The notes under the pieces: generated by a model | The model's input: the letters and a program-made list of their open reading frames with translations, nothing else | What the model was told of the DNA's origin: nothing | The model's database searches: none | Program-made: the position numbers and the translations under genes | Part shown: piece after piece, positions 1 to 64,000 of the stretch | Position numbering within the stretch: the stretch's first letter is position 1 | How the letters are laid out: each line of letters opens with the position of its first letter | DNA from: a virus | Taxonomy: Duplodnaviria > Caudoviricetes | Direction: 5' to 3' (one strand) | IMG/VR virus record: IMGVR_UViG_2931439988_000001 | Location: 120 to 64,119 of that record | Length of the DNA: 64,000 nucleotides

Positions 1-1384
1 GTTCGATTGATCTTCTTTTATCATCATTGGGTAGCTCGTTAATCAGTTCAGAGAATTCTTGTATTGCATCGTTGTAATCTCCGAATGACTTCGATTGCGG
101 CAAAGGAATTTTATCTAACAATTCCAAAATCTCAGCTTTACGTTTTCCATATCTTCTCATGGACAACTCGTAATGATGCTCTTCAATTTTGTTATGAAGA
201 TAATAATCATCGAAAATCTTTTGTTCTGCATTGTTAATGTTGGCAAGTTCATCTTGAAGTTTAGAGAATGAATTATTGTTGTCAGAATCTTCTTTCATTT
301 CAGGTATCAAAGATTCATAACCATATTTTTTCTCTGCCATGTTAGCAATCAGATTTATGACTGCTGCTTCAAAACTTTCTTGATCATGGTTTGGACTGGA
401 GCAAGATATCGCTCCCATGGATGTTTTACGGCTACATACATATTTTCTCTTCTGTTTAGAATGGGACATGTAACGAGAATGCATTTTAGATCCGCACTCT
501 GGACAGATAAGGACAGAAGTGAGTAGTTGCCTTTCTTTTCCTTTCCATGCTTTGTCTTTCCCAAACAGCGTGGATTGGATGTAATTGAAATCATCCCAAG
601 AGACGAGAACAGGGCACACAAGGAGCTTATAGCATTCACCCTTCCAACGTTGCATAGCAGCGTAAGTTGGGTTTGTAAGCATATACCTAACCCTTCTAGC
701 GGTCCATTCTTTACCTGTCAGCGAGTAAACCTTTTGTTCATTTAACCATCTAGCTATCAGATATGGTCCTTTTCCTAGCTTCGCCATTCGAAAAATCTCT
801 CTTACGTAATAAGCACGTTCCGGAACTTCCTCGAATCCCATACCATCTGCTGTTTTCACAAAGCCGAATGGGGCAGGACCGCCATTCCAGCGACCTTTCT
901 TAGCGTTTGTTTCTTTGGAATCGTTTACTATCTCGCTGAGGTTGTCTGAATAATATTCATTGAGATCGACAAAGAAGCCAGCAACAAGACGTCCATTTGG
1001 TGTACTAAAATCCACAAACTCAGAAGCTGAACAAATATCAACTTGGTGAGAATTCAGGATTCCCTGTAACTCTTGAAAGTCTTTCTTTAGCCTTGTTAGA
1101 CGAGATAGATTGAAGAAAATCATCTTTCTCACTTTGGGTCTATCCTCAATGCATTTCAAAGCATCCATCAAGCCAGGACGTTTTGTGTACTTAATTCTAA
1201 AACCGGAGTAGTCAATATCTTTAAATACTTTGACTAGTTTAAAATTGTTGGACTCACAAAACTGTTCAATCTTTCTTAATTGCGTAAGCTCCGATATATC
1301 CTCTTTATCTTGACGCTGATCACTTTGTCGTATATATCCGATCGCTTCTATTTCTTCATTCGTTTCACGGGCTCGTACCACCAT
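1..1384 (-). CDS. Large serine recombinase (prophage integrase), 3' end outside window
   Basis: Hand translation from ATG 1384 (RBS AAAGGAGGTG) stays open to base 1: MVVRARETNEEIEAIGYIRQSDQRQ (YxRxS catalytic motif), FFNLSRLTR, GRWNGGPAPFG recombinase domain, CPECG...YVC zinc ribbon, then coiled coil. Confidence 0.95.
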   Translation of the reverse strand, partial: MVVRARETNEEIEAIGYIRQSDQRQDKEDISELTQLRKIEQFCESNNFKLVKVFKDIDYSGFRIKYTKRPGLMDALKCIEDRPKVRKMIFFNLSRLTRLKKDFQELQGILNSHQVDICSASEFVDFSTPNGRLVAGFFVDLNEYYSDNLSEIVNDSKETNAKKGRWNGGPAPFGFVKTADGMGFEEVPERAYYVREIFRMAKLGKGPYLIARWLNEQKVYSLTGKEWTARRVRYMLTNPTYAAMQRWKGECYKLLVCPVLVSWDDFNYIQSTLFGKDKAWKGKERQLLTSVLICPECGSKMHSRYMSHSKQKRKYVCSRKTSMGAISCSSPNHDQESFEAAVINLIANMAEKKYGYESLIPEMKEDSDNNNSFSKLQDELANINNAEQKIFDDYYLHNKIEEHHYELSMRRYGKRKAEILELLDKIPLPQSKSFGDYNDAIQEFSELINELPNDDKRRSIE

Positions 1385-1417
1385 ATATTTCACCTCCTTT
1401 CCAGAGGCCCGTAAATT

Positions 1418-2152
1418 CTAATATCTCCGTCTAACTTCTACAACTTTACCGATAATTTCAACTTTAGATGCATCAACTATAGTCGGCTGCAGCTTAGGGT
1501 TTGAAGGCATCAATATGCAAATCTCATTTTGACACTTAATTCTTTTTACTGTTGCTGTTTCTCCATCGATAGCTACTACAACAATATCATTAGCGCTCAC
1601 TTCTTTTTGCTTAACACAAACCACAATATCACCTTCAACAATATTATCCCCAATCATGCTATCGCCCTTGATCCGAAGACAAAATGCTTGCTTTCCTCTA
1701 ACGACTGAAGCATTAACATATTCCATATCTTCTATATGTTCAATTCTGTCAATAGGTTGTCCCGCAGCAATAGAACCGAGAACTGGCACCTTTACGAGAT
1801 TTTCAGCTATGTATTGTGCAGGCGTTTCCTCTATTACTAATGCTTGGGCATATTCTTTTTTGAGATCTTTCAATTTATCCAATTTCATGAACTTCTCTTT
1901 TATTTCTTCAGGAGCTTTTTCGATTAGTGCAGCAGTCAATAGTTTTTCAACATCTCCACCTGTTACAGCAGCGAGTGCTCTATTGAGTTCTGAGGTTGCT
2001 GGGTTGTCTGTTTTCCCATTTTGCAATTGGCTAATATAGCCTTTGCTCACCTTATATCCGTGACCCTCAAGCCGTTCAGATATCTCGGATAGGGATAACC
2101 CGGATTTTTTTATGTAATCTTTCAGCAACTCATAGTAAGTCAATTGAGACAC
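1418..2152 (-). CDS. LexA/CI-like phage repressor (HTH + S24 self-cleaving peptidase)
   Basis: N-terminal XRE HTH; GSIAAGQP Ala-Gly cleavage site, KGDSMI catalytic Ser, TVKRI catalytic Lys. Confidence 0.93.
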   Translation of the reverse strand: MSQLTYYELLKDYIKKSGLSLSEISERLEGHGYKVSKGYISQLQNGKTDNPATSELNRALAAVTGGDVEKLLTAALIEKAPEEIKEKFMKLDKLKDLKKEYAQALVIEETPAQYIAENLVKVPVLGSIAAGQPIDRIEHIEDMEYVNASVVRGKQAFCLRIKGDSMIGDNIVEGDIVVCVKQKEVSANDIVVVAIDGETATVKRIKCQNEICILMPSNPKLQPTIVDASKVEIIGKVVEVRRRY

Positions 2153-2169
2153 TCCTTTCGTTTGATTAC

Positions 2170-2248
2170 ATTGTACTAAACGTTTCAGTAATAAGTCAAC
2201 ATTATTTATGTTTTAACTATTGACTGAAACGATATAAGCGTTTAGTAT
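2170..2248. promoter_or_regulatory. Divergent lysis/lysogeny switch promoters with operator half-sites
   Basis: + strand TTGACT(2220)-17-TAGTAT; - strand TTGACT-18-TACAAT; repeated ACT(G)AAACG/CGTTT(C)AGT motifs overlapping both. Confidence 0.6.
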
Positions 2249-2289
2249 TTGGTTAACGATATCGTTTACTGTTAAATAAACGGTAGGGG

Positions 2290-2586
2290 GTGATTGAAAA
2301 TATGAAAACGAAGTATGCGAACCTTTTGAGGGACGCGGTCGTTGAAAGCAACTTGACTTATTCGAAGATCATTGACAAATGCAAAGAAAAAGGCGTTTCT
2401 TTCTCTGGTTCTTATCTGAGTAAGCTATGCACTGGTTGGATGCCACCGCCGTCAGATGATATCAATAGAGCATTGGCGGAAGTCTTATCTCCTGTGTCTT
2501 CTATAACCTATGAAAAATTAGCTTTGGCGAAGTATAAGGAAATAATACCCGCAGATATATTGGAAGCAATAGCTGCTGGGCAATAA
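2290..2586 (+). CDS. Cro-like HTH regulator (start may be 2302)
   Basis: Divergent from the repressor; HTH resembles the repressor N-terminus (FSGSYLSKL...NRALAEV). Confidence 0.8.
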   Translation: MIENMKTKYANLLRDAVVESNLTYSKIIDKCKEKGVSFSGSYLSKLCTGWMPPPSDDINRALAEVLSPVSSITYEKLALAKYKEIIPADILEAIAAGQ

Positions 2587-2598
2587 AGGGAGGGCACC

Positions 2599-2733
2599 AT
2601 GAAACGCCTTGAAGAGATCCTCGGAGAAATGCAAAGTCTTGATGTAGATCCGTTGCGAATTGACGAAGAAATTAAAAAGCTTGAAAGTGAATTGTCAAAT
2701 TTCCTAAATCAGGAGGTTCAGCATGGTGAATAA
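2599..2733 (+). CDS. Small hypothetical protein, 44 aa
   Basis: RBS GGGAGG; MKRLEEILGEMQSLDVDPLRIDEEIKKLESELSNFLNQEVQHGE. Confidence 0.6.
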   Translation: MKRLEEILGEMQSLDVDPLRIDEEIKKLESELSNFLNQEVQHGE

Positions 2734-2845
2734 AAAGTTGTTGGAGCCGTATGAGCGTGAATTCATTAAGATTCTAGCAAGACAGGCTCGGCGCAACATG
2801 GAGAAGAAGTTACAAGGACTTCCTCAGAAAAAAACAGCTAATTGA
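2723..2845 (+). CDS. Small basic hypothetical protein, 40 aa
   Basis: RBS AGGAGG; MVNKKLLEPYERDFIKILARQARRNMEKKLQGLPQKKTAN. Confidence 0.6.
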   Translation: MVNKKLLEPYEREFIKILARQARRNMEKKLQGLPQKKTAN

Positions 2846-2877
2846 TTTGAATAAGAAATTTAGAAAGGAGCCTTGAA

Positions 2878-4017
2878 TTGAAGATCAAAATTGACCAAAT
2901 CAAAGTAAGCGATCGAATTCGTAAAGACTTCGGAGGAATCGAAGAACTGGCGAATGACATCGAACAAAACGGTCTCATTAATCCTATAGTAGTAACCCCA
3001 GATCATCAGTTAATTGCAGGAGAGCGCCGCTTGCGTGCTCATCAGTATCTGGGACGCAAAGAGGTTATAGTCCGAGTGATGGAAATCAGTGACTTTGAAC
3101 ATCAGCTTCGGCTTGAAATATCTGAGAACGAGCACCGGAAAGAATTTACCTTCTCCGAAAGAGTTGAATGGGCTAAACGGCTGGAAGAAGTCGAACGGAT
3201 AAAGGCCAAGGAACGGATGGCAGGAGGCAAGGAAAATGTTCCTGAGCAGCCTGCCGGACAGGTTCGCGATATTGTAGCTGATCAAGCAGGCTTTGGATCA
3301 GGTAGAACCTATGACAAAGCCAAGTTCATTATGGAAAACGCCACGCCGGAAATCATTCAGCAGCTTGACGCAGGGATCATTTCCACACACAAAGCATATG
3401 TGGAGACAAAAGATCGACTTGAAGCTGCTTTGCAAGAGGCCGAGGCTCGGGCTAACCAAGCAGAACAAGAGAAGGAAGAACTTCAGCGCCGTTACAAGGA
3501 TGCGATTCCAGCCGATCAGGTGGACGAAGCAGTAGCAGCGGCAGTAGAACGCCGAGATGAAGAGACAGAAGTTCTTCTCGAACAGAAAGCTCAGGAAGCT
3601 GAACGGAAGATTAAAGAGCGTGACCAATACTGGAAAGCCAAGCTTCAGGATGATGTCGAAACGGAGCGCCTAAAGGTTGATGAATTGAAAGCTGGCTATC
3701 AAAGGGCAAAGGAAGAACTGGAAACTCTTAAACTTCAGCAGCCCAGTGACTTCGATGAACAGTACGCTAACGCTCAGATGAAGAAGCTTCGTTTTGAAAC
3801 AGATTCCAACACGGCTCAAGTGAACTATCACGTTAAACAGTTCCTTCAAAAGGTAGGTATCACATCATTCATGCTTGGTGCAGTATCTGGAGCGAGTACA
3901 AGCGAGAAAAAACGGCTGTCAGAGAGTCTTGATATGCTTCAAACATTTATCGATCAAATGCGTCCAGCAATTAACTCCAGGAAGGTGGTAAACCCAAATG
4001 ACTTTAATGAATCCTAA
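2878..4017 (+). CDS. ParB/Srx N-terminal domain protein with long coiled coil
   Basis: IEELANDIEQNGLINPIVV...LIAGERRLRA, ENEHRKEF; RBS AAAGGAG. Confidence 0.88.
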   Translation: MKIKIDQIKVSDRIRKDFGGIEELANDIEQNGLINPIVVTPDHQLIAGERRLRAHQYLGRKEVIVRVMEISDFEHQLRLEISENEHRKEFTFSERVEWAKRLEEVERIKAKERMAGGKENVPEQPAGQVRDIVADQAGFGSGRTYDKAKFIMENATPEIIQQLDAGIISTHKAYVETKDRLEAALQEAEARANQAEQEKEELQRRYKDAIPADQVDEAVAAAVERRDEETEVLLEQKAQEAERKIKERDQYWKAKLQDDVETERLKVDELKAGYQRAKEELETLKLQQPSDFDEQYANAQMKKLRFETDSNTAQVNYHVKQFLQKVGITSFMLGAVSGASTSEKKRLSESLDMLQTFIDQMRPAINSRKVVNPNDFNES

Positions 4018-4426
4018 TCAGCCTGACTTCTTATCGGTTGTTGAAAGACAGATGCAGTTAACTGAAGCTCAAGGTATGGCGATACGCGGTTTGGTGGATG
4101 GCATCAGACAGATGCAAGAGGATGTAGCAGAAAAGGTTGGAGAAGTCCAAATGATGGTTCAGGAGGTCCGGGACAGCGTAACGCTGACGGATGCAGAGTG
4201 CTACCAACTCCAGTCTCTTGTCCGCAAGAAGTCAAACTCGTTAACAAAGGACAGGTATAAAGAGTCTGACGAGAAATTCAAGGTCCTGGTTGGTCGTTAT
4301 CGTAGGATGGTCTGGAGTAAACTGAAAGATCGGTTTGAGGTAGCGAAATACAGCCATGTACGGCGTATCGACTTTGATGACGCAGTTGATTTCATTAAGG
4401 AGTTTCGGCCGGAAGACTACATCTGA
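3998..4426 (+). CDS. ORF6C-domain (antirepressor-associated) protein
   Basis: C-terminal VWSKLKDRFEVAKYSHVRRIDFDDAVDFIKEF pattern. Confidence 0.75.
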   Translation: MTLMNPNQPDFLSVVERQMQLTEAQGMAIRGLVDGIRQMQEDVAEKVGEVQMMVQEVRDSVTLTDAECYQLQSLVRKKSNSLTKDRYKESDEKFKVLVGRYRRMVWSKLKDRFEVAKYSHVRRIDFDDAVDFIKEFRPEDYI

Positions 4427-4544
4427 TCTAATAGGAGTTGAAACCGATGAGATTAAAATTCATGACGCTTGACGATTTGGCGCGTATCTGGTCACACAAA
4501 CCTTTGCAACATGAAATTATTCAGAGAAACATTGCCAAAAAGAA

Positions 4545-4907
4545 ATGATGATTCGTGCTCAGAAGTTAATGCAAACCAGAATGTTGCGAAGAAAGATCAG
4601 GGATTTATGTGATGAGGCAATCGATGCGCTCTCAATGGAACTTAATATTAAATTCATCAAAAAGAAAATAAAAGTGCTCCGTAACGATCTTGAAAAGTTG
4701 GAACGTTCAATAGATAAGAACGCAGAATATGAAGGTCTGATCTGGAAAGAGCCATCAGGCTATAAGATTGAAGGGGCAGTGATTGGATTGTGTAAACACT
4801 GTGATAGAGAAGTATTCTCAGGCCAGAAGTTTCCTGATCCAAAAGAAGAAGGACTCTTTTGTAACTACTATTGCAGAAGAGTCTACCGCAACAACAGTAA
4901 CAAATGA
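4545..4907 (+). CDS. Hypothetical protein with C-terminal Cys motifs
   Basis: ORF in early operon; CKHC...FCNYYC. Confidence 0.6.
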   Translation: MMIRAQKLMQTRMLRRKIRDLCDEAIDALSMELNIKFIKKKIKVLRNDLEKLERSIDKNAEYEGLIWKEPSGYKIEGAVIGLCKHCDREVFSGQKFPDPKEEGLFCNYYCRRVYRNNSNK

Positions 4908-5005
4908 GTCCTTAAGTTAATCGTGCTACCAACACGATCATTTGAAAAACAATTCAACGGAATTATATCACGGAAATTAAATAATGCAAATAGGAGGTCT
5001 GCTCT

Positions 5006-6166
5006 GTGAAAGGAAACAAGGATTTCACTGTATGGGGCACAAGTCTTGCTGTTAGAGGAGATAAAGAAATATCTCATCCCACTTTCATTAGCATGTTAGA
5101 CATGATGAAAGGAAGAGGCTTCACTATTGGATCAGATCCACATATTGATCGTAATTACTCACTTCTTTCAAAAGATCATTTTGCAGGAAGTAAGGGTGAT
5201 CTGCTCTTCGTAGCAGAGAAATATAACTGTGGCGCAAAAATTGAATTCTATCAAGAAATAAATGTTGAGAATCGAAACGGTGGAAGATACGACTTTGATA
5301 AATTCGATAAGATGTCGTATCTGCTGCAAAAACGATTCTTGGTGGAAATAAAACACATGGAACATTTTTTGATGAGTGAAGGATACTCTTGTGACACTGA
5401 GCCAGTTTTGAAAACGTCCCACGAAAAGGTATTTCATGAACTCAACTCATCAAGCAGACATTGGAGTTCCGAAAATCTTCCTGGTTATAACGCTTTGGAC
5501 AAGGATGGGAAGAGAATATCCAATGGCGAAGTGAAGTATTTCAGAGATCGAAAAGGAACGCTCATGCGTGGCACTGTCTATCACAATATCAACAATATGT
5601 GGTGGACTATCCTGAATAAAGACACGTACAGAAACCTGGCATGTTTCGAATTATTTGACCTTACAACAAAACCTGAGAACAGTGTAAGAAAACTGTCGAA
5701 GAGATCAGGGCATCACAATCCCAAATCTAGGTTCGTTCCCACTGAAGAAAATTTAAAACAGTATAAGTCGTTAGCTAAGCAAGCAGGGAGGTTTGGTAGA
5801 GCAGATTTAGCTAATAGAGTATTGGTTTATCTGTATGAAATAAATTGGATGTCTCGTAAATTCGAGTTTATCAAGAAAGAAAATGGACGTCTTGGATTAG
5901 TAGAGACAGAAGGGAATCCATACTTCATGGGACAGCGTATTGGAGAAAGGAAGTATGATCCTCCCCAAGCAGTAAAGTTATACTCGCGCAACTTACCAAT
6001 GTCGAGTACAGAAGCATCATGGATTACAGGACTGCGTGACTATGTTACAGGTGGGAAGCCCACTATTTCAAAATGGTTCTGTAAGGATGGAAACGGAGAA
6101 GGTGGACAGGCTTACCTTTGGCCGGAGGTTAGGGAACAATTACTCCATATTGGAGCGCATGTATAA
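5006..6166 (+). CDS. Hypothetical phage early protein, 386 aa
   Basis: Long ORF, RBS AGGAGG, GTG start. Confidence 0.75.
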   Translation: MKGNKDFTVWGTSLAVRGDKEISHPTFISMLDMMKGRGFTIGSDPHIDRNYSLLSKDHFAGSKGDLLFVAEKYNCGAKIEFYQEINVENRNGGRYDFDKFDKMSYLLQKRFLVEIKHMEHFLMSEGYSCDTEPVLKTSHEKVFHELNSSSRHWSSENLPGYNALDKDGKRISNGEVKYFRDRKGTLMRGTVYHNINNMWWTILNKDTYRNLACFELFDLTTKPENSVRKLSKRSGHHNPKSRFVPTEENLKQYKSLAKQAGRFGRADLANRVLVYLYEINWMSRKFEFIKKENGRLGLVETEGNPYFMGQRIGERKYDPPQAVKLYSRNLPMSSTEASWITGLRDYVTGGKPTISKWFCKDGNGEGGQAYLWPEVREQLLHIGAHV

Positions 6167-6173
6167 GTAAGGA

Positions 6174-6581
6174 GTGACTGCATTGTCTCTACAAAAACAA
6201 TATACGCTAGGCGAGTTATACAGCCTAGCTGAACAGTGCAGTCACGATTATCCGGCTACACTGGCTCGGAAGATTGAGTTTTTGACTGAGGTACAGGTTA
6301 TTTTGGGCCGTAGAGCTGCTGAAGCAGTGAGAGACTATAAACGTATCTACGCCCAGAGAAAGCGTGAGTATGCAGAAGCATACCTTGCTGCTGGCAAAGA
6401 CAAAGCTCAGCGTGCGGAGCTGGCAATCATTGAGATTCGTCTTAAGGAAGCTGATGCTGAGGCAGACAAGGTTCGCTGGCATAACGCAGTGGAAAGTAAT
6501 GATCAGGTTATCAATTCGTTGAAATATAGCTTGAAGGTTCTTCTGGCGGAATTCAACAATCCAGCCAGTGGAAAGAGATAG
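6174..6581 (+). CDS. Hypothetical coiled-coil protein
   Basis: ORF directly upstream of the replication initiator. Confidence 0.7.
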   Translation: MTALSLQKQYTLGELYSLAEQCSHDYPATLARKIEFLTEVQVILGRRAAEAVRDYKRIYAQRKREYAEAYLAAGKDKAQRAELAIIEIRLKEADAEADKVRWHNAVESNDQVINSLKYSLKVLLAEFNNPASGKR

Positions 6582-6599
6582 TAATCAGAATTTTCCGGG

Positions 6600-7634
6600 G
6601 TGAGGAGAGTGGCAAGTCCCCAGTTAAAGAATGGATTCATCGGGATTGCTAATGAAATATGGGATGAGATAATCAGCCGGAAGTTCACAGAAAGGCAACA
6701 AAAGATTCTCAAGCTGATTCTAAGGCTGTCGTATGGCTGCCAGAAGAAAGAGGCAGTTATCCCCCTCTTGAAGCATTTTGAACTATGTGGAGTACGCATA
6801 CAAGACGCTAAAAAAGAGATCACTTACTTGGGACAATGTAAGGTGATTTATTGGGATGGCAAACAGGTCTATTCTCTCAACAAAAACTATGATGAATGGC
6901 GTGTCAGTCTTGTGAAAGAGTGGGATCGTGAGAAGTTTTCAGAACTTATCTCTTTAAATATAGGAAATAAAAAAGTTACGAAAAGTGTAACTCCAGAAAG
7001 TGAAGAGCATGACGAAAGTTACGAAAAGTGTAACTCCGAAGTTACGAAAAGTGTAACTGATGAGTTACGAAAAGTGGAAGTCGAAGAGGTCTCAATCCCT
7101 TGCGGGAGTAAGGCTGAAGGCACCTCTAAAGACATGTTTAAAGACAGTATTAAAGTTAGTTGTTGTTTAGAAGATCCCGATTCGGTCTTTAAACCATACA
7201 TGGGAAACCCGGATTCTGTTCCTAAAACCGAAGCAGATACTGACTCTGATCGGGAGGTTTCCCCAATGGAGTATCGCAATCAAGTTGCAGCTCGATATCT
7301 CCAGAGAAAAGGCAAGGGACTTGAGATTACTTTTAATGACGAGGATGCTGTCAATGAATTCATAGCTGAGAGGATTCCGCTCCAAACAGTTATCGATGGT
7401 ATTGACCAATCGTTTGACAATTTTAAACCCAAGAACAAATGGGATCAGATACGAAACCTGAGTTACTGTGCAACGGTTGTATATTCGTTGCATGCCAAAC
7501 GCGAAAAATCAAACACAGCGGAAATGCAAATAGCGACTATCATACCAGATGCGTCGATTGAAACGGTATCAAACGTGACCGCAGATGATTTAAAAGAGTT
7601 GCTTGCTAATCTAAGGTCAAAGCAAGGAGTGTGA
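6600..7634 (+). CDS. Phage replication initiator (lambda O-like N-terminus)
   Basis: GFIGIANEIWDEI...FTERQQKILKLILRLSYG, VYSLNKNYDEW; internal iteron repeats; upstream of helicase loader. Confidence 0.85.
   Translation: MRRVASPQLKNGFIGIANEIWDEIISRKFTERQQKILKLILRLSYGCQKKEAVIPLLKHFELCGVRIQDAKKEITYLGQCKVIYWDGKQVYSLNKNYDEWRVSLVKEWDREKFSELISLNIGNKKVTKSVTPESEEHDESYEKCNSEVTKSVTDELRKVEVEEVSIPCGSKAEGTSKDMFKDSIKVSCCLEDPDSVFKPYMGNPDSVPKTEADTDSDREVSPMEYRNQVAARYLQRKGKGLEITFNDEDAVNEFIAERIPLQTVIDGIDQSFDNFKPKNKWDQIRNLSYCATVVYSLHAKREKSNTAEMQIATIIPDASIETVSNVTADDLKELLANLRSKQGV
6974..7076. repeat. Four iterons AGTTACGAAAAGTGTAACT (probable replication origin)
   Basis: Exact 19-mers at 6974, 7017 and 7040, plus a 14-nt partial at 7063; each has AGTTAC/GTAACT inverted ends. 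Confidence 0.85.
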
Positions 7635-7638
7635 GTGT

Positions 7639-8595
7639 ATGGGCAGCTTTCAAGAAGAGTTAAGGGCGCTGATCCCTCCTGATTTTGCAGAAAGACGACA
7701 GGCAGCTATCCAGAAGATTGATACGCACCCTGAGATTCAGCGACTCAGACAGGCTTATCCTGATCGTTCAGGCGACCTGATAAGCCCAAGAAGATACAGG
7801 GATGTGTCAGAGCATCTTGCTCAATGTGATGCATGCGCGGCGTGTCCTGGTTTAAGAGACTGCCTGAACGTCCAGAAGGGTCACAGGAGCGTTGAAGAAC
7901 CTAACCCTAATAAACAGGACGAGCTGGTGTTTAGGCTCAGGAAATGCAATTTATTAAAGGCCTACGAGAGACAGCAAGGGATTGGTCAGAGAATCAAAAG
8001 CCATTTTATACCCGCTCACATTTTGGACGCGACCTTTGATGACATCGAACCTGATCCGCAACGCTTACCCGCCATTACGGCGGCGGTTAAATTCTGTAGC
8101 ACATTTGTTCCAGGGCAAACGACAGAAGGGTTGTACCTTTACGGCCCGATGGGTGTAGGTAAAAGCCTGATCGCTGGAGCGATTGCTCAAGAACTTGCCA
8201 AATGTGACATAGATGTTCTCATGGTTTATGTCCCGGATTTTCTACTTGAAGTCAAGGATGCTATTGGTTCCAAAACAGAAACAGTTGAGAGCAAACTTGA
8301 TTCTCTCCGGACAGCATCTGTACTGATACTTGATGATATTGGAGCTGAGACATTAACCATCTGGACAAGGGATGAAGTAATAGGTCCTATACTCCAGCGA
8401 CGCATGGAGCGGCTTCCCACAATCTACACATCCAATTTGACTATCAAAGAATTGAGACATCACTTGGCTAATGTAAAGGATGCCAAGGAGATGGACAGAA
8501 GGCAGCACGAGAAAAAAGCGGAGCGAATTATTGAACGGATTGAGCCTTTTGTAAAAATACTGCCAGTAGGCGGAAGAAATAGACGGAGGGGATAG
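7639..8595 (+). CDS. dnaI: DnaI/DnaC-like helicase loader (AAA+ ATPase)
   Basis: N-terminal Cys zinc motif, Walker A GPMGVGKS, Walker B LILDDIGAE, PTIYTSN. Confidence 0.9.
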   Translation: MGSFQEELRALIPPDFAERRQAAIQKIDTHPEIQRLRQAYPDRSGDLISPRRYRDVSEHLAQCDACAACPGLRDCLNVQKGHRSVEEPNPNKQDELVFRLRKCNLLKAYERQQGIGQRIKSHFIPAHILDATFDDIEPDPQRLPAITAAVKFCSTFVPGQTTEGLYLYGPMGVGKSLIAGAIAQELAKCDIDVLMVYVPDFLLEVKDAIGSKTETVESKLDSLRTASVLILDDIGAETLTIWTRDEVIGPILQRRMERLPTIYTSNLTIKELRHHLANVKDAKEMDRRQHEKKAERIIERIEPFVKILPVGGRNRRRG

Positions 8596-8599
8596 TAGG

Positions 8600-8743
8600 A
8601 TGTGTAAAACTTGTGGTGGTGCAACGGTAAAATATCAATTTGTCGGTGCAATGATGATGCTTGGTCCATGCCCTGAATGTAATCCAAAGGCGAAAAAAGA
8701 AGTGAAGGAGGGAACCCGACCTTATGAAAATAATCGTAGATAG
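8600..8743 (+). CDS. Small zinc-finger protein, 47 aa
   Basis: MCKTCGG...GPCPECNP; RBS GGAGGGG. Confidence 0.65.
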   Translation: MCKTCGGATVKYQFVGAMMMLGPCPECNPKAKKEVKEGTRPYENNRR

Positions 8744-9854
8744 TGAGTTATTGGTTGAAGCTCTAGAAGATGCGAGCAAGGCCATTTCAAGTAAAAATCT
8801 CATGCCTATTTTGGATTGTTTCTTGATCGAGGCAAACAGCGAAGGATTGAAGGTTACTGGGACGGATACACGTACAACGATTCAGTCGTACATCTTCATC
8901 AAAGACGTCCAGGTGGAGGTAAATGGACAAATTGCTATCCCTAAACTGTTATTGGAAATGATGAAGAAGCTCAATGGTGATGTGAGTATTGAAACAAAGG
9001 GAACAACCGCAATCATCAGGTCCCGAAAGAAAGAAATCGACATGGGCGTTTTTGATCCGGAGGAATTCCCGCAAGTGCCGACTATTGACGATAGTGAGTT
9101 GTTTGAGACTACTGGCAAGGAACTCAGGAGACTATTCAAAAAGGCAACGTATGCAGCCGATCCTACGGGTAAAAATGCGGCAATACTCGCAGGAGCACAC
9201 ATCTATATCGATGACGGTTTGATTGGTATTGAAGCGACAGATAGACATCGACTTGCGAAAACGGAGTATGCCACAGATGTTGCTAAATTAGGCGGAGCTG
9301 TTATTGAGGCCAAGGCACTCGGGGATCTCCAAAAGATAATTTTGGATAAAGACAATATCGAATTTGGTTTCTCGAAGTCTGCTGGAGGAGAAGTGGTCCA
9401 CGTATTTGCGAGAACGGACAGATTCACTTTTTACTCCAGGGTACTGGAAGGTGCCTTCCCGGATGTGAGCCGGATGTCAGTTGTGCCAGAGGGTGTCACC
9501 AAAATAACAGTAGATAAAAAAGAGTTAATGAATTGTCTTGAAATGATTTACACACTCGCAAAGGAAGACAAACACAACAAAATTATTCTTAACATCTCAG
9601 AAGATGAAATGAGTATTCGAGGACAAGGGAAAGAGACTGGCAAGGCAAGTGAAAGCATTGTTCCTCTGTCGTTTAGCGGTGAGGATTTCGCTGTTGCCTT
9701 AAACTCAAAATACTTCATGGATGCCATCAAAGCATTGGATGGAGATCAAGTAACTTTGGTGTGCTCAGGTAAAGTCAAACCTATCTATATTCTGGATGAG
9801 AGTGATGAAAGATCGGTTCACATTGTACTTCCTTATAGGACGGAAGAAGTGTAA
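8724..9854 (+). CDS. dnaN: DNA polymerase III beta sliding clamp (phage-encoded)
   Basis: 376 aa; SKNLMPILDCFLIEA, EATDRHRLA, SRVLEGAFPD, LNSKYFMDAIKAL, IVLPYR. Confidence 0.92.
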   Translation: MKIIVDSELLVEALEDASKAISSKNLMPILDCFLIEANSEGLKVTGTDTRTTIQSYIFIKDVQVEVNGQIAIPKLLLEMMKKLNGDVSIETKGTTAIIRSRKKEIDMGVFDPEEFPQVPTIDDSELFETTGKELRRLFKKATYAADPTGKNAAILAGAHIYIDDGLIGIEATDRHRLAKTEYATDVAKLGGAVIEAKALGDLQKIILDKDNIEFGFSKSAGGEVVHVFARTDRFTFYSRVLEGAFPDVSRMSVVPEGVTKITVDKKELMNCLEMIYTLAKEDKHNKIILNISEDEMSIRGQGKETGKASESIVPLSFSGEDFAVALNSKYFMDAIKALDGDQVTLVCSGKVKPIYILDESDERSVHIVLPYRTEEV

Positions 9855-10366
9855 TGAACAAATATAATGCAACCAAAGTGATCGTCACTGAAGACGGGAC
9901 ATTGTTCTCGGAATGGATCGTTAAAAAGCACAATCTGGATATAACCGGTACACGATTTGACAGCGTGGCTGAGGGCGAGTATTACCAACTTCTCCTCCAG
10001 CAGAAGAAATACGGAGATATCAAAGATTTCGAGTGTCATCCTAAATTTGTTCTTCAAGAGAAACCGAAGGTCACTTACATTGCTGACTTCCTGGTAACGG
10101 AATTAGATGGCAGTCAGCGGGTGGTGGATATAAAAGGAATGGAGACCTCCACATTCCGAGTCAAACTGAAACTATTCCAAGCTAAATATCCGACTTTACC
10201 AATATATATACTTGTTAAAAAGCGAGGAGAATTCATTGCTCTTGCACAATACAAGAAGGAAAAATCAGCGCGTAAACGAGCGGCGAATGCACTTAAAAAA
10301 CGAGTAGATGAAGGGAGTAAGCAAAATGAAAATCAAACATACTGTAATCAAAAACGAGGACATTAA
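9854..10366 (+). CDS. DUF1064-like PD-(D/E)xK nuclease
   Basis: FDSVAEGEYY...ECHPKFVLQ...YIADF...VVDIKGMET..F..K.KLF. Confidence 0.8.
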   Translation: MNKYNATKVIVTEDGTLFSEWIVKKHNLDITGTRFDSVAEGEYYQLLLQQKKYGDIKDFECHPKFVLQEKPKVTYIADFLVTELDGSQRVVDIKGMETSTFRVKLKLFQAKYPTLPIYILVKKRGEFIALAQYKKEKSARKRAANALKKRVDEGSKQNENQTYCNQKRGH

Positions 10367-10619
10367 TAAGCATCTTAACCAACAGGAGAAAGAAGACTTG
10401 CTGCGCTTGTTTCATAAAATTCAGTATGGTCGAGTTTCAGAGGGAAAAGTTGGGTTCAACATGTACCTGGTAGTAAATACAGACGAAACTTACGCTGAAG
10501 ACCTTGTACGGATCTTACAGGAAAACGGTCATTGGGGTCCAACACACGATCCAAATCAAATCGAGTTTCGGCAAGAGGGTAATACGATGGAGCTTCCAGA
10601 ATTTAAGAATCCCGTCTGA
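10326..10619 (+). CDS. Hypothetical protein
   Basis: ORF with RBS AAGGGAG. Confidence 0.6.
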   Translation: MKIKHTVIKNEDINKHLNQQEKEDLLRLFHKIQYGRVSEGKVGFNMYLVVNTDETYAEDLVRILQENGHWGPTHDPNQIEFRQEGNTMELPEFKNPV

Positions 10620-10646
10620 ATTAAAATTAAAAAGGAGCACAGAGGT

Positions 10647-10868
10647 TTAATCTTCCTCTTGCTCCTGCTCTTTAAACAAATCTTCTACGCCGACACCTAG
10701 CGCTCTTGCAATAGTGAACAAATGCGTAGACTCATGTCGGCTATTTCTATCAAATCTACTTAACGACCCCTGAGGAATACCGGTCATATCTGATAATTGT
10801 TGTTGAGTAATCCCCTTTTCTTTTAAAAGAGGCATTAAATTAGGTTTCACGTTAATCATAGCAGCCAC
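10647..10868 (-). CDS. Small XRE-family HTH regulator
   Basis: LLKEKGITQQQLSDMTGIPQGSLSRF...IARALGVGVEDLF; RBS AAAGGGTGG. Confidence 0.9.
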   Translation of the reverse strand: MAAMINVKPNLMPLLKEKGITQQQLSDMTGIPQGSLSRFDRNSRHESTHLFTIARALGVGVEDLFKEQEQEED

Positions 10869-10883
10869 CCTTTCAAAGAGATT

Positions 10884-10984
10884 ATACGATAACGAATATT
10901 TATTAGCAAGATGGATTGACTGAATATTCGATATCGTATATGATTAGGTCAAGAACAAATATACGTAATACGATAACGAATATA
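10884..10984. promoter_or_regulatory. Three 17-bp operators plus a sigma-A-like promoter
   Basis: ATACGATAACGAATATT at 10884, inverted copy at 10923 (1 mismatch), direct copy at 10968; TTGACT(10916)-17-TATGAT. Confidence 0.75.
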
Positions 10985-11004
10985 ATAATGGGGGCTGAAT
11001 CACT

Positions 11005-11166
11005 TTGAGAAGAACTTACAAAGAAACACCGTACTGGACCGATGGATATTGGGAATTTGAATACGACCTCACTTTACTTACCATCTGGATTAGAGAGTTG
11101 AAAGTTCGTCTGAGCGAACGGAAACAGGCCATTAGGCTCAGAGCGTTCACTGGATATGTCCAGTGA
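11005..11166 (+). CDS. Small hypothetical protein, 53 aa
   Basis: TTG start after GGGGG; RRTYKETPYWTDGYWEFEYDLTLLTIWIRELKVRL. Confidence 0.5.
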   Translation: MRRTYKETPYWTDGYWEFEYDLTLLTIWIRELKVRLSERKQAIRLRAFTGYVQ

Positions 11167-11279
11167 GGTTGGCACCACTCAGAGGCGAAGGAAACATTTC
11201 CTGACCTCAACCAAGAAACAATTTACTGGAACGATCAACATTGTACTGGAACTTAATAGTCAATTGGGAGGTGTGCTCT

Positions 11280-11459
11280 GTGACTGAAGCTGAGAAAGAT
11301 GAATTCTCCACAGCCTTATCTGAAAGGTATGCACAGGTTAAACAATTAAGTTCTTCTAACAGAGAATTGATAAACACTTGGGATGCGGTGATTAGTGACT
11401 TGCCTCTCGATATAAAATCAAAGTTTGAAGAAAAGCAGAGTCAACTTTCGGCTTTGTAA
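11280..11459 (+). CDS. Small hypothetical protein
   Basis: RBS GGGAGG, GTG start. Confidence 0.6.
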   Translation: MTEAEKDEFSTALSERYAQVKQLSSSNRELINTWDAVISDLPLDIKSKFEEKQSQLSAL

Positions 11460-11472
11460 AGGAGGTTTGGAT

Positions 11473-11655
11473 GTGAGTACTGTAGATTTGAACAATTTTG
11501 ACGAACAGCCTACCGAAGTGCAACAAGCTATAGTTTTTTATGTTGGATACACAGTAAACGGAGTAAAAGCTACTGCTCAGGAAAGACAGGTTCATTACGC
11601 TGTTTTAGAGCGTGCTGGATTGTTGGAACCTATAAAATCCGTAGTGGGTATGTAG
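11473..11655 (+). CDS. Small hypothetical protein
   Basis: RBS AAGGAGG, GTG start. Confidence 0.6.
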   Translation: MSTVDLNNFDEQPTEVQQAIVFYVGYTVNGVKATAQERQVHYAVLERAGLLEPIKSVVGM

Positions 11656-11704
11656 TGAATTAGGTTCAAAATATAAGTATAAGGACAGGAAAAACGTTGG
11701 AAAG

Positions 11705-12382
11705 GTGGATGAGGAAATGGCCCATCAAACATTCTGGAAACCGGAGAAAAAAGTAAAAGAAAAGAAAATGAGCAGCTTCGGGCGGAGTAAGAAAGACAAA
11801 AAGCCTGTACCGGAATGGAAGAAGGACATTTTATCCCATCACCAATCCAGACCAGGCTCGAAGGAGCGCGGCGATTTCCCGAAAGAAGTCATAGCTCAGC
11901 TTATCGAAGAATCAAATGGGATTTGTGAATGCTGCAAGATTATTGAAGCAACAACTACTCACCATGTATATCCGCGAGGCAGAAAAGGACGAGGAGTTAA
12001 AACCAACGGCCTCCGACTTTGTTGGCCCTGTCATGATCGGATTCAAACCAATGAAGAATTACTCCAATTTTGGATTTCCGCCTTCCGTGATAAATATGGA
12101 GACCGCTTCTGGTTTGATGAACAAGATTGGGATGAATACAATCGGAAGCAAGATGCGCAGCAGAAAGTGGATCAGGAAAAACAGAACCGTCAGCAATCTT
12201 TAAACCCGGTTAAGGAACTTATCTCTTCGGCTGCAGGACGTTCATTGAATGCAAAAGAGGTCAGGCTTATTGAAATGATGGATGATAAACAAATGGCAAT
12301 TTTCGAGACTTTAATTAACGATATTACAAGAGTTGATGAGAAGCATCAATTGCCGTTTGGATATGGTCACTTCGATGATTAA
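11705..12382 (+). CDS. HNH endonuclease-domain protein
   Basis: CECC...TTTHHVYPRGRKGRGVKTNGLRLCWPCHDRI. Confidence 0.8.
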   Translation: MDEEMAHQTFWKPEKKVKEKKMSSFGRSKKDKKPVPEWKKDILSHHQSRPGSKERGDFPKEVIAQLIEESNGICECCKIIEATTTHHVYPRGRKGRGVKTNGLRLCWPCHDRIQTNEELLQFWISAFRDKYGDRFWFDEQDWDEYNRKQDAQQKVDQEKQNRQQSLNPVKELISSAAGRSLNAKEVRLIEMMDDKQMAIFETLINDITRVDEKHQLPFGYGHFDD

Positions 12383-12446
12383 GATACATCTAGTTCGCCT
12401 AACAACGTAAATTAAGAGTATTAGTGGATAGGGAGGGATAGAGCAT

Positions 12447-14222
12447 ATGAAAGAAATCATCGTTGATAATTTCGCAGGCGGTGGCGGTGCCAGTACGGGG
12501 ATTGAGTTGGCAACCGGTCGCAGTGTAGATATAGCAATTAATCACGACCCAGCAGCTATTGCAATGCATGAGGTCAATCACCCAGATACGGAGCACTATT
12601 GTGAATCTGTGTGGGAAGTGAACCCGGTTGAAGCAGTAAAAGGTCGTCCAGTGGGGCTGGCTTGGTTCAGCCCTGATTGCAAACACTTCTCCAAGGCTAA
12701 AGGAGGCAAGCCGGTTGCAAAAGAGATCCGCGGTTTGGCATGGGTCGCAGTTCGGTGGGCAGCAACGGTTAAACCGAGGGTTATCATGCTGGAAAACGTG
12801 GAGGAATTCACGACATGGGGTCCGTTAACAGCAGATGGTTACCCAGACAAGGAACAGAAGGGCCGGACGTTTCATACCTTCGTGAATGCTCTAAGTCGAC
12901 AGGGATACAAGGTCGAATGGAAAGAGTTGCGAGCATGTGATTATGGAGCGCCTACGATCCGCAAGCGGTTGTTCATGGTTGCGCGGAGGGATGGAAGTCC
13001 CATTGTCTGGCCCGAGCCAACGCACGGAGCACCGGACAGCCCGGACGTGAAAGCAGGGAAACGGCTTCCATGGAGAACAGCAGCTGAAATTATTGACTGG
13101 TCTATCCCTTGCCCTTCGATATTCGAACGGAAAAAGCCTCTTGCCGAAAACACGATGCGCCGTATAGCACGTGGCATGCAGAAGTTCGTCATAGACAATC
13201 CTGAGCCATTCGTAATGCGCGTCAACTTCTCTGGCAGCAATCACCATTACTGTGATTCTGTAAATGAGCCGTTGAAGACAATCACGGCAAAGAACGGATG
13301 GGGATTGGTTACACCATATATTGCGAGGATTGGGCAGACGGGATATGCCGGGGATCGGTTGCAATACAAGGCTACTGACCCGCTGACGACCATTACAACC
13401 AAGGCAGAACATTTACTTGTGACTCCGGTTCTTGGGGTTAATACAACAGGGCATCCTGGTAGCCCTCCAGAAGAACCACTTCGGACGGTGACGACAGGAA
13501 ATCAGCACATGTTAATCAGCCCTGCACTGATACAGATGGGTTACGGAGACCCAGAAGGTCGAAGGGTGCTGGATCTGAATAAACCGCTTGGAACGGTGAC
13601 AGCAGGAGGAAACAAATTCGCCATAGCTTCAGCATTCATTGCCCGTCACTTCGGAGAATCAGTTGGCAGCTCAGTCGATGATCCGATAGGAACTGTAACC
13701 GCAGGAGGAGGCGGGAAAAGTGCCCTCGTCACAAGTCATCTGGTCAAGATGCGCGGGACCAATACAGGTCAGCCGGTTACAGACCCGCTTCAAACGATTA
13801 CGGCAGGTGGGCTGCACTTTGGAGAGGTTAGGGCCTTCCTTCTCAAGTATTACGGTAGCGCCGAAAACGGCCAGACCATAGACAAGCCGTTGCACACGAT
13901 AACAACGAAAGACCGGTTCGGGCTAGTGACAATTAAAGGCGTGGATTACCAAATTATCGATATAGGAATGCGGATGCTGGAGCCGCAAGAGTTGTTTGCC
14001 GCTCAGGGATTCCCGAGCAACTACACTATCGCAGTTGATGCGAACGGTCAGAAGTACTCCAAGAGCGCCCAAGTAGCTCGGTGTGGAAATGCGGTACCTC
14101 CACCGTTTGCTCAAGCTTTGGTCCGGGCTAATCTGCCGGAAATATGCACAGGATCGGGAAATAACCTTACTCTGGAGCGGTATTCAGAGCAGGAAACTGG
14201 GCAGATGGCATTCAGTATATAG
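12447..14222 (+). CDS. DNA cytosine-C5 methyltransferase (orphan)
   Basis: DNFAGGGG motif I, SPDCKHFS motif IV, ENVEEF motif VI, C-terminal QVARCGNAV; seven PLxTxT repeats. Confidence 0.92.
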   Translation: MKEIIVDNFAGGGGASTGIELATGRSVDIAINHDPAAIAMHEVNHPDTEHYCESVWEVNPVEAVKGRPVGLAWFSPDCKHFSKAKGGKPVAKEIRGLAWVAVRWAATVKPRVIMLENVEEFTTWGPLTADGYPDKEQKGRTFHTFVNALSRQGYKVEWKELRACDYGAPTIRKRLFMVARRDGSPIVWPEPTHGAPDSPDVKAGKRLPWRTAAEIIDWSIPCPSIFERKKPLAENTMRRIARGMQKFVIDNPEPFVMRVNFSGSNHHYCDSVNEPLKTITAKNGWGLVTPYIARIGQTGYAGDRLQYKATDPLTTITTKAEHLLVTPVLGVNTTGHPGSPPEEPLRTVTTGNQHMLISPALIQMGYGDPEGRRVLDLNKPLGTVTAGGNKFAIASAFIARHFGESVGSSVDDPIGTVTAGGGGKSALVTSHLVKMRGTNTGQPVTDPLQTITAGGLHFGEVRAFLLKYYGSAENGQTIDKPLHTITTKDRFGLVTIKGVDYQIIDIGMRMLEPQELFAAQGFPSNYTIAVDANGQKYSKSAQVARCGNAVPPPFAQALVRANLPEICTGSGNNLTLERYSEQETGQMAFSI

Positions 14223-14241
14223 AAGGGAAGGAAGGACTGTC

Positions 14242-14673
14242 ATGAAGGCTATAACAATTATTCAGCCGTGGGCGACATTGATCGCCATTGGAGCAAAACA
14301 ATATGAAACACGCAGCTGGCCTACTAAGCATCGGGGCGAGATTGCCATCCATGCCGGGAAGAAGATCGACAAGGATGCCTGCAAGTATCCTGAGATTCGC
14401 GCAGCACTAGAACAGCATGGATACACAGTAGATAACCTGCCAACGGGTGCGGTTGTAGCGATTGCTAAACTGACCAACTGCCTTAAATCGGTGGATACAT
14501 GGACAGATGGTTATGAGTTGGAAGGAAACAGATTGGTTTACTCTCCAGAATATGAATTCGGAGACTTTGAACCTGGGCGATATGCATGGGAAATGTCGGA
14601 TGTAAAGATGCTTATGAAGCCTCTGGCAGCTAAAGGCCAGCAAGGATTGTGGAACTTTGCAAACCAATCTTAA
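14242..14673 (+). CDS. ASCH domain protein
   Basis: MKAITIIQPWATLIAIGAKQYETRSW...IAIHAGK...KGQQGLW. Confidence 0.88.
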   Translation: MKAITIIQPWATLIAIGAKQYETRSWPTKHRGEIAIHAGKKIDKDACKYPEIRAALEQHGYTVDNLPTGAVVAIAKLTNCLKSVDTWTDGYELEGNRLVYSPEYEFGDFEPGRYAWEMSDVKMLMKPLAAKGQQGLWNFANQS

Positions 14674-14717
14674 GGCAAGGGGCCTTTGAGCCTCTCCCTA
14701 CTAGGAGGATATACAAG

Positions 14718-15155
14718 ATGCGTGAGATTAAATTCCGCGGAAAATCTTTAGATAACGGCATGATGGTGTACGGTAACTTGTCTGTTCAACATGACGGAAC
14801 ATGGGTCGATTGTGGAAATGTAAACGAGGCGAAATGGATACCGGTTGATCCCGAGACAGTAGGCCAATACATCGGTTTCAATGATCGAGATGACAGAAAA
14901 ATTTACCAAGGCGATATCATAGCAGTCGATTGCGATTGTGACCCGGGAGATTATGCTACCTGCAGGCATGACCCTACTTTGAACATTGTGATATGGGATC
15001 AAGAAGAAGCCAGTTTCGCCTTCAGAGGAATAACGTTCCGTGCAGATGACATGCATGCGGACTACACGGATGCATGGGATGTTGTGGGTAATATTTACGA
15101 CAATCCTGAGCTGTTGACTCCCAACGAAGGAGCGGATAAGCATGACGCTGTATGA
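14718..15155 (+). CDS. YopX family protein
   Basis: MREIKFRGK...VDPETVGQY...IYQGDII...VVGNIYDNPELL. Confidence 0.88.
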   Translation: MREIKFRGKSLDNGMMVYGNLSVQHDGTWVDCGNVNEAKWIPVDPETVGQYIGFNDRDDRKIYQGDIIAVDCDCDPGDYATCRHDPTLNIVIWDQEEASFAFRGITFRADDMHADYTDAWDVVGNIYDNPELLTPNEGADKHDAV

Positions 15156-15522
15156 ATTCGGAGCAAGAGCATGGGATACCGAAACCAAAGAGATGTCATA
15201 CGAATTCTTAGATCGGAACTGGTTGAAGGTATGCATATGGTCACCATACATGGTGTTGATGCTTAAATCCGGGGTGAAAGACAGCAAAGGTAAGGATTAC
15301 TACGATGGCGATATCGTTAAAGTAAGCAAGTTGAATTTTGAGAGTAGCGGCCCATTGCCTGAAAATCTGGTAGTGAGGTTATATGGAGGCATGTTCCAGT
15401 TATTTAGAGGCAACGAGCCTTTAATGGGCTTGCATTTGGGATATATAGAAGACGGAGAAGTGATCGGGAATATCTACGAAAACCCTGAACTTTTTGGTGG
15501 GGAAGGAGCGGATACAGAATGA
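15142..15522 (+). CDS. YopX family protein (second copy)
   Basis: FGARAWD...KDSKGKDYYDGDIV...EVIGNIYENPEL. Confidence 0.85.
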   Translation: MTLYEFGARAWDTETKEMSYEFLDRNWLKVCIWSPYMVLMLKSGVKDSKGKDYYDGDIVKVSKLNFESSGPLPENLVVRLYGGMFQLFRGNEPLMGLHLGYIEDGEVIGNIYENPELFGGEGADTE

Positions 15523-15728
15523 TAGAGTGGCGTAAATACGAATCCACAGACCGGAGTATCCCGAGTCATGTAGATCACATTGTAACGAATGGGCGTAATA
15601 CCTTAATCGCCCAGCATGCAAGCATTCCTGGCACTGGTAAGTATGGCTGGAGAATCAACAATGCTTTAATACCGTGGGTAACGCACTGGTCGCCCATAAA
15701 CCAACCTGAAAGCGAGGGGACGGAATGA
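15519..15728 (+). CDS. Hypothetical protein (DUF551-like)
   Basis: MIEW...VTHWSPINQP; overlapping stop/start. Confidence 0.6.
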   Translation: MIEWRKYESTDRSIPSHVDHIVTNGRNTLIAQHASIPGTGKYGWRINNALIPWVTHWSPINQPESEGTE

Positions 15729-15955
15729 ACAACCGTGTAGCTGGTTTGATAAATGAGTGGGAAGGCGTAGCTCCAGAGGATTTGATTGAAGCTATAAACG
15801 AACGTGATCAAACAATGAAAGAGCTGACTGAAATTAATGCCAAGATTGCTTCCGACCGGGACCAGGTCAAGAGGGAACTTGAGTGGTTCGAAAATCGGTG
15901 CTTGGAATTGATGAGAGAAAAATGTAAACGGGAGATCGGGGAGGGAATGGCATGA
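15725..15955 (+). CDS. Hypothetical coiled-coil protein
   Basis: Coupled ORF. Confidence 0.6.
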   Translation: MNNRVAGLINEWEGVAPEDLIEAINERDQTMKELTEINAKIASDRDQVKRELEWFENRCLELMREKCKREIGEGMA

Positions 15956-16593
15956 GCACAGAAGAGATTATTGTCACACCTAAGCAAGAAGACATTGATG
16001 ATACCAATAAGATTATCCAGTTAAACTTTTTTTCGGATGTGGATGAAGAAGATATTCGTAAAACCAAATGGCTTCTCGGAAAATATGTAGACATGGTCGA
16101 CATCATAAAAAACTATGAATTTTCGCTTCAGCAGATTGAAAACGGGATGTCAGCATACGAGTTGTTGTCTGCGGAGGGATCGGTTGCAAAACGTGAATCT
16201 GGGCATGAATTAACTGCTGATGTCACAGCGAACGCGATAATTATGAAGGACAAGCGGCACGCCAACTACAAACTTTACGTAGCAATATCAAACAATGTCC
16301 GATTTGCAATAAATAATCTAAGAGATCCTCACGAAGGGGTAGCAGCAAGATTACTATTTTTGGAGGGTAAGAAGTACTTGAAGGCTCAAGAATACATGGA
16401 AAAAGGATACCGCAAGGACGTTCCTGGTATTGCAGCAACGACGTTTGCGGATAAACGCCGTAGAGCTATAGCTAACATTGCGAACAGTTTGAAATTCAAT
16501 CGGACATTAGATTTTGTAACAATTGACTATGGAAGAGGACGGAATGAAGAAGGAGAAATAGGGCTACGGACACCTGATCAAATTAGACCATAA
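15952..16593 (+). CDS. Probable late transcription regulator (ArpU/RinA-like position)
   Basis: Last gene of the early operon; C-terminal sigma-region-4-like helix pattern (RLLFLEG...TTFADKRRRAI). Confidence 0.55.
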   Translation: MSTEEIIVTPKQEDIDDTNKIIQLNFFSDVDEEDIRKTKWLLGKYVDMVDIIKNYEFSLQQIENGMSAYELLSAEGSVAKRESGHELTADVTANAIIMKDKRHANYKLYVAISNNVRFAINNLRDPHEGVAARLLFLEGKKYLKAQEYMEKGYRKDVPGIAATTFADKRRRAIANIANSLKFNRTLDFVTIDYGRGRNEEGEIGLRTPDQIRP

Positions 16594-16622
16594 AAACAGC
16601 TCACCAATTTAGCTGTAAGATG

Positions 16623-16670
16623 TTGCATGTTGATATCTTTCATGATATCATGATATCACGGAAGATATCA
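16623..16670 (+). promoter_or_regulatory. TA promoter overlapped by a 40-bp palindromic operator
   Basis: TTGCAT-17-TATCAT with extended TG; 16631-16670 is a near-perfect inverted repeat built of four GATATC boxes. Confidence 0.7.
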
Positions 16671-16719
16671 GACATCATGAGTTCATTGATAATAAAATAA
16701 AAAGAGAGAAGGAAAACAC

Positions 16720-17070
16720 ATGGACGATGTTGTTTACTACGAAACTGAGAATGGAAATTCCGAAATTAGGAAATTCCTCCAAAGCCACAACAAAAAAGCT
16801 TTAAAGGGGAACAAAGCGTCCGCTGACTTGTTGGATAGTTTCGTGTATGCCATGGAACGTTATTTAGATGGCATGCCCCACTCCAGTCCGTTACGCCAAG
16901 GTTTATTCGAATTGCGGTTTAAAGACTGCCGGATTACTTACTTCATATGTAAAGGAAAGATGGTATTGTTGACGGTGTTTGATAAGAAGACTAATCGAAC
17001 TCCAACTCAAGAATTCGACCGAGCATTGAAGCGTAAAAAAGATTGGGAAAAACGTTGCGGAAAAAAGTAG
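16720..17070 (+). CDS. RelE/HigB-like (Gp49-type) toxin
   Basis: LRQGLFELRF..CRITYF...MVLLTVFDKKTNRTPTQEFDRALKR. Confidence 0.85.
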   Translation: MDDVVYYETENGNSEIRKFLQSHNKKALKGNKASADLLDSFVYAMERYLDGMPHSSPLRQGLFELRFKDCRITYFICKGKMVLLTVFDKKTNRTPTQEFDRALKRKKDWEKRCGKK

Positions 17071-17125
17071 TGGTATGGGGGCATCGCCCCCTTAATCCCC
17101 ATTATTAATTTAAGGAGGTAATGAA

Positions 17126-17449
17126 ATGGATCGCGAAAAAAATGATTCAGTATGTTCGAAAACTTGGAAAGACTTAAAAAGTGAATTAACTTATCGAAGT
17201 AAAGATGAGCTGGAGGTGATATCACAAATGGCCATAATCGTAAATGGGTTAACGAATAAAAGGATCGAATTAAATTTAACTCAAAGGGAATTAGCAAAAA
17301 TGGCTGGAATGACGCAAGCTCAAATAGCTAGATTAGAAAATTCTTATTCAGTTCCATCTTTAGAAACAATAATGAAAGTTGCAGTAGCATTAGGAATAAA
17401 AATAGGAATAGTTGAATCAATAAATGAGCAGTCTGGAGCATTAGCCTAA
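17126..17449 (+). CDS. HigA-like XRE antitoxin
   Basis: RIELNLTQRELAKMAGMTQAQIARLEN...PSLETIMKVAVALG; downstream of toxin. Confidence 0.85.
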   Translation: MDREKNDSVCSKTWKDLKSELTYRSKDELEVISQMAIIVNGLTNKRIELNLTQRELAKMAGMTQAQIARLENSYSVPSLETIMKVAVALGIKIGIVESINEQSGALA

Positions 17450-17494
17450 GGTTAAGTTAATATGGGATTAAACAACACGTCCATGTTGTTATTT

Positions 17495-17519
17495 AGAAGC
17501 CGAAAGGCTTCTTTTTTTT
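17495..17519 (+). terminator. Intrinsic terminator
   Basis: AGAAGCC-GAAA-GGCTTCT followed by a T tract. Confidence 0.85.
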
Positions 17520-17627
17520 AGTAAAACAGCAGTAACTGTGTATTAAAAACATGTTACCTTAAATCCATACAATACCGCATTTTGATAGGTCGCTGAAAAG
17601 CGGCCTTTTTGGATTGGAGGGAAGAAC

Positions 17628-17798
17628 ATGGAGGTTAACTATTTCAGCAGAAATGAACCGGCTATACCAAGGGTATCAGATAAACAGCCGGTGCAGTGTC
17701 GTGGGTGTGGGTGGGGAACATGGACGGGAGTGAATCAGTTATGTATTATACCGAGATGTTGGAAGAAGGATCATGATCCAGAGAAGGTGATTAAATGA
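17628..17798 (+). CDS. Four-Cys microprotein, 56 aa (paralog of 23687-23842)
   Basis: RBS GGAGGG; KQPVQCRGCGWGTWTGVNQLCIIPRCW. Confidence 0.7.
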   Translation: MEVNYFSRNEPAIPRVSDKQPVQCRGCGWGTWTGVNQLCIIPRCWKKDHDPEKVIK

Positions 17799-18355
17799 GG
17801 AAAGTCCAGCCGATCCGTGATGAACGAGTTATAGATGGGATGAAGGAATACTTTTATATACGAAGCATGCGCAATTACTTATTTTTTTGTATGGGTATAT
17901 ACAGCGGCTTGCGCGTTTCTGACTTGCTAAGTCTTAAGGTGTGGCAAACGAAAGGTACACACATCAGCATGGTCGAGCAAAAGAACAAGCATGCTAAAAC
18001 ATTTATCATTCATCCAAGTATTCGATCAGATCTGGATGAGTACACTGCTGACATGCTTCCGACAGATTGTTTATTTCCGAGTCGCCAGCTTAAAACAGTA
18101 AGCCGAATGCGGAAACAGCCGATTGATCGGAGCACTGCATATCGTTTTCTGAGTGAAGCAGCTCGTGAATTCAGATTGAAAGATATAGGCGTTCACTCAT
18201 TGCGAAAGACCTGGGCATACCGTCTGTATATGGACGATCCAGAGAATTTAGCGTTACTAATGGAGATGTTCGGACACAGCGACCCAAGGGAAACATTGGA
18301 CTATATTGGACTTACTCAGGACATGATGGACAGAGCAATTCTTAAGTTGAGATAA
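17795..18355 (+). CDS. Small tyrosine recombinase (catalytic domain only)
   Basis: GLRVSD (R), HSLRK (HxxR), FGHS (H), DYIG (Y). Confidence 0.92.
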   Translation: MRKVQPIRDERVIDGMKEYFYIRSMRNYLFFCMGIYSGLRVSDLLSLKVWQTKGTHISMVEQKNKHAKTFIIHPSIRSDLDEYTADMLPTDCLFPSRQLKTVSRMRKQPIDRSTAYRFLSEAAREFRLKDIGVHSLRKTWAYRLYMDDPENLALLMEMFGHSDPRETLDYIGLTQDMMDRAILKLR

Positions 18356-18357
18356 AA

Positions 18358-18478
18358 TGAGTGAAACATAATACAACGATTAGTTCACTCACAAAAGAAA
18401 TATCATGGCATTAGATGAAGAAACACAATATTTTATACCTAAACTGAGTGAAACACTATTACCTTTATGTTTCAGTCA
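18358..18478. other. Two 34-bp lox-like (13-8-13) palindromic sites
   Basis: TGAGTGAAACATA-ATACAACG-ATTAGTTCACTCA (18358-18391) and TGAGTGAAACACT-ATTACCTT-TATGTTTCAGTCA (18445-18478). Confidence 0.65.
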
Positions 18479-18617
18479 GTTTACATTATTTAGTGAATAC
18501 GAGTACAGAACAACAGCCTGCGATTCAGACGGAGGCTTAATTTGATTCGTAACGTTTGACTATTACTGACCTTAAATAGGAATTCCAACTCAATTACATG
18601 AAAGTGGTGATAATTTT

Positions 18618-19346
18618 GTGAGCAGAAAACAGAATCCGAATCGGAAGAAAGCGTTCAAAATCTGGAAAGATAGTGGCGGGGCGATGAAGCCGAAAGAGAT
18701 TGCGGAAAAGTTGGGCATTACACCTGAATCAGTCCGGAAGTGGAAATCACTTGATCAATGGGAAGGGAAGATGGCCAACGCTAAGCCTGGTGCTCCTCGT
18801 GGCAATCAGAATGCAAAAGGGAATCGTGGTGGAAAAGGCGGCCCTCCAGGTAATCAAAAGGCTGTAACACATGGTTTGTTCCGCAAGTTCGAACCACAAG
18901 ATCCTGAGTACCTAGAACTCATAGATATTGTTCAGCACATGGAACCTATAGACATGATCTGGCATAACATCACCCAGGGATTCCGTAAAATCATTTGGGC
19001 GCAGCGAATCTTCTTCATCAAAGACAAAGAGGATATGACCAAAGAATTGAAAAGGGAGAAACCAGGTGAGTATGGAGATGAATACGAATGGGAAATTCAA
19101 TTCGCTTGGGATAAATACGCTAGTTTCATTAAAGCAGAGGCAACGGTAATGCGGGAGATCAGGGGAGCTATCAAACAATTCCTTGATATCGCGCCGCAGG
19201 AAGATGAGCGCCGATTGAAGTTGGATCAGATGCAGGCCAAAGTTGATAAAACCCGCCTTGAGATCGAGAAACTGAAGAACGGTGATGGAGATACCGAAGA
19301 TGATCTGATCGAAGATTGGGTAAAGGCGGTGGAGTCTGGTGAGTAA
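18618..19346 (+). CDS. terS: Terminase small subunit
   Basis: N-terminal HTH (AFKIWKDSGG...KEIAEKLG...VRKWKSLDQW), GAPRGNQNAKG repeats, NQKAVTHG. Confidence 0.9.
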   Translation: MSRKQNPNRKKAFKIWKDSGGAMKPKEIAEKLGITPESVRKWKSLDQWEGKMANAKPGAPRGNQNAKGNRGGKGGPPGNQKAVTHGLFRKFEPQDPEYLELIDIVQHMEPIDMIWHNITQGFRKIIWAQRIFFIKDKEDMTKELKREKPGEYGDEYEWEIQFAWDKYASFIKAEATVMREIRGAIKQFLDIAPQEDERRLKLDQMQAKVDKTRLEIEKLKNGDGDTEDDLIEDWVKAVESGE

Positions 19347-20793
19347 AGAGTCTCTGCAAACAAAACGCCGCTTTGCTGCATTCAAAAAGCGAATCCCTGA
19401 GTACCGGAAGAACCCGGTTCTTTTTTGCGTGGAATTGCTAAAATTCACTCCTGATGAGTGGCAAGCAGAAGTAATGATAGACATAGCTGGAGGTCCGCGA
19501 GTGTCGGTGCGATCTGGACAGGGTGTTGGTAAGACCGGTCTTGAGGCAGCGGTGGCATTATGGTTCCTATCGTGTTTCCCGTTTCCTAAGGTAATTTGTA
19601 CTGCACCGACTCGTCAGCAGTTGCATGATGTCTTATGGGCTGAGATTAGCAAATGGCAAGAGAAAAGTCCGTTGCTTAAACGGATACTCAAATGGACAAA
19701 GACTAAGATTTACATGCGAAATTATGAGGAACGCTGGTTTGCTACAGCCCGGACAGCTACCAAGCCCGAGAACATGCAGGGTTTCCATGAGGACTACATG
19801 CTCTTTATTGTGGACGAAGCTTCCGGGGTTGAAGATCGTATCATGGAGGCTATCCTGGGTACGCTCTCAGGTGAATTCAATAAGCTACTCATGTGTGGTA
19901 ACCCAACACGAACCAGCGGAGTATTTTACGACTCACACAATAGAGACCGTGCAGATTACAAAACGCATAAAGTATCTTGTCTGAACAGCCCTCGGACAAG
20001 CAAAGAGAATATAGCCATGCTTGAGCGTAAATACGGCAAGGGATCAGACGTATGGCGTGTAAGGGTTGAAGGGGAATTTCCGCGGGGTGAGTCAGAGACC
20101 TTTATCGCTCTGGAGGTAGCTGAGTTTGCTGCTAAAGACGTCTCCTTAGAACCAGTAGGTGATACCTTGACCATTGGCTGTGACGTTGCTCGTTTTGGCG
20201 ATGATGAGACATCTATGTACGCGGGGATAGGTCCAGTAACAGTCGGGCAGCATCATCATTTCAAGAAAGACACAATGGTTACTGCTGGATGGGTGTTGAA
20301 CTTGATAAGAGAACTGCTCCCACAGTACCCAGAAGTCGTTCATACGAGAATCAGGATAGATGATACCGGTGTAGGTGGCGGTGTGACAGATCGGTTGAAT
20401 GAAATAATAGCAGAAGAAGGGCTTCCTTATGAAGTTATTCCTATTAACAATGGATCGTCATCTTTGGATGAACATTATGGAAACCTGGGCGCTGAAATGT
20501 GGGCGTATATTAAGGGGCTTCTTGAACAAAACATGAGCAATTATATGAACAATGAGCCTGCGGTCTTACAATTACCCGATGACGATGTACTTACTTCCCA
20601 ATTGACAGCAAGAAAATGGTCAATGACCAGTAAGGGGAAGATACTACTTGAAAGTAAGAAGGACATGAAGAAGCGCGGATTAAAATCACCTGACAGAGCT
20701 GACGCATATGTTCTCGCCTTCGGTGAATATTTGATGGGAACACCTCAGTCTATAATGCTTCCTACAATAGGTGGCGTTTCAGTAAAAAGATAA
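19339..20793 (+). CDS. terL: Terminase large subunit
   Basis: VRSGQGVGKT Walker A, IVDEASGV Walker B, GNPT, IGCDVARFGDD nuclease, SPDRADA. Confidence 0.95.
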   Translation: MSKESLQTKRRFAAFKKRIPEYRKNPVLFCVELLKFTPDEWQAEVMIDIAGGPRVSVRSGQGVGKTGLEAAVALWFLSCFPFPKVICTAPTRQQLHDVLWAEISKWQEKSPLLKRILKWTKTKIYMRNYEERWFATARTATKPENMQGFHEDYMLFIVDEASGVEDRIMEAILGTLSGEFNKLLMCGNPTRTSGVFYDSHNRDRADYKTHKVSCLNSPRTSKENIAMLERKYGKGSDVWRVRVEGEFPRGESETFIALEVAEFAAKDVSLEPVGDTLTIGCDVARFGDDETSMYAGIGPVTVGQHHHFKKDTMVTAGWVLNLIRELLPQYPEVVHTRIRIDDTGVGGGVTDRLNEIIAEEGLPYEVIPINNGSSSLDEHYGNLGAEMWAYIKGLLEQNMSNYMNNEPAVLQLPDDDVLTSQLTARKWSMTSKGKILLESKKDMKKRGLKSPDRADAYVLAFGEYLMGTPQSIMLPTIGGVSVKR

Positions 20794-20891
20794 AATGAGC
20801 TTAGTTCTTAATTATTCCATAAAATAGGACAGAGAGAATGCAAACGCATTGAAATTGATGGGTTTTTTTGAACTGGATGATTCAGAGTTTT

Positions 20892-20918
20892 AGGAGCGGG
20901 AATTGTCCCGCTCCTTTT
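20892..20918 (+). terminator. Intrinsic terminator after terL
   Basis: AGGAGCGGGA-ATTG-TCCCGCTCCT + TTT. Confidence 0.8.
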
Positions 20919-21022
20919 AACATACATAGTAGTTAATTATCTATTAAGAATATGTCGATAGATGGTATAATAATTGAAAATTCTTCCGTTAGCTGATTTT
21001 GGTGAAGTGTGGGGTTATTGAG

Positions 21023-21670
21023 ATGAAAAAAATCATATTAACTTTAGTAATTGTGATGTTCGCTTGCTCAGCTTGTACAATGTTCAATAAATATGAGGGA
21101 TACATGAGTAAGGCCAAAGATTCTATGAGGGAAGGTGAATATGAAGAAACGCTTGAGTACATACAAAATGCTTTAATTGAGGAACCTAATAGTAAAGATG
21201 CGGTTGCCTTAAAGACAATGGCGGAAGAAGCACTTCTGGAGGAGAATAATGAGTCAGAGAAAAAGAGATTTACTGTAGTTACAGTTCCTATATACGAGAG
21301 ACTTGTTGTTTTAACAGAAGGAGTAAATGAAGATGCTTCAAACATATCCGTTTCCGATGCTAAATCAATGCTTCCCGAGCTGGAACAAATAGAAAAAGAG
21401 TTAGCAGGGATGTCTAAAGAATGGAATCAATCGGAAATTTACTCAAACACATTTCAATATCTTAATGGTGCATCTGAAGATTTGAAGTTATGTCTCACTG
21501 CAATAATCGAGGATATTTCGGAATCAATTGAATTGAACGGAGATCACAGCAGATCAAATATTGTCACCCAAACTTTAAGGAGTAATGATTCGAAAATTAG
21601 AGCCCGCTTGTCATTTTATGACTATACCAGCAAAATGGAAAGTTTCAATGCTGGCTTACCGACTAAATGA
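21023..21670 (+). CDS. Putative lipoprotein with TPR-like helices (moron)
   Basis: MKKIILTLVIVMFACSAC signal/lipobox; upstream TGGTATAAT. Confidence 0.7.
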   Translation: MKKIILTLVIVMFACSACTMFNKYEGYMSKAKDSMREGEYEETLEYIQNALIEEPNSKDAVALKTMAEEALLEENNESEKKRFTVVTVPIYERLVVLTEGVNEDASNISVSDAKSMLPELEQIEKELAGMSKEWNQSEIYSNTFQYLNGASEDLKLCLTAIIEDISESIELNGDHSRSNIVTQTLRSNDSKIRARLSFYDYTSKMESFNAGLPTK

Positions 21671-21774
21671 GGTCCTTAATTATTTGACCCAAACATGAAC
21701 CTTAGCAACCGGTAGGCATTCGAGCAAAGGAACACTTCTGATAGAGTGTTTGGCTATGCTCTTTCGGTTATTTT

Positions 21775-22041
21775 GCTGTTTACAACGTGGACAAGGAAGC
21801 GGATTTGAAGGAAAAAGATCGTTTGCTCAGTTTAGCCATGGAGAGGCTGTCTTCAGTGCAACGTGAGGTGATCCAACGCAGCTATTTAGATAATGAAGGT
21901 GAGTTCGATTATATTAGTTGCGGAGAGATGGGAATAAGTGAAAGCACATTTAGAAGAATTAAGCTTGAGGCGGTGAGTGTACTTGCAAGTGCGCTGGGCT
22001 TAGAAGTCATACATGAGCAAGCCAAGGAAGGCGTTTGTTGA
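21775..22041 (+). pseudogene. 5'-truncated ArpU-family late regulator
   Basis: AVYNVDKEAD...MERLSSVQREVIQRSYL...EMGISESTFRRIKLEAVSVLASALG; no RBS or start for the N-terminal part. Confidence 0.7.
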
Positions 22042-22052
22042 TTTATATGAAG

Positions 22053-22098
22053 AAGCAGGGTAGGACTGATGGATTAACCAGTCTACCCTGCTTTTTTT
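22053..22098. terminator. Bidirectional terminator
   Basis: AAGCAGGGTAGGACTG...CAGTCTACCCTGCTTTTTTT between convergent genes. Confidence 0.8.
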
Positions 22099-22110
22099 AG
22101 AGTATCGTTG

Positions 22111-22287
22111 TTACTTCTTTTTAGTAGGCATCTTAATCACAAAGAACAACAATGATAAGAAGAATAGAGCCTGTGAGATAGTTACCAGTAATCTGATTCC
22201 TTCACCAGAATCTTTTATACCAAATAGAATATCGATTATGGATACCAAACCTGTAGATATAAGTATAAACAGTGCGAGTATGTACAC
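22111..22287 (-). CDS. Small two-TM membrane protein, 58 aa (candidate immunity protein)
   Basis: RBS GGGAGG, GTG start; MYILALFILISTGLVSIIDILFGIKDSGEGIRLLVTISQALFFLSLLFFVIKMPTKKK; absent from ORF track. Confidence 0.75.
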   Translation of the reverse strand: MYILALFILISTGLVSIIDILFGIKDSGEGIRLLVTISQALFFLSLLFFVIKMPTKKK

Positions 22288-22311
22288 GTTTAGTCCTCCC
22301 TAAGTTCGATT

Positions 22312-22878
22312 TTATAGCAGGAAGAAGACAATTGCTCTTGCAGCTGGATCACTTAACCATCCTGGAACTCCAACGGACTGTAAGGCATTAGAAAGACCAT
22401 CTTCCGCAGTACCTGAGAAATCTACCATGATATCCAAAGCTTGCATCAGTACTTGATAGCTGAGGTATGTTTTCAAAGTAGTTTTTGCACCAGCTGTCAA
22501 TGGTAATTTATCTACGTACACTTTAATCTGTTCATTCCAAGCACGTGACCCAACGTTTTTGAGTTTTTTGATTAATTCTTGTGCTACTTCTTTTGCCAGT
22601 TTTGTTTTCCAACCAAGTGTACCGACTTCTCCAGCAGCAGTAGTCATTCCTAGTTCAGAACCAACAGTTCTAAAAAGAGCGTTGTAATCAACTTGTCTTA
22701 ATTCTAATTCAATTCTGGCATCTTTGTTAATAGGACCAGTGGGCAATTCAATTTGTGTCCCTGTGTTGGCAGGTGAAGTGCCATTAGCAACTTGAGCGCT
22801 GGCGAAAGCGGGTAGTGTAAATGATGACAGTAAGAGTGCGGAAAGTGATGCGATTCCCAGTTGCTTAATTTTTTTCAT
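22312..22878 (-). CDS. Secreted protein with hydrophobic C-terminus (candidate bacteriocin-like toxin)
   Basis: Sec signal ending AFA-SA; cationic amphipathic GWKTKLAKEVAQELIKKLK; ends AARAIVFFLL. Confidence 0.7.
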   Translation of the reverse strand: MKKIKQLGIASLSALLLSSFTLPAFASAQVANGTSPANTGTQIELPTGPINKDARIELELRQVDYNALFRTVGSELGMTTAAGEVGTLGWKTKLAKEVAQELIKKLKNVGSRAWNEQIKVYVDKLPLTAGAKTTLKTYLSYQVLMQALDIMVDFSGTAEDGLSNALQSVGVPGWLSDPAARAIVFFLL

Positions 22879-23220
22879 AGATCCAGACCTCTTTTCATAA
22901 AATTTAGGTGTTGCAGGAATATTATAGCACTAGCAATCTATTAGACTCAAATTATAGGTAGATAACCTTAAATTTTACATTAAGTTTACAAAGTGTTCTC
23001 TTGAAATTGTTGACTGATTAATGACCTTATTTTGAATGAATAGTGATCGTTCGCTGGACTTTAGACGTGATATATTGGTAATGTGGAAATCGGGCGAGAA
23101 TGAAACGCACAGCTGCAATAGCGGCATATGACTGGGGCGTTCCTCTTCTCGCCTTTTCTGTTAACTTATGAAGGTAATTCAATTCAGATACCGAATTAGT
23201 TGTAGGGGAGGTGTCGATCA

Positions 23221-23367
23221 TTGGATTTTTGGCAACTATTAATTGCGTGGATTGGTATCATCTGCTGGGTTATCGTGTATAAAGATCGGGTAAGCAAATG
23301 GATACTGTATCCTGTATCGCTTGTTTGCGTGTTTGGTACATTCATTTTTTGGATTCTTAATCAATAA
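23221..23367 (+). CDS. Small two-TM peptide, 48 aa
   Basis: RBS GGGGAGGTG, TTG start; MDFWQLLIAWIGIICWVIVYKDRVSKWILYPVSLVCVFGTFIFWILNQ. Confidence 0.65.
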   Translation: MDFWQLLIAWIGIICWVIVYKDRVSKWILYPVSLVCVFGTFIFWILNQ

Positions 23368-23686
23368 AGTGAGAAAATAGAAGAGATCAGGAGCTAACGA
23401 AAAGCTATACTACTATAATGAAGCATAGTGTTTTTGACTCAATAATGTAATCTCAGTAAGATGGTCTTGTTCTTCCTCTATAGTTACATAGTACGTATGC
23501 ATTTAAAGCAAAGAGCGCAGCGCATTTGCTGCGAACGGTACGGACGCCAATGTTTTAAAAGCGTCACATGATTCGCCAAAAGCGCCATTTATACACCATA
23601 AACGTATTTTGATTAGCCATTATTGTACATATAACAGCCAAAGTCGTTCCTTCACTGGATCGGCTTTTTTTATTGGAGGAATTGAA

Positions 23687-23842
23687 GTGATCATCAGAAG
23701 ACGGAAGAAGATACGCATTCGCCCTAACAAGCAGCCTGAGAAATGCAAAGGTTGTGTATGGGGCAGATGGGATGGAGTGAAGCAGTTCTGTAGTAGACCC
23801 ACTTGTCCAAAAGAGGTAAAATATTCTAGCACGTTATCTTAG
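23687..23842 (+). CDS. Four-Cys microprotein, 51 aa (paralog of 17628-17798)
   Basis: RBS GGAGG; KQPEKCKGCVWGRWDGVKQFCSRPTCP. Confidence 0.7.
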   Translation: MIIRRRKKIRIRPNKQPEKCKGCVWGRWDGVKQFCSRPTCPKEVKYSSTLS

Positions 23843-23857
23843 TGTTAGGAGTGGTGA

Positions 23858-24259
23858 ATGAAAATGAGTGAAGTATATGAACCAACAACTGAAGCACCCC
23901 CTCTACAAATAGATTTTTTATTGGGAGCCCTAGTGGAAGTGGCAGACAGTTTGTCTTTAGGGTTAACCTTAAATGTTGGAGGGGCCCTTGTTTCTGGAGT
24001 ATTAATGTCGAATAAAGAGTATTTCGAGTCGGTTGCAGATGAATTTGAAGGTGTGAGTGAAGATGGGGCTAAATTAGGTTCATTATATCGTCGCTTTGCT
24101 GCTGAAAATTATTCAGATACATCCGTCGATGCAATCACCGAATTTATTCATCTGAAGGACGTTGTTATCGCTCAGGGGGATACTAGTTATCTCACTAAGC
24201 TTTGGAGAGGGAAGCTCAATTCAGTCGATGGATTTTCATTTGGTACTTTGAAGAAATAA
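23858..24259 (+). CDS. GvpU-like protein (orphan)
   Basis: LGLTLNVGGALVSGVLMSNKEYFE...FIHLKD...LWRGKLNSVDGFSFG. Confidence 0.65.
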   Translation: MKMSEVYEPTTEAPPLQIDFLLGALVEVADSLSLGLTLNVGGALVSGVLMSNKEYFESVADEFEGVSEDGAKLGSLYRRFAAENYSDTSVDAITEFIHLKDVVIAQGDTSYLTKLWRGKLNSVDGFSFGTLKK

Positions 24260-24521
24260 GAAGAGTCGCCTTAGGGCGGCTTTTTCTTTTGCTCTGATAT
24301 GACAGAATGTGAGCCGTTCTGAGCTTGTTTATATGAGAACTTCCGTTTGCAGGGATAATTGTATAGGAGAGCGGAGAATAGGCGCTGAGTGAGCGTACAC
24401 ATGTATATGATGGTCACCCAAACGTTGAAACCAACTCAAGACAAATATCAATCCTTGACCAACCTCATCTATTGTCTGATACTGGAAGATGTTGTATCAG
24501 AAACAAATGAGGAGTGGAAGG

Positions 24522-25325
24522 ATGAAGAAGATTTATATTGCATTGATTGCTTTAGGGATTATTGGAGTTTGGGGAGGCTCTGGCTGGGCTATAAACACAT
24601 GGATAAACGCTAGTTATCGTGGAACCTTCGGGGATATGTTTGGAGCGGTCAATGCGTTATTCTCTGGGCTTGCATTTACCGGTCTCATATACACAATTGC
24701 AGTGCAAAGGCAAGAACTGCAGACCCAAAGTAAGTCAATTGATATGCAAACAGATGAACTCTCGCTTCAGAGAAAAGCTATACAAATGCAAACAGAAGAG
24801 CTGGGACTTCAAAGAAAAGCTATTGAAATGCAAACAGAAGAGATAAAGATGCAAAGAGAAGAAACTGCTCGATCGGCAAATCAGTTGGAGGGTCAGAAGA
24901 ACCTATTAAATCTTCAAACTGCGATGAGTGTGGTAAATGATTTGATTCAAGTAAAAAATAAGAGGCTTGATGAAATGAAGCGTGTTTTACCAAATGAAAG
25001 GACAAGAGGATCAGGCCCAATTGCTAAGCTAATAGAAAACGACGGCTACGGGGATGTTTTTGAAATCTCAGAAAATAAAACTTACATACAAAGTTACCTT
25101 AACACATTCTTTTTTTCTTTAAGTTTCATACAGAGTTATGATTTGCAAAATGAACAGAAAGACATTTTAAGTGATCTAGTGAACATGAACACGTCAGACG
25201 ATGAACTTGTACTTATTTACATAGCAGTCGCACAAAATCAACACAGATTGATGATGCTTAAAGTAAATGGTTTTTATCCAAGGCACCAAAAATTAACTGA
25301 AAATTCTACGAAGTCATCCTATTAA
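24522..25325 (+). CDS. Membrane-anchored protein resembling the putative abortive-infection (putAbiC-type) family
   Basis: TM then GTFGDMFGAVNALFSGLAFTGLIYTIAVQRQEL; coiled-coil repeats. Confidence 0.6.
   Translation: MKKIYIALIALGIIGVWGGSGWAINTWINASYRGTFGDMFGAVNALFSGLAFTGLIYTIAVQRQELQTQSKSIDMQTDELSLQRKAIQMQTEELGLQRKAIEMQTEEIKMQREETARSANQLEGQKNLLNLQTAMSVVNDLIQVKNKRLDEMKRVLPNERTRGSGPIAKLIENDGYGDVFEISENKTYIQSYLNTFFFSLSFIQSYDLQNEQKDILSDLVNMNTSDDELVLIYIAVAQNQHRLMMLKVNGFYPRHQKLTENSTKSSY
24744..24860 (+). repeat. In-frame 42-nt tandem repeat (about 3 copies)
   Basis: ATGCAAACAGA at 24744, 24786 and 24828; encodes MQTxELxLQRKAIx. Confidence 0.85.
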
Positions 25326-25355
25326 AGGATGGCTTTTCATTTTGGAGGTATAAAC

Positions 25356-25562
25356 ATGAACATCAGAATCGTGCCGATCGATCAGATTAATGCAGCAGCC
25401 TACAGCCCCCGGGTTGACCTTCAGCCTGCCGATGTTGAATATAAGAAGCTTCGTCGTAGCATAGAGGAATTCGGTTATGTTGAGCCGATTGTCTGGAATG
25501 AACGCACAGGGCATATGGTCTGCGGTCATCAGCGATACAAGAAAATGGTTAATGACCAGTAA
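25356..25562 (+). pseudogene. Truncated ParB-N domain gene (type usually fused to or next to a DNA methylase)
   Basis: INAAAYSPRVDLQP..VEYKKLRRSIEEFGYVEPIVWNERTGHMVCGHQRY, then fused to a terL relic. Confidence 0.8.
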
Positions 25563-25712
25563 GAGGAAAATACCTTTTGAAAGCAAGAAAAACGAGGCCT
25601 CAAGTCACCGGATAGAGTTGACTCATATGTTCTTACCTTCGGTGAATATATGACAGGCACGCCACAGTCTTTAATGCTTCCTTCCATAGGTAGTGTGATA
25701 GTGAAAAGATAA
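25538..25712 (+). pseudogene. Diverged, frameshifted copy of the terL 3' end
   Basis: Aligns to 20609-20793 with a 10-nt deletion; ...KKRGLKSPDRVDSYVLTFGEYMTGTPQSLMLPSIGSVIVKR*. Confidence 0.9.
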
Positions 25713-25911
25713 ATAGATGGAAAGTGTGTTGTCAGGCGTGAGGTGGCGTTTACGTAGACATTTTATATAGAGAAAATCTATTTACAAATGCATTCAGCGA
25801 GCAAACCTATAAGGTTGATGCGGAGTTGGAAGCTAAGGATTGACTATACTTTGGCTGCGGTTATCATTCAATCTCTTTCTATTAAGATACTTTTTTACAG
25901 ATTATATTTTT

Positions 25912-25966
25912 CATTATAAAAAACTGCACCTCCAATGTTAGAGTGTAACAATTGGGGTGCAGTTCA
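25912..25966 (-). mobile_element. Left-end remnant of an IS3/IS150-like element
   Basis: Minus strand TGAACTGCACCCCAATTGTTACACTCTAACATTGGAGGTGCAGTTTTTTATAATG, matching recalled IS150-type ends; no transposase. Confidence 0.55.
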
Positions 25967-26094
25967 AAATGGGTGTTTATAATTTTGTTGAAAACATCGT
26001 ATCGATTTGCCGAAACAATTACGCATCTGTTTTAACCTTAACAAAACATACGAACAAAAGCTTTCTGATTTACATGATCAAACACGATTTACTT

Positions 26095-26328
26095 TTATCC
26101 TGTGTGAACACCGATACCTAATATTACTACAATCGTACAACTTTCGGGCTTATAAGGTTCAATTTTCACCTTCACGTCAAATTCCATTTGTTCAAATGAT
26201 GTTTCCTCATCTTCAAACTTACTTGCTGCTTCAAGAAGAACTTTTTCAACTAAAGCTCGACCAAACGAATTGTAGTCATGAACCTTTAATGCGTGTTCAG
26301 TAATGTATTTTTTTGTCAAGTCAGCCAT
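26095..26328 (-). CDS. Small acidic protein with hydrophobic C-terminal tail, 77 aa
   Basis: RBS GAAAGGT; MADLTKKY...EPYKPESCTIVVILGIGVHTG. Confidence 0.6.
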   Translation of the reverse strand: MADLTKKYITEHALKVHDYNSFGRALVEKVLLEAASKFEDEETSFEQMEFDVKVKIEPYKPESCTIVVILGIGVHTG

Positions 26329-26456
26329 ATTATCAACTACCTTTCTTTTTTTTCTTACATAACTATTATGTAATAATAATGTAGTAATTATACATTTTTG
26401 ATTAGGTATATTTAAATTAATATTAGAAAACAATACGAAAAAAGGAGTGATAAATA

Positions 26457-27311
26457 GTGGTTAATTTAAATGATATGGTTAGTAATAACGGAGAAATAAT
26501 TCCATCGCGAATTGTTAGTAGTTCAATTACTTCTACTGCATCCAATCATGGCGCAGGTATTGCTGAAATCAATTTCACTCGCGAAGTCAAAAAATTACCA
26601 TCAATAGAAGAAGTGGAGTTGGATCCCCCACAAGATGTTTGCCCGCCTGATGAAAGAATCAAAGTATCTGAAACGACAAAGTTTCCTTGGAGGAGCATTT
26701 GTAGATTAATAATAACAAGAGAGGACGGATTAGTTGCTGTTGGAACAGGTTGGTTTATCGGTAAAAATACAATAGCTACTGCAGGACATTGTGTTTATAG
26801 TGATGATTTAAAAAAATGGCATAAATCTATAATAGTTGTTCCAGGATTAGACCATGATAAGGAACCATTTGGTAACTTCAAGAGTACTGAATTTTGGTCT
26901 GTTAAGGGTTGGACTGAAAATGGAGACAAAGAATATGATTACGGAGCTATTTTGTTGGATAATGATTTAGGTGAGAAAATTGGCTATTTTGGTTTGCGGA
27001 CGGATCCAGATTCTTTATTACAAAATAAAACAATAGTCAATTCTGGATATCCAACTGATAGAGATGATGTTTTGGTCGACACTCAATGGAAAATGAGCGG
27101 GACTATAAAAGCTGATGATTTAACTGAACGGAAAATTCAATATCTAATTGATACTCATGGGGGGAATAGCGGTGGGCCTCTGTGGCTAGAAGATGGATTA
27201 TATCAGGCTATTTGTATTCATGCTTATGGAGGATGTCCGAATTCAGGAACCCGGATTAACAGAGAAGTTTTCAATAATCTTATGGAGTGGATATCGATTG
27301 GAGATCGATGA
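26457..27311 (+). CDS. V8-like glutamyl endopeptidase (trypsin fold), no signal peptide
   Basis: TAGHC, DYGAI, DTHGGNSGGP triad; IHAYG S1 His. Confidence 0.9.
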   Translation: MVNLNDMVSNNGEIIPSRIVSSSITSTASNHGAGIAEINFTREVKKLPSIEEVELDPPQDVCPPDERIKVSETTKFPWRSICRLIITREDGLVAVGTGWFIGKNTIATAGHCVYSDDLKKWHKSIIVVPGLDHDKEPFGNFKSTEFWSVKGWTENGDKEYDYGAILLDNDLGEKIGYFGLRTDPDSLLQNKTIVNSGYPTDRDDVLVDTQWKMSGTIKADDLTERKIQYLIDTHGGNSGGPLWLEDGLYQAICIHAYGGCPNSGTRINREVFNNLMEWISIGDR

Positions 27312-27431
27312 ACGAATCTTATATCCAACTCAAGTTAATTCCATCAAAAGGCTTTAAAGTTAAAATGGAAAATCCGTAGTAACACAGTAATAAATCAATG
27401 ATATTATTTAGGCATAGAAATATGAACTTTA

Positions 27432-27466
27432 AGAAGGTATGGAAAATTTTCCTACCTTCTATTTTT
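27432..27466 (+). terminator. Terminator-like hairpin just before portal
   Basis: AGAAGGTATGGAAAATTTTCCTACCTTCT + ATTTTT. Confidence 0.7.
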
Positions 27467-27484
27467 ATGTCTGGAGGTGAAACA

Positions 27485-28942
27485 TTGAAATGGTATCATA
27501 AAGCCATTTATTCATTTGCAAATTCGATTCTTCCTGCTGCGGTAAAACGGCAGATGATGGGTATTGGTAGAATGACCTCGGCTAGATCATCAAACAGATG
27601 GGATATTTTCAATTGGCTTCCGAAAAAATATCAGAGTGCCCACAATATTGACCTTACCAAACTACAAAATCACACAGCCGAGGAATTACTTGAAATTCTT
27701 GTGTCTGTTCATCCTGATATTTCGCATGCGCTCTACAACTTTCTGCGTATGGGAGACACGCCACTTACATTTACAGCAAAGAAGCAGAGTGGTAGTGACG
27801 ATCAGAATGGGCAGAGATCGTTAGATGCAATCAAGAACTTACTGGATTCTCCACTTCCCTCACCTGGTTATCAGCATGGAAGGTCGCTGGACAAGCTTGA
27901 TACGATTCAGCGGATGATGATCATGGTACGTGGGGCTTGTGCTGGTGAAGTAGTTTTGAACGAGCGCTGTAACGATGTGATTGATATCGTACCCGTTGAC
28001 CCTGCGACGATTTGGTTCAGGAGAGAAGAGGGGACGAATCGACTTGTGCCTTGGCAATACATCAAGAATCCACGTCCTCGTTCTGGTGAAGAGTGGTTTG
28101 GGCAGTACAAGAAGATTGATACGCCGACATTCATTTATGAAGAGTTCGATCCCATGATTGATGATCCGTATGGGCGAACACCAATATTGCCGGTTCTTCA
28201 AGCAGTATTTTTTCATTTACAGGTTTTGCAGGACTTGAAGGCAGTTGTTCACAATCAGGGATACCCAAGACTGGATATTTCCATAGTTGAGGAAGTTTTA
28301 CTCAAAAACATGCCGAATCAGCACAAAAACAATCCTGAAGGTCAGCAAAAGTGGTTGAGTGAACGTATGAGTGAAATTATGGGACATTTCAATTCACTTA
28401 ATCCAGACGATGCCATGATTCATTGGGATAGCGTAAAAGTTGAATATCTCAAGGGTGGCAATTCAGGACCGATGATCGACATCAAGAAATTGATTGATAT
28501 TATCGATACGCAGATGGCAACCGGATTGAAGACTTTGCTCACATTACTATCTAGGCATCAAGGTTCCACAGAGACATACAGTTCCGTGGATACTCAAATA
28601 TATATCAAGTCTGTAGAGTCCGCTCGAAACGTAACCAAGCGTTTCTGGAAGCGGGCTTTTTCTGTGGCTACAAGAGTACGTGGTGTTCAGACACTGGTGG
28701 AAGCCGACTACGCTCCTATTGATCTACGTTCTGAAATGGAGAGAGAGCGTGATTTGAGAGCGAAGCTTAATAACTACATTCTGGCGGAGAAAGAACGCTA
28801 CATTACTGCCGAAGAAGCAGCTACAGAAGCGCGGTGGATTATGGGACTTAATCCTAACTTACCAGCAGAGTTGCTTGCGGGTCTTAAGAAGAAGTATGGG
28901 CCTGATATTAACAATCATGATCCAGCAAATGGAGACGGATAG
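27485..28942 (+). CDS. Portal protein
   Basis: First head-module gene, ~485 aa; PVDPATI...DPYGRTPILP; RBS GGAGGTG. Confidence 0.85.
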   Translation: MKWYHKAIYSFANSILPAAVKRQMMGIGRMTSARSSNRWDIFNWLPKKYQSAHNIDLTKLQNHTAEELLEILVSVHPDISHALYNFLRMGDTPLTFTAKKQSGSDDQNGQRSLDAIKNLLDSPLPSPGYQHGRSLDKLDTIQRMMIMVRGACAGEVVLNERCNDVIDIVPVDPATIWFRREEGTNRLVPWQYIKNPRPRSGEEWFGQYKKIDTPTFIYEEFDPMIDDPYGRTPILPVLQAVFFHLQVLQDLKAVVHNQGYPRLDISIVEEVLLKNMPNQHKNNPEGQQKWLSERMSEIMGHFNSLNPDDAMIHWDSVKVEYLKGGNSGPMIDIKKLIDIIDTQMATGLKTLLTLLSRHQGSTETYSSVDTQIYIKSVESARNVTKRFWKRAFSVATRVRGVQTLVEADYAPIDLRSEMERERDLRAKLNNYILAEKERYITAEEAATEARWIMGLNPNLPAELLAGLKKKYGPDINNHDPANGDG

Positions 28943-28990
28943 TTGAGAAGGAAGAGTTGTTTATTACAAGAAGGAGGTGAAAAGAAATAA

Positions 28991-30304
28991 ATGGCAAAGC
29001 CAACATCCGAGCAATTGACGAAGATCAATCAGAAAGCTCTTCAACCCCTCACTGATGATCAGGCTCATGTGTTTCAAGCCAGAATCATTGGAACTAAGCG
29101 GATTGATAAATACAAAATGAAGATTACCCCGAATTTTCTGCGAAAAATGGCTGACCAAGTTAAGGAAGGCGTTGCTTTGCTCGTGGATCATCCTTGGCAG
29201 AAGTGGGATGCCTTATCGTTTCCTTATGGTCGGACATTCGACAGCCGGATAGTTGAGGAAGGCGGAGAACTGGAGCTTTACGGTGACCACTACATGGCAA
29301 AAGGGCTTGAAGCGAATGGTATTTCTACTGATCAATTGGCTACAGGTATTGACTCCGGCACAATATTTGACACTTCAGCGGGATTCGTCACCACGAAACA
29401 CAATTGCAGTATCTGTGGAGGTGACTACTTCAGGGGAGCTGAATGCTCCCACATGCGGGGGCAAGAGTACGAGGGGAAAGAGTGCCTTGTCCTTGCTGAT
29501 GATGGCTACATCATGGAAAATTCCATTGTGTTTGATGGAGGATATGAGGGGGCGGGGATAACTCGCGGATCTCTGTCGATAAAGCCATCTGTAGAATCTG
29601 AGAGTCAGCAGAAAAATGAATATGAACAACTTCCCTTAGATGCGAAGTCGCTGGATGGCGATGGACGTGTCTTTTATTTTTTCAGCAACAAAGGTGGTAT
29701 GAACGCTTTTGTATCCAAACAGCACCAAACATTAGAACAGGCCAAAACACAGGCCGAAGGAGATGATACTGTGACAGAAGAACAAAAGGCTGCTTTGGCA
29801 GCATCACAAACTCAAACAATCGCGCTGACTGCTGCGAATAGTGTACTCGGACAAGTCCGGGCTACGCTGGGCGTTGAAAATGATGCGGACATTACCTCAA
29901 AGTTGGCTACACTTAGCGCTCAGGCTGCTGATGGTGCGGTCTACAAGACAAAGGTTACGGAGCAAGCTTGCGGAGCTGGTGTCCGTGCGTTGGGAGAAGC
30001 GTTTAATACGGAAACTATGAAAGCTATGCTGTCCCACTTGCCAGTATCTGAGATTGAAAAAATCGGTGCGACTTACGAAGCTCAGGCTCAAGCTGCATTG
30101 GGTGGCGGTGGTCGTCATACCGAGGGTGATAACCCTGATCTTCCTGCGGGAGCGGCAAATGGAACAGCACCGACTAATACGCAAGCCGCTGGACAAAAGA
30201 CACCAGAACAACTCCAAACAGAGGCAAAAGAAGCGGCTAGAGCTGATGCTATAGCTGCCCTCAAAAATACCGGCAGAAGTAATCTGCTGAAGGAGGATAA
30301 GTAA
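28991..30304 (+). CDS. Prohead protease/scaffold fusion
   Basis: LLVDH...DTSAGF...ENSIVFDGG protease-like N-terminus; Ala/Gln-rich coiled C-terminus. Confidence 0.75.
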   Translation: MAKPTSEQLTKINQKALQPLTDDQAHVFQARIIGTKRIDKYKMKITPNFLRKMADQVKEGVALLVDHPWQKWDALSFPYGRTFDSRIVEEGGELELYGDHYMAKGLEANGISTDQLATGIDSGTIFDTSAGFVTTKHNCSICGGDYFRGAECSHMRGQEYEGKECLVLADDGYIMENSIVFDGGYEGAGITRGSLSIKPSVESESQQKNEYEQLPLDAKSLDGDGRVFYFFSNKGGMNAFVSKQHQTLEQAKTQAEGDDTVTEEQKAALAASQTQTIALTAANSVLGQVRATLGVENDADITSKLATLSAQAADGAVYKTKVTEQACGAGVRALGEAFNTETMKAMLSHLPVSEIEKIGATYEAQAQAALGGGGRHTEGDNPDLPAGAANGTAPTNTQAAGQKTPEQLQTEAKEAARADAIAALKNTGRSNLLKEDK

Positions 30305-30305
30305 T

Positions 30306-30674
30306 ATGATTGGATCTCAATACAACGGTGCTCCGGGACCTGGTCAGATTAACACACAGGAATTTGTTGAAGTTCTTGCTTCCACGGACTTGCAAGCGCG
30401 GATTCCTGGTGGCGTGTTGCTTGCAAAAGGGAACGGAGTAATTAAGAAAGGTACTGTCCTTGGAAGGGTAACAGCTACTAATAAATTCGTTCCCTATCTC
30501 TCTTCAGCATCCGATGGTTCGCAAGACGCTGTTTGCATTTTGGACAATGATCAGGATACTACGCTTACCGATATGGGCGCTTCAGCGTGGATTGCTGGAA
30601 TTTTCACTGAATCAAAATTGACCAGCATTGATGCAGCGGCTAAAACAGCGCTGAAACTTTGCTACTTTGTATAA
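30306..30674 (+). CDS. Head decoration protein (gpD-like)
   Basis: IKKGTVLGRVTATNKFVPY...DGSQDAVCIL; precedes capsid gene. Confidence 0.85.
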   Translation: MIGSQYNGAPGPGQINTQEFVEVLASTDLQARIPGGVLLAKGNGVIKKGTVLGRVTATNKFVPYLSSASDGSQDAVCILDNDQDTTLTDMGASAWIAGIFTESKLTSIDAAAKTALKLCYFV

Positions 30675-30689
30675 GGGGGAACAACATAA

Positions 30690-31703
30690 ATGGCAAACGT
30701 ACTCGACCCGTACTTCCTTACGGAAGTCGTTCAGAACATTCGGACAGATATTAACAGTTTTCGAGGTGCTCAAATCCTGACAAATGGTGTGGATTTCAAA
30801 CCAGAACTCGGGTTGACAATTAAATATGACGTTACCTACGACGATACCGGCATGACTCCACCTACTGGACTCAATGATCCTTCACCGATCCATTCCGCTC
30901 CTGTTGTGAAACAAATGGAGTTCACCAATCAGGAATGGCGTGAAAAAGCGATCATTGATCGAGAAAAAATTGCTACCCTTCGCAAGCCTGGAAACAGTCT
31001 TGAGCAAACTTGGGGCGAAGAATATATGATTGAAAAAATGGTGAATCTCAACCAACGTCTTGAAACTCGATTCGAGTGGATGCGTTGGCAATCACTTACA
31101 GGTAGCCTTGTTGTTCCAGCAACTGCGAATAAACCTTCTCGGACAATCGACTACGGCGTTCCGGCAAATAACAAGCCTACAGCTGATGTCCTTTGGAACA
31201 ATATCGCAACTGCTGATCCTTTGAAAAACCTGGATGAATGGCTTCTTAGATTCAGGGGGAGTGGCGCAAGAGGTGTTAAAGTTGTAGCTAATAAAAAAGT
31301 AGACAGTTACCTGAAGCAAAACGAAAAAATCCGTGATCTGATCAAATTTACCTACGGAAAAGATATTGTAACAGATGGTTCGCTTTCAGAAATCGTCAGT
31401 CAAAATCTGAATGGTCTTCAATACGAAGTATATGATGGCGGGTATATTGACAATGCAGGAACATTCTTCCCATTCATCCCTGACAACGCCGTAATCATCA
31501 TTGGTCAAGGCATGACAGGTTCTATCATGGACCTAGTGACCAGTCCGAACAACTACGAAGACATCTTCACTGGCCACACTGGAAAATTCGCACTAGCTAA
31601 ACTTATTCAAGGTGACCCTGACCAATGGCAAGTAATCAACGGGGCAACTGTGCTGCCGCGTTTGAAATACGTCAATTGGCACATTTTTGCTACAGTGGCG
31701 TGA
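30690..31703 (+). CDS. Major capsid protein (lambda E-like)
   Basis: 337 aa; LNQRLETRFEWMRWQSLTG...IDYGVP...W...ADPLKNL. Confidence 0.88.
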   Translation: MANVLDPYFLTEVVQNIRTDINSFRGAQILTNGVDFKPELGLTIKYDVTYDDTGMTPPTGLNDPSPIHSAPVVKQMEFTNQEWREKAIIDREKIATLRKPGNSLEQTWGEEYMIEKMVNLNQRLETRFEWMRWQSLTGSLVVPATANKPSRTIDYGVPANNKPTADVLWNNIATADPLKNLDEWLLRFRGSGARGVKVVANKKVDSYLKQNEKIRDLIKFTYGKDIVTDGSLSEIVSQNLNGLQYEVYDGGYIDNAGTFFPFIPDNAVIIIGQGMTGSIMDLVTSPNNYEDIFTGHTGKFALAKLIQGDPDQWQVINGATVLPRLKYVNWHIFATVA

Positions 31704-31717
31704 GGGAGGAATAACTG

Positions 31718-32128
31718 ATGACAATCGTAAAAGTTTTAGTTGATGCTGTTGGGGATTACAACGCAGGGGACATCGTAGAAGATGCCCCTGCTGGACTTAT
31801 TGAGATTGCTAAAAGGCAAGTTCGCAATGCTGCAACGGGAAAGCTCTTAGCTGAGATTATTGAGGGAGACCTAGCTTCTACGGACACTCCATCAGAACGT
31901 GAACTAAAGCTTCAGGAAGAGTTGAACGAATCAAAGAAGCGCGAGGCTGAACTTTTGGCGCAGATTGATGAACTGCAATCTGATATCCAAAGTAGTGATT
32001 CGGATGATGAACTGAAAGAATTGAAATCTGTTGCGAAGGAAATGAAAATCCCTGGCTATACAAAAATGGGTATCGAAGAATTGAAAGAGGCCATTGCCGC
32101 AACTGGCGGTGACGCTGGTGGCGAATAA
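31718..32128 (+). CDS. Head accessory protein with Rho-N-like domain
   Basis: ELKSVAKEMKIPGYTKMGIEELKEAI. Confidence 0.65.
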   Translation: MTIVKVLVDAVGDYNAGDIVEDAPAGLIEIAKRQVRNAATGKLLAEIIEGDLASTDTPSERELKLQEELNESKKREAELLAQIDELQSDIQSSDSDDELKELKSVAKEMKIPGYTKMGIEELKEAIAATGGDAGGE

Positions 32129-32552
32129 GATACTTACGACAGAAACATATCACGAAGAAATAAGAGGGCGTCTAGGCGTTGGGGAGGATGTAATATCTGA
32201 CTCCGACATAGACGCTATTTCTGTTTTACCAATCGGTGAAGCGAGGATTGTAAAGGCAGTTCCAGATTACGCTGATTTGACTGGTGATGACCAAGTCTAT
32301 GTATATGCAGCAGCTATTTGTATGGTTGCTGCTATATTAGCTCCGTCTATGGCTGCGAGAATCAAAAAAACGATGAAAGATTTCGATTTCTCTTTCGAAA
32401 ATCAGTCAGTCAATTGGGATAGTCGTGCGTCACAACTGGTTGATGAGGCAAATGAGTTCATCGGCTTGATCTCAAGTTTTCAAGACACCTTGGATGCTCC
32501 ATTATTTGTGTTGTCTGGTCCCACGAGGGAGAAGGAAAGGCGGCGTTTCTAA
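32118..32552 (+). CDS. Head-tail adaptor (by position)
   Basis: Synteny, GTG start with RBS. Confidence 0.6.
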   Translation: MANKILTTETYHEEIRGRLGVGEDVISDSDIDAISVLPIGEARIVKAVPDYADLTGDDQVYVYAAAICMVAAILAPSMAARIKKTMKDFDFSFENQSVNWDSRASQLVDEANEFIGLISSFQDTLDAPLFVLSGPTREKERRRF

Positions 32553-33127
32553 TGTTTAAAGATTTCGCTCATAGACATTCTCCCTGCACTGTAAATGGGG
32601 AACAGGATAAAGTCATTCTGTCCAGAGAAACAAAGGCGACTACGGTTCACGGTAAAGAGTACATGTACAACGGCCTTTTTGCTCCTAAGTCCTCTATATT
32701 ACCTGGGGATGTAGTGCAGAATGATATGACATTCTTGGTTCAAACTCTCCGTTATACTGCAACCAAAGACAAATACTGTTCCTTAATCAAAACGAACGTT
32801 ACCGTGGAAGTTCAAAGGTACACGCAGGAGTTTGATAAGAATGACAATCCAAAGGGCAAACCTGAGTTTACACCCGTTGCCGAGGATATCATTGGTTTCG
32901 CTCAACGTGTCTCTGCTCAGCTCAAACAAGAAGAGCCTGGTCTTCTATCTACAACTTCGCTGGTTCTTCTTTTGCAGACCAGTGTTGATGTCAGGGAACC
33001 GAGTGATCCGGCATTGGTAAGTCCAGACCGCATCGTGATTGCTGGTAAGAAATATCAAGTGGATGTAGTGGATCGGATCAAGTATCCGAATCTGTTACAT
33101 ATTCAGTTGTGCGAGGACAGGCGATGA
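32552..33127 (+). CDS. Head closure protein (by position)
   Basis: Synteny; DRIVIAGKKYQVDVVD. Confidence 0.6.
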   Translation: MFKDFAHRHSPCTVNGEQDKVILSRETKATTVHGKEYMYNGLFAPKSSILPGDVVQNDMTFLVQTLRYTATKDKYCSLIKTNVTVEVQRYTQEFDKNDNPKGKPEFTPVAEDIIGFAQRVSAQLKQEEPGLLSTTSLVLLLQTSVDVREPSDPALVSPDRIVIAGKKYQVDVVDRIKYPNLLHIQLCEDRR

Positions 33128-33702
33128 TTATCGGGTACGATGCAGAGCGTGCAGCGAAGGACTTGGAAAACAAGTTGGCGGTTGAAATCACAGGTCTGAC
33201 GAAAATTGTTATGCTTACTGCTAAGACTGGTATCAGATACTACCCTGCTGTCCGAGAGAGTTTGGAAATGCAAATGATTGTGCTGGCGAACCAAATGATT
33301 TCAAGTGACATCACCGCTGATTACTGGCAAGCCTGGCTAGAACAGTTCGGTAAAGGCTCACTTATGGCAGGACCGAGCCAAAATCCTGGTTTGATCAGTT
33401 ATATGAACAGTGAGGCGTGGAACAAGTTGAGGTCAAAGGGTAGCCGAGTTGTTGTAGGCCGGGGTAGAGGTACTTACCGAGCTATCGACGGCACAATTAA
33501 AAAGTCCAAAGGCGGATACGCAGGTGTAGATTTGGAGGAGTTGGCAGAACGCGGGGACCTTGATCCTTCGTTCAAAGCTACTCCTCCTACTTATTTCATG
33601 CGTATCGCTCTTGAATCCAATCGTGATCGGATATTAAACGGGATTAGTCGTGTCATTACCGAGTTTCCATATCATCGTTACTTCAGGGAGGTGAGAGATT
33701 GA
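33124..33702 (+). CDS. Neck/tail completion protein (by position)
   Basis: Synteny; PPTYFMRIALE. Confidence 0.55.
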   Translation: MIIGYDAERAAKDLENKLAVEITGLTKIVMLTAKTGIRYYPAVRESLEMQMIVLANQMISSDITADYWQAWLEQFGKGSLMAGPSQNPGLISYMNSEAWNKLRSKGSRVVVGRGRGTYRAIDGTIKKSKGGYAGVDLEELAERGDLDPSFKATPPTYFMRIALESNRDRILNGISRVITEFPYHRYFREVRD

Positions 33703-34133
33703 GTCTTCAATTGTTGGATGCAGTTCAGCATGCGCTTAAAGGTGATGCCGAACTCATGGAGTTACTTGAGCTTGACTCATCTTCACCTTCCGAGGAGGTA
33801 GTGAAGAGATTGACAAAGGGAATGGAACCTGAAATCACTGTAAGTCATGAAACTGTTCCTCATATCTGCCAATATGTGATGCCAGGGCGCTTTTCTCCGA
33901 ATCAATTAGTCTTCGAAGGAAAGTTTTGCTTAGATTTTTATGCTGGTACTGGTTATGCGGCGAAGCTGTTGTTTGAAAGAGCATTTCGTATTTTACACGA
34001 TAAACGGATTACGATGCCAGGTTGGGCGACATACCTTTGTGTACTGACGTACGATGCTGATTTTGCAACGGGTATACAAGGTGTCAAAGGGTATAAGGCA
34101 ATATTTGATGTTGACTATCTCCGGATGAATTGA
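33699..34133 (+). CDS. Tail terminator (by position)
   Basis: Synteny, upstream of major tail protein. Confidence 0.6.
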   Translation: MSLQLLDAVQHALKGDAELMELLELDSSSPSEEVVKRLTKGMEPEITVSHETVPHICQYVMPGRFSPNQLVFEGKFCLDFYAGTGYAAKLLFERAFRILHDKRITMPGWATYLCVLTYDADFATGIQGVKGYKAIFDVDYLRMN

Positions 34134-34142
34134 GGTGAGGAT

Positions 34143-34349
34143 ATGTCTGAAACACAAACTGAAGTAACAGATAACAAGCCGGAACTTAAGGAAGAATTTC
34201 CTGAGCTAGAGAAGTTGATTCGAGAAAAGATTCGTCTTGCACAAAAACTCGGATTGATGGATGGCAAGGAACCGGTTGAAGGATATGAAAACTCGAAGGA
34301 ATACAAACGAATTGAAGAGATTGATGCACGGCTCTGGGAGCTAGTGTAA
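34143..34349 (+). CDS. Small hypothetical protein
   Basis: RBS GAGGTGAGG. Confidence 0.6.
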   Translation: MSETQTEVTDNKPELKEEFPELEKLIREKIRLAQKLGLMDGKEPVEGYENSKEYKRIEEIDARLWELV

Positions 34350-34376
34350 TCAACTTTATACCCAAGGAGGATAAAT

Positions 34377-35147
34377 ATGAGACCACTCGTTTTTGATGGC
34401 GTAGGAACAATCGTAGCCCGTAATTTGGATGGAACAATTAAGTACGTTGAGGACAAGGTAACAAAGGTTACGTTACAACTGCAATTTGACTGGCAGGCAG
34501 TAATGGGTGGTGACAGTGGCTACGCATTTCATTACACTGCTGGCGATCTTCAAGATAAGGTTAGCGTTGAAGTACCACGTTACTCTGCGGCAATCGCTGA
34601 TATGTCTCAGGGCGGTAAAACAGAGAAGAAAGAAATTGTGTTTGACGAAACAGAAACGGCTTTTCTTAAAAATGGCGAGTACAAACTGGCCTTCGGAGAA
34701 ACTTTGGTAGCGGACAGCGACGAAGTCTATCTCAAGGACCCGGATACTGATGCATTGACTCAACTTACCCGTGTGGCATCAACGCCGACCGATCAACAAT
34801 ACACGATCACTGCAGAGGGAGTGATCGAATCTACCACAGCAAATAATGATAAAGAGCTTCTTGTTACCTATAAGTGGTCTAACCAGGGAACGGAAACTTC
34901 ATTCGATGGGACTCGTCGCCCAACAGCATTTAAATTCACACATAGATTCAAACTGATCGATGACAAAACGAGCAATGAGATTCAGTGCCAGCTCACCATC
35001 TACAAAGCCTTGGGTGGTGGTACGCTTGACGTATCCCAAGAACGTAAGAAAGCCAATACGTCCACCATGGATTTGCAAGTCATGGAGCCTGAGCGTACAC
35101 CAGAAAACCCGAACGGTCATGCAATGACAATCAAATTCGGAATCTAA
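34377..35147 (+). CDS. Major tail protein
   Basis: Position before chaperones and TMP; strong RBS; followed by terminator. Confidence 0.8.
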   Translation: MRPLVFDGVGTIVARNLDGTIKYVEDKVTKVTLQLQFDWQAVMGGDSGYAFHYTAGDLQDKVSVEVPRYSAAIADMSQGGKTEKKEIVFDETETAFLKNGEYKLAFGETLVADSDEVYLKDPDTDALTQLTRVASTPTDQQYTITAEGVIESTTANNDKELLVTYKWSNQGTETSFDGTRRPTAFKFTHRFKLIDDKTSNEIQCQLTIYKALGGGTLDVSQERKKANTSTMDLQVMEPERTPENPNGHAMTIKFGI

Positions 35148-35156
35148 ATCAAACAT

Positions 35157-35189
35157 AACCCTGCCGGTTCTCGGTGGGGTTCTTTTTTT
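35157..35189 (+). terminator. Intrinsic terminator
   Basis: AACCCTGCCG-GTTCT-CGGTGGGGTT + T tract. Confidence 0.75.
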
Positions 35190-35220
35190 GGTATAAACCA
35201 TAATTTGAATTCAAAGGAGA

Positions 35221-35607
35221 ATGAACATGAGTGAAGTTGAAAACGCAGTTGAAGGCCATGAAGAGAAAACGTTGGACCAGACCTTGAACATTGGCAGTAG
35301 CGTACGTTTGGCTGAGGGACTACAGAAGACTATTAAGGTCGGAACGATCAAGTTGATTCGGGAAGTACGGCAACATGCGAAGAACCTCGGGGGTATTCGC
35401 TTCAGCTATGTAATTGGACGTGATCCTATTGAAGCAACGCAAGTTGGTGAGCAGGATATCCCAGCTATTGACTGTCCGGCTATTGAGCAGGCGTATCAAA
35501 AAGCCTTCGATCTGATTTTTGTTGAGGGCCTAACGGATGAAGAGTATGAACACGTGGACATGGAGGGCATCCAGGCTTTGGATAACGTTTTGGATCGATT
35601 TCTATAA
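35221..35607 (+). CDS. Tail assembly chaperone (G-like)
   Basis: Between major tail protein and TMP. Confidence 0.8.
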   Translation: MNMSEVENAVEGHEEKTLDQTLNIGSSVRLAEGLQKTIKVGTIKLIREVRQHAKNLGGIRFSYVIGRDPIEATQVGEQDIPAIDCPAIEQAYQKAFDLIFVEGLTDEEYEHVDMEGIQALDNVLDRFL

Positions 35608-35893
35608 GGAGTCTTTTCCTCCAGATCCTGATTCCGATGACGATGATGATTCGGAGGATGGTGAAGTAGATCAACCAGGAACGGACTGGATGGGTCTATG
35701 GGCACTCTGTATCAGCAACGGAATATCTGATACAGAGTGGCCCAATATGACCATTCCAAAAATACGGGCACTGATGCAAGAGAAACAACGTTCCCGTGAG
35801 TTTGAAATCACTCTTCATGGCGGTTCGGTTGAAAATAAAAAGCCGAAGAAAGCAAAATACTTATCCGATCTTGGTTTCTTCCAACCAAGGTAG
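35599..35893 (+). CDS. Frameshift extension of tail assembly chaperone (GT-like)
   Basis: Open +1 frame overlapping the chaperone end at CGA TTT CTA TAA; acidic linker then WMGLWALCISNG..EWPNMTIPKIRAL; no clear RBS. Confidence 0.65.
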
Positions 35894-35905
35894 GGAGGAG
35901 GCAAT

Positions 35906-38900
35906 ATGGCAGAGGGAACAAATAGAGATGTCGTTGCTGCGCGAATTAATTTAGATACAGGCAAAGTCCTTCAGTCTTTCAAAAACATCGATACTGGAGC
36001 ACGAGGAAACGCAGATGCATTTAAGGCTTTGAATGCTGAGTTATCAACCGCTGAGAAATCATACAAGAATATAACTTCAGCAATGGATAAAATGGCTTTA
36101 AGTTCGGATCAGCGCCGTCAGAAGATAATAGCCGAATATGAAGCTCAACAAAAGCAAAAACTTGCTCAAACGGCTTTGCTCGGTGCCAAGGCTCAACAGA
36201 TTGAGCAAACTAACCGCCTGATAGATGCTAAAATGCAGGCGCAACAAGCCCTGATTAATAGACGAAATCAACAGATTGAGCAGTCTGAACGTGAGCATCA
36301 GCAAAAGATGCAGATTCTTCAAAATCGTTCAGTCAAATCAGGACAAGAAGCTGCGAAAGCAACCGGTACGGGTACAGACGAGCGCACGCGGGAACGTGTT
36401 CTTCAAGAGGAACAGAAGATACGTGTTGCTCTGGCAGAACGCCAGCGAAAAGAAGAAGCTCTTAGGGAAAAAGTGTTGCAAGAGGAACAGCGGATTCGAC
36501 AAGCTTTGTCTCAAACTGAACAGCAAACCAAACGGATGGGGTCCACAATGGATGCCGTCTCTAAAAGTTGGATTGGTAGCTTAGGTGACATGGCCACACA
36601 TGCCGTAGTTTTTCATAGCATGTATAAAGTGATGCATGAAGTCACACAGGCAATGCATGAAGGCTTGGTAGAAATAGAGTCAAACATGGCCGGATACGTG
36701 CAGACCAATGAGCACTATTTTGTTCATTTTGAAGATGGAACGAACAAAATGATTATGGATACCCAGAAGCTCAACAAGGAGACGCAACAGTTCATCCATA
36801 CCGCTCATGAACTCGGCTCCAATATCTTGGATGTCACGGAATCTGCTCGACTCTGGGGTCGTATGTACAAGGATGTAAATGTTGTACAAGAACTCGTTCG
36901 TCAATCCACGAAACTATCTACTGTAGACATGGTTGAGCTTGAGGAAGCAACCAAGTCTATGGAGTCCGTAATGTCTCAATATGGTGTGCACATCAGTGAT
37001 GCAAATGATGCCATGGTAATTGGTAACCGGGTTTTGGACTCATGGTCTAAAGTTGCGCATGATACGATGGCTCCTGCTCGTGACTTGGGAGCTGCTTTTC
37101 AGAGAACCGGTAAAATTGCTGCTGAGACGGGTGTATCGTTCGACGTAATGAACGGACTGATATCCTCTGGTGTTCGGAACACTGCCTTATCCGGGGAGAA
37201 CTTGGGTAACATGTGGAAAACGGTCCTTGGTACGATTCGGACGGATAAAGCCGTGGATGAAATTGAGCGTCTTGGTGTCAAAACCAAAGAGGTTGTCGAT
37301 GGCGTGGAACAATGGCGCAAAGCGGAAGATATTCTACTGGATCTTTCCATCCAGGTAACAGATAAGAACTATGACCTCACACAATCCTATGCGGATATCT
37401 CACGCGGGGTATATCAATACGCAAAATTGGCTGCATCTCTTAATGTGGGTGACATCCTGCTTGGTACGGCTGCATCTGTCGGTTCCACGGGCTCCACAAT
37501 GCAGTATCTAACTGTTCAGATGGATACAATTCAGCGGAAGGCTGCACAGACCAAAACATCCCTCCTTGAGATTTTTAACACGGCTGGTGAAGACGGACTT
37601 CGCCAAATGATCAAAGATGTACTAGATGGTATAGATCAACTCCTGATCGGATTAACTAAAATACCAACAGGTGTTTATGCTGCAACTGCGGGTTTGACTG
37701 GTCTATTACTTGCGTATAAAGCGTTGCGCGGCCCTGTTATGGCTGTAGTCGCTGCAATTGAAGTGCTAAATGTGGCTAAAGCGAAAGAAGCTGCTACAAC
37801 GGTTGCCGGAACAGCGGCTACGGCTGCAAACAGTGCTGCGAATACAGTCAATATCGTTTCCAGTGAAGGAGTCATTGTATCTACTGTGCAACAGACTGCT
37901 GCAAGGGAAGCACAAGTAGTCGCTACAGGAGCAGCTACTGTAGCGACTAGTGCCCTGAGTAAAGCGCAAGCTACAGCAACAATAACGATGGCCGCAGCAA
38001 CTGCTGGATTATCCTTACTCGTAGGGGCAATTGCAATATTCGCATTTAAGAGTGGCGAAGCAGATAAGGCAGAGCGTGAAAGAATTCAGAGCCTTAAGGA
38101 CAATGACTCAGCCAGTCAGCAGATGATCAGCCAGTATCAACGGCAAATCGATCTGTTACCTAAGATGGTCAATGCACATAACTCACTTAAACAAATGATT
38201 GATAGTGGAACGCTATCTTCCAGTAAACAAGAACAGGCAAAGAGACAACTTGAAGAAGTATCCAAAGCCCTTACAATGACAATTGGTAAAGAAGGAATGG
38301 CTCAACTTGAAGCAGCTGGATTTACAGATGAAGCTACCAAGCAACAAATACAAAACCTTAATTTGTTAATCGAGAAACAGAGAGAGTCCCGCCTAAACGT
38401 GCTGGAGGGTCAAAAAACGGCAATGAATGATCAACTCACTGCAAACGTCGCTGCTATTGAAGATGCTATGTCTAAGATAAGTGCAGTCAATAAAAGTATT
38501 GAGTCTTTTGGTTCAACGCTAAACAGAACGGAGCAGCTTAAATCCTTTGAAAATGATCTGGCTTCTTTAGAAGCGAAGAACCGTGAATTGCAAGCATCTT
38601 TAAGCGATGTTGACGTTCAGATGGGACAAATGACATTGGAAGCCTTAGATGCACAAAAAGAGATGGATTCTTTAGCGGGCTTAAACGGGAAAGTCTCTGA
38701 GACCATTGAAGAACTGACTGAAAACTTAATTAAACAAACAGAAGCTTTGCGTGAATCTGTTCAAACGAGTATCTCTTCTGTTTCTGAATTAAATCAGGTG
38801 GCTGAGACTCTAGCCGATGGTCAATCTTTAAGCGCTTCTGCTGTGGCAGATTTAATTCTCAAGTACCCTGAACTCGCTTCTCAGATAAGAAAAACTACAG

Positions 38901-41900
38901 ATGGATGGATATTCGAAGGACAAGTCTTAGAGAAGTTACGACAAGCAAAAATAAAGAAGGCTCTAGATGATCTGAGAGCAGAAAGAGATGCAACTAGCTT
39001 CGTAGCTTTGGAGAGTTTAAAGCGTATTCAATTCTACGGAAAAGAATTTGAGGCTATTACAAGCTTTGCCGAAGCGAAACAAAAGATTGCAGATATCGAA
39101 TCTGATATTGCAGAACAGCAAAAAAAGAATGCTGCGAATCCACCGTTCGCTAATTTGACATCAAGCCTACCAGCCGGACTTGCCGATGCATTGAAAAGTC
39201 AAAGCGAGATGCTAAATAAGATGTCAAATGATCAGTTATCCGGAAAAAAACAACGAGTGCAAGAGCTGAACGATATCATCAAGCAATATGCTGGGCAATT
39301 ACAGTTGAGCAATGATCAAATTAAAGCTATGACTGAACTTCTCGAAGATGACACTTACGGGGTGGAAGACAATAACAAGGCAAAAAAAGAAACCGTAGAA
39401 ATTATGACGGACTTACAGAAGGTGATTGAAGGCTACAACAAGTCCTTGGAAAAATTGGATTCACAACAGAAAAGAGTTGCGAAGTCGTCCAAAGAATACC
39501 TTGATATACTCGCAGAGAAGCGTAAAGCATTACTGGAGGAACAAAAACTTTACGAACAAGGGTACAATGATCCATCCCAACTCGTATCCTCTCAAACGGA
39601 GATTACAACAGGTGGCGGAACGTCATCAGACATTACAAGAATGCTGTCCACTGCTGTTGACTTGGCAAACTCTGGTGTGATGCGATACAAGCAAATAGGC
39701 GGTGAATTTACCGGTTCATTTGATGAATTCAAACAAAGAGCATATTCAGACTGTTCGCAGTTTGTGCAGGAGATGTTTGAAACGATCGGTGTACAGGTAC
39801 CGCGTACCGCAGCTCAACAAGCCAAAGCAGGAACTGCCGTAACAAAGAAAAACCTACAAGTCGGCGATCTTGTATTTTTCAACACCAATGGCAAGGACAA
39901 CTCTCACGTTGGGATTTACATGGGGGACAGCAAGTTTATCCAAATGGGGGAGTCCGGACTAAAAGTTTCGGATTTAAACAATAGCTATTGGGGGCCTAAG
40001 TACAATGGTGCAACTCGTATTCCTGGGCTTTCGACAGATGCTGCCTACCCGACATCCACTAGTTCCCAAACAACCTCTGGTGGAGTGGCATATGCCGGTA
40101 AATACGCTTCTGAGATTAATGCTGCTGCCAATCAATTTAATGTTGACCCACATCTTGTTGCGGCTGTGATTCAACGCGAATCCTCGTTCGGAGCCAAAGG
40201 AATTACCAATGTCATGCAAGTCAATGGCATGAACAATTCAACTGTTAAACAAAGTATAGATGCAGGTACGAAGATGTTATCAGACCTACTGAAGAAATCA
40301 GGTGGGGATGTCGCCATGGCTCTTGGCGGATACAACATGGGCGCTGGTATCATTGACTGGTTTAAAAAATCAGGTGGATACAATTTAGCGGATATGAAAG
40401 CTTACTCTGCTAAGTATGACAAAGTTTATGCTGGTGACGGATACGGAGATGTAGGGTATGTAGATAAAGTATTGGCTGACTATTCTCCACAAAAGGCGGG
40501 TACAACACAACCTACACAGAAGCAATTAAAGGATGCGAAAAACACAGCTGATAGCGAACTGCTTCGGATTAGTGATGAACTTTATAATATTGATGTTTCA
40601 GAACTTGAGAGTAAACTCGGAATCAAAGATATGAAAATCTCTGACAAAGAGTTGTCTTTAAAACAATCCGAAGCACGGCAGAAGAACATGAAGAAAGACT
40701 CCCAAGAGTATAAAGCCGAATACGAGCTTCAATTGAAACTCAAAACTGAAATACAGAAACTGATGCAGGAGCAACGTCAGATGATCGAACAATCCGGGCT
40801 GAAATCAGATGAGTTGACTAATAAGCGGCGAAGCCTGACTGAGAAAATCGGGGATGTGCAGTCCGAGAAAGAAGACATGAAGGATCAGTATGCCAGCGAC
40901 CAATTTGATACCGCACAGGCCAATATGGAAGCGCGTGTTGAACGCATGCGTCAACAAGGCCGTTCCGAGATGGAAATGACCAAGACGCAGCTTCAGTTTT
41001 ATCAGGGACAACTCAAAAATACGGCCCTAACTGAGGAACAGCGTGTTGAATCAGCTAAACAAGTGTATGACTTGACGAACAAGGTTACGGATCTGAAATT
41101 TAAAAATTCAACCGATTGGATTGATAAACAAACGGATCAGATGGAACGTCAAGGTAAGTCTGAGGTTGAGATTTATCAAATGCAGGCCGAGGCTTACAAC
41201 CGGATGCGAAACGACACCACGCTAAAAGCAGAACAACGAGCTGAAGCAGAGAAAATGTATCAAGATACTTCCAAGAAACTGATTTCGTCTAGGTACGAGT
41301 ACTCGGAAAAGTGGATTAACAAAGAAGCTACGAAGATGGAAATGTCCGGTGCTCAAAAAGTTGACATCATGAAGTGGGAGCTTCAAGAGTTTCTGAAGAT
41401 GCAAGCTGATAAGACGATGTCTTCTGAACAGCTATGGGATCTAGAACAGAAAATATATAAGCAGCGTAATGATCTGGATAAGGAGTACTATTCTGCTGCT
41501 GAGAAACGAATTAATCACTTGAAGGCGATCGGTGAAATGACTACCGAACAAGAACTTGCCGAGTATATGAAACTTCAAGCTTCTTACCTGGTAGGAAGCG
41601 ATCAACGGATGGATGCAGATGAGAAGGTCTACGATCTAAAGAAAAAACTCATGGACGAAATGACCAAAGCTGTATCCGAATCGGTAACCAAGCAGAAAAA
41701 GTTACTGGACAATGCGAGGGATGAGGAGATTAAACGTATCCAGGCAGAGAAGGATGCTTTCACCTCGGCTCAAGAGGCCAAAATCAAAGCCATTGATGAT
41801 CTGATTCAAGCCATGGAGCGAAGTAACGATCAGGATGACTATGAGAGATTGCGTGCGGAGAAAGTAGCACGTCTGGAAAAACTTCAGTCCGCTGTTGGAC

Positions 41901-42802
41901 CAGAAGGTATTGAAGAGCGGAAACAGGTACAGAAGGATATCGAGGATATGGATCGTGAACACGGGCGCAAGCTTGCGAAACAAGCGCTTGAGGATCAGAA
42001 AACGGCATTGCAAGAGGAAAAAACAACTCGCGAAAAAGATTTTGACGATAAAATCCAAGATGCTAAATCAAATTACGATAATCTGTCAGCAGCCTTTGAT
42101 GAATTTTCTTCAAATACTGAACTATCTGCTGAAAACCTGAAAAACATTCAGGTACTGAAGGAGAGCGAGAAGAACGAAACGATCCTCGGAATGCTTGATG
42201 CATTTGTTTTGGAGTACCAGAGCCGTCTTGATCAGATTGCTGCGGCAAGTGCTTCACTTGGAGTTACTGATGTCTCTGGGGGAGCTTTGGCTCCAGGAAC
42301 CGCTTCGAAGGACTCTTCATATCAAAAGGAAATTGATCTGTACACATATAACGCTAACAAGGATGCTTGGGATGCAGCTAAAGCTCGTGGCGATGCTGAA
42401 ACCATGCGACTCCTTCAAGAACAAAACGATGCCATTCGTAAGAAATATGGAATCGATAAAGATACAGGGAAACTCCAGCATTTTAGTGAAGGGGGAGTAG
42501 TCAAAGGTCCTCGCGGTGCGGCTGTTCCAGTTATTGCGCACGCTGGAGAAGCTATCCTTAATGACCGACAACAGGATTCGTTGTTTAATCTCCTAAACCT
42601 ACGAATGCACAGACTAGACTTCACAATGCCTGAATTCTCAGTTCCTCAAGGTTCAAACGGAGTAAATCCGGAGAGAACCAGTAATCAATTCGTAATTAAA
42701 TCAGGAGATACTTATATCGCGGACGAATCGGCTGCGAAAGTCTTCTGGAGTGAACGTGATAATTTGATGCGGAGGATGCAGGCAAGGGGAGGTAAAGGCT
42801 GA
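35906..42802 (+). CDS. Tape measure protein with NlpC/P60 and lytic transglycosylase domains
   Basis: 2298 aa; TP901-like TMP core; DCSQF...GDLVFF...HVGIY; AAVIQRESSF...ALGGYNMG. Confidence 0.95.
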   Translation: MAEGTNRDVVAARINLDTGKVLQSFKNIDTGARGNADAFKALNAELSTAEKSYKNITSAMDKMALSSDQRRQKIIAEYEAQQKQKLAQTALLGAKAQQIEQTNRLIDAKMQAQQALINRRNQQIEQSEREHQQKMQILQNRSVKSGQEAAKATGTGTDERTRERVLQEEQKIRVALAERQRKEEALREKVLQEEQRIRQALSQTEQQTKRMGSTMDAVSKSWIGSLGDMATHAVVFHSMYKVMHEVTQAMHEGLVEIESNMAGYVQTNEHYFVHFEDGTNKMIMDTQKLNKETQQFIHTAHELGSNILDVTESARLWGRMYKDVNVVQELVRQSTKLSTVDMVELEEATKSMESVMSQYGVHISDANDAMVIGNRVLDSWSKVAHDTMAPARDLGAAFQRTGKIAAETGVSFDVMNGLISSGVRNTALSGENLGNMWKTVLGTIRTDKAVDEIERLGVKTKEVVDGVEQWRKAEDILLDLSIQVTDKNYDLTQSYADISRGVYQYAKLAASLNVGDILLGTAASVGSTGSTMQYLTVQMDTIQRKAAQTKTSLLEIFNTAGEDGLRQMIKDVLDGIDQLLIGLTKIPTGVYAATAGLTGLLLAYKALRGPVMAVVAAIEVLNVAKAKEAATTVAGTAATAANSAANTVNIVSSEGVIVSTVQQTAAREAQVVATGAATVATSALSKAQATATITMAAATAGLSLLVGAIAIFAFKSGEADKAERERIQSLKDNDSASQQMISQYQRQIDLLPKMVNAHNSLKQMIDSGTLSSSKQEQAKRQLEEVSKALTMTIGKEGMAQLEAAGFTDEATKQQIQNLNLLIEKQRESRLNVLEGQKTAMNDQLTANVAAIEDAMSKISAVNKSIESFGSTLNRTEQLKSFENDLASLEAKNRELQASLSDVDVQMGQMTLEALDAQKEMDSLAGLNGKVSETIEELTENLIKQTEALRESVQTSISSVSELNQVAETLADGQSLSASAVADLILKYPELASQIRKTTDGWIFEGQVLEKLRQAKIKKALDDLRAERDATSFVALESLKRIQFYGKEFEAITSFAEAKQKIADIESDIAEQQKKNAANPPFANLTSSLPAGLADALKSQSEMLNKMSNDQLSGKKQRVQELNDIIKQYAGQLQLSNDQIKAMTELLEDDTYGVEDNNKAKKETVEIMTDLQKVIEGYNKSLEKLDSQQKRVAKSSKEYLDILAEKRKALLEEQKLYEQGYNDPSQLVSSQTEITTGGGTSSDITRMLSTAVDLANSGVMRYKQIGGEFTGSFDEFKQRAYSDCSQFVQEMFETIGVQVPRTAAQQAKAGTAVTKKNLQVGDLVFFNTNGKDNSHVGIYMGDSKFIQMGESGLKVSDLNNSYWGPKYNGATRIPGLSTDAAYPTSTSSQTTSGGVAYAGKYASEINAAANQFNVDPHLVAAVIQRESSFGAKGITNVMQVNGMNNSTVKQSIDAGTKMLSDLLKKSGGDVAMALGGYNMGAGIIDWFKKSGGYNLADMKAYSAKYDKVYAGDGYGDVGYVDKVLADYSPQKAGTTQPTQKQLKDAKNTADSELLRISDELYNIDVSELESKLGIKDMKISDKELSLKQSEARQKNMKKDSQEYKAEYELQLKLKTEIQKLMQEQRQMIEQSGLKSDELTNKRRSLTEKIGDVQSEKEDMKDQYASDQFDTAQANMEARVERMRQQGRSEMEMTKTQLQFYQGQLKNTALTEEQRVESAKQVYDLTNKVTDLKFKNSTDWIDKQTDQMERQGKSEVEIYQMQAEAYNRMRNDTTLKAEQRAEAEKMYQDTSKKLISSRYEYSEKWINKEATKMEMSGAQKVDIMKWELQEFLKMQADKTMSSEQLWDLEQKIYKQRNDLDKEYYSAAEKRINHLKAIGEMTTEQELAEYMKLQASYLVGSDQRMDADEKVYDLKKKLMDEMTKAVSESVTKQKKLLDNARDEEIKRIQAEKDAFTSAQEAKIKAIDDLIQAMERSNDQDDYERLRAEKVARLEKLQSAVGPEGIEERKQVQKDIEDMDREHGRKLAKQALEDQKTALQEEKTTREKDFDDKIQDAKSNYDNLSAAFDEFSSNTELSAENLKNIQVLKESEKNETILGMLDAFVLEYQSRLDQIAAASASLGVTDVSGGALAPGTASKDSSYQKEIDLYTYNANKDAWDAAKARGDAETMRLLQEQNDAIRKKYGIDKDTGKLQHFSEGGVVKGPRGAAVPVIAHAGEAILNDRQQDSLFNLLNLRMHRLDFTMPEFSVPQGSNGVNPERTSNQFVIKSGDTYIADESAAKVFWSERDNLMRRMQARGGKG

Positions 42803-43359
42803 TGATTGATGCAACAGCGGATGGAAAGTCTTTCCGATCAATCGGGCTTGGTTTGAAGAAACATAACATACCAGTGTTGCCACCAACGAGGGACTACAGT
42901 GTTGAGATTGCAGGGCGTGACGGAGAAATCGACTTTGGAAGCACCTACGGTCCGAGAGTAATTAATTTGGAGTGTATCGTCATGGCTGATGATCCCACGT
43001 TTGACTACCATAGAAGAGTCGCCCAAGTGGCGGCTCTTTTTAATGCTAAAAAAGGGGATATCGTATTCACATTCGACGATTTGCCAGGAAGAAGATACAT
43101 CGGAAGATATGCCGGTACTCTTGATATTGAAAAGATTCTTTTCGACGGGGAACTGACAATTCCAATCAAAATGGGCGAACATCCCTTTCCGGAAAGCGAT
43201 GAAAACATGCTGGAAGAAACTATTACTCATTCTCCAGAAAAGATCAAAGTAATTTCTTTGGGTGATGAACGCGCAAGTCCAGTGATTGTTTTAACCAACA
43301 CAGGTTCCACAACAATTCAAAAGTTCAAGATTCAGAATGAATACTTGTTAGAGGGGTGA
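42802..43359 (+). CDS. Distal tail protein (Dit), N-terminal type
   Basis: IAGRDGEIDFGSTYGPRVINL...LVFDDLPGRRYIGR-like segment; follows TMP. Confidence 0.85.
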   Translation: MIDATADGKSFRSIGLGLKKHNIPVLPPTRDYSVEIAGRDGEIDFGSTYGPRVINLECIVMADDPTFDYHRRVAQVAALFNAKKGDIVFTFDDLPGRRYIGRYAGTLDIEKILFDGELTIPIKMGEHPFPESDENMLEETITHSPEKIKVISLGDERASPVIVLTNTGSTTIQKFKIQNEYLLEG

Positions 43360-43363
43360 TCTG

Positions 43364-43801
43364 ATGAATATTAGTAAGTATTTAGCGACCAAACAATTGA
43401 ATGTATCAGCAAGAGGGGAAAAATTCACATTCCCAGATAGGCTATATGTCGCTCTTTATAATTCCGATCCGACCTGGAATGATACGGGACAAGAAGTGTC
43501 TGGTGGAGGTTACGGCAGGCAAATACTTACCTTTGCTGAACCGACTCAGGTTTCAGTTCAAGAGTTTCACCCAGTTACCGGAGTCTTGAGCAATATACAA
43601 AAGATGGCTATCAAATCTGCGGCAGATGTAGCCTTTGCGGTAGCGACAGCCGATTGGGGCACAGTTACACACTTTGGACTGCGGGACGCTGTTACAGGTG
43701 GAAACCTTTATTATTTCGGGACACTCGAAACACCACGAAGTATTTTGAATAATGACATTTTCAAATTCCTGACGGGTCAAGTTGAGATCCGCTTGAACTA
43801 G
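43364..43801 (+). CDS. Baseplate/fiber attachment protein
   Basis: LYVALYNSDP...EVSGGGYGRQ...DWGTVTHFGL.DA.TGGNL. Confidence 0.7.
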   Translation: MNISKYLATKQLNVSARGEKFTFPDRLYVALYNSDPTWNDTGQEVSGGGYGRQILTFAEPTQVSVQEFHPVTGVLSNIQKMAIKSAADVAFAVATADWGTVTHFGLRDAVTGGNLYYFGTLETPRSILNNDIFKFLTGQVEIRLN

Positions 43802-43813
43802 GAGGTATAAACG

Positions 43814-45133
43814 ATGCTAGAAACTATGTATCCGGCCGCGGTCAACAGCAAGCAAACTGAGCTGGCAGAAGCCATTGGCGATGCGCAGACCAGTTTCACG
43901 GTACTGGATGGATCTGTCCTACCTCCTGCACCCAACCTACTTACGCTGGGAACCGATGAATCAGCAGAAACAGTACTTTATACAGGAAAGACCGGAAACG
44001 AGATCACAGGAGTAACTAGAGGGTTTGAGGGCGGGGCAAAGTCATGGGCGGCAGGGACAAAGCTGGCGAGGTACTTCACTGCTTACGACCACGACACATT
44101 CCAAGAGAACATTACTGATTTGGATCAACGACTGAGCGATATCGTGATACCTCCTGCATCTTTGACAGAACAGGGAATCGTCATGCTTTCGAAGTCTACA
44201 ACAGGCAGCAGGGATGATGTAGCTGCTACGGAGTCGGCAGTAGCTGCGGCTTTTCAGTATGGGGTTGAACGTAAAGCGGAAGTGGTTGCCGCGCTTAACT
44301 CCATAGGCGTACCGGCATCCACAAGTGAATCATGGGATTCGCTCATCACCAAGACGGCAGATATTTTAAGAGCGGTTGGTGATGCTGGACCCACAGATGT
44401 AAGGGCAGGTAAAATTTTCTCAAATTCGGAACAAATTAATATCGTAGGCACGCTACCAGAACGCACAACCGACATATTGACAATTATACCAGGGGTAATT
44501 ACCAAAACGAATCCTGCGGGGATCTATGGGGGTGACATCATCGTACCAGGAGAACCGAACCTGGTTCCTGGAAACATTCTAGTGGGTAAGACGATTTATG
44601 ATGTTGCTGGTGGCTTTAAGCCCACCGAATTTAAAGAACTACCCAACATGCTAGATGTGTCATATACGGGACCATACCCCAATGAAAACCCCATCTTCCA
44701 AGAGCTGATGAAGGTGAACGACTCAGGTAAAACCTTAGTTAAGGCATCAAGTAGTTTGTCTATATCGTCAACAGCCCTTGTTAATACTAAAGTGGCGACA
44801 AAACTACATCTATGTGTCAAGGACGCTTCTGGAAAATGGGTATCCAAATGTGAATTGTGGTGGTCCTCCGGTGTCGATTATCCGTCATCAACGTACACAA
44901 CCATGAGATACCTCAATGACTTATATATTGACGTTGTAGCAAAAACCATCACCTACAAATACAGTAGCTACGTCGACATGACCTCATCAACAGTCAGAGT
45001 TGACCCTATATCGGCTGGTTCTTTAACTGGATTGACACTATGCATGTCGACATCCAGCACAGCATCCAGTAATACAAACGGTAGCATGTCAAGATTTCGG
45101 GCACCCGCTGGGACGCTCATCATTGGATACTAA
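43814..45133 (+). CDS. Tail fiber / receptor-binding protein
   Basis: SLTEQGIVMLS...ATESAV fiber motif; GDA.PTDVRAGKIFS; NLVPGNILVGKTI. Confidence 0.8.
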   Translation: MLETMYPAAVNSKQTELAEAIGDAQTSFTVLDGSVLPPAPNLLTLGTDESAETVLYTGKTGNEITGVTRGFEGGAKSWAAGTKLARYFTAYDHDTFQENITDLDQRLSDIVIPPASLTEQGIVMLSKSTTGSRDDVAATESAVAAAFQYGVERKAEVVAALNSIGVPASTSESWDSLITKTADILRAVGDAGPTDVRAGKIFSNSEQINIVGTLPERTTDILTIIPGVITKTNPAGIYGGDIIVPGEPNLVPGNILVGKTIYDVAGGFKPTEFKELPNMLDVSYTGPYPNENPIFQELMKVNDSGKTLVKASSSLSISSTALVNTKVATKLHLCVKDASGKWVSKCELWWSSGVDYPSSTYTTMRYLNDLYIDVVAKTITYKYSSYVDMTSSTVRVDPISAGSLTGLTLCMSTSSTASSNTNGSMSRFRAPAGTLIIGY

Positions 45134-45145
45134 GGAGGATTTACG

Positions 45146-45439
45146 GTGAAGAGAATAACGCATGATGGAGTATCGCCCAATGCCCTGGTACTTAGCATTG
45201 AACACAATATAGTCAACCAGGAACCCATTCCCAACACTTTCATCACGGATCAGAGCATACCACAGATTGATGATGTACCCGGGATGCAACCAACTCTGTA
45301 TGTCAAATTGAACACACAGGAGTTGTTCTTTAATTACAGTCGCCCTGAGACATTACAGGATCAGGTACAAAGGTTACAAAACCAACAAAGCATTATGAAA
45401 AACGCTATGGACGATCTGATTATGGGAGGTGCATTGTAA
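45146..45439 (+). CDS. Tail fiber assembly-like protein
   Basis: Follows RBP; C-terminal coiled coil. Confidence 0.6.
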   Translation: MKRITHDGVSPNALVLSIEHNIVNQEPIPNTFITDQSIPQIDDVPGMQPTLYVKLNTQELFFNYSRPETLQDQVQRLQNQQSIMKNAMDDLIMGGAL

Positions 45440-45588
45440 TGGGGGCATACATGGGCTTGCGGATCATTGAAGGAGCATACACATACGAGTATGTATGTGA
45501 AAAGCGGCCAGATTTAAAAGATGGAATCGATGCATATCTTATGAAACAAGGCAGAGAAGAGTTGATACAAAAGGAAAATACTCAATAA
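45439..45588 (+). CDS. Small XkdX/CD1375-like protein, 49 aa
   Basis: RBS GGGAGG; MGAYMGLRIIEGAYTYEYVCEKRPDLKDGIDAYL. Confidence 0.6.
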   Translation: MGAYMGLRIIEGAYTYEYVCEKRPDLKDGIDAYLMKQGREELIQKENTQ

Positions 45589-45666
45589 AAGTGTACCCAA
45601 GTGGTGCGCTATTTTTATGCCCTCTGGAGTGGTCAGAGGGCTTTTCATATCAAAGGAGGCGGGGCC

Positions 45667-46188
45667 ATGTTTAACAGAGGGTCTTTTAACCGCATGGCCT
45701 TTAACCGCCAAATATCCGTATTCGTCTTTGGCCGGGCAGTTGCTGACATATCAGGATCTGCTGTAGCTGCTGCAACGATGGAAATGACGGGTTCGGCGGT
45801 TATGGATGTCAGTGCGGTAGCTGAGGCAACGTTCGTTCGTGAAATCTCATTTGCGGCCGTTATGGATGTAGATGCTGGCACCAAGGCGGATTTCATTCGA
45901 GAGATTACCAAACGGGCTGTAATGGATGTTGGTTTCGGGGCAGTCGCCAAGGGAAGTCGGTACCATGTGGAGTTTCTTGAATTCACTGGACCATTCCGGC
46001 CAGGTGATCAAGTTATCATTGATGCCAACACTTACAAGATCACACAAAACGGAATGAATGCTTCACAATTGCTCGAAGGTGATTTCTTTGACTTAAATCT
46101 TGGAGAAAACAATCTTACATGGACAGACCCTGAAACAGGTAGAAACGTTCTGATCCGTGTTACACATAGAGACAAATTCCTGTATTAA
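45667..46188 (+). CDS. Tail protein with Dit C-terminal-like domain
   Basis: AVMDV repeats, then GDQVIIDANTY..TQNG...GDFFDLNLGENNL. Confidence 0.7.
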   Translation: MFNRGSFNRMAFNRQISVFVFGRAVADISGSAVAAATMEMTGSAVMDVSAVAEATFVREISFAAVMDVDAGTKADFIREITKRAVMDVGFGAVAKGSRYHVEFLEFTGPFRPGDQVIIDANTYKITQNGMNASQLLEGDFFDLNLGENNLTWTDPETGRNVLIRVTHRDKFLY

Positions 46189-46200
46189 TTGAGGTGTGAT

Positions 46201-48396
46201 ATGCCTAATCCAACAATGAAAGTATTCGACAAGAATATCCGGCGTGTAGGTACGTTGGTTGATAGTTCAGATGTACAACGAAGAAGACGTATTAACAGTG
46301 ACTATGAGGTGACATTTATGGTCCCAATGACCTCAGATGATTACCGTGAAAAAATAGCAATCAAAGGCCACGTTCAAGATGAGCGTGGCCAATTTTATGT
46401 CATTCAGTCCAGGAGCCGGTCCCGTGAAGGTCGGAAGCTGATGGCTTCAATCTATTGCAACCACATTATGTTCAAACTGAATGACTTCAAGTTTCCGTAC
46501 TCGTCATATATTGATGAAGCTTATGGCGTACATCTCAACGAACTGACAGAATTGATTACAAAAGCCACTGGTGGGAGATTCACATTTGTTATCCACGATA
46601 CGTTTGATCTACATGACGTTAAGGACTTCGGACGTGGAACATGTCTGGAAGCTTTGAACCGGATTGTAGAGATGTATGAATGTGAAGTTGAACCTGATAA
46701 TTTCGTGATTAACCTCAAGAAGAGAATCGGATCTGACCATGGCTTACAGTATCGGCTCAAGAAAAACATCGTATCCAGTTCATTTAAAGACAAAGGCGAA
46801 TCGCTGGTTACCCGGATGTATGCTCAAATGAAAGATGGCCGGACATTCATCGGTATGGATGCTTCCTTATTGACTGACCTGGAGAGAAGTCTACTATCAA
46901 GCGTACCTGGAACAATTGTGAATGGAAAGCTGGCGGTCAATTATCTCATATCTCCTTTTGCACAGTACTGGGCGAGTGATTCGGTTCCATTTTATGATGG
47001 GGAGATCATTGAGCAGGACATTGAGGAAGCAGAGGACTTGCTGAAGGCTACACGAAAGGCGCTGCTTGAACAAGAGGTAGTTTCTCTGGAGGCAACCATA
47101 TCCACGGCAGACTTGTTCAAAATCGATCACACTGAACCTAAACCTCATTTAGGTGATGATGTCATGTGTATCGATCCAGATATGGGCATGAACCGGCTTA
47201 AAGCCCGTATCACTGAACTGACAGAGTATCCATACAGTTTAGACAAGCATGCTGAACCGACGATCTCCAATATCAATTTAAGAGATTACGATGATATTAT
47301 CAGTGACCTGGAACGAAATAAGAATATCACCAATAACCTATTTTCAAACGGGAAGATCCGGACGGATGTCTTTGAATCATTTGCCAAGCAAGCAGTGATT
47401 GATATTAACAACAGTAAAACTGAACTGATCTATCCTCCAGAAGGTGGGATTCTTGCTCAAGAGAAAACCAATCCGTTAGAACAAGTCAGATTTACATCTA
47501 AAGGGGTGGGGATATCCACTGATGGTTGGAAGTCGATACGAGCAGCAATCACGGCGCGAGGCGTTGTAGCGGAGCAAGTTATAGGCCAACTTGGTAACTT
47601 TGTCTCCATGCTGATCGGTAATGGCGAGGATATTGTCCAGATCAATACAAACGGTATTGCAGCAGGAGCTTCCTCATTCAATAGTGCTCCTTTCAGACTA
47701 AACATGAAAGGTGACTTGATAGCGAATAGCTTAACAGCGAATTACGCGAACATTGAGTACTCCAACTTTAAAAACGGGGCAATCGTTGGTTCATCAATAA
47801 ACGTAGGCAACGGGATGTTCACAGTTACTTCAGGCGGGATTATGTCGGCTGAAGGAGCAAACTTCTCTGGCTCTATAACGGCCTCTACTGTAACAGGAAC
47901 AAATATCAATGGCGGTACAATTACCGGGGCATTGATCCGTACGGCAGCAACTGGTAGACGAATAGAGCAAGACTCCCAAGGATTTCGTTCGTATGATGCT
48001 GGTAATAGAGTTCGAATTCAAATCGCTACTACTGAAGATGCTACAGCGGCGGCAATTATTTGGAGGGACACGAACGGATCTTCTGTCGGGGAGATTAATT
48101 CATATCAATCGAGCGGACAACTTTCTATTATTAGTAATAATTTATTTCTTGGCTCTAATAACTCCGGCAATCCTATTAGGCTTCAAGGAACTGTTACATT
48201 TGGCGGGGCAGTTATCGGTTTAAATATTTCTGATGTGAACGGATTGCAAGCAGATTTAACCTCTTTAAGGAATAGAATCTTATCACTAGAATCAGCGTTT
48301 TATTCTCACTCACATTCTGTAACTTTGCCTACACATAACCACGGTCTGTCTAACGCTTCGAATTGGGGCGGAACCTTCCCAACCTCAACCCCGTAA
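46201..48396 (+). CDS. Tail hub/spike protein (Tal, prophage tail endopeptidase-like)
   Basis: LEALNRIVEMYECE...INLKKRIG...YRLKKNI...VTRMY; GDDVMCIDPDMG. Confidence 0.85.
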   Translation: MPNPTMKVFDKNIRRVGTLVDSSDVQRRRRINSDYEVTFMVPMTSDDYREKIAIKGHVQDERGQFYVIQSRSRSREGRKLMASIYCNHIMFKLNDFKFPYSSYIDEAYGVHLNELTELITKATGGRFTFVIHDTFDLHDVKDFGRGTCLEALNRIVEMYECEVEPDNFVINLKKRIGSDHGLQYRLKKNIVSSSFKDKGESLVTRMYAQMKDGRTFIGMDASLLTDLERSLLSSVPGTIVNGKLAVNYLISPFAQYWASDSVPFYDGEIIEQDIEEAEDLLKATRKALLEQEVVSLEATISTADLFKIDHTEPKPHLGDDVMCIDPDMGMNRLKARITELTEYPYSLDKHAEPTISNINLRDYDDIISDLERNKNITNNLFSNGKIRTDVFESFAKQAVIDINNSKTELIYPPEGGILAQEKTNPLEQVRFTSKGVGISTDGWKSIRAAITARGVVAEQVIGQLGNFVSMLIGNGEDIVQINTNGIAAGASSFNSAPFRLNMKGDLIANSLTANYANIEYSNFKNGAIVGSSINVGNGMFTVTSGGIMSAEGANFSGSITASTVTGTNINGGTITGALIRTAATGRRIEQDSQGFRSYDAGNRVRIQIATTEDATAAAIIWRDTNGSSVGEINSYQSSGQLSIISNNLFLGSNNSGNPIRLQGTVTFGGAVIGLNISDVNGLQADLTSLRNRILSLESAFYSHSHSVTLPTHNHGLSNASNWGGTFPTSTP

Positions 48397-48436
48397 TGGT
48401 ATTATAGGAAAAAAGAACCATTATGGAGGTTTGGGT

Positions 48437-48997
48437 ATGAAGAAAATAGCATACATTGCTGGCGGCATCGTAATCGGAATTGTTTTTTCGACAACTGCGG
48501 GGGCTTTCGCTGATTCTGTGAAAAGTATGGTTGGTAAAAAGGTGACTGGAGAATATTCAGTTATAGTCAACGGTAAAAATCTTACTGAGAAAGGCGCAGT
48601 AATAGATTCACGGGCTACTGTGCCCGCTCGCGCCCTTTCTGAGGCATTGGGAGCTGATGTAAAAGTGTCCGGGAAAACAATCACAATTACCACTAGCGAG
48701 GAAGTACCTAATGAAGGAGCAACTGCTCAAGTTCCTTCAAACGAAAATAATCAATTTAGTGGAAAGTCGAAAGCTTATCTGGAATCAATGAAAAAAGGGT
48801 ATGTTTCCGAAATCCTCCCACCTTTGCTAGAAGGTCTGGAAAAGGTAACCAAAGAGTATGAAGCCGTCAAAGCAACAGGTCAAGAAGATGTGACTGCTTT
48901 GGCAAAGCAGAAAGTAGATGATTATCAGAAACTTGTAAATGATGCTAAATCGGAACTTGCACTGATTGAGGCAGCTCTACAAGTCGCAAGTCAGTAA
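48437..48997 (+). CDS. Secreted protein with copper-amine-oxidase-like stalk domain (moron)
   Basis: Signal ending AGAFA; VIDSRATVPARALSEALGADV. Confidence 0.7.
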   Translation: MKKIAYIAGGIVIGIVFSTTAGAFADSVKSMVGKKVTGEYSVIVNGKNLTEKGAVIDSRATVPARALSEALGADVKVSGKTITITTSEEVPNEGATAQVPSNENNQFSGKSKAYLESMKKGYVSEILPPLLEGLEKVTKEYEAVKATGQEDVTALAKQKVDDYQKLVNDAKSELALIEAALQVASQ

Positions 48998-48999
48998 TC

Positions 49000-49725
49000 A
49001 TGAATACTAAAAAAGGAAACATTGTATTCTGGTCGATAATAGTTTTAGTTGTTCTGTTTATTGGAATTGCGATTATAGACAAGTCGTTGGATAAACCGGA
49101 CGATGTTAGCGCAAGTGTAACTGAGATAACGGATATCACTACCTTTGATCGGTTTTACCATCCCAGCGCCTTTGTTATAGACTCGCTCATTCGAAAGGCT
49201 GAAGGATTTGAAGGATATGACTATTACAATTATTTAAAGGGTCTTAGACTTCCGCTGAAAGAGAATGCTCTTGTAACAGCAAAGGAATACCCACCATTTG
49301 TATCACTTTACAGTCCGCAATCAATTATTGTACAGAAAGCCTATCATGCATCACAAAAGATGAACACTTATACTGCTGAAGAAGCAAAATCAGATGTAAT
49401 TGAAAATGTTCTCTCCTTCAAGACAACTGTTTATAGGGACATTTACGATACAAGCAAACAATTTCACGTTGTTTTAAGGCAAGGTGAAACTGTTCTTCAA
49501 CCTACATCAAATGGATATAAATCCAGTTCAATTAAATCGAATGTGTCATATGACGATGATCTATCTCCTACAAGTAAACGCTACAACAGAGAAGAGGGTT
49601 ATGCAGTGTTCTCTGTCGGAGAAGAAATTGATTTCGATAAACCTGCGGAAGTACTTTTTCTGTACAATGGGAAAGACGACTACGCAGTATACGAATTAGA
49701 TTTCAAAAAGTTCATCGGGAATTAA
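49000..49725 (+). CDS. Membrane-anchored hypothetical protein (moron)
   Basis: Single N-terminal TM helix. Confidence 0.7.
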   Translation: MNTKKGNIVFWSIIVLVVLFIGIAIIDKSLDKPDDVSASVTEITDITTFDRFYHPSAFVIDSLIRKAEGFEGYDYYNYLKGLRLPLKENALVTAKEYPPFVSLYSPQSIIVQKAYHASQKMNTYTAEEAKSDVIENVLSFKTTVYRDIYDTSKQFHVVLRQGETVLQPTSNGYKSSSIKSNVSYDDDLSPTSKRYNREEGYAVFSVGEEIDFDKPAEVLFLYNGKDDYAVYELDFKKFIGN

Positions 49726-49727
49726 TT

Positions 49728-49754
49728 GAGTCCGTATATACGGACTCTTTTTTT
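49728..49754 (+). terminator. Intrinsic terminator
   Basis: GAGTCCGT-ATAT-ACGGACTC + T7. Confidence 0.85.
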
Positions 49755-49871
49755 GTTTGTGTGACTATAAATCCGTAGCCACTCCGTAACAAAGATAAAA
49801 GATAATAAATCCATGAAGCCCTATTCCTTAATTGGAAGGGGCTTATTTTCGTATAGAGAGGAGGAAAGGTC

Positions 49872-50075
49872 TTGGCAAAGATGACACATACACTCCAAGT
49901 TGAAATGGATTTGAATAAACCGGTTGAAGAATTGACCCAGGTAATTAGTTCTGTTCTTAGCGCACACCCTCAGAATCAAAAAGAAATTCTAGCTGCTTTG
50001 GATTTGGAAATCGGGAATGCACTGGCAACAATTGAGATTAAAGAACAAAAAGAAACCGTTGAAACAAGTAATTAG
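49872..50075 (+). CDS. Hypothetical protein
   Basis: RBS GAGGAGG. Confidence 0.6.
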   Translation: MAKMTHTLQVEMDLNKPVEELTQVISSVLSAHPQNQKEILAALDLEIGNALATIEIKEQKETVETSN

Positions 50076-50114
50076 CTCAGGATAATTTTCCTTAGCAGAA
50101 ATGAGGAGAACATA

Positions 50115-50585
50115 TTGGATAAATGGAAAACATTTTTTGCTTCTGTAGGGGCGGTTGTAGTCCCAGTTTTCGAATACTTTTACGGACGTGATGAAGCGGT
50201 AATTGGCTTTATGACGGCCGTATTATTTTTTGTAATCCTTGATTGGATGTCGGGTGTTAGTGCAGCTAAGTTGGATAACTCGTACGGTAGTCGATACGGG
50301 TTGCAGGGGATCTGGAGAACGTTTTTCGTTTTATTACTTCCAGCAGGCGGACATTTGTTAGATGTGGTGTTTAAAATGCCTGGACTAATCTTTGGAGCCC
50401 TATCTCTCGGTACTCTTTATCATGTGATTCAGAGCATGGTAGCTAACTCAATTAGAGCAGGATGGGGACAATGGATTCCCTTGCCGGTCTTTAACTGGCT
50501 CATAAATTGGGTGAAATCTGAACTGGATAAAAAGATGGAACGGGCCGAATCCCGGAAAGGAGCTGGCACAGATGACGCAGCGTAA
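50115..50585 (+). CDS. Holin (phage_holin_4-like)
   Basis: FFVILDWMSGVSAAK...S..G..G; multi-TM; overlaps lysin start. Confidence 0.85.
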   Translation: MDKWKTFFASVGAVVVPVFEYFYGRDEAVIGFMTAVLFFVILDWMSGVSAAKLDNSYGSRYGLQGIWRTFFVLLLPAGGHLLDVVFKMPGLIFGALSLGTLYHVIQSMVANSIRAGWGQWIPLPVFNWLINWVKSELDKKMERAESRKGAGTDDAA

Positions 50586-51255
50586 AATATCTCAAGCAGG
50601 CATTGCCCTCATTAAATCATTTGAGGGTTGTAAACTTACGGCATACAAGCCTGTACAGACCGAGAAGTATTGGACGATCGGCTGGGGGCACTACGGCTCT
50701 GACGTCAAACAAGGGCAAGTGATCACGCAAGCTCAAGCTGACGCAATTCTTGTGGAGGACTTGGCCAAGTATGAGGCATACGTTAATAACAAGGCTTACG
50801 TGCCATTACTTGATCAGCTTACAAAGAATCAATTCGATGCATTGGTGAGCTTCTGCTACAACTGTGGTGCTGGTAATCTCAAAACGTTGTGTAACGGCCG
50901 TACTGTGGCCCAGATTGGCCAAAACATCACCAAGTATGACAAGTCCAGCGGGATAGTATTGGCTGGACTGGTACGCCGTAGACAGGCTGAGCTTAACCTG
51001 TTTAACTCACCAGATAAAATTGTGAAGGAGGACAAGCCAGTGACATTAGAAGTAATGAAGCAGTTGGAGGAACTGAAGGCAACTGTTGAATCTCAGGCCA
51101 AGTGGATCGCGGCTCAGAAGGCCAAGGAGAACATGGAATGTCCTAAATGGGCAGAAGAAGCTTTCAAGTATTACATGAACTATATTACTGATAAGACAGG
51201 GAGTTACGACTTTTGGCGTCTGTTGGTTGTGAATTTCAGGAAAGAAAAACAATAA
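50572..51255 (+). CDS. Endolysin, GH24 lysozyme
   Basis: GIALIKSFEGCKLTAY...WTIGWGH, NQFDALVSF.YNCG, GLVRRR.AE. Confidence 0.92.
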   Translation: MTQRKISQAGIALIKSFEGCKLTAYKPVQTEKYWTIGWGHYGSDVKQGQVITQAQADAILVEDLAKYEAYVNNKAYVPLLDQLTKNQFDALVSFCYNCGAGNLKTLCNGRTVAQIGQNITKYDKSSGIVLAGLVRRRQAELNLFNSPDKIVKEDKPVTLEVMKQLEELKATVESQAKWIAAQKAKENMECPKWAEEAFKYYMNYITDKTGSYDFWRLLVVNFRKEKQ

Positions 51256-51264
51256 AGATATTGC

Positions 51265-51291
51265 GAAGTCTCTTGTTAAACAAGAGACTTC
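51265..51291. terminator. Hairpin after lysin
   Basis: GAAGTCTCTTG-TTAAA-CAAGAGACTTC. Confidence 0.65.
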
Positions 51292-51307
51292 CTGATACAT
51301 AAACTAG

Positions 51308-51337
51308 TTGACATTAGGAACATATGTTCTTTACTAT
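51308..51337 (+). promoter_or_regulatory. Sigma-A-like promoter with LexA (SOS) box in the spacer
   Basis: TTGACA(51308)-18-TACTAT; GAACATATGTTC at 51318-51329 matches the Firmicutes GAAC-N4-GTTC box. Confidence 0.75.
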
Positions 51338-51471
51338 ATCAATAAAGTCAAGAAAACTGATTTTTTTAACGTACGCTTCCAAAATTCAACAAAATAACCT
51401 AAAATAAAATCAACAATATATTTGACTGTATTGTATTTATTTTAAGTTAGTTGAATTGCAGGGGGATTCGT

Positions 51472-52674
51472 ATGTTGACAGAGAGAACAATCAGGAATAT
51501 TCATATTATACATTGGGAACGTTTTTTTAGAGAATTTAATGTTCCTAATAGAACCGTTCGTATTAGGGCAGAGAGTGATAAATATACAAGTATTTTAAAA
51601 ATTATAGGAGAGGAGTTAGCATCAGATAGTCCTAGTTTCTCAAAAGGAGCACTGGATAGATTTCTGTTTGACCAATTGTTCTACTCTATTAGTGATCATC
51701 ATTACTTGTACCAAACAAACAGTATTTTTTATGACAATGAGATGGATAGAGAGTCAACAGTTAGGCTATTGTCATCTGACAGTTTACTGAAACTGAATCT
51801 AAATTTATTTGATTGGCCGGATGATAATACCCATACGATTAATGCCTGCACAACTAGACTTGAGTTTGATGAAAATGATCTACTGAATGAGATACATGTC
51901 CTGTTAAGGGTCGGGGAAATTTCAGGTGAGTATGGAAGAACCAATGTTTTTTGTGGTGTCACCATATCTTTGAAAACTAATGCAGTATTATTCAAATTTA
52001 GACATGGTCAGGTAATCGATATGCCTGATAGTCAAATAAAAATTAACAACGCTTTAATAAAGGTATTAAATGGTGAGGGGCGAGACGGAAAACAATTCGA
52101 AAGCTTAGACTTACACTTGTCAACATTAAATGAGTTTAATGTTCAATCAGCAATCTATAAACTATTCAAGGATTTAAGTGAAGAGGCCGAAGAAAAACTT
52201 AACAATGAATTGGATGGATCTGCAGAAAATAAAATCAGGACTTTTCTTGAAAACGAACTTAACATAAAATCAGAAAAAGAGAGTTTTAATGAATATGTTG
52301 AGCAAATCAAAGCTGTTGTTTTTCAAGACATCAGCAGTAGAATGACGCATACATTATTTAAAAAAGGATGGGTGTTTAAATTTGTTTTTAGAGAAGGGGA
52401 TCATAGCAAGGCTTCATCTAATGCAGAAAAAAGATCACCTGTCTATAGTTACAAATCATTTTGGCAACTAAAAGAACTCATTCATTCAATTAAAGAATTG
52501 CAAGAAGCTGGCTTCCATTGGAATCTAAATGGAGTGGAAAGTGATAGTGAATTTGTTGATGTGAGATTAGAGTCTAAGAGCGGTACTTTATTAATTCACT
52601 ATTACTACAATACCAGAAGTGTGAGAAAGGAGAAGGAGGAATATGTTATACGAAAAATTACTGAGCATCTATAA
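51472..52674 (+). CDS. Unknown protein, 400 aa (gene 1 of candidate defence operon)
   Basis: AT-rich long ORF; no family recognised. Confidence 0.75.
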   Translation: MLTERTIRNIHIIHWERFFREFNVPNRTVRIRAESDKYTSILKIIGEELASDSPSFSKGALDRFLFDQLFYSISDHHYLYQTNSIFYDNEMDRESTVRLLSSDSLLKLNLNLFDWPDDNTHTINACTTRLEFDENDLLNEIHVLLRVGEISGEYGRTNVFCGVTISLKTNAVLFKFRHGQVIDMPDSQIKINNALIKVLNGEGRDGKQFESLDLHLSTLNEFNVQSAIYKLFKDLSEEAEEKLNNELDGSAENKIRTFLENELNIKSEKESFNEYVEQIKAVVFQDISSRMTHTLFKKGWVFKFVFREGDHSKASSNAEKRSPVYSYKSFWQLKELIHSIKELQEAGFHWNLNGVESDSEFVDVRLESKSGTLLIHYYYNTRSVRKEKEEYVIRKITEHL

Positions 52675-53302
52675 AGAAAAAAAATTAAATCAAGAATTTG
52701 ATGAATCAATGCTCAATAATTTATTTGAACAAATAGACTGGAGCATGAAAAGAGGGAGAAGGAACCTCAGTCCATACAAATTTGCTAGTACTAGTGGTGT
52801 TGAGATGAATCGTGCTGTCGCTTTTTTTATGTATTTTTCCGATCCAGAAATAGGCATATTTGATTTAGAATATTTTATTGAATGCAATTCAAATAATTGC
52901 CAAGAACGTATATACCTGACGAAAGAAATGCTTAATGACCGCTTGAACATCTTAAATTGTGAGGAGTGTGCAAAATCTTTTAGTGTAGAAGAGATTATGG
53001 ATCAGATCAAGGTTTACTTCCGATTGAGCGATACAGCTTGTATTTTGTATAAGCAAGTAGGTGTACCTGAGAAGAAAAAATCAGACCCCAATTCAATCTT
53101 TGGTATTCTTAATGGGATGTCTGATAATTTAAAGTCGGTCTCCCCTTCATCTTCCAATAATACTATTGATAAGGCATCTGAAGGGGAGACCAATACAGAA
53201 TCAGTATCATTAAGCACTATTGTTGAAATCAATAAGCAAAGCGTCACACCAATTTTGGACTATGAATTTTTGCAAGATGCAGCAGATTTCATTCATGGTT
53301 AA
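52643..53302 (+). CDS. Zinc-ribbon-containing protein (gene 2)
   Basis: RBS AAGGAGG inside gene 1; ECNSNNC...NCEECA. Confidence 0.75.
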   Translation: MLYEKLLSIYKEKKLNQEFDESMLNNLFEQIDWSMKRGRRNLSPYKFASTSGVEMNRAVAFFMYFSDPEIGIFDLEYFIECNSNNCQERIYLTKEMLNDRLNILNCEECAKSFSVEEIMDQIKVYFRLSDTACILYKQVGVPEKKKSDPNSIFGILNGMSDNLKSVSPSSSNNTIDKASEGETNTESVSLSTIVEINKQSVTPILDYEFLQDAADFIHG

Positions 53303-53319
53303 TAAAAGGATCAATATAT

Positions 53320-53808
53320 ATGGAAAATGAAAATGTAGTTGCCACTTCAAAGCTTCTGAAATTGCAAGGTTTTATAAAAATAGATGTTGGTAGTAGCAAA
53401 AAAAGTGGTTATGAGTTTAAAAGAAAATCACATTTTTTAAAATTGACATCTATCTTCATATCCAGCTTAATAACCGTTGTGCTAGGTTTGACATTAGATG
53501 ACACTCTTGAGTTTAAAGGTTTCAATGTTACAATTAGTTTGAAGAATTTAGCTGTTGCTCTTAGTGCAATTCTCACCGGTATAAATACTTGGGATGCATT
53601 TGTAAGCTATACGTTTCGTTCACAACAGGAAAGTTCAATTGTAAATAAATTAACAATGCTCTACAAAGATATAGATCTATACCTTGAATCAAATCAAAAT
53701 TGCACCATTTCAGATTACAATAGTTATAAGGATAGATATAACAAAATTCATGAAGAGTATTCACAAGATCGTGCATCTTCAAAAGATGAAAAGTCTGAAA
53801 AGGAATAA
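53320..53808 (+). CDS. SLATT-like two-TM protein (gene 3)
   Basis: YEFKRK..FLKLTSIFISSLITVVLGL...LAVALSAILTGINTWDAFVSY, then helical C-terminus. Confidence 0.7.
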   Translation: MENENVVATSKLLKLQGFIKIDVGSSKKSGYEFKRKSHFLKLTSIFISSLITVVLGLTLDDTLEFKGFNVTISLKNLAVALSAILTGINTWDAFVSYTFRSQQESSIVNKLTMLYKDIDLYLESNQNCTISDYNSYKDRYNKIHEEYSQDRASSKDEKSEKE

Positions 53809-53921
53809 TATAAATAAAAGAAAAAGATCTATCCATAAAACAGGAAGATCTTTTTCTTTTATTTATATTAATAGTAATAAGCATTTATTATATTGGGCAG
53901 GTAAAGGCAGTGCAAATCTTC

Positions 53922-54476
53922 CTAACGAGGTAACTCACCTGAACCTACATATTTATCCTTCTTGCTATTCCACTTGTAGTGTGCAACAGCGATCTCCCAT
54001 CCACCTTCTGGGTAGTGGCTCTTCCACAGTTGCATTATTTCCCCGGTTTTCGAAATATTTATACCAACATCCCCCATAACAGACAACTTCTTTTTTAGAG
54101 TACCATTCTGATACTTGTAAACGAGCAGTTCAGTATTTGATGGCAAATAGTCCAGGGTAACAGCTACATGCTTTTCTTTAGCCGAAATATTTAGGATATG
54201 AATTGTTGGTTCTTCATCGCTATAGTAATTTGTGTCTATGAGTACGATAACACCTTTAGCGTTAATGAGATAGAAGTTGCCCGAATCAGTAATCAATAGG
54301 TGCTCTTTCTTGTTGTCTCCGTTTAGATCCACAGATTTACTAACGGTTACAACTTCTCTTGGATATTTTTGTTCTAACAATTTCTTTGGATTTACGGTAG
54401 CAGCATGAATAGGGCTAGTTGGTAGTAATCCAAGAATAATTGATACTGAACATATCAATATTAGAATCTTCTTCAT
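53922..54476 (-). CDS. Secreted hypothetical protein
   Basis: Signal peptide ending IHA; VDLNGDNKKE. Confidence 0.75.
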   Translation of the reverse strand: MKKILILICSVSIILGLLPTSPIHAATVNPKKLLEQKYPREVVTVSKSVDLNGDNKKEHLLITDSGNFYLINAKGVIVLIDTNYYSDEEPTIHILNISAKEKHVAVTLDYLPSNTELLVYKYQNGTLKKKLSVMGDVGINISKTGEIMQLWKSHYPEGGWEIAVAHYKWNSKKDKYVGSGELPR

Positions 54477-54494
54477 TCGATTTCTCCTTTGAAA

Positions 54495-55130
54495 TTATTT
54501 CACTTGCACAAATTCCTCAACAAACTTCTGACGGTCATTTTTATTAAAATACTTACTACTTAATTCTGATTTCCAAGCTTCAGGATCTGAATTAAGAGTA
54601 TTGAAATCTACATCGAAATAAGTTTCGGCAACAGATTTTTTCAAATCAACAGAGTGTGTCTTTCCTTCGAACGGAACGGTTATTACAATGTTATCTGCAT
54701 CAATGAATTGTTTTAATAGACGTACTGACTCTTCCATAAGAATCTTATTGATTTCGTCACCAGTAGCGAAATATTGGACATAATCTTCTTCTGAAACTCC
54801 AGATTGAGGATTGGCAGACTTATAGTTTTCGAATGTATCATGAAATACTACATTTATGTTATGATCACCGACTAAAACTTCTTTTACAAAGGTACGCCCT
54901 CTGATATTTGCTGTGTAAGCAAGCACAGCTTCTTTGTCCAAGGGCTGAGTATTTTGAATATCTTCGTTCACTTTGTCATCTCCTTTATTGTCTTGTGGTT
55001 TGGTTGAAACAACCTCGTTGTTTTGTGTTGGTTTTTCCGGATCAGGCTTAGTGTTCATATTACCAAGTGCTACCACAATTAGCACGATGATAAGCCAAAA
55101 CCACCATTTTTTAAATATAGGCTTTTTCAA
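54495..55130 (-). CDS. Membrane-anchored extracellular protein
   Basis: RBS AGGAGG, TTG start; MKKPIFKKWWFWLIIVLIVVALG. Confidence 0.75.
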   Translation of the reverse strand: MKKPIFKKWWFWLIIVLIVVALGNMNTKPDPEKPTQNNEVVSTKPQDNKGDDKVNEDIQNTQPLDKEAVLAYTANIRGRTFVKEVLVGDHNINVVFHDTFENYKSANPQSGVSEEDYVQYFATGDEINKILMEESVRLLKQFIDADNIVITVPFEGKTHSVDLKKSVAETYFDVDFNTLNSDPEAWKSELSSKYFNKNDRQKFVEEFVQVK

Positions 55131-55138
55131 TCTTCTTC

Positions 55139-55429
55139 CTCCTGATATAGTAATAATTAACAACAAAATATAGTCTATCAGACCTAGGTATAATTTTCTA
55201 TAAAAATGTATGGATGTGGAGAATGAATACATATAGAGTATTACAAACAGATATGGATTTCCTCGCGGCAGCCTTAACACAGGTTCGGGTATCCGTCTGG
55301 CATGTTTTAGACGATCGCGATCACATCATTGACTATGGCGGACCAGTAGAGGTGTATTGCACAGTGTCCATTAAGATCATGGGGAAGAGATACTTTCGTG
55401 ATACATTTGAATTTAGGATACAAAAATAG
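55139..55429. repeat. Repeat unit copy A (divergent promoter + small gene)
   Basis: CTCCTGATATAGTAATAATTAACAA...TAGTCTATCAGA..TAGGTAT..TTTTCTA shared with 58856 and 56214. Confidence 0.85.
55223..55429 (+). CDS. Small protein, 68 aa (paralog of 58939-59151)
   Basis: MNTYRVLQTD...DYGG...YFRDTFEFR. Confidence 0.7.
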   Translation: MNTYRVLQTDMDFLAAALTQVRVSVWHVLDDRDHIIDYGGPVEVYCTVSIKIMGKRYFRDTFEFRIQK

Positions 55430-55468
55430 GAGCCTTGGTTAATGGCTCCTTTGTAACTGAAAACTAGA

Positions 55469-55780
55469 TTACTGATCCTTTAATAAATCTAACAAATAAA
55501 ATAAAAGTCCGATTCCTCCAGCAAAAAAGTTGGCGAATATAGAGGTAGAGAATGAATTGATATTTCCGAAAGTTTGACCACAATAAGGACAAAAAACAGC
55601 TTCTTTAGATATTTTATGACCACATGAACGACAAGATTCCAAGCTAGTTCTATTACCTTTAATTGCCGCGTATATATTTCCGAACATTCTACCAAAGAAA
55701 CGAGTAGCCATATAAAACATTGTTAGAATGAAAACAGACTGTAATGTTGTTCCAACTATAATACCTATTTTCTCTTCCAT
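55469..55780 (-). CDS. TM-zinc ribbon-TM protein 1
   Basis: CRSCGHKISKEAVFCPYCG. Confidence 0.8.
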   Translation of the reverse strand: MEEKIGIIVGTTLQSVFILTMFYMATRFFGRMFGNIYAAIKGNRTSLESCRSCGHKISKEAVFCPYCGQTFGNINSFSTSIFANFFAGGIGLLFYLLDLLKDQ

Positions 55781-55834
55781 GTATTGCCTCCAACTTTAAA
55801 TTAATCAAGAATAGTCTTACTTACTATGTAACAT

Positions 55835-56179
55835 TTATTGTTTTAAACTAAAGGTTTCAAATGTCTCAAGAAATTCTGACAAGGCATAAAATCCCAACCC
55901 AATACACACAAACCCTACGATAAAGCAACCAATGATAGAATGGGCAAATCCACTTCCTCGTCCATAGTGCTCTCCACAATAAGGACATATGATGGCAGAA
56001 CTTGAGATTGAATGCCCACAAGATCTGCAAGGTTCCACTTTTTTAGTCCTTTGTCCTTTCAATCTTCTGAAGATATTAAGAAACATTCCAGCAATACCCA
56101 TTAAGCCTAGTACAAATAACGCTAAGATCAATCCTGCAAAGAATACCATACCAAAAACCTCACTGATATTATGAATCAT
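55835..56179 (-). CDS. TM-zinc ribbon-TM protein 2
   Basis: CRSCGHSISSSAIICPYCG; RBS AAGGAG. Confidence 0.8.
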   Translation of the reverse strand: MIHNISEVFGMVFFAGLILALFVLGLMGIAGMFLNIFRRLKGQRTKKVEPCRSCGHSISSSAIICPYCGEHYGRGSGFAHSIIGCFIVGFVCIGLGFYALSEFLETFETFSLKQ

Positions 56180-56213
56180 AACAAACTCCTTCAATGATGA
56201 AATCAATCCAGAA

Positions 56214-56310
56214 TAGCCTATCAGAACTATGTAAAATTTTCTATACAAATGTGTGGATGTTAGAAAATGAATACATACCTAGTAATAGAAAGGCATCAAT
56301 TAAGATCATG
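56214..56310. repeat. Repeat unit copy C (small gene internally deleted)
   Basis: TAGCCTATCAGAACTATGTAAAATTTTCTAT...ATGAATACATA joined to ATTAAGATCATG. Confidence 0.7.
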
Positions 56311-56382
56311 AGCAGTAAATAATTCCCTAACCTGTTTGAATCTATGGTACCAAAAAAGGAGGCTTTTATGGCTCCTTCTCAT

Positions 56383-56712
56383 CTAATTATTTATCATCTT
56401 TATAAGTTCAGCTAATGCTATGAATCCTCCGCAAATGCAAATTACGAAACCAACGAATGACCCGAAAATTGAATTGAAAACTCCATTAGATCTACCGTAA
56501 TGGTGTCCGCAATTAGGGCAAATGATAGCTGAAATTGAGATTGTATTACCACAGGATTGGCACTGTTCTAACTTTCGGTTAATTCGACCCTTGAGTAGCC
56601 TGAAGACATTGATAAACAATGCTACTAAACAAGCTATACCAAATATAAACAAACAAGTAGTAATGAGACCGGCAATACCCAGAAGTGAGTATGATGCCAT
56701 ATTATCAGCCAT
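56383..56712 (-). CDS. TM-zinc ribbon-TM protein 3
   Basis: CQSCGNTISISAIICPNCG; RBS GGAGG. Confidence 0.8.
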   Translation of the reverse strand: MADNMASYSLLGIAGLITTCLFIFGIACLVALFINVFRLLKGRINRKLEQCQSCGNTISISAIICPNCGHHYGRSNGVFNSIFGSFVGFVICICGGFIALAELIKMINN

Positions 56713-56839
56713 TAAGATCCTCCATTTATGTAATCAATCCACTTATGTTATCAAAGTTATTCGTCTATTTCCATATATTTCTGAAATATGAACAGTAAAA
56801 AAGAGTGACTACCACTAAGGTATCACTCTAGTCGAAACT

Positions 56840-57511
56840 CTAATTTACTTTCTTCAACAGTTCCAAACTGTTATTCCTCACATTACCGACTTCCTTCGGC
56901 ACCTCATACGCTCTCATCTCTGAAGCTTGATATGGCTTGAGCAAGCCAAGCAGCGATTGGACATCATCATTGTCTCTTCCGAGCCACGCAGCTTCATCCT
57001 CAGGGCGCAAGATAACCGGCATACGATTATGAATGTCTTCCATAAGGCTGTTTGGTTCAGTTGTAATGATGGTGCAGGTACTCAGTCTGTTTCCATCTGG
57101 ATCTGTCCAGGTATCGTACAGGCCAGCAAGCGAGAATAAACGGTCATCCTTCATCAAAATGCGCATTGGACGCTTTGCCGATTCTTCTTTCTTCCACTCG
57201 TAAAATCCATTTGTCGGAATGATACAACGCTTTGAACTGATCAGGCGTTTAAAGGAAGGCTTCTCAGCCAGCGTCTCGGCCCGGGCATTAATCATCTTGT
57301 TCCCGATCTTGTCATCTTTGGCCCAAACGGGTACCAGGCCCCAGCGCAGCGAACCCAAGTGATTACCGTCTTTGCTCCCGATGATTGTCGGGATGTACTG
57401 CATAGGTGCAGCGTTGTAATTAGGTTTGTACTCAAAGCCATCAGCTATAGATGCATAGTACCTGTCCATGATAGCGTCTAAGGGATCAGTGATTGTGAAT
57501 CTACCACACAT
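56840..57511 (-). CDS. SOS response-associated peptidase (SRAP/HMCES family)
   Basis: MCGRF start after AGGAGG; YNAAP, RWGLVP, INARAET, GFYEW, IHNRMPVIL. Confidence 0.93.
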   Translation of the reverse strand: MCGRFTITDPLDAIMDRYYASIADGFEYKPNYNAAPMQYIPTIIGSKDGNHLGSLRWGLVPVWAKDDKIGNKMINARAETLAEKPSFKRLISSKRCIIPTNGFYEWKKEESAKRPMRILMKDDRLFSLAGLYDTWTDPDGNRLSTCTIITTEPNSLMEDIHNRMPVILRPEDEAAWLGRDNDDVQSLLGLLKPYQASEMRAYEVPKEVGNVRNNSLELLKKVN

Positions 57512-57545
57512 ACAAAGCACCTCCTGTATTGTTCTTAATATATAA

Positions 57546-58403
57546 TCACAAGATAAATTGATCAAACACGGGGATACGCAGCAAGCCTGATTTGGTCCAG
57601 TTTCGCATTTTAACTCTTGCCTGAATTCGAGGTTCAAGGTAAACGTTGTTCTTGTCTTCACCTGTCACGAGCTGCTGACACACTCCGCGGAAAGCCTGCT
57701 TATGTTTTGGACTTGGACCATGCTCAATGATCCCTACTGGGCGCATCTTGCCTGACGGATCTGGAACAGCAGCGAGCCATCCAAACTCAGATTTCTTATA
57801 TCCTGTGATGAACACATCGGCGTAGGACCAGTTAATAACCTTCAACCACTCTCTGGACCGCCTGCTAACGTACTGGCTGTCCTTACGCTTGCCAACTACA
57901 CCTTCCATACCCATAGTCTCTATTTGGCTATACAATTCTTCTCCAGCGCCTTCAATGTAGGGTACAATCCCAAAGTTTCTGGAGGGAAGTGTGAGGCCTC
58001 GGAGAATTGCTTTGCGTTCCATGAGGGGGAGTTTACGCAGATCCTGACCCTTGTACTGCAAGATATCAAATATGGCGAACGTGGCCGGTAAAGTCTTGGT
58101 GAGCTGCTGAACCTTTGAATGCTGCCGAGTGCTGAACCGGCTCATGACTGCTTCGAAATCATTCAATCCCGTTGTCGGATCGGCGCATGCTACTTCACCG
58201 TCCAAAATGATATCAGAGTCAAAAGGAAAAAGTAATTCGGGATACTGGCGTGTACATTCATTGTTGTGACGTGTATATAACCGGACATTGCCGGACTGTT
58301 GCGAATATATCAACCGATGTCCATCAACTTTCGGCTCAAAAATAAAATCCGAATGGGAGAAGGGACCCGGTGCTGTTTCAAGTAACATAGGACTAATGAA
58401 CAT
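57546..58403 (-). CDS. Minimal ATP-dependent DNA ligase
   Basis: EPKVDGHR (KxDG), ILDGEV, FDIL, EGVVGKR..S.Y...RS..WLKV. Confidence 0.92.
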   Translation of the reverse strand: MFISPMLLETAPGPFSHSDFIFEPKVDGHRLIYSQQSGNVRLYTRHNNECTRQYPELLFPFDSDIILDGEVACADPTTGLNDFEAVMSRFSTRQHSKVQQLTKTLPATFAIFDILQYKGQDLRKLPLMERKAILRGLTLPSRNFGIVPYIEGAGEELYSQIETMGMEGVVGKRKDSQYVSRRSREWLKVINWSYADVFITGYKKSEFGWLAAVPDPSGKMRPVGIIEHGPSPKHKQAFRGVCQQLVTGEDKNNVYLEPRIQARVKMRNWTKSGLLRIPVFDQFIL

Positions 58404-58474
58404 AAAAACACCTCTGATCCAATTATAGCGTTTTACTATAATAGATAGAGGCGGTAAGTTGTGGAATTGACATC

Positions 58475-58759
58475 TTATTGCAGCGATGATTTTTCAATGA
58501 GCTGTTCTAAAGTTAAATCTTTGTTAGTAATCCACCACGATGCAGAAGTCTTATTTTGGAGTGGCAACAAAGTCTCTAAATTTTTATCTTTGTCGTGGGC
58601 TTGATTTAAAAATTTGATCCTGATATCTCGTGCCCATTTAATCTGAGCTACAGAACCCTTGAGGTCTGGTATGTTATAGTGGCTTTCGATTTCACTTGCT
58701 AAGTTATTTAAATAATCTTCCATCTCTTTGGAGCGTACAATCTTAACCAGGATAATCAC
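58475..58759 (-). CDS. Hypothetical protein
   Basis: LKGSVAQIKWARDIR...SASWWITNK; RBS AGAGGTG. Confidence 0.65.
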   Translation of the reverse strand: MIILVKIVRSKEMEDYLNNLASEIESHYNIPDLKGSVAQIKWARDIRIKFLNQAHDKDKNLETLLPLQNKTSASWWITNKDLTLEQLIEKSSLQ

Positions 58760-58855
58760 CTCTTTTTTAGTTTATAAGGATTATTTGTATTGTTTAGAAG
58801 AGTTTCTTCATACTGATTAGCCAATTTTTATAGAATATCTTTTTCATTCTTCTTT

Positions 58856-59151
58856 CTCCTGATATAGTAATAATTAACAATATGACTAGTCTATCAGAAC
58901 TAGGTATATTTTTCTATTAAATGTATGGGTGTGAAAAAGTGAATACATATCAAGTATTGCAAACAGACACAGAACTCCTAGTGGCGGCATTATCACAGAC
59001 ACATGTATCAGTATGGTTTGTCTTACCTGACCGAGAACGTATTATGGACTATGGTGGGTTATTGGAAGCGTACAGCGATGTATCGGTAAAAATTGCTGGG
59101 AATCGATACTTTAGAGACAAGTTTGAATTTAGAGCGGAGAGAGGTAGGTAA
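58856..59151. repeat. Repeat unit copy B (leftward gene truncated)
   Basis: High identity to 55139-55429; leftward ORF MKKIFYKNWLISMKKLF* resembles the start of 55130. Confidence 0.85.
58939..59151 (+). CDS. Small protein, 70 aa (paralog of 55223-55429)
   Basis: MNTYQVLQTD...DYGG...YFRDKFEFR. Confidence 0.7.
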   Translation: MNTYQVLQTDTELLVAALSQTHVSVWFVLPDRERIMDYGGLLEAYSDVSVKIAGNRYFRDKFEFRAERGR

Positions 59152-59415
59152 ATGGTTAATCTAAAAAGAATTATCGATGCGGAATTAAAGAAGAAGTTTA
59201 GTGAAACGAAAGCAACCGGTAACGAATACCTGGATGTTATTACAGGGGAGATACATAAGGAACTTGGTTTTAAAAACCGAATGCCTTCTTGTTGTCATGC
59301 TATGAGAAAAATGATGAAGACAGGGGATATCATTTTAGAGGAACCAACTAAAGGTTACGGAGCAACGCTTAAGATCCGTTATCTCTTAAAACCTAAAAAA
59401 GAGCAGGAGGGATAA
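59152..59415 (+). CDS. Small protein with NRMPSCC motif
   Basis: GEIHKELG..NRMPSCCHAM...L.IRY; RBS GAGAGGT. Confidence 0.7.
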   Translation: MVNLKRIIDAELKKKFSETKATGNEYLDVITGEIHKELGFKNRMPSCCHAMRKMMKTGDIILEEPTKGYGATLKIRYLLKPKKEQEG

Positions 59416-59631
59416 CCTCACTGCTCTATTTTTTAGTCGTATATTCACTTACTTCAAACGTTAAAATTTTATCAAAGATTACGTAATCTTTACGCTTGTT
59501 GAATGAACCTTTGTTGTTGCTGTATTTTTTAATTGCAAATTTTGATGGGCCGATGCGAGTAACCGAACATTCAAGAATGCATTCCATTGGAAGATCATAT
59601 TCTTTTTCCAAACCAGAATTCATTGTTACAA

Positions 59632-59946
59632 CTAATTAATGGTTCCTTCATAATAGGCAATCCAAGAATTAAATGAAGCGCTTCTGACCTCAACTAGCGT
59701 TAACCAACCAGATAAGAATCCTTCAGAATAATAAATTTTATTTGGTATGTCGTTACCATCAGGGTGATCCTGTTTAGAGTAAAATATTCCTCTATAAATA
59801 TCCTTCGAAGCATAAGGGGCTACTTTCACATTTTCCGTTGTGGTATTGTTTGAAGTTTTGGTCATATCACTAGCTGCAAAAGATGTAGAGCCAAGAGTAA
59901 AGCATGTAACGACGGTTAAAAGACCAATCATAAGCTTTTTCTTCAT
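59632..59946 (-). CDS. Secreted small protein, LCI-like antimicrobial candidate
   Basis: Signal ending SFA; C-terminal PNKIYYSEGFLSGWLTL...WIAYYEGTI. Confidence 0.6.
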   Translation of the reverse strand: MKKKLMIGLLTVVTCFTLGSTSFAASDMTKTSNNTTTENVKVAPYASKDIYRGIFYSKQDHPDGNDIPNKIYYSEGFLSGWLTLVEVRSASFNSWIAYYEGTIN

Positions 59947-60312
59947 TTGTATCACCCTTCTAATTTAGAATATATTTCTATTTAATAGTATATATTTACA
60001 TTATATATATGTCAAATATTTCTATAAAAAATGAAAAATGTATTCTTATGGCGGAGGAACCAGTTTCACTAGTGGGATGTCGGGGGCAATATACGAGTAC
60101 TGTGGCTAATGACACATGGCCAAAATAAACAGCTTTAAAATAGCTACTACTTCTGCAGCTTAATCTATGCAAGCGCTTGGGAGTAACATTAGGGGAACTA
60201 AACATATATGGAAGAAGAATAAAATTACATAAAATGGTGTAAGATATTATCACTCTCTCCCATAAGTTCTACTATAAATGTGCCTAGTCTGTGTGACTGG
60301 GTATTTTTGTTG

Positions 60313-60342
60313 TTGATTAAAGAACGTATGTTCGCATATAAT
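60313..60342 (+). promoter_or_regulatory. Promoter with LexA (SOS) box
   Basis: TTGATT-18-TATAAT; GAACGTATGTTCG at 60322. Confidence 0.8.
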
Positions 60343-60360
60343 GTTCATGAGGTGATTTAC

Positions 60361-60648
60361 ATGCTAACGGATTATCAACGAAAGGTCCTGCGGATCTTAT
60401 ACAACTACAAAGGAATACGGCGTGTATTTCCTACCCTACATGAGCTAACGATTAAAACAGGTAAGGAAAAACCTGATGTTATGGAGGCTCTGGATGTGCT
60501 CATATCCGAGAGGTACATACAATGGGATGATAAGTCGGATACGGCTAATATCATCATCTTGGAGGGCTGGGAACGTGAATGCGAGAAGCCACAGATACCT
60601 AAAGCGCTAGAACGCTCAAACGATTGGCGTTATTGGACTGATTACTAA
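60361..60648 (+). CDS. LexA-N-like winged-helix protein
   Basis: MLTDYQRKVL..L......FPTLHEL...TG...V...L..L....YI. Confidence 0.7.
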   Translation: MLTDYQRKVLRILYNYKGIRRVFPTLHELTIKTGKEKPDVMEALDVLISERYIQWDDKSDTANIIILEGWERECEKPQIPKALERSNDWRYWTDY

Positions 60649-60660
60649 GGAGGGGTTACC

Positions 60661-60993
60661 ATGAGCATCAAGTTGGGAGGAAACGGATTGTTTGAGTCGT
60701 CGCGGATGATGTTGCCTGAGCACAAGGAGGCCTGGTTGACTCACATCAAGGAACAGAAAAGACGTGTGAAACCGGAATTAGATGAGCAGGAGTTACAAAG
60801 GGTAAGTGAAGTGTTGGGCGAATCATATAGTAATAGTTGCACCGTTGATTTGGTGTTATTCAATCCATTCTATGATGATCATGTATCCGGTGTGGTTGTG
60901 GGGTTAGACGTTTCAACACGTCGAGTTAAGTTGATGTTAGATGAAGAGTATAGATGGATAGCATTGACTGAAATTATATCTTCATCTGTATAG
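60661..60993 (+). CDS. YolD-like protein
   Basis: FESSRMMLPEHKEA...KPELDEQEL; SOS-box operon. Confidence 0.88.
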   Translation: MSIKLGGNGLFESSRMMLPEHKEAWLTHIKEQKRRVKPELDEQELQRVSEVLGESYSNSCTVDLVLFNPFYDDHVSGVVVGLDVSTRRVKLMLDEEYRWIALTEIISSSV

Positions 60994-61075
60994 CATTTGT
61001 ATGAATTTGGCTATGGAATTGCCACATTGTCCTTTATAATAACTTTAAAAGTTATTTCTATTAGGATGGTGCGGA

Positions 61076-61786
61076 TTGAACACAGTTATTTATATTTCTC
61101 TCGGATTTTTTGATGCTCTTGCAATGCTCTTAATCATCTTAAAGCTATATATGTTACCGGTTCGAGAGTATGCAGGCAAGATATTTGTCTTCGTTATTTT
61201 TATAGCCTCATTCTCATACATGATGCGAATAACTTTGGGCATGCCCAAGCTAGATTTACCTTTTCAATATATTTTCTTCATACTTTTTTTACGTTTAGGA
61301 ATGGAATTGAAGCCGCATATATCTTCATTTATCGCAGGTGCTGGGATATCAGCTTATGCAGCAATACAGATGGGTATTTTTCATATATTTGAATGGTTAG
61401 ATGTAATGCATATTGGTGTAGTGCAACAAAATGAAGGCAGCCTGGTTTATTTATTGCAATCGTCTTCAATACTAGTTGCCTATTTAATTTGTTTTGTTTT
61501 TTCAATTTTTGATTTTGGATTCTCATTCATTATAAGACCTCCGCATGACTTCATAACAAAAGAAAATTATCTTTCTAAAACCAATATTCCGTTCTTAATC
61601 GGTACAACTATTTCGGCCATTACAATCTGTATGACGTTAGTATTAGTGTATAGATCCGATCCAACAGGACTTCTATTCCTTGCAATTTCAACTTTTGGGG
61701 TATCCTATTTCTTTTCAGTAAGGAGGGAACGGGGTGATATTAGAACGGCTGTCGAGGCGTATCGCAATAAGCATAAAAACAGCTGA
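61076..61786 (+). CDS. Multi-TM protein resembling an AgrC sensor domain, with no kinase domain
   Basis: About 7 hydrophobic segments; ends 20 aa after the last TM; overlaps agrB. Confidence 0.65.
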   Translation: MNTVIYISLGFFDALAMLLIILKLYMLPVREYAGKIFVFVIFIASFSYMMRITLGMPKLDLPFQYIFFILFLRLGMELKPHISSFIAGAGISAYAAIQMGIFHIFEWLDVMHIGVVQQNEGSLVYLLQSSSILVAYLICFVFSIFDFGFSFIIRPPHDFITKENYLSKTNIPFLIGTTISAITICMTLVLVYRSDPTGLLFLAISTFGVSYFFSVRRERGDIRTAVEAYRNKHKNS

Positions 61787-62261
61787 TCCGGAAGGTCCTG
61801 GAACAGTTGAGGTATTGGAGTACGAGCTAGGACTGCGTCTTAATTGGTATACTGGTTTGTTGCTTACAATCATTCTAGGATTGACGTTCGGTACTTTTAT
61901 TGGGGCTTTGATTACTTTGTTTTCATTCGTTATATTGAGGAAGTTTTCAGGTGGAGTACACTTGCCGATTACGTTATGCTCTATCGCAACTGGTATTGTA
62001 GCAGCTCTTGTTCCGTTGATTAATTTGAATTTCGAAGCAATTCTTCTATTAAATACAGTAAGTCTCATTATTGTATTGTTGTATGCACCAAATGAATTTG
62101 AGTATGTTAATCCGACATCGTGGGATCAGTGGTTAAAATGGATTTCTGCTGCATTAGTGGCTGCGAATTTCGTAATTAAGTCTCCAGAAATAACATTGGC
62201 ATTCTTTATTCAAGCAATTCTAATTCTTCCAGTATGGACAAAACCTGAAGGAGGTGGTTAA
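61734..62261 (+). CDS. agrB: AgrB-family peptide-processing membrane protein
   Basis: LEYEL...LRKFSGGVHLPITLC (R, GGxH, C conserved), LYAP; RBS AGGAGG. Confidence 0.9.
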   Translation: MILERLSRRIAISIKTADPEGPGTVEVLEYELGLRLNWYTGLLLTIILGLTFGTFIGALITLFSFVILRKFSGGVHLPITLCSIATGIVAALVPLINLNFEAILLLNTVSLIIVLLYAPNEFEYVNPTSWDQWLKWISAALVAANFVIKSPEITLAFFIQAILILPVWTKPEGGG

Positions 62262-62262
62262 A

Positions 62263-62385
62263 TTGAATAAAAATATAGCAAGAGCGCTATCTATGGACCT
62301 AACAAAAGGGGCAAAGAAGTCTTCCAAGAAACGCAAAAGCATCGTTGGAGCGATGAAAATGCCAGAAGAATTGAAAAAGAAGTGA
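62263..62385 (+). CDS. AgrD-like propeptide, 40 aa, no Cys (absent from ORF track)
   Basis: RBS AAGGAGGTG, TTG start; MNKNIARALSMDLTKGAKKSSKKRKSIVGAMKMPEELKKK; PxEL tail. Confidence 0.75.
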   Translation: MNKNIARALSMDLTKGAKKSSKKRKSIVGAMKMPEELKKK

Positions 62386-62388
62386 TCC

Positions 62389-63117
62389 TTGATGAATGAT
62401 CAATTAATAATAGGTATACAAGTCCAAAGCGATGGCTCTTACGGGCCTCGCTTTTCCTTTTCCGAGAATGATATTATGGGCATTGAAATGTGGAAGCCAT
62501 CCAAAAATTACAATGTCCCATTTTTTTATACAAGAACGGGGAACTTTACTGTGCTTACAACGTTGAACGCATGCGAACTGGCTTTCCCAAACTTTAAATT
62601 TCTTGATGGATCAAATCTAGTGAATATAGATAACATCGAACGAGTACTGACTGGTTCATATGGTGGAATTGCGTACTTTAAAGACGATATACATACCGGA
62701 ATCAACCAGAAGAATCTCAAAGTCTGGAAAGATATTGTAGATGAAGTGAGACAGTTAAAGAAGGACAACAGGCAGATTTTTGGTGTAGAAATAGTGGAGA
62801 ACGGTCAGTTATCAACAAGTGGATTCTTTGACGCTTGTGATATTTACTATATAGATATGTGGGAGCCTAAAGCCAACTATTATGTACCTCGATTCCACAC
62901 AAGCAAAGGTCTTTTCACAGTTGGACTGACATACAAAGCTTGTGCTGAGGCTATGCCATACCTCTATCCTGCTCATAATGGTAACCTGGTCAATCCATAT
63001 TGGATCGAGAGAATTGATGAGCAGATATTTGGCTCTACAGCAATTTTTAAAGAATCTGATTATAGAGTTACTGTGGCGAGAAGTAAATTAAAAGCTCTAA
63101 AAGGAATCATCAATTAG
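62389..63117 (+). CDS. Tandem LytTR-like domain protein with no receiver domain
   Basis: Two homologous halves: DIMGIEMW.P..NY.VP.F.T...GSNLVNIDNIERV and DIYYIDMW.P..NY.VPRFHT...HNGNLVNPYWIERI. Confidence 0.75.
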   Translation: MMNDQLIIGIQVQSDGSYGPRFSFSENDIMGIEMWKPSKNYNVPFFYTRTGNFTVLTTLNACELAFPNFKFLDGSNLVNIDNIERVLTGSYGGIAYFKDDIHTGINQKNLKVWKDIVDEVRQLKKDNRQIFGVEIVENGQLSTSGFFDACDIYYIDMWEPKANYYVPRFHTSKGLFTVGLTYKACAEAMPYLYPAHNGNLVNPYWIERIDEQIFGSTAIFKESDYRVTVARSKLKALKGIIN

Positions 63118-63118
63118 C

Positions 63119-63141
63119 AAACCCGGGGGAACCGGGTTTTT
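63119..63141 (+). terminator. Intrinsic terminator closing the Agr-like operon
   Basis: AAACCCGG-GGGAA-CCGGGTTT + TT. Confidence 0.8.
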
Positions 63142-63200
63142 ATTTATCATAAAATACATTTGTTGTCAAGATCAATCGATACTAGGTAACTAGAGGAAGT

Positions 63201-63235
63201 TTCGACAACCATCGACAAGTTACACGGCTGCGACA
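63201..63235. promoter_or_regulatory. Cluster of Spo0A-box-like motifs
   Basis: TTCGACA (exact reverse complement of TGTCGAA) at 63201; 6/7 matches at 63211 and 63229. Confidence 0.45.
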
Positions 63236-63403
63236 TGTTATTATTAAATTGGAAAAAACAAGAATGAGTATTGGAGGGAATAGAGATAAGATGACATTCA
63301 AAGTTGAATAGACACGTAGCTTATTGATAGGAGTGTGTGGATCACAAATTTCGAGTACTATATTAGTACTCATTCGACCGGGGAGAGCGGAATATTCCGC
63401 GAC

Positions 63404-63622
63404 TCACTTCGTTAGTACTTCCCACTCATACAGCTGTTCCATTTGAATATCTAGGATCATCGCGGCTAGGTACAAAGCTTCTACATTCATAGGGCGCTGA
63501 CTTGTCGCGAAAAACGAGACCATTCTTTTGGACCAACCCGTACGACGAGAGAATTCGGCTTGGGTCATTTGGCGGTGATCAAGCCAGTACTGAAGTAAGC
63601 ATCTCCCTCGGATTATTTCCAC
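63404..63622 (-). CDS. Small XRE HTH protein
   Basis: GRCLLQYWLDHRQMTQAEFSRRTGWSKRMVS...QLYEW; RBS AAGGAG. Confidence 0.85.
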   Translation of the reverse strand: MEIIRGRCLLQYWLDHRQMTQAEFSRRTGWSKRMVSFFATSQRPMNVEALYLAAMILDIQMEQLYEWEVLTK

Positions 63623-63736
63623 CAAGAGTGCTCCTTCAACCATTTAGAGAGTTTAAATCAAATCGAAGTATAACATGTTCTGCAAAACAAGGTAAACAAC
63701 AGAAATTCGTAAAATACATCATAGGAGTGCTGCGTA

Positions 63737-64000
63737 ATGTTAAAAGGGTGGTTGGAACCAGCTATCGAAAAACGCCTTTGGGAAGTTGTAACTATATGCG
63801 AGGACGAAAATAAAGAGTTGTACGATGATTTTAATGTCACCTTAAATAGATTGAAGAAATACATTCCGTTGGAGTTAATCGACGACCTTAATAAATTGGA
63901 AGATATCTTCCTACAAAAAGGTTCCTCAATCAAGACTGCATACAGAACTGGATTTGACGATGGGTTAACGTTGGCACAAGAGTTAAGGAATACAATCTAA
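63737..64000 (+). CDS. Hypothetical protein
   Basis: RBS AGGAG; AYRTGFDDG C-terminal motif. Confidence 0.65.
   Translation: MLKGWLEPAIEKRLWEVVTICEDENKELYDDFNVTLNRLKKYIPLELIDDLNKLEDIFLQKGSSIKTAYRTGFDDGLTLAQELRNTI

Follow-up and report, generated by a model that had tools for sequence, protein, structure and literature searches.

Our analysis revealed that a Paenibacillus prophage carries a four-gene operon encoding a seven-helix membrane protein (7TM), an AgrB-type cysteine peptidase, a short precursor peptide, and a tandem LytTR protein. The four components are almost certainly what these names imply, and the cassette constitutes a kinase-free Agr-like module. Agr, the textbook system of Gram-positive peptide quorum sensing, is defined by three elements: a ring closed as a thiolactone or lactone, a histidine kinase, and a LytTR regulator that is phosphorylated. 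The cassette described here retains the AgrB enzyme and the LytTR output, while the nucleophile of the ring, the receptor, and the step of transduction all appear to have been replaced. The new element is a precursor core with an invariant Lys and no conserved Cys, Ser, or Thr; this apparent exchange of the nucleophile for Lys had been missed in the preliminary description of the locus. We assign a probability of about one half to the mechanism as a whole, namely a mobile, self-contained, phosphorylation-free variant of Agr-type peptide signalling.

Organization of the operon

The window analysed is a 64,000-nucleotide stretch of a 64,119-bp provirus record (IMGVR_UViG_2931439988_000001). Positions 61076–63139 of the plus strand form a single operon, which is served by a conserved promoter block and a terminator of its own (Table 1) and belongs to the accessory genes close to the right end of the prophage. 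The preliminary description had proposed a phage-borne unit of four genes closed by one terminator, with no kinase or receiver in the window, and our results bear this out. All four open reading frames and the closing hairpin were recovered on the plus strand, the operon lies within the provirus record, and the same cassette type is carried by three sequenced phages, Harrison, Paisley, and Abouo. A domain search across the whole record detected no Response_reg, HATPase_c, or HATPase_c_5 domain.

Table 1. Features of the operon and its promoter block (positions in the window)
Feature	Position	Strand	Remarks
Promoter block	60995-61075	+	conserved in six loci
Two tandem 12-mers	61000-61011 and 61012-61023	+	9/12 positions match; candidate LytTR site
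TATAAT	61035-61040	+	without a good -35
Perfect 9+9 palindrome	61038-61056	+	candidate operator
RBS-like AGGATGGTG	61063-61071	+	upstream of the 7TM gene
Seven-helix membrane protein (7TM) gene	61076-61786	+	236 aa; phrog_15604
AgrB-type cysteine peptidase gene	61734-62261	+	175 aa; PF04647
Precursor peptide gene	62263-62385	+	40 aa from TTG
Tandem LytTR-LytTR protein gene	62389-63117	+	242 aa; PF04397 twice
Terminator-like hairpin and T run, operon end	63119-63139	+	8-bp stem, 5 GC pairs

The 7TM and agrB genes overlap by 53 nt in the window operon and by 4–8 nt in other loci, and the 7TM gene of a cassette always abuts or overlaps agrB. The overlap suggests that the synthesis of the two proteins may be coupled, and the constant contact of the genes would also suit a biosynthetic complex. 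Co-transcription of the 7TM and LytTR genes is plausible, given one promoter block and one terminator.

The promoter block aligns among six loci, and the flanks further upstream do not. The tandem 12-mer pair and the palindrome are each unique to this block within the window, where no additional copies of either were found above chance; a second candidate LytTR site was not found in the prophage. A consensus scan of 60995–61075 detected no sigma-70-type promoter. In another clade (loci L006 and L042), the corresponding promoter is a plain TTGATT-N16-TATAAT with no obvious repeats. We infer the functions of the 12-mers, the palindrome, and the other elements of the block from their sequence.

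The AgrB homologue and a lysine-type precursor

The AgrB homologue matched PF04647 with an E-value of 4e-11 (43 bits; cut-off 23) and corresponds to phrog_10353. The R/GGxH/C motif attributed to it earlier is present, since R69, G73, G74, H76, and C82 (R..GG.H..C) are invariant across five cassette AgrBs. The protein scored only 15.6 bits against the NCBIfam AgrB equivalog, far under its cut-off of 282, indicating a divergent subfamily.

Translation from the TTG codon following GGAGGTGG gives the 40-residue precursor, and the use of a GTG at 62254 would give 43 residues. The precursor contains no Cys; its core, K-S-I-V-G, is followed by A-M-K-M-P-E-E-L-K-K-K, an AgrD-like C-terminal tail. This peptide, previously put forward as an unannotated propeptide, is conserved in about 80 loci. 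A pattern search recovered the layout K-x3-G-x4-P-x-[EA]-L in 82 of the 91 AgrB-containing cassettes; the remaining nine are cut by locus ends or are variants keeping K-x3-G, except for one Ser-type cassette in L089. In all precursors of this family that were examined, the core K-x3-G-x4-P-x-E-L was invariant, and none of Cys, Ser, and Thr was conserved at any position.

Comparison with the AgrD model TIGR04223 (cut-off 19 bits) placed this Lys relative to the nucleophile of known precursors. The window peptide did not match the model and the Abouo homologue reached 12.6 bits, while the true AgrD of L089 scored 28.9 bits. The tail of the Abouo precursor aligns to positions 27–38 of the model. 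In this register, the K-x3-G precursors have Gly at P1′ and Lys at P4, and the Ser of the L089 AgrD is at P5; the Lys follows the usual nucleophile position by one residue.

The tandem LytTR protein

The product of the last gene, described earlier as two LytTR-like halves, was matched by PF04397 in two stretches, and the LytTR fold was confirmed by structure prediction. The AlphaFold2 model (pLDDT 90.7) matched LytTR domains of B. cereus, AgrA, and ComE with Z-scores of 11.0–12.8 and an rmsd of 2.5–3.7 Å over about 100 residues, and the next unrelated folds scored Z ≤ 4.6. A phmmer search of PDB sequences returned chance matches only. The protein is 242 aa long; its database form of 241 aa would start at the ATG at 62392. 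It contains no receiver domain (Response_reg). Homologues carry either a single domain (100–127 aa) or a double domain (228–252 aa). The matching family phrog_15081, which also aligns in two stretches, is named “peptidase”, apparently a misannotation.

The seven-helix membrane protein

No Pfam or NCBIfam family matched the 7TM protein; the matching phrog_15604 is named “membrane protein”. The AlphaFold2 model (pLDDT 96) consists of seven long helices, and the chain ends four residues past the last helix, as the preliminary description had supposed. The family does not represent truncated kinases, another point on which that description is upheld: its approximately 97 sequence clusters are nearly all 215–240 aa long, and none is fused to a kinase. 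The 7TM was found in 189 of 301 sampled Paenibacillaceae genomes (about 60% of sampled species). Open frames in these genomes were mostly about 215–280 aa and occasionally longer, up to 426 aa, the longer ones being counted by open-frame length only.

Searches for relatives of known structure returned little. No PDB sequence was matched in a profile search, and Foldseek and a wide VIA fold search of the model against the PDB gave only generic helical-bundle matches (best E-value 0.2; best Z-score 7.0, to Pex3), all of them uninformative. From the ESM Atlas, only unnamed Bacillota clusters were retrieved. Comparison with three Paenibacillus AgrC-like sensor domains by hmmsearch and hhalign revealed no similarity (probability 0.1%); such domains diverge fast, and the three kinase loci are not agr loci, with no AgrB nearby.

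The conserved residues of the 7TM are D13, S47, R51, D60, Q128, and a loop, G148..P155-P156-H157. Variability is greatest in the outer loops of the protein, whereas conservation extends over the cytoplasmic loops and a polar cluster on the outer side. A serine-hydrolase triad of S150, H157, and D158 was considered and rejected, as S150 is replaced by Thr, Ala, or Ile in relatives. We regard the 7TM as a candidate peptide receptor or, alternatively, as a maturation or export partner of AgrB.

Distribution and selection

Among about 90 independent loci, most keep the gene order 7TM-AgrB-peptide-LytTR, far above chance, and AgrB follows the 7TM in eight of nine sampled 50%-identity clusters, in agreement with the co-occurrence in other genomes that the preliminary description had called for; these loci were gathered with a degenerate DNA pattern for the loop G-F-S-F-[IV]-x2-P-P-H-[DE] and are biased to members keeping this motif. 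The hosts of the cassette are Paenibacillus and Brevibacillus prophages, the isolated phages Harrison, Paisley, and Abouo, and chromosomes. In the three isolated phages, the cassette adjoins integrase and repressor genes.

A functionless remnant, decaying or carried along by hitch-hiking, is a very improbable reading of the cassette in the window prophage. Some relatives do show decay: the LytTR gene has been lost in several, with a fragment left in G008, and AgrB is split in L089. However, all four reading frames are intact here, in relatives of 80–90% identity, and in distant ones of 25–50% identity. Omega is approximately 0.1–0.3, and the promoter and terminator are conserved.

The losses of LytTR are informative about the 7TM. 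Trios of 7TM, AgrB, and peptide in genomes with no LytTR of the same family are intact and under purifying selection, with omega of approximately 0.16–0.22, indicating that the 7TM either works independently of LytTR or has some other partner. These trios speak against a strict role of the 7TM as LytTR inhibitor, and a biosynthetic or export role is possible.

This leads to the view that the 7TM belongs to signal production for the Lys-type precursor, in export, leader removal, or as a scaffold of AgrB, while the peptide is sensed elsewhere, by a host receptor or by the LytTR protein after re-uptake, some cassettes having gained the LytTR protein as an ordinary autoregulator. We consider this possible, though on the unlikely side. 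The 7TM is tied more tightly to AgrB than to LytTR, as the trios illustrate, and the gene overlap is consistent with this view. The 7TM and AgrB also diverge together (50% identity for the 7TM and 36% for AgrB between L060 and L095). A precedent exists in S. aureus, where a separate membrane protease, MroQ, is required for maturing some autoinducing peptides. In contrast, the 7TM matched none of the Rce1/CPBP, rhomboid, and S2P families, and its invariant S47, Q128, R51, D60, D13, and H157 form no recognisable intramembrane-protease motif. In addition, five tandem 7TM paralogues precede a single AgrB in L081, and orphan copies lie far from any AgrB in L008 and L104. This arrangement would be odd for a dedicated processing factor and fits receptors better than enzymes.

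Ring variation

The three residues between Lys and Gly vary, with 27 different ring tripeptides among 61 non-redundant cassettes. A shared ring was predicted by 7TM identity with an AUC of 0.966, compared with 0.937 for AgrB and 0.944 for LytTR, and joint logistic weights were 2.28, −0.34, and −0.03, respectively; the pairs underlying these statistics are not phylogenetically independent. The peptide gene neighbours those of AgrB and LytTR, not that of the 7TM, yet the ring residues track the 7TM most closely. That they follow it better than AgrB also argues against a purely productive role of the 7TM.

The variation bears on a further explanation, in which the product is a weapon or exclusion factor, such as a modified envelope-acting peptide or an agent of superinfection exclusion, with the 7TM conferring self-immunity and the LytTR protein serving as a bacteriocin-type regulator. 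Bacteriocin loci are commonly under LytTR regulators, and immunity genes often occur in several copies or as orphans, as does the 7TM; the position of the cassette is likewise typical for prophage accessory genes. However, the conserved core is very small, with four residues ahead of the cut, the tail is AgrD-like, and Pfam and NCBIfam revealed neither a transporter nor any lantibiotic-type or class II bacteriocin traits among the cassette products. The many ring variants on a conserved scaffold resemble signalling specificity groups, and we consider a weapon improbable.

Proposed mechanism

In the signalling mechanism that we favour, the AgrB-like peptidase would recognise the AgrD-like tail of the precursor; its family and the tail motif are observed, and its activity is predicted from them. 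Cleavage is expected just ahead of the invariant Gly, after a hydrophobic residue. The acyl-enzyme may then be resolved by the invariant Lys, which lies three residues further upstream; this role is proposed for it in view of the lack of any conserved Cys, Ser, or Thr. The product would be a macrolactam linking Lys-Nζ to the C-terminus, with a 16-atom ring, the same size as in the classical thiolactone. Alternatively, the peptide could be linear.

The exported peptide would be read by the co-encoded 7TM. This assignment is suggested by its place in the AgrC slot of the operon, by variable outer loops combined with a conserved polar cluster and conserved cytoplasmic loops, and by the best co-variation with the ring. 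The 7TM may act directly on the receiver-less LytTR protein, as in streptococcal LytTR regulatory systems, and the LytTR protein would then bind direct repeats such as the tandem 12-mers of its own promoter. Candidate outputs are lysogeny control, lysogenic conversion, and interference between related phages or strains. The preliminary description had read the locus as a hybrid circuit in which the membrane protein holds or releases the LytTR regulator. Of this reading, the phage-borne Agr-like operon with neither kinase nor receiver stands, while a strict LytTR-inhibitor role is opposed by the LytTR-less trios.

A more far-reaching version of the mechanism is tentative, and we hold it to be doubtful. 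The Lys side-chain-to-C-terminus macrolactam may represent a new class of autoinducing peptide, isosteric with the 16-membered thiolactone and chemically stable, that is read by a seven-helix receptor controlling a bare LytTR factor without phosphorylation. The ring variants would then be private prophage channels, possibly feeding lysogeny or host behaviour. No natural Lys-lactam product of an AgrB was found in the literature searched. Should both the Lys-lactam and the kinase-free relay prove real, the former would represent a new signal chemistry, as a natural and hydrolysis-resistant counterpart of the synthetic lactam peptides that inhibit Agr, and the latter a new one-step signalling route from membrane to DNA. 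The cassette would also be a second phage-encoded family of peptide communication besides arbitrium. It is common in Paenibacillaceae prophages and chromosomes, yet uncharacterised, and is relevant to bee pathogens (P. larvae and B. laterosporus) and plant-associated Paenibacillus.

Relation to known systems

The cassette shares with the canonical agrBDCA of S. aureus an AgrB-family His/Cys peptidase and a short precursor, whose leader is amphipathic or hydrophobic and whose tail reads P-x-E-L. Both operons also encode a membrane protein together with a DNA-binding protein of the LytTR type, and both systems have many specificity variants. In contrast, it has no AgrC kinase and its LytTR protein has no receiver, the precursor has Lys at P4 instead of the Cys or Ser at P5 of AgrD, the operon starts with the sensor-like gene, and both AgrB and the precursor fall under the curated NCBIfam cut-offs. 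The autoinducing peptide of P. polymyxa is a thiolactone (PMC12180512); a pattern search for the AgrD of this species gave a chance match inside an unrelated gene, which was discarded.

Phage-borne agr genes are also known from the C. difficile phage phiCDHM1, whose agr3 encodes a full AgrC histidine kinase (445–453 aa) and no LytTR gene (PMC3901668). Its trio of sensor, AgrB, and AgrD has no regulator of its own; phiCDHM1 has a kinase without LytTR, whereas the window cassette has LytTR without a kinase. In the streptococcal systems HdrRM and BrsRM (Zou et al. 2018, PMC6193735), a LytTR regulator lacking a receiver is partnered by a membrane protein; like the phiCDHM1 trio, these systems are precedents for the mechanism that we favour. 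They resemble the cassette in the receiver-less regulator, the membrane protein in the same operon, the upstream direct repeats (candidates here), and the lack of phosphotransfer. However, the regulator gene comes first in HdrRM and BrsRM, with no AgrB or precursor, while the window operon starts with the membrane gene and has AgrB and the peptide in between. The seven-helix 7TM has no Pfam similarity, including to DUF2154 of HdrM.

Hargreaves et al. 2014 (PMC3901668) made passing mention of kinase-less agr-like phage cassettes, and cassette genes have been listed merely as “AgrB family protein” and “membrane protein” (PMC4168068, PMC5056774). Beyond such mentions, the literature searched held no dedicated study of this cassette type; in the published notes on the Abouo and Harrison cassettes, the LytTR gene was unrecognised (“peptidase”) and the missing Cys/Ser unremarked (PMC3901668, PMC4168068, PMC5056774). 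Our comparison revealed that gp44–47 of Brevibacillus phage Abouo (also Davies and Emery) and gp38–41 of the P. larvae phages Harrison and Paisley encode the same four families in the same order as the window, namely 7TM (phrog_15604), AgrB (phrog_10353), a K-x3-G precursor, and LytTR (phrog_15081). The Abouo, Harrison, and Paisley cassettes have in common the K-x3-G precursor and the position beside integrase and repressor. Their identity to the window cassette is 28–38%, and their LytTR proteins have a single domain (118–122 aa), whereas that of the window is a fused tandem pair.

Results

The Paenibacillus provirus encodes an Agr-like cassette of four genes whose products include neither a histidine kinase nor a receiver protein (see table). 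The preliminary description had reported four coupled genes closed by one terminator, and the tightly packed ORFs and the hairpin followed by a T run were both found; the AgrB ORF overlaps the upstream ORF, which encodes the seven-helix membrane protein (7TM), by 53 nt. The AgrB was confirmed to carry the catalytic motif, since it matches PF04647 and aligning the AgrBs of five cassettes showed R69, G73, G74, H76, and C82 to be invariant. The AlphaFold2 model of the LytTR protein (pLDDT 90.7) can be superposed on LytTR domains from a Bacillus cereus regulator, Staphylococcus aureus AgrA, and Streptococcus pneumoniae ComE (Z 11.0–12.8, rmsd 2.5–3.7 Å over approximately 100 residues), and the next unrelated matches reached Z ≤4.6. 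Together with the two LytTR model matches, this bears out the two LytTR-like halves. Domain searches detected no Response_reg, HATPase_c, or HATPase_c_5 domain anywhere in the 64,119-bp provirus record, essentially all of which lies in the window. Together, these results confirm the earlier observation of the cassette in every particular. In public annotation, the cassette LytTR protein is called a “peptidase” or “dipeptidyl aminopeptidase” (Harrison gp41, Abouo gp47, phrog_15081). This label looks like a propagated misannotation, since both the Pfam match and the structural comparison identify a LytTR DNA-binding domain.

Features of the provirus and of related loci (positions in the window unless another sequence is named)
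Sequence	Feature	Position	Strand	Remarks
Provirus	Serine integrase and S24-type repressor	left end of record		
Provirus	SRAP (SOS-response associated peptidase), ATP-dependent DNA ligase, YolD	56840-58403 and 60661-60993		right-arm accessory genes
Provirus	Two adjacent 12-mers	61000-61023		mutual match at 9/12 positions
Provirus	TATAAT	61035-61040		without acceptable -35
Provirus	Perfect 9+9 palindrome	61038-61056		AATAACTTT, one base, AAAGTTATT; overlaps -10 of cassette promoter
Provirus	Cassette	61076-63139	+	four tightly packed ORFs, then hairpin-plus-T terminator at 63119-63139
Provirus	7TM ORF, 236 aa	61076-61786	+	sole match phrog_15604 “membrane protein”
Provirus	AgrB ORF, 175 aa	61734-62261	+	PF04647, E 4e-11
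Provirus	Precursor ORF, 40 codons	62263-62385	+	TTG start downstream of GGAGGTGG
Provirus	LytTR protein ORF, 242 aa	62389-63117	+	LytTR model matched twice
L081 (MAG, Bacilli)	Five 7TM genes	514-4957	-	reverse-complement coordinates
L081	AgrB	4938-5450	-	reverse-complement coordinates
L081	Peptide	5455-5577	-	reverse-complement coordinates
L081	LytTR	5587-5952	-	reverse-complement coordinates
L081	Second LytTR-like ORF	6219-6599		
L008 (GCA_042793215.1)	Orphan 7TM paralogue	4001-4669		
L022 and L101 (Paenibacillus alvei DSM 29)	Precursor ORF in frame with tandem LytTR ORF	1872-2708		reverse-complement coordinates; 278 aa
L089 (Paenibacillus sp. BJ-4)	Second, divergent cassette	4164-5492	-	beside lexA
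L129 (Logan contig)	HTH-plus-TPR protein, 412 aa, then 46-codon ORF	6174-7584		adjoins cassette copy

The 7TM ORF belongs to no family in the Pfam and NCBIfam model sets. Its AlphaFold2 model (pLDDT 96, pTM 0.91) contains seven transmembrane helices, the last of which ends in a short basic tail, in agreement with the described protein that stops just past its last helix; the positive-inside rule predicts an N-out, C-in topology. The protein is not a kinase cut short: HMMER, run over all 1.84 billion representatives, gave 97 related clusters, nearly all of 215–240 aa and none with a kinase. Copies occur in 189 of 301 sampled Paenibacillaceae species genomes, up to eight in some, and the open frames are mostly of approximately 215–280 aa, with a few longer outliers of up to 426 aa among those listed. 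Fold searches of the model against solved structures gave no informative match, and the profile showed no similarity to PDB sequences or to the AgrC-like sensor domains of Paenibacillus kinases. Conserved polar residues (D13, S47, R51, D60, Q128) lie in the core and the outer half of the membrane, and the cytoplasmic face is conserved at P28 and a G-F-S-F-I-x2-P-P-H-D loop. The most variable segments are the three outer loops.

The cassette is almost the last feature of the right arm of the provirus, in which a 2,298-aa ORF mid-record is probably the tape-measure gene, judged by size and position. The SRAP, DNA ligase, and YolD-like genes form a DNA-damage-tolerance accessory arm, which recalls SPbeta. 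YolD also lies directly upstream of the cassette in another locus (L006) and near it in phage Abouo. The closest chromosomal relative, in P. amylolyticus (L107, 88% identity), is followed by the same small HTH gene and the same 87-aa gene as the window cassette. Beyond these, L107 has a pair of genes that, by their sequences, look like host ECF sigma and anti-sigma genes; the right prophage boundary would therefore lie approximately 1 kb downstream. Phage carriage, as first described, does not depend on the provirus prediction alone, since all four genes, adjoined by integrase and repressor genes, are also present in sequenced phages of P. larvae (Harrison and Paisley) and of Brevibacillus laterosporus (Abouo). 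In addition, a degenerate DNA pattern built on the conserved 7TM loop matches 35 stretches in IMG/VR viral contigs.

The 80 bp upstream of the 7TM gene, which include the 12-mer pair, the TATAAT, and the 9+9 palindrome, are conserved in six loci with unrelated upstream flanks, and the palindrome is kept in five relatives; neither the palindrome nor the 12-mer pair recurs elsewhere in the window. The predicted sites would fit an activator-dependent, repressible, self-contained operon. The palindrome is a candidate operator for a dimeric repressor, possibly the HTH protein encoded at 63404-63643. Another cassette clade has an ordinary-looking promoter.

Synteny was analyzed in 35 viral and 66 genomic stretches, fetched by the 7TM loop pattern and scanned with purpose-built HMMs. 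The four genes co-occur elsewhere, in most cassettes in the order 7TM, AgrB, small ORF, and LytTR, the last single (100–127 aa) or tandem (228–252 aa). AgrB lies immediately 3' of 7TM in 8 of 9 50%-identity clusters sampled over the entire 7TM family, including very distant ones, and at least six of the eight also have LytTR. Eight loci (L060, L067, L070, L075, L089, L095, L098, L105) have 7TM, AgrB, and peptide without LytTR, and two such genomes contain no LytTR of the cassette family anywhere. In two close pairs, these cassettes are under purifying selection (omega 0.16 and 0.22 for 7TM; 0.17 and 0.10 for AgrB). The LytTR-less trios of P. polymyxa-group species include two deeply divergent variants, L060/L105 and L095/L089 (7TM 50% identical, AgrB 36%; predicted ring tripeptides T-I-F and S-F-I, between Lys and Gly of the precursor), each kept in two species; in this they resemble agr specificity groups. 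In the P. alvei loci, no stop separates precursor and LytTR, which reflects either a natural fusion or a lost stop codon. Between the members of a cassette pair (L037/L041, L024/L038, and L103/L079, among others), one gene can be 95–99% identical and its neighbor only 70–79%, indicating recombination between cassettes inside the operon.

Complete cassettes have a conserved small ORF 3' of AgrB whose product has the C-terminal layout K-x3-G-x4-P-x-[EA]-L with basic residues behind it. Searching by pattern detected this layout in 82 of 91 AgrB-bearing cassettes; the others, apart from one cassette in L089, are clipped where the locus ends or depart from the layout but retain K-x3-G. These Lys-type precursors have no position with a conserved Cys, Ser, or Thr, and 60 of 62 distinct tails have I, V, F, or L immediately before Gly. 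Against TIGR04223, the AgrD model of NCBIfam, these peptides stayed below the cut-off; the tail of the Abouo homologue aligned to model positions 27–38. The divergent cassette of L089, which adjoins a Lys-type one, encodes a genuine Ser-type AgrD (28.9 bits, residues 17–47 on positions 7–37 of TIGR04223) together with a lower-scoring 7TM homologue (E 1e-22) and an AgrB divided between two ORFs. Thus, members of the 7TM family are also found with classical precursors.

Discussion

Our analysis indicates that the cassette has a counterpart for each of the four agrBDCA functions (a processing enzyme, a precursor, a polytopic membrane protein, and a LytTR DNA binder) and lacks the two phosphotransfer domains. 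Of the four features that define Agr, three are absent from it. In pairing a receiver-less LytTR protein with a membrane protein gene, it recalls the streptococcal LytTR regulatory systems, in which the co-transcribed membrane protein holds the regulator inactive (PMC6193735). Cassettes of this kind have been noted before (Hargreaves et al., PMC3901668), yet they are uncharacterized, and papers on P. larvae phages record only an AgrB-family protein and membrane proteins. As far as we could find in the literature, the Lys-type precursor is undescribed. An AgrB substrate without Cys or Ser and a kinase-free relay would be surprising, and both are directly testable.

In the TIGR04223 register, the hydrophobic residue before Gly would be P1, with which the ring of a classical autoinducing peptide ends; Gly would be P1', and the invariant Lys would be P4, displaced by one residue toward the C terminus from the P5 Cys/Ser of classical precursors. 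A Cys(P5)-to-P1 thiolactone and a Lys(P4) N-zeta-to-P1 lactam both have 16 ring atoms, because the Lys side chain is longer by three atoms, equal to one backbone residue. From this agreement, we infer that the product may be a macrolactam, the alternative being a linear peptide; the cassette AgrB subfamily would then resolve the thioester acyl-enzyme by aminolysis. Our literature search found no paper describing a natural macrolactam product of such an AgrB. The P. polymyxa peptide that has been characterized comes from another locus and is an ordinary Cys thiolactone (PMC12180512).

Indirect evidence favors 7TM as a candidate peptide receptor. Its outer loops are variable, in contrast to the conserved outer polar cluster and cytoplasmic face, and tandem and orphan copies exist. 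Rings are diverse (27 different tripeptides among 61 non-redundant cassettes), and the best predictor of a shared ring is 7TM identity (AUC 0.966; AgrB 0.937, LytTR 0.944), although the 1,830 cassette pairs are phylogenetically non-independent and the association is therefore no more than suggestive. A joint logistic fit placed all weight on 7TM (2.28; AgrB -0.34, LytTR -0.03), despite the peptide gene lying between the AgrB and LytTR genes in visibly mosaic cassettes. The LytTR-less trios under selection argue against an exclusive “anti-LytTR” role of 7TM; however, phage phiCDHM1 likewise has a sensor, AgrB, and AgrD but no regulator (PMC3901668). The rival reading, in which 7TM assists AgrB in export or maturation of the peptide, is plausible but seems to us less likely than not.

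Orphan 7TM genes occur at two loci, L008 and L104; in L008, the paralogue lies without AgrB in a core chromosomal neighborhood (YjfB-like gene, SprT, CmpA, Tex). In L081, a single AgrB-peptide-LytTR set stands behind five tandem 7TM paralogues, which may be receptors or immunity proteins. The HTH-plus-TPR gene and 46-codon ORF of L129 have the appearance of a receptor and its peptide of the RRNPP or arbitrium-like type, so that this element may carry two peptide systems; an Alp7A-type segregation gene lies on the same contig.
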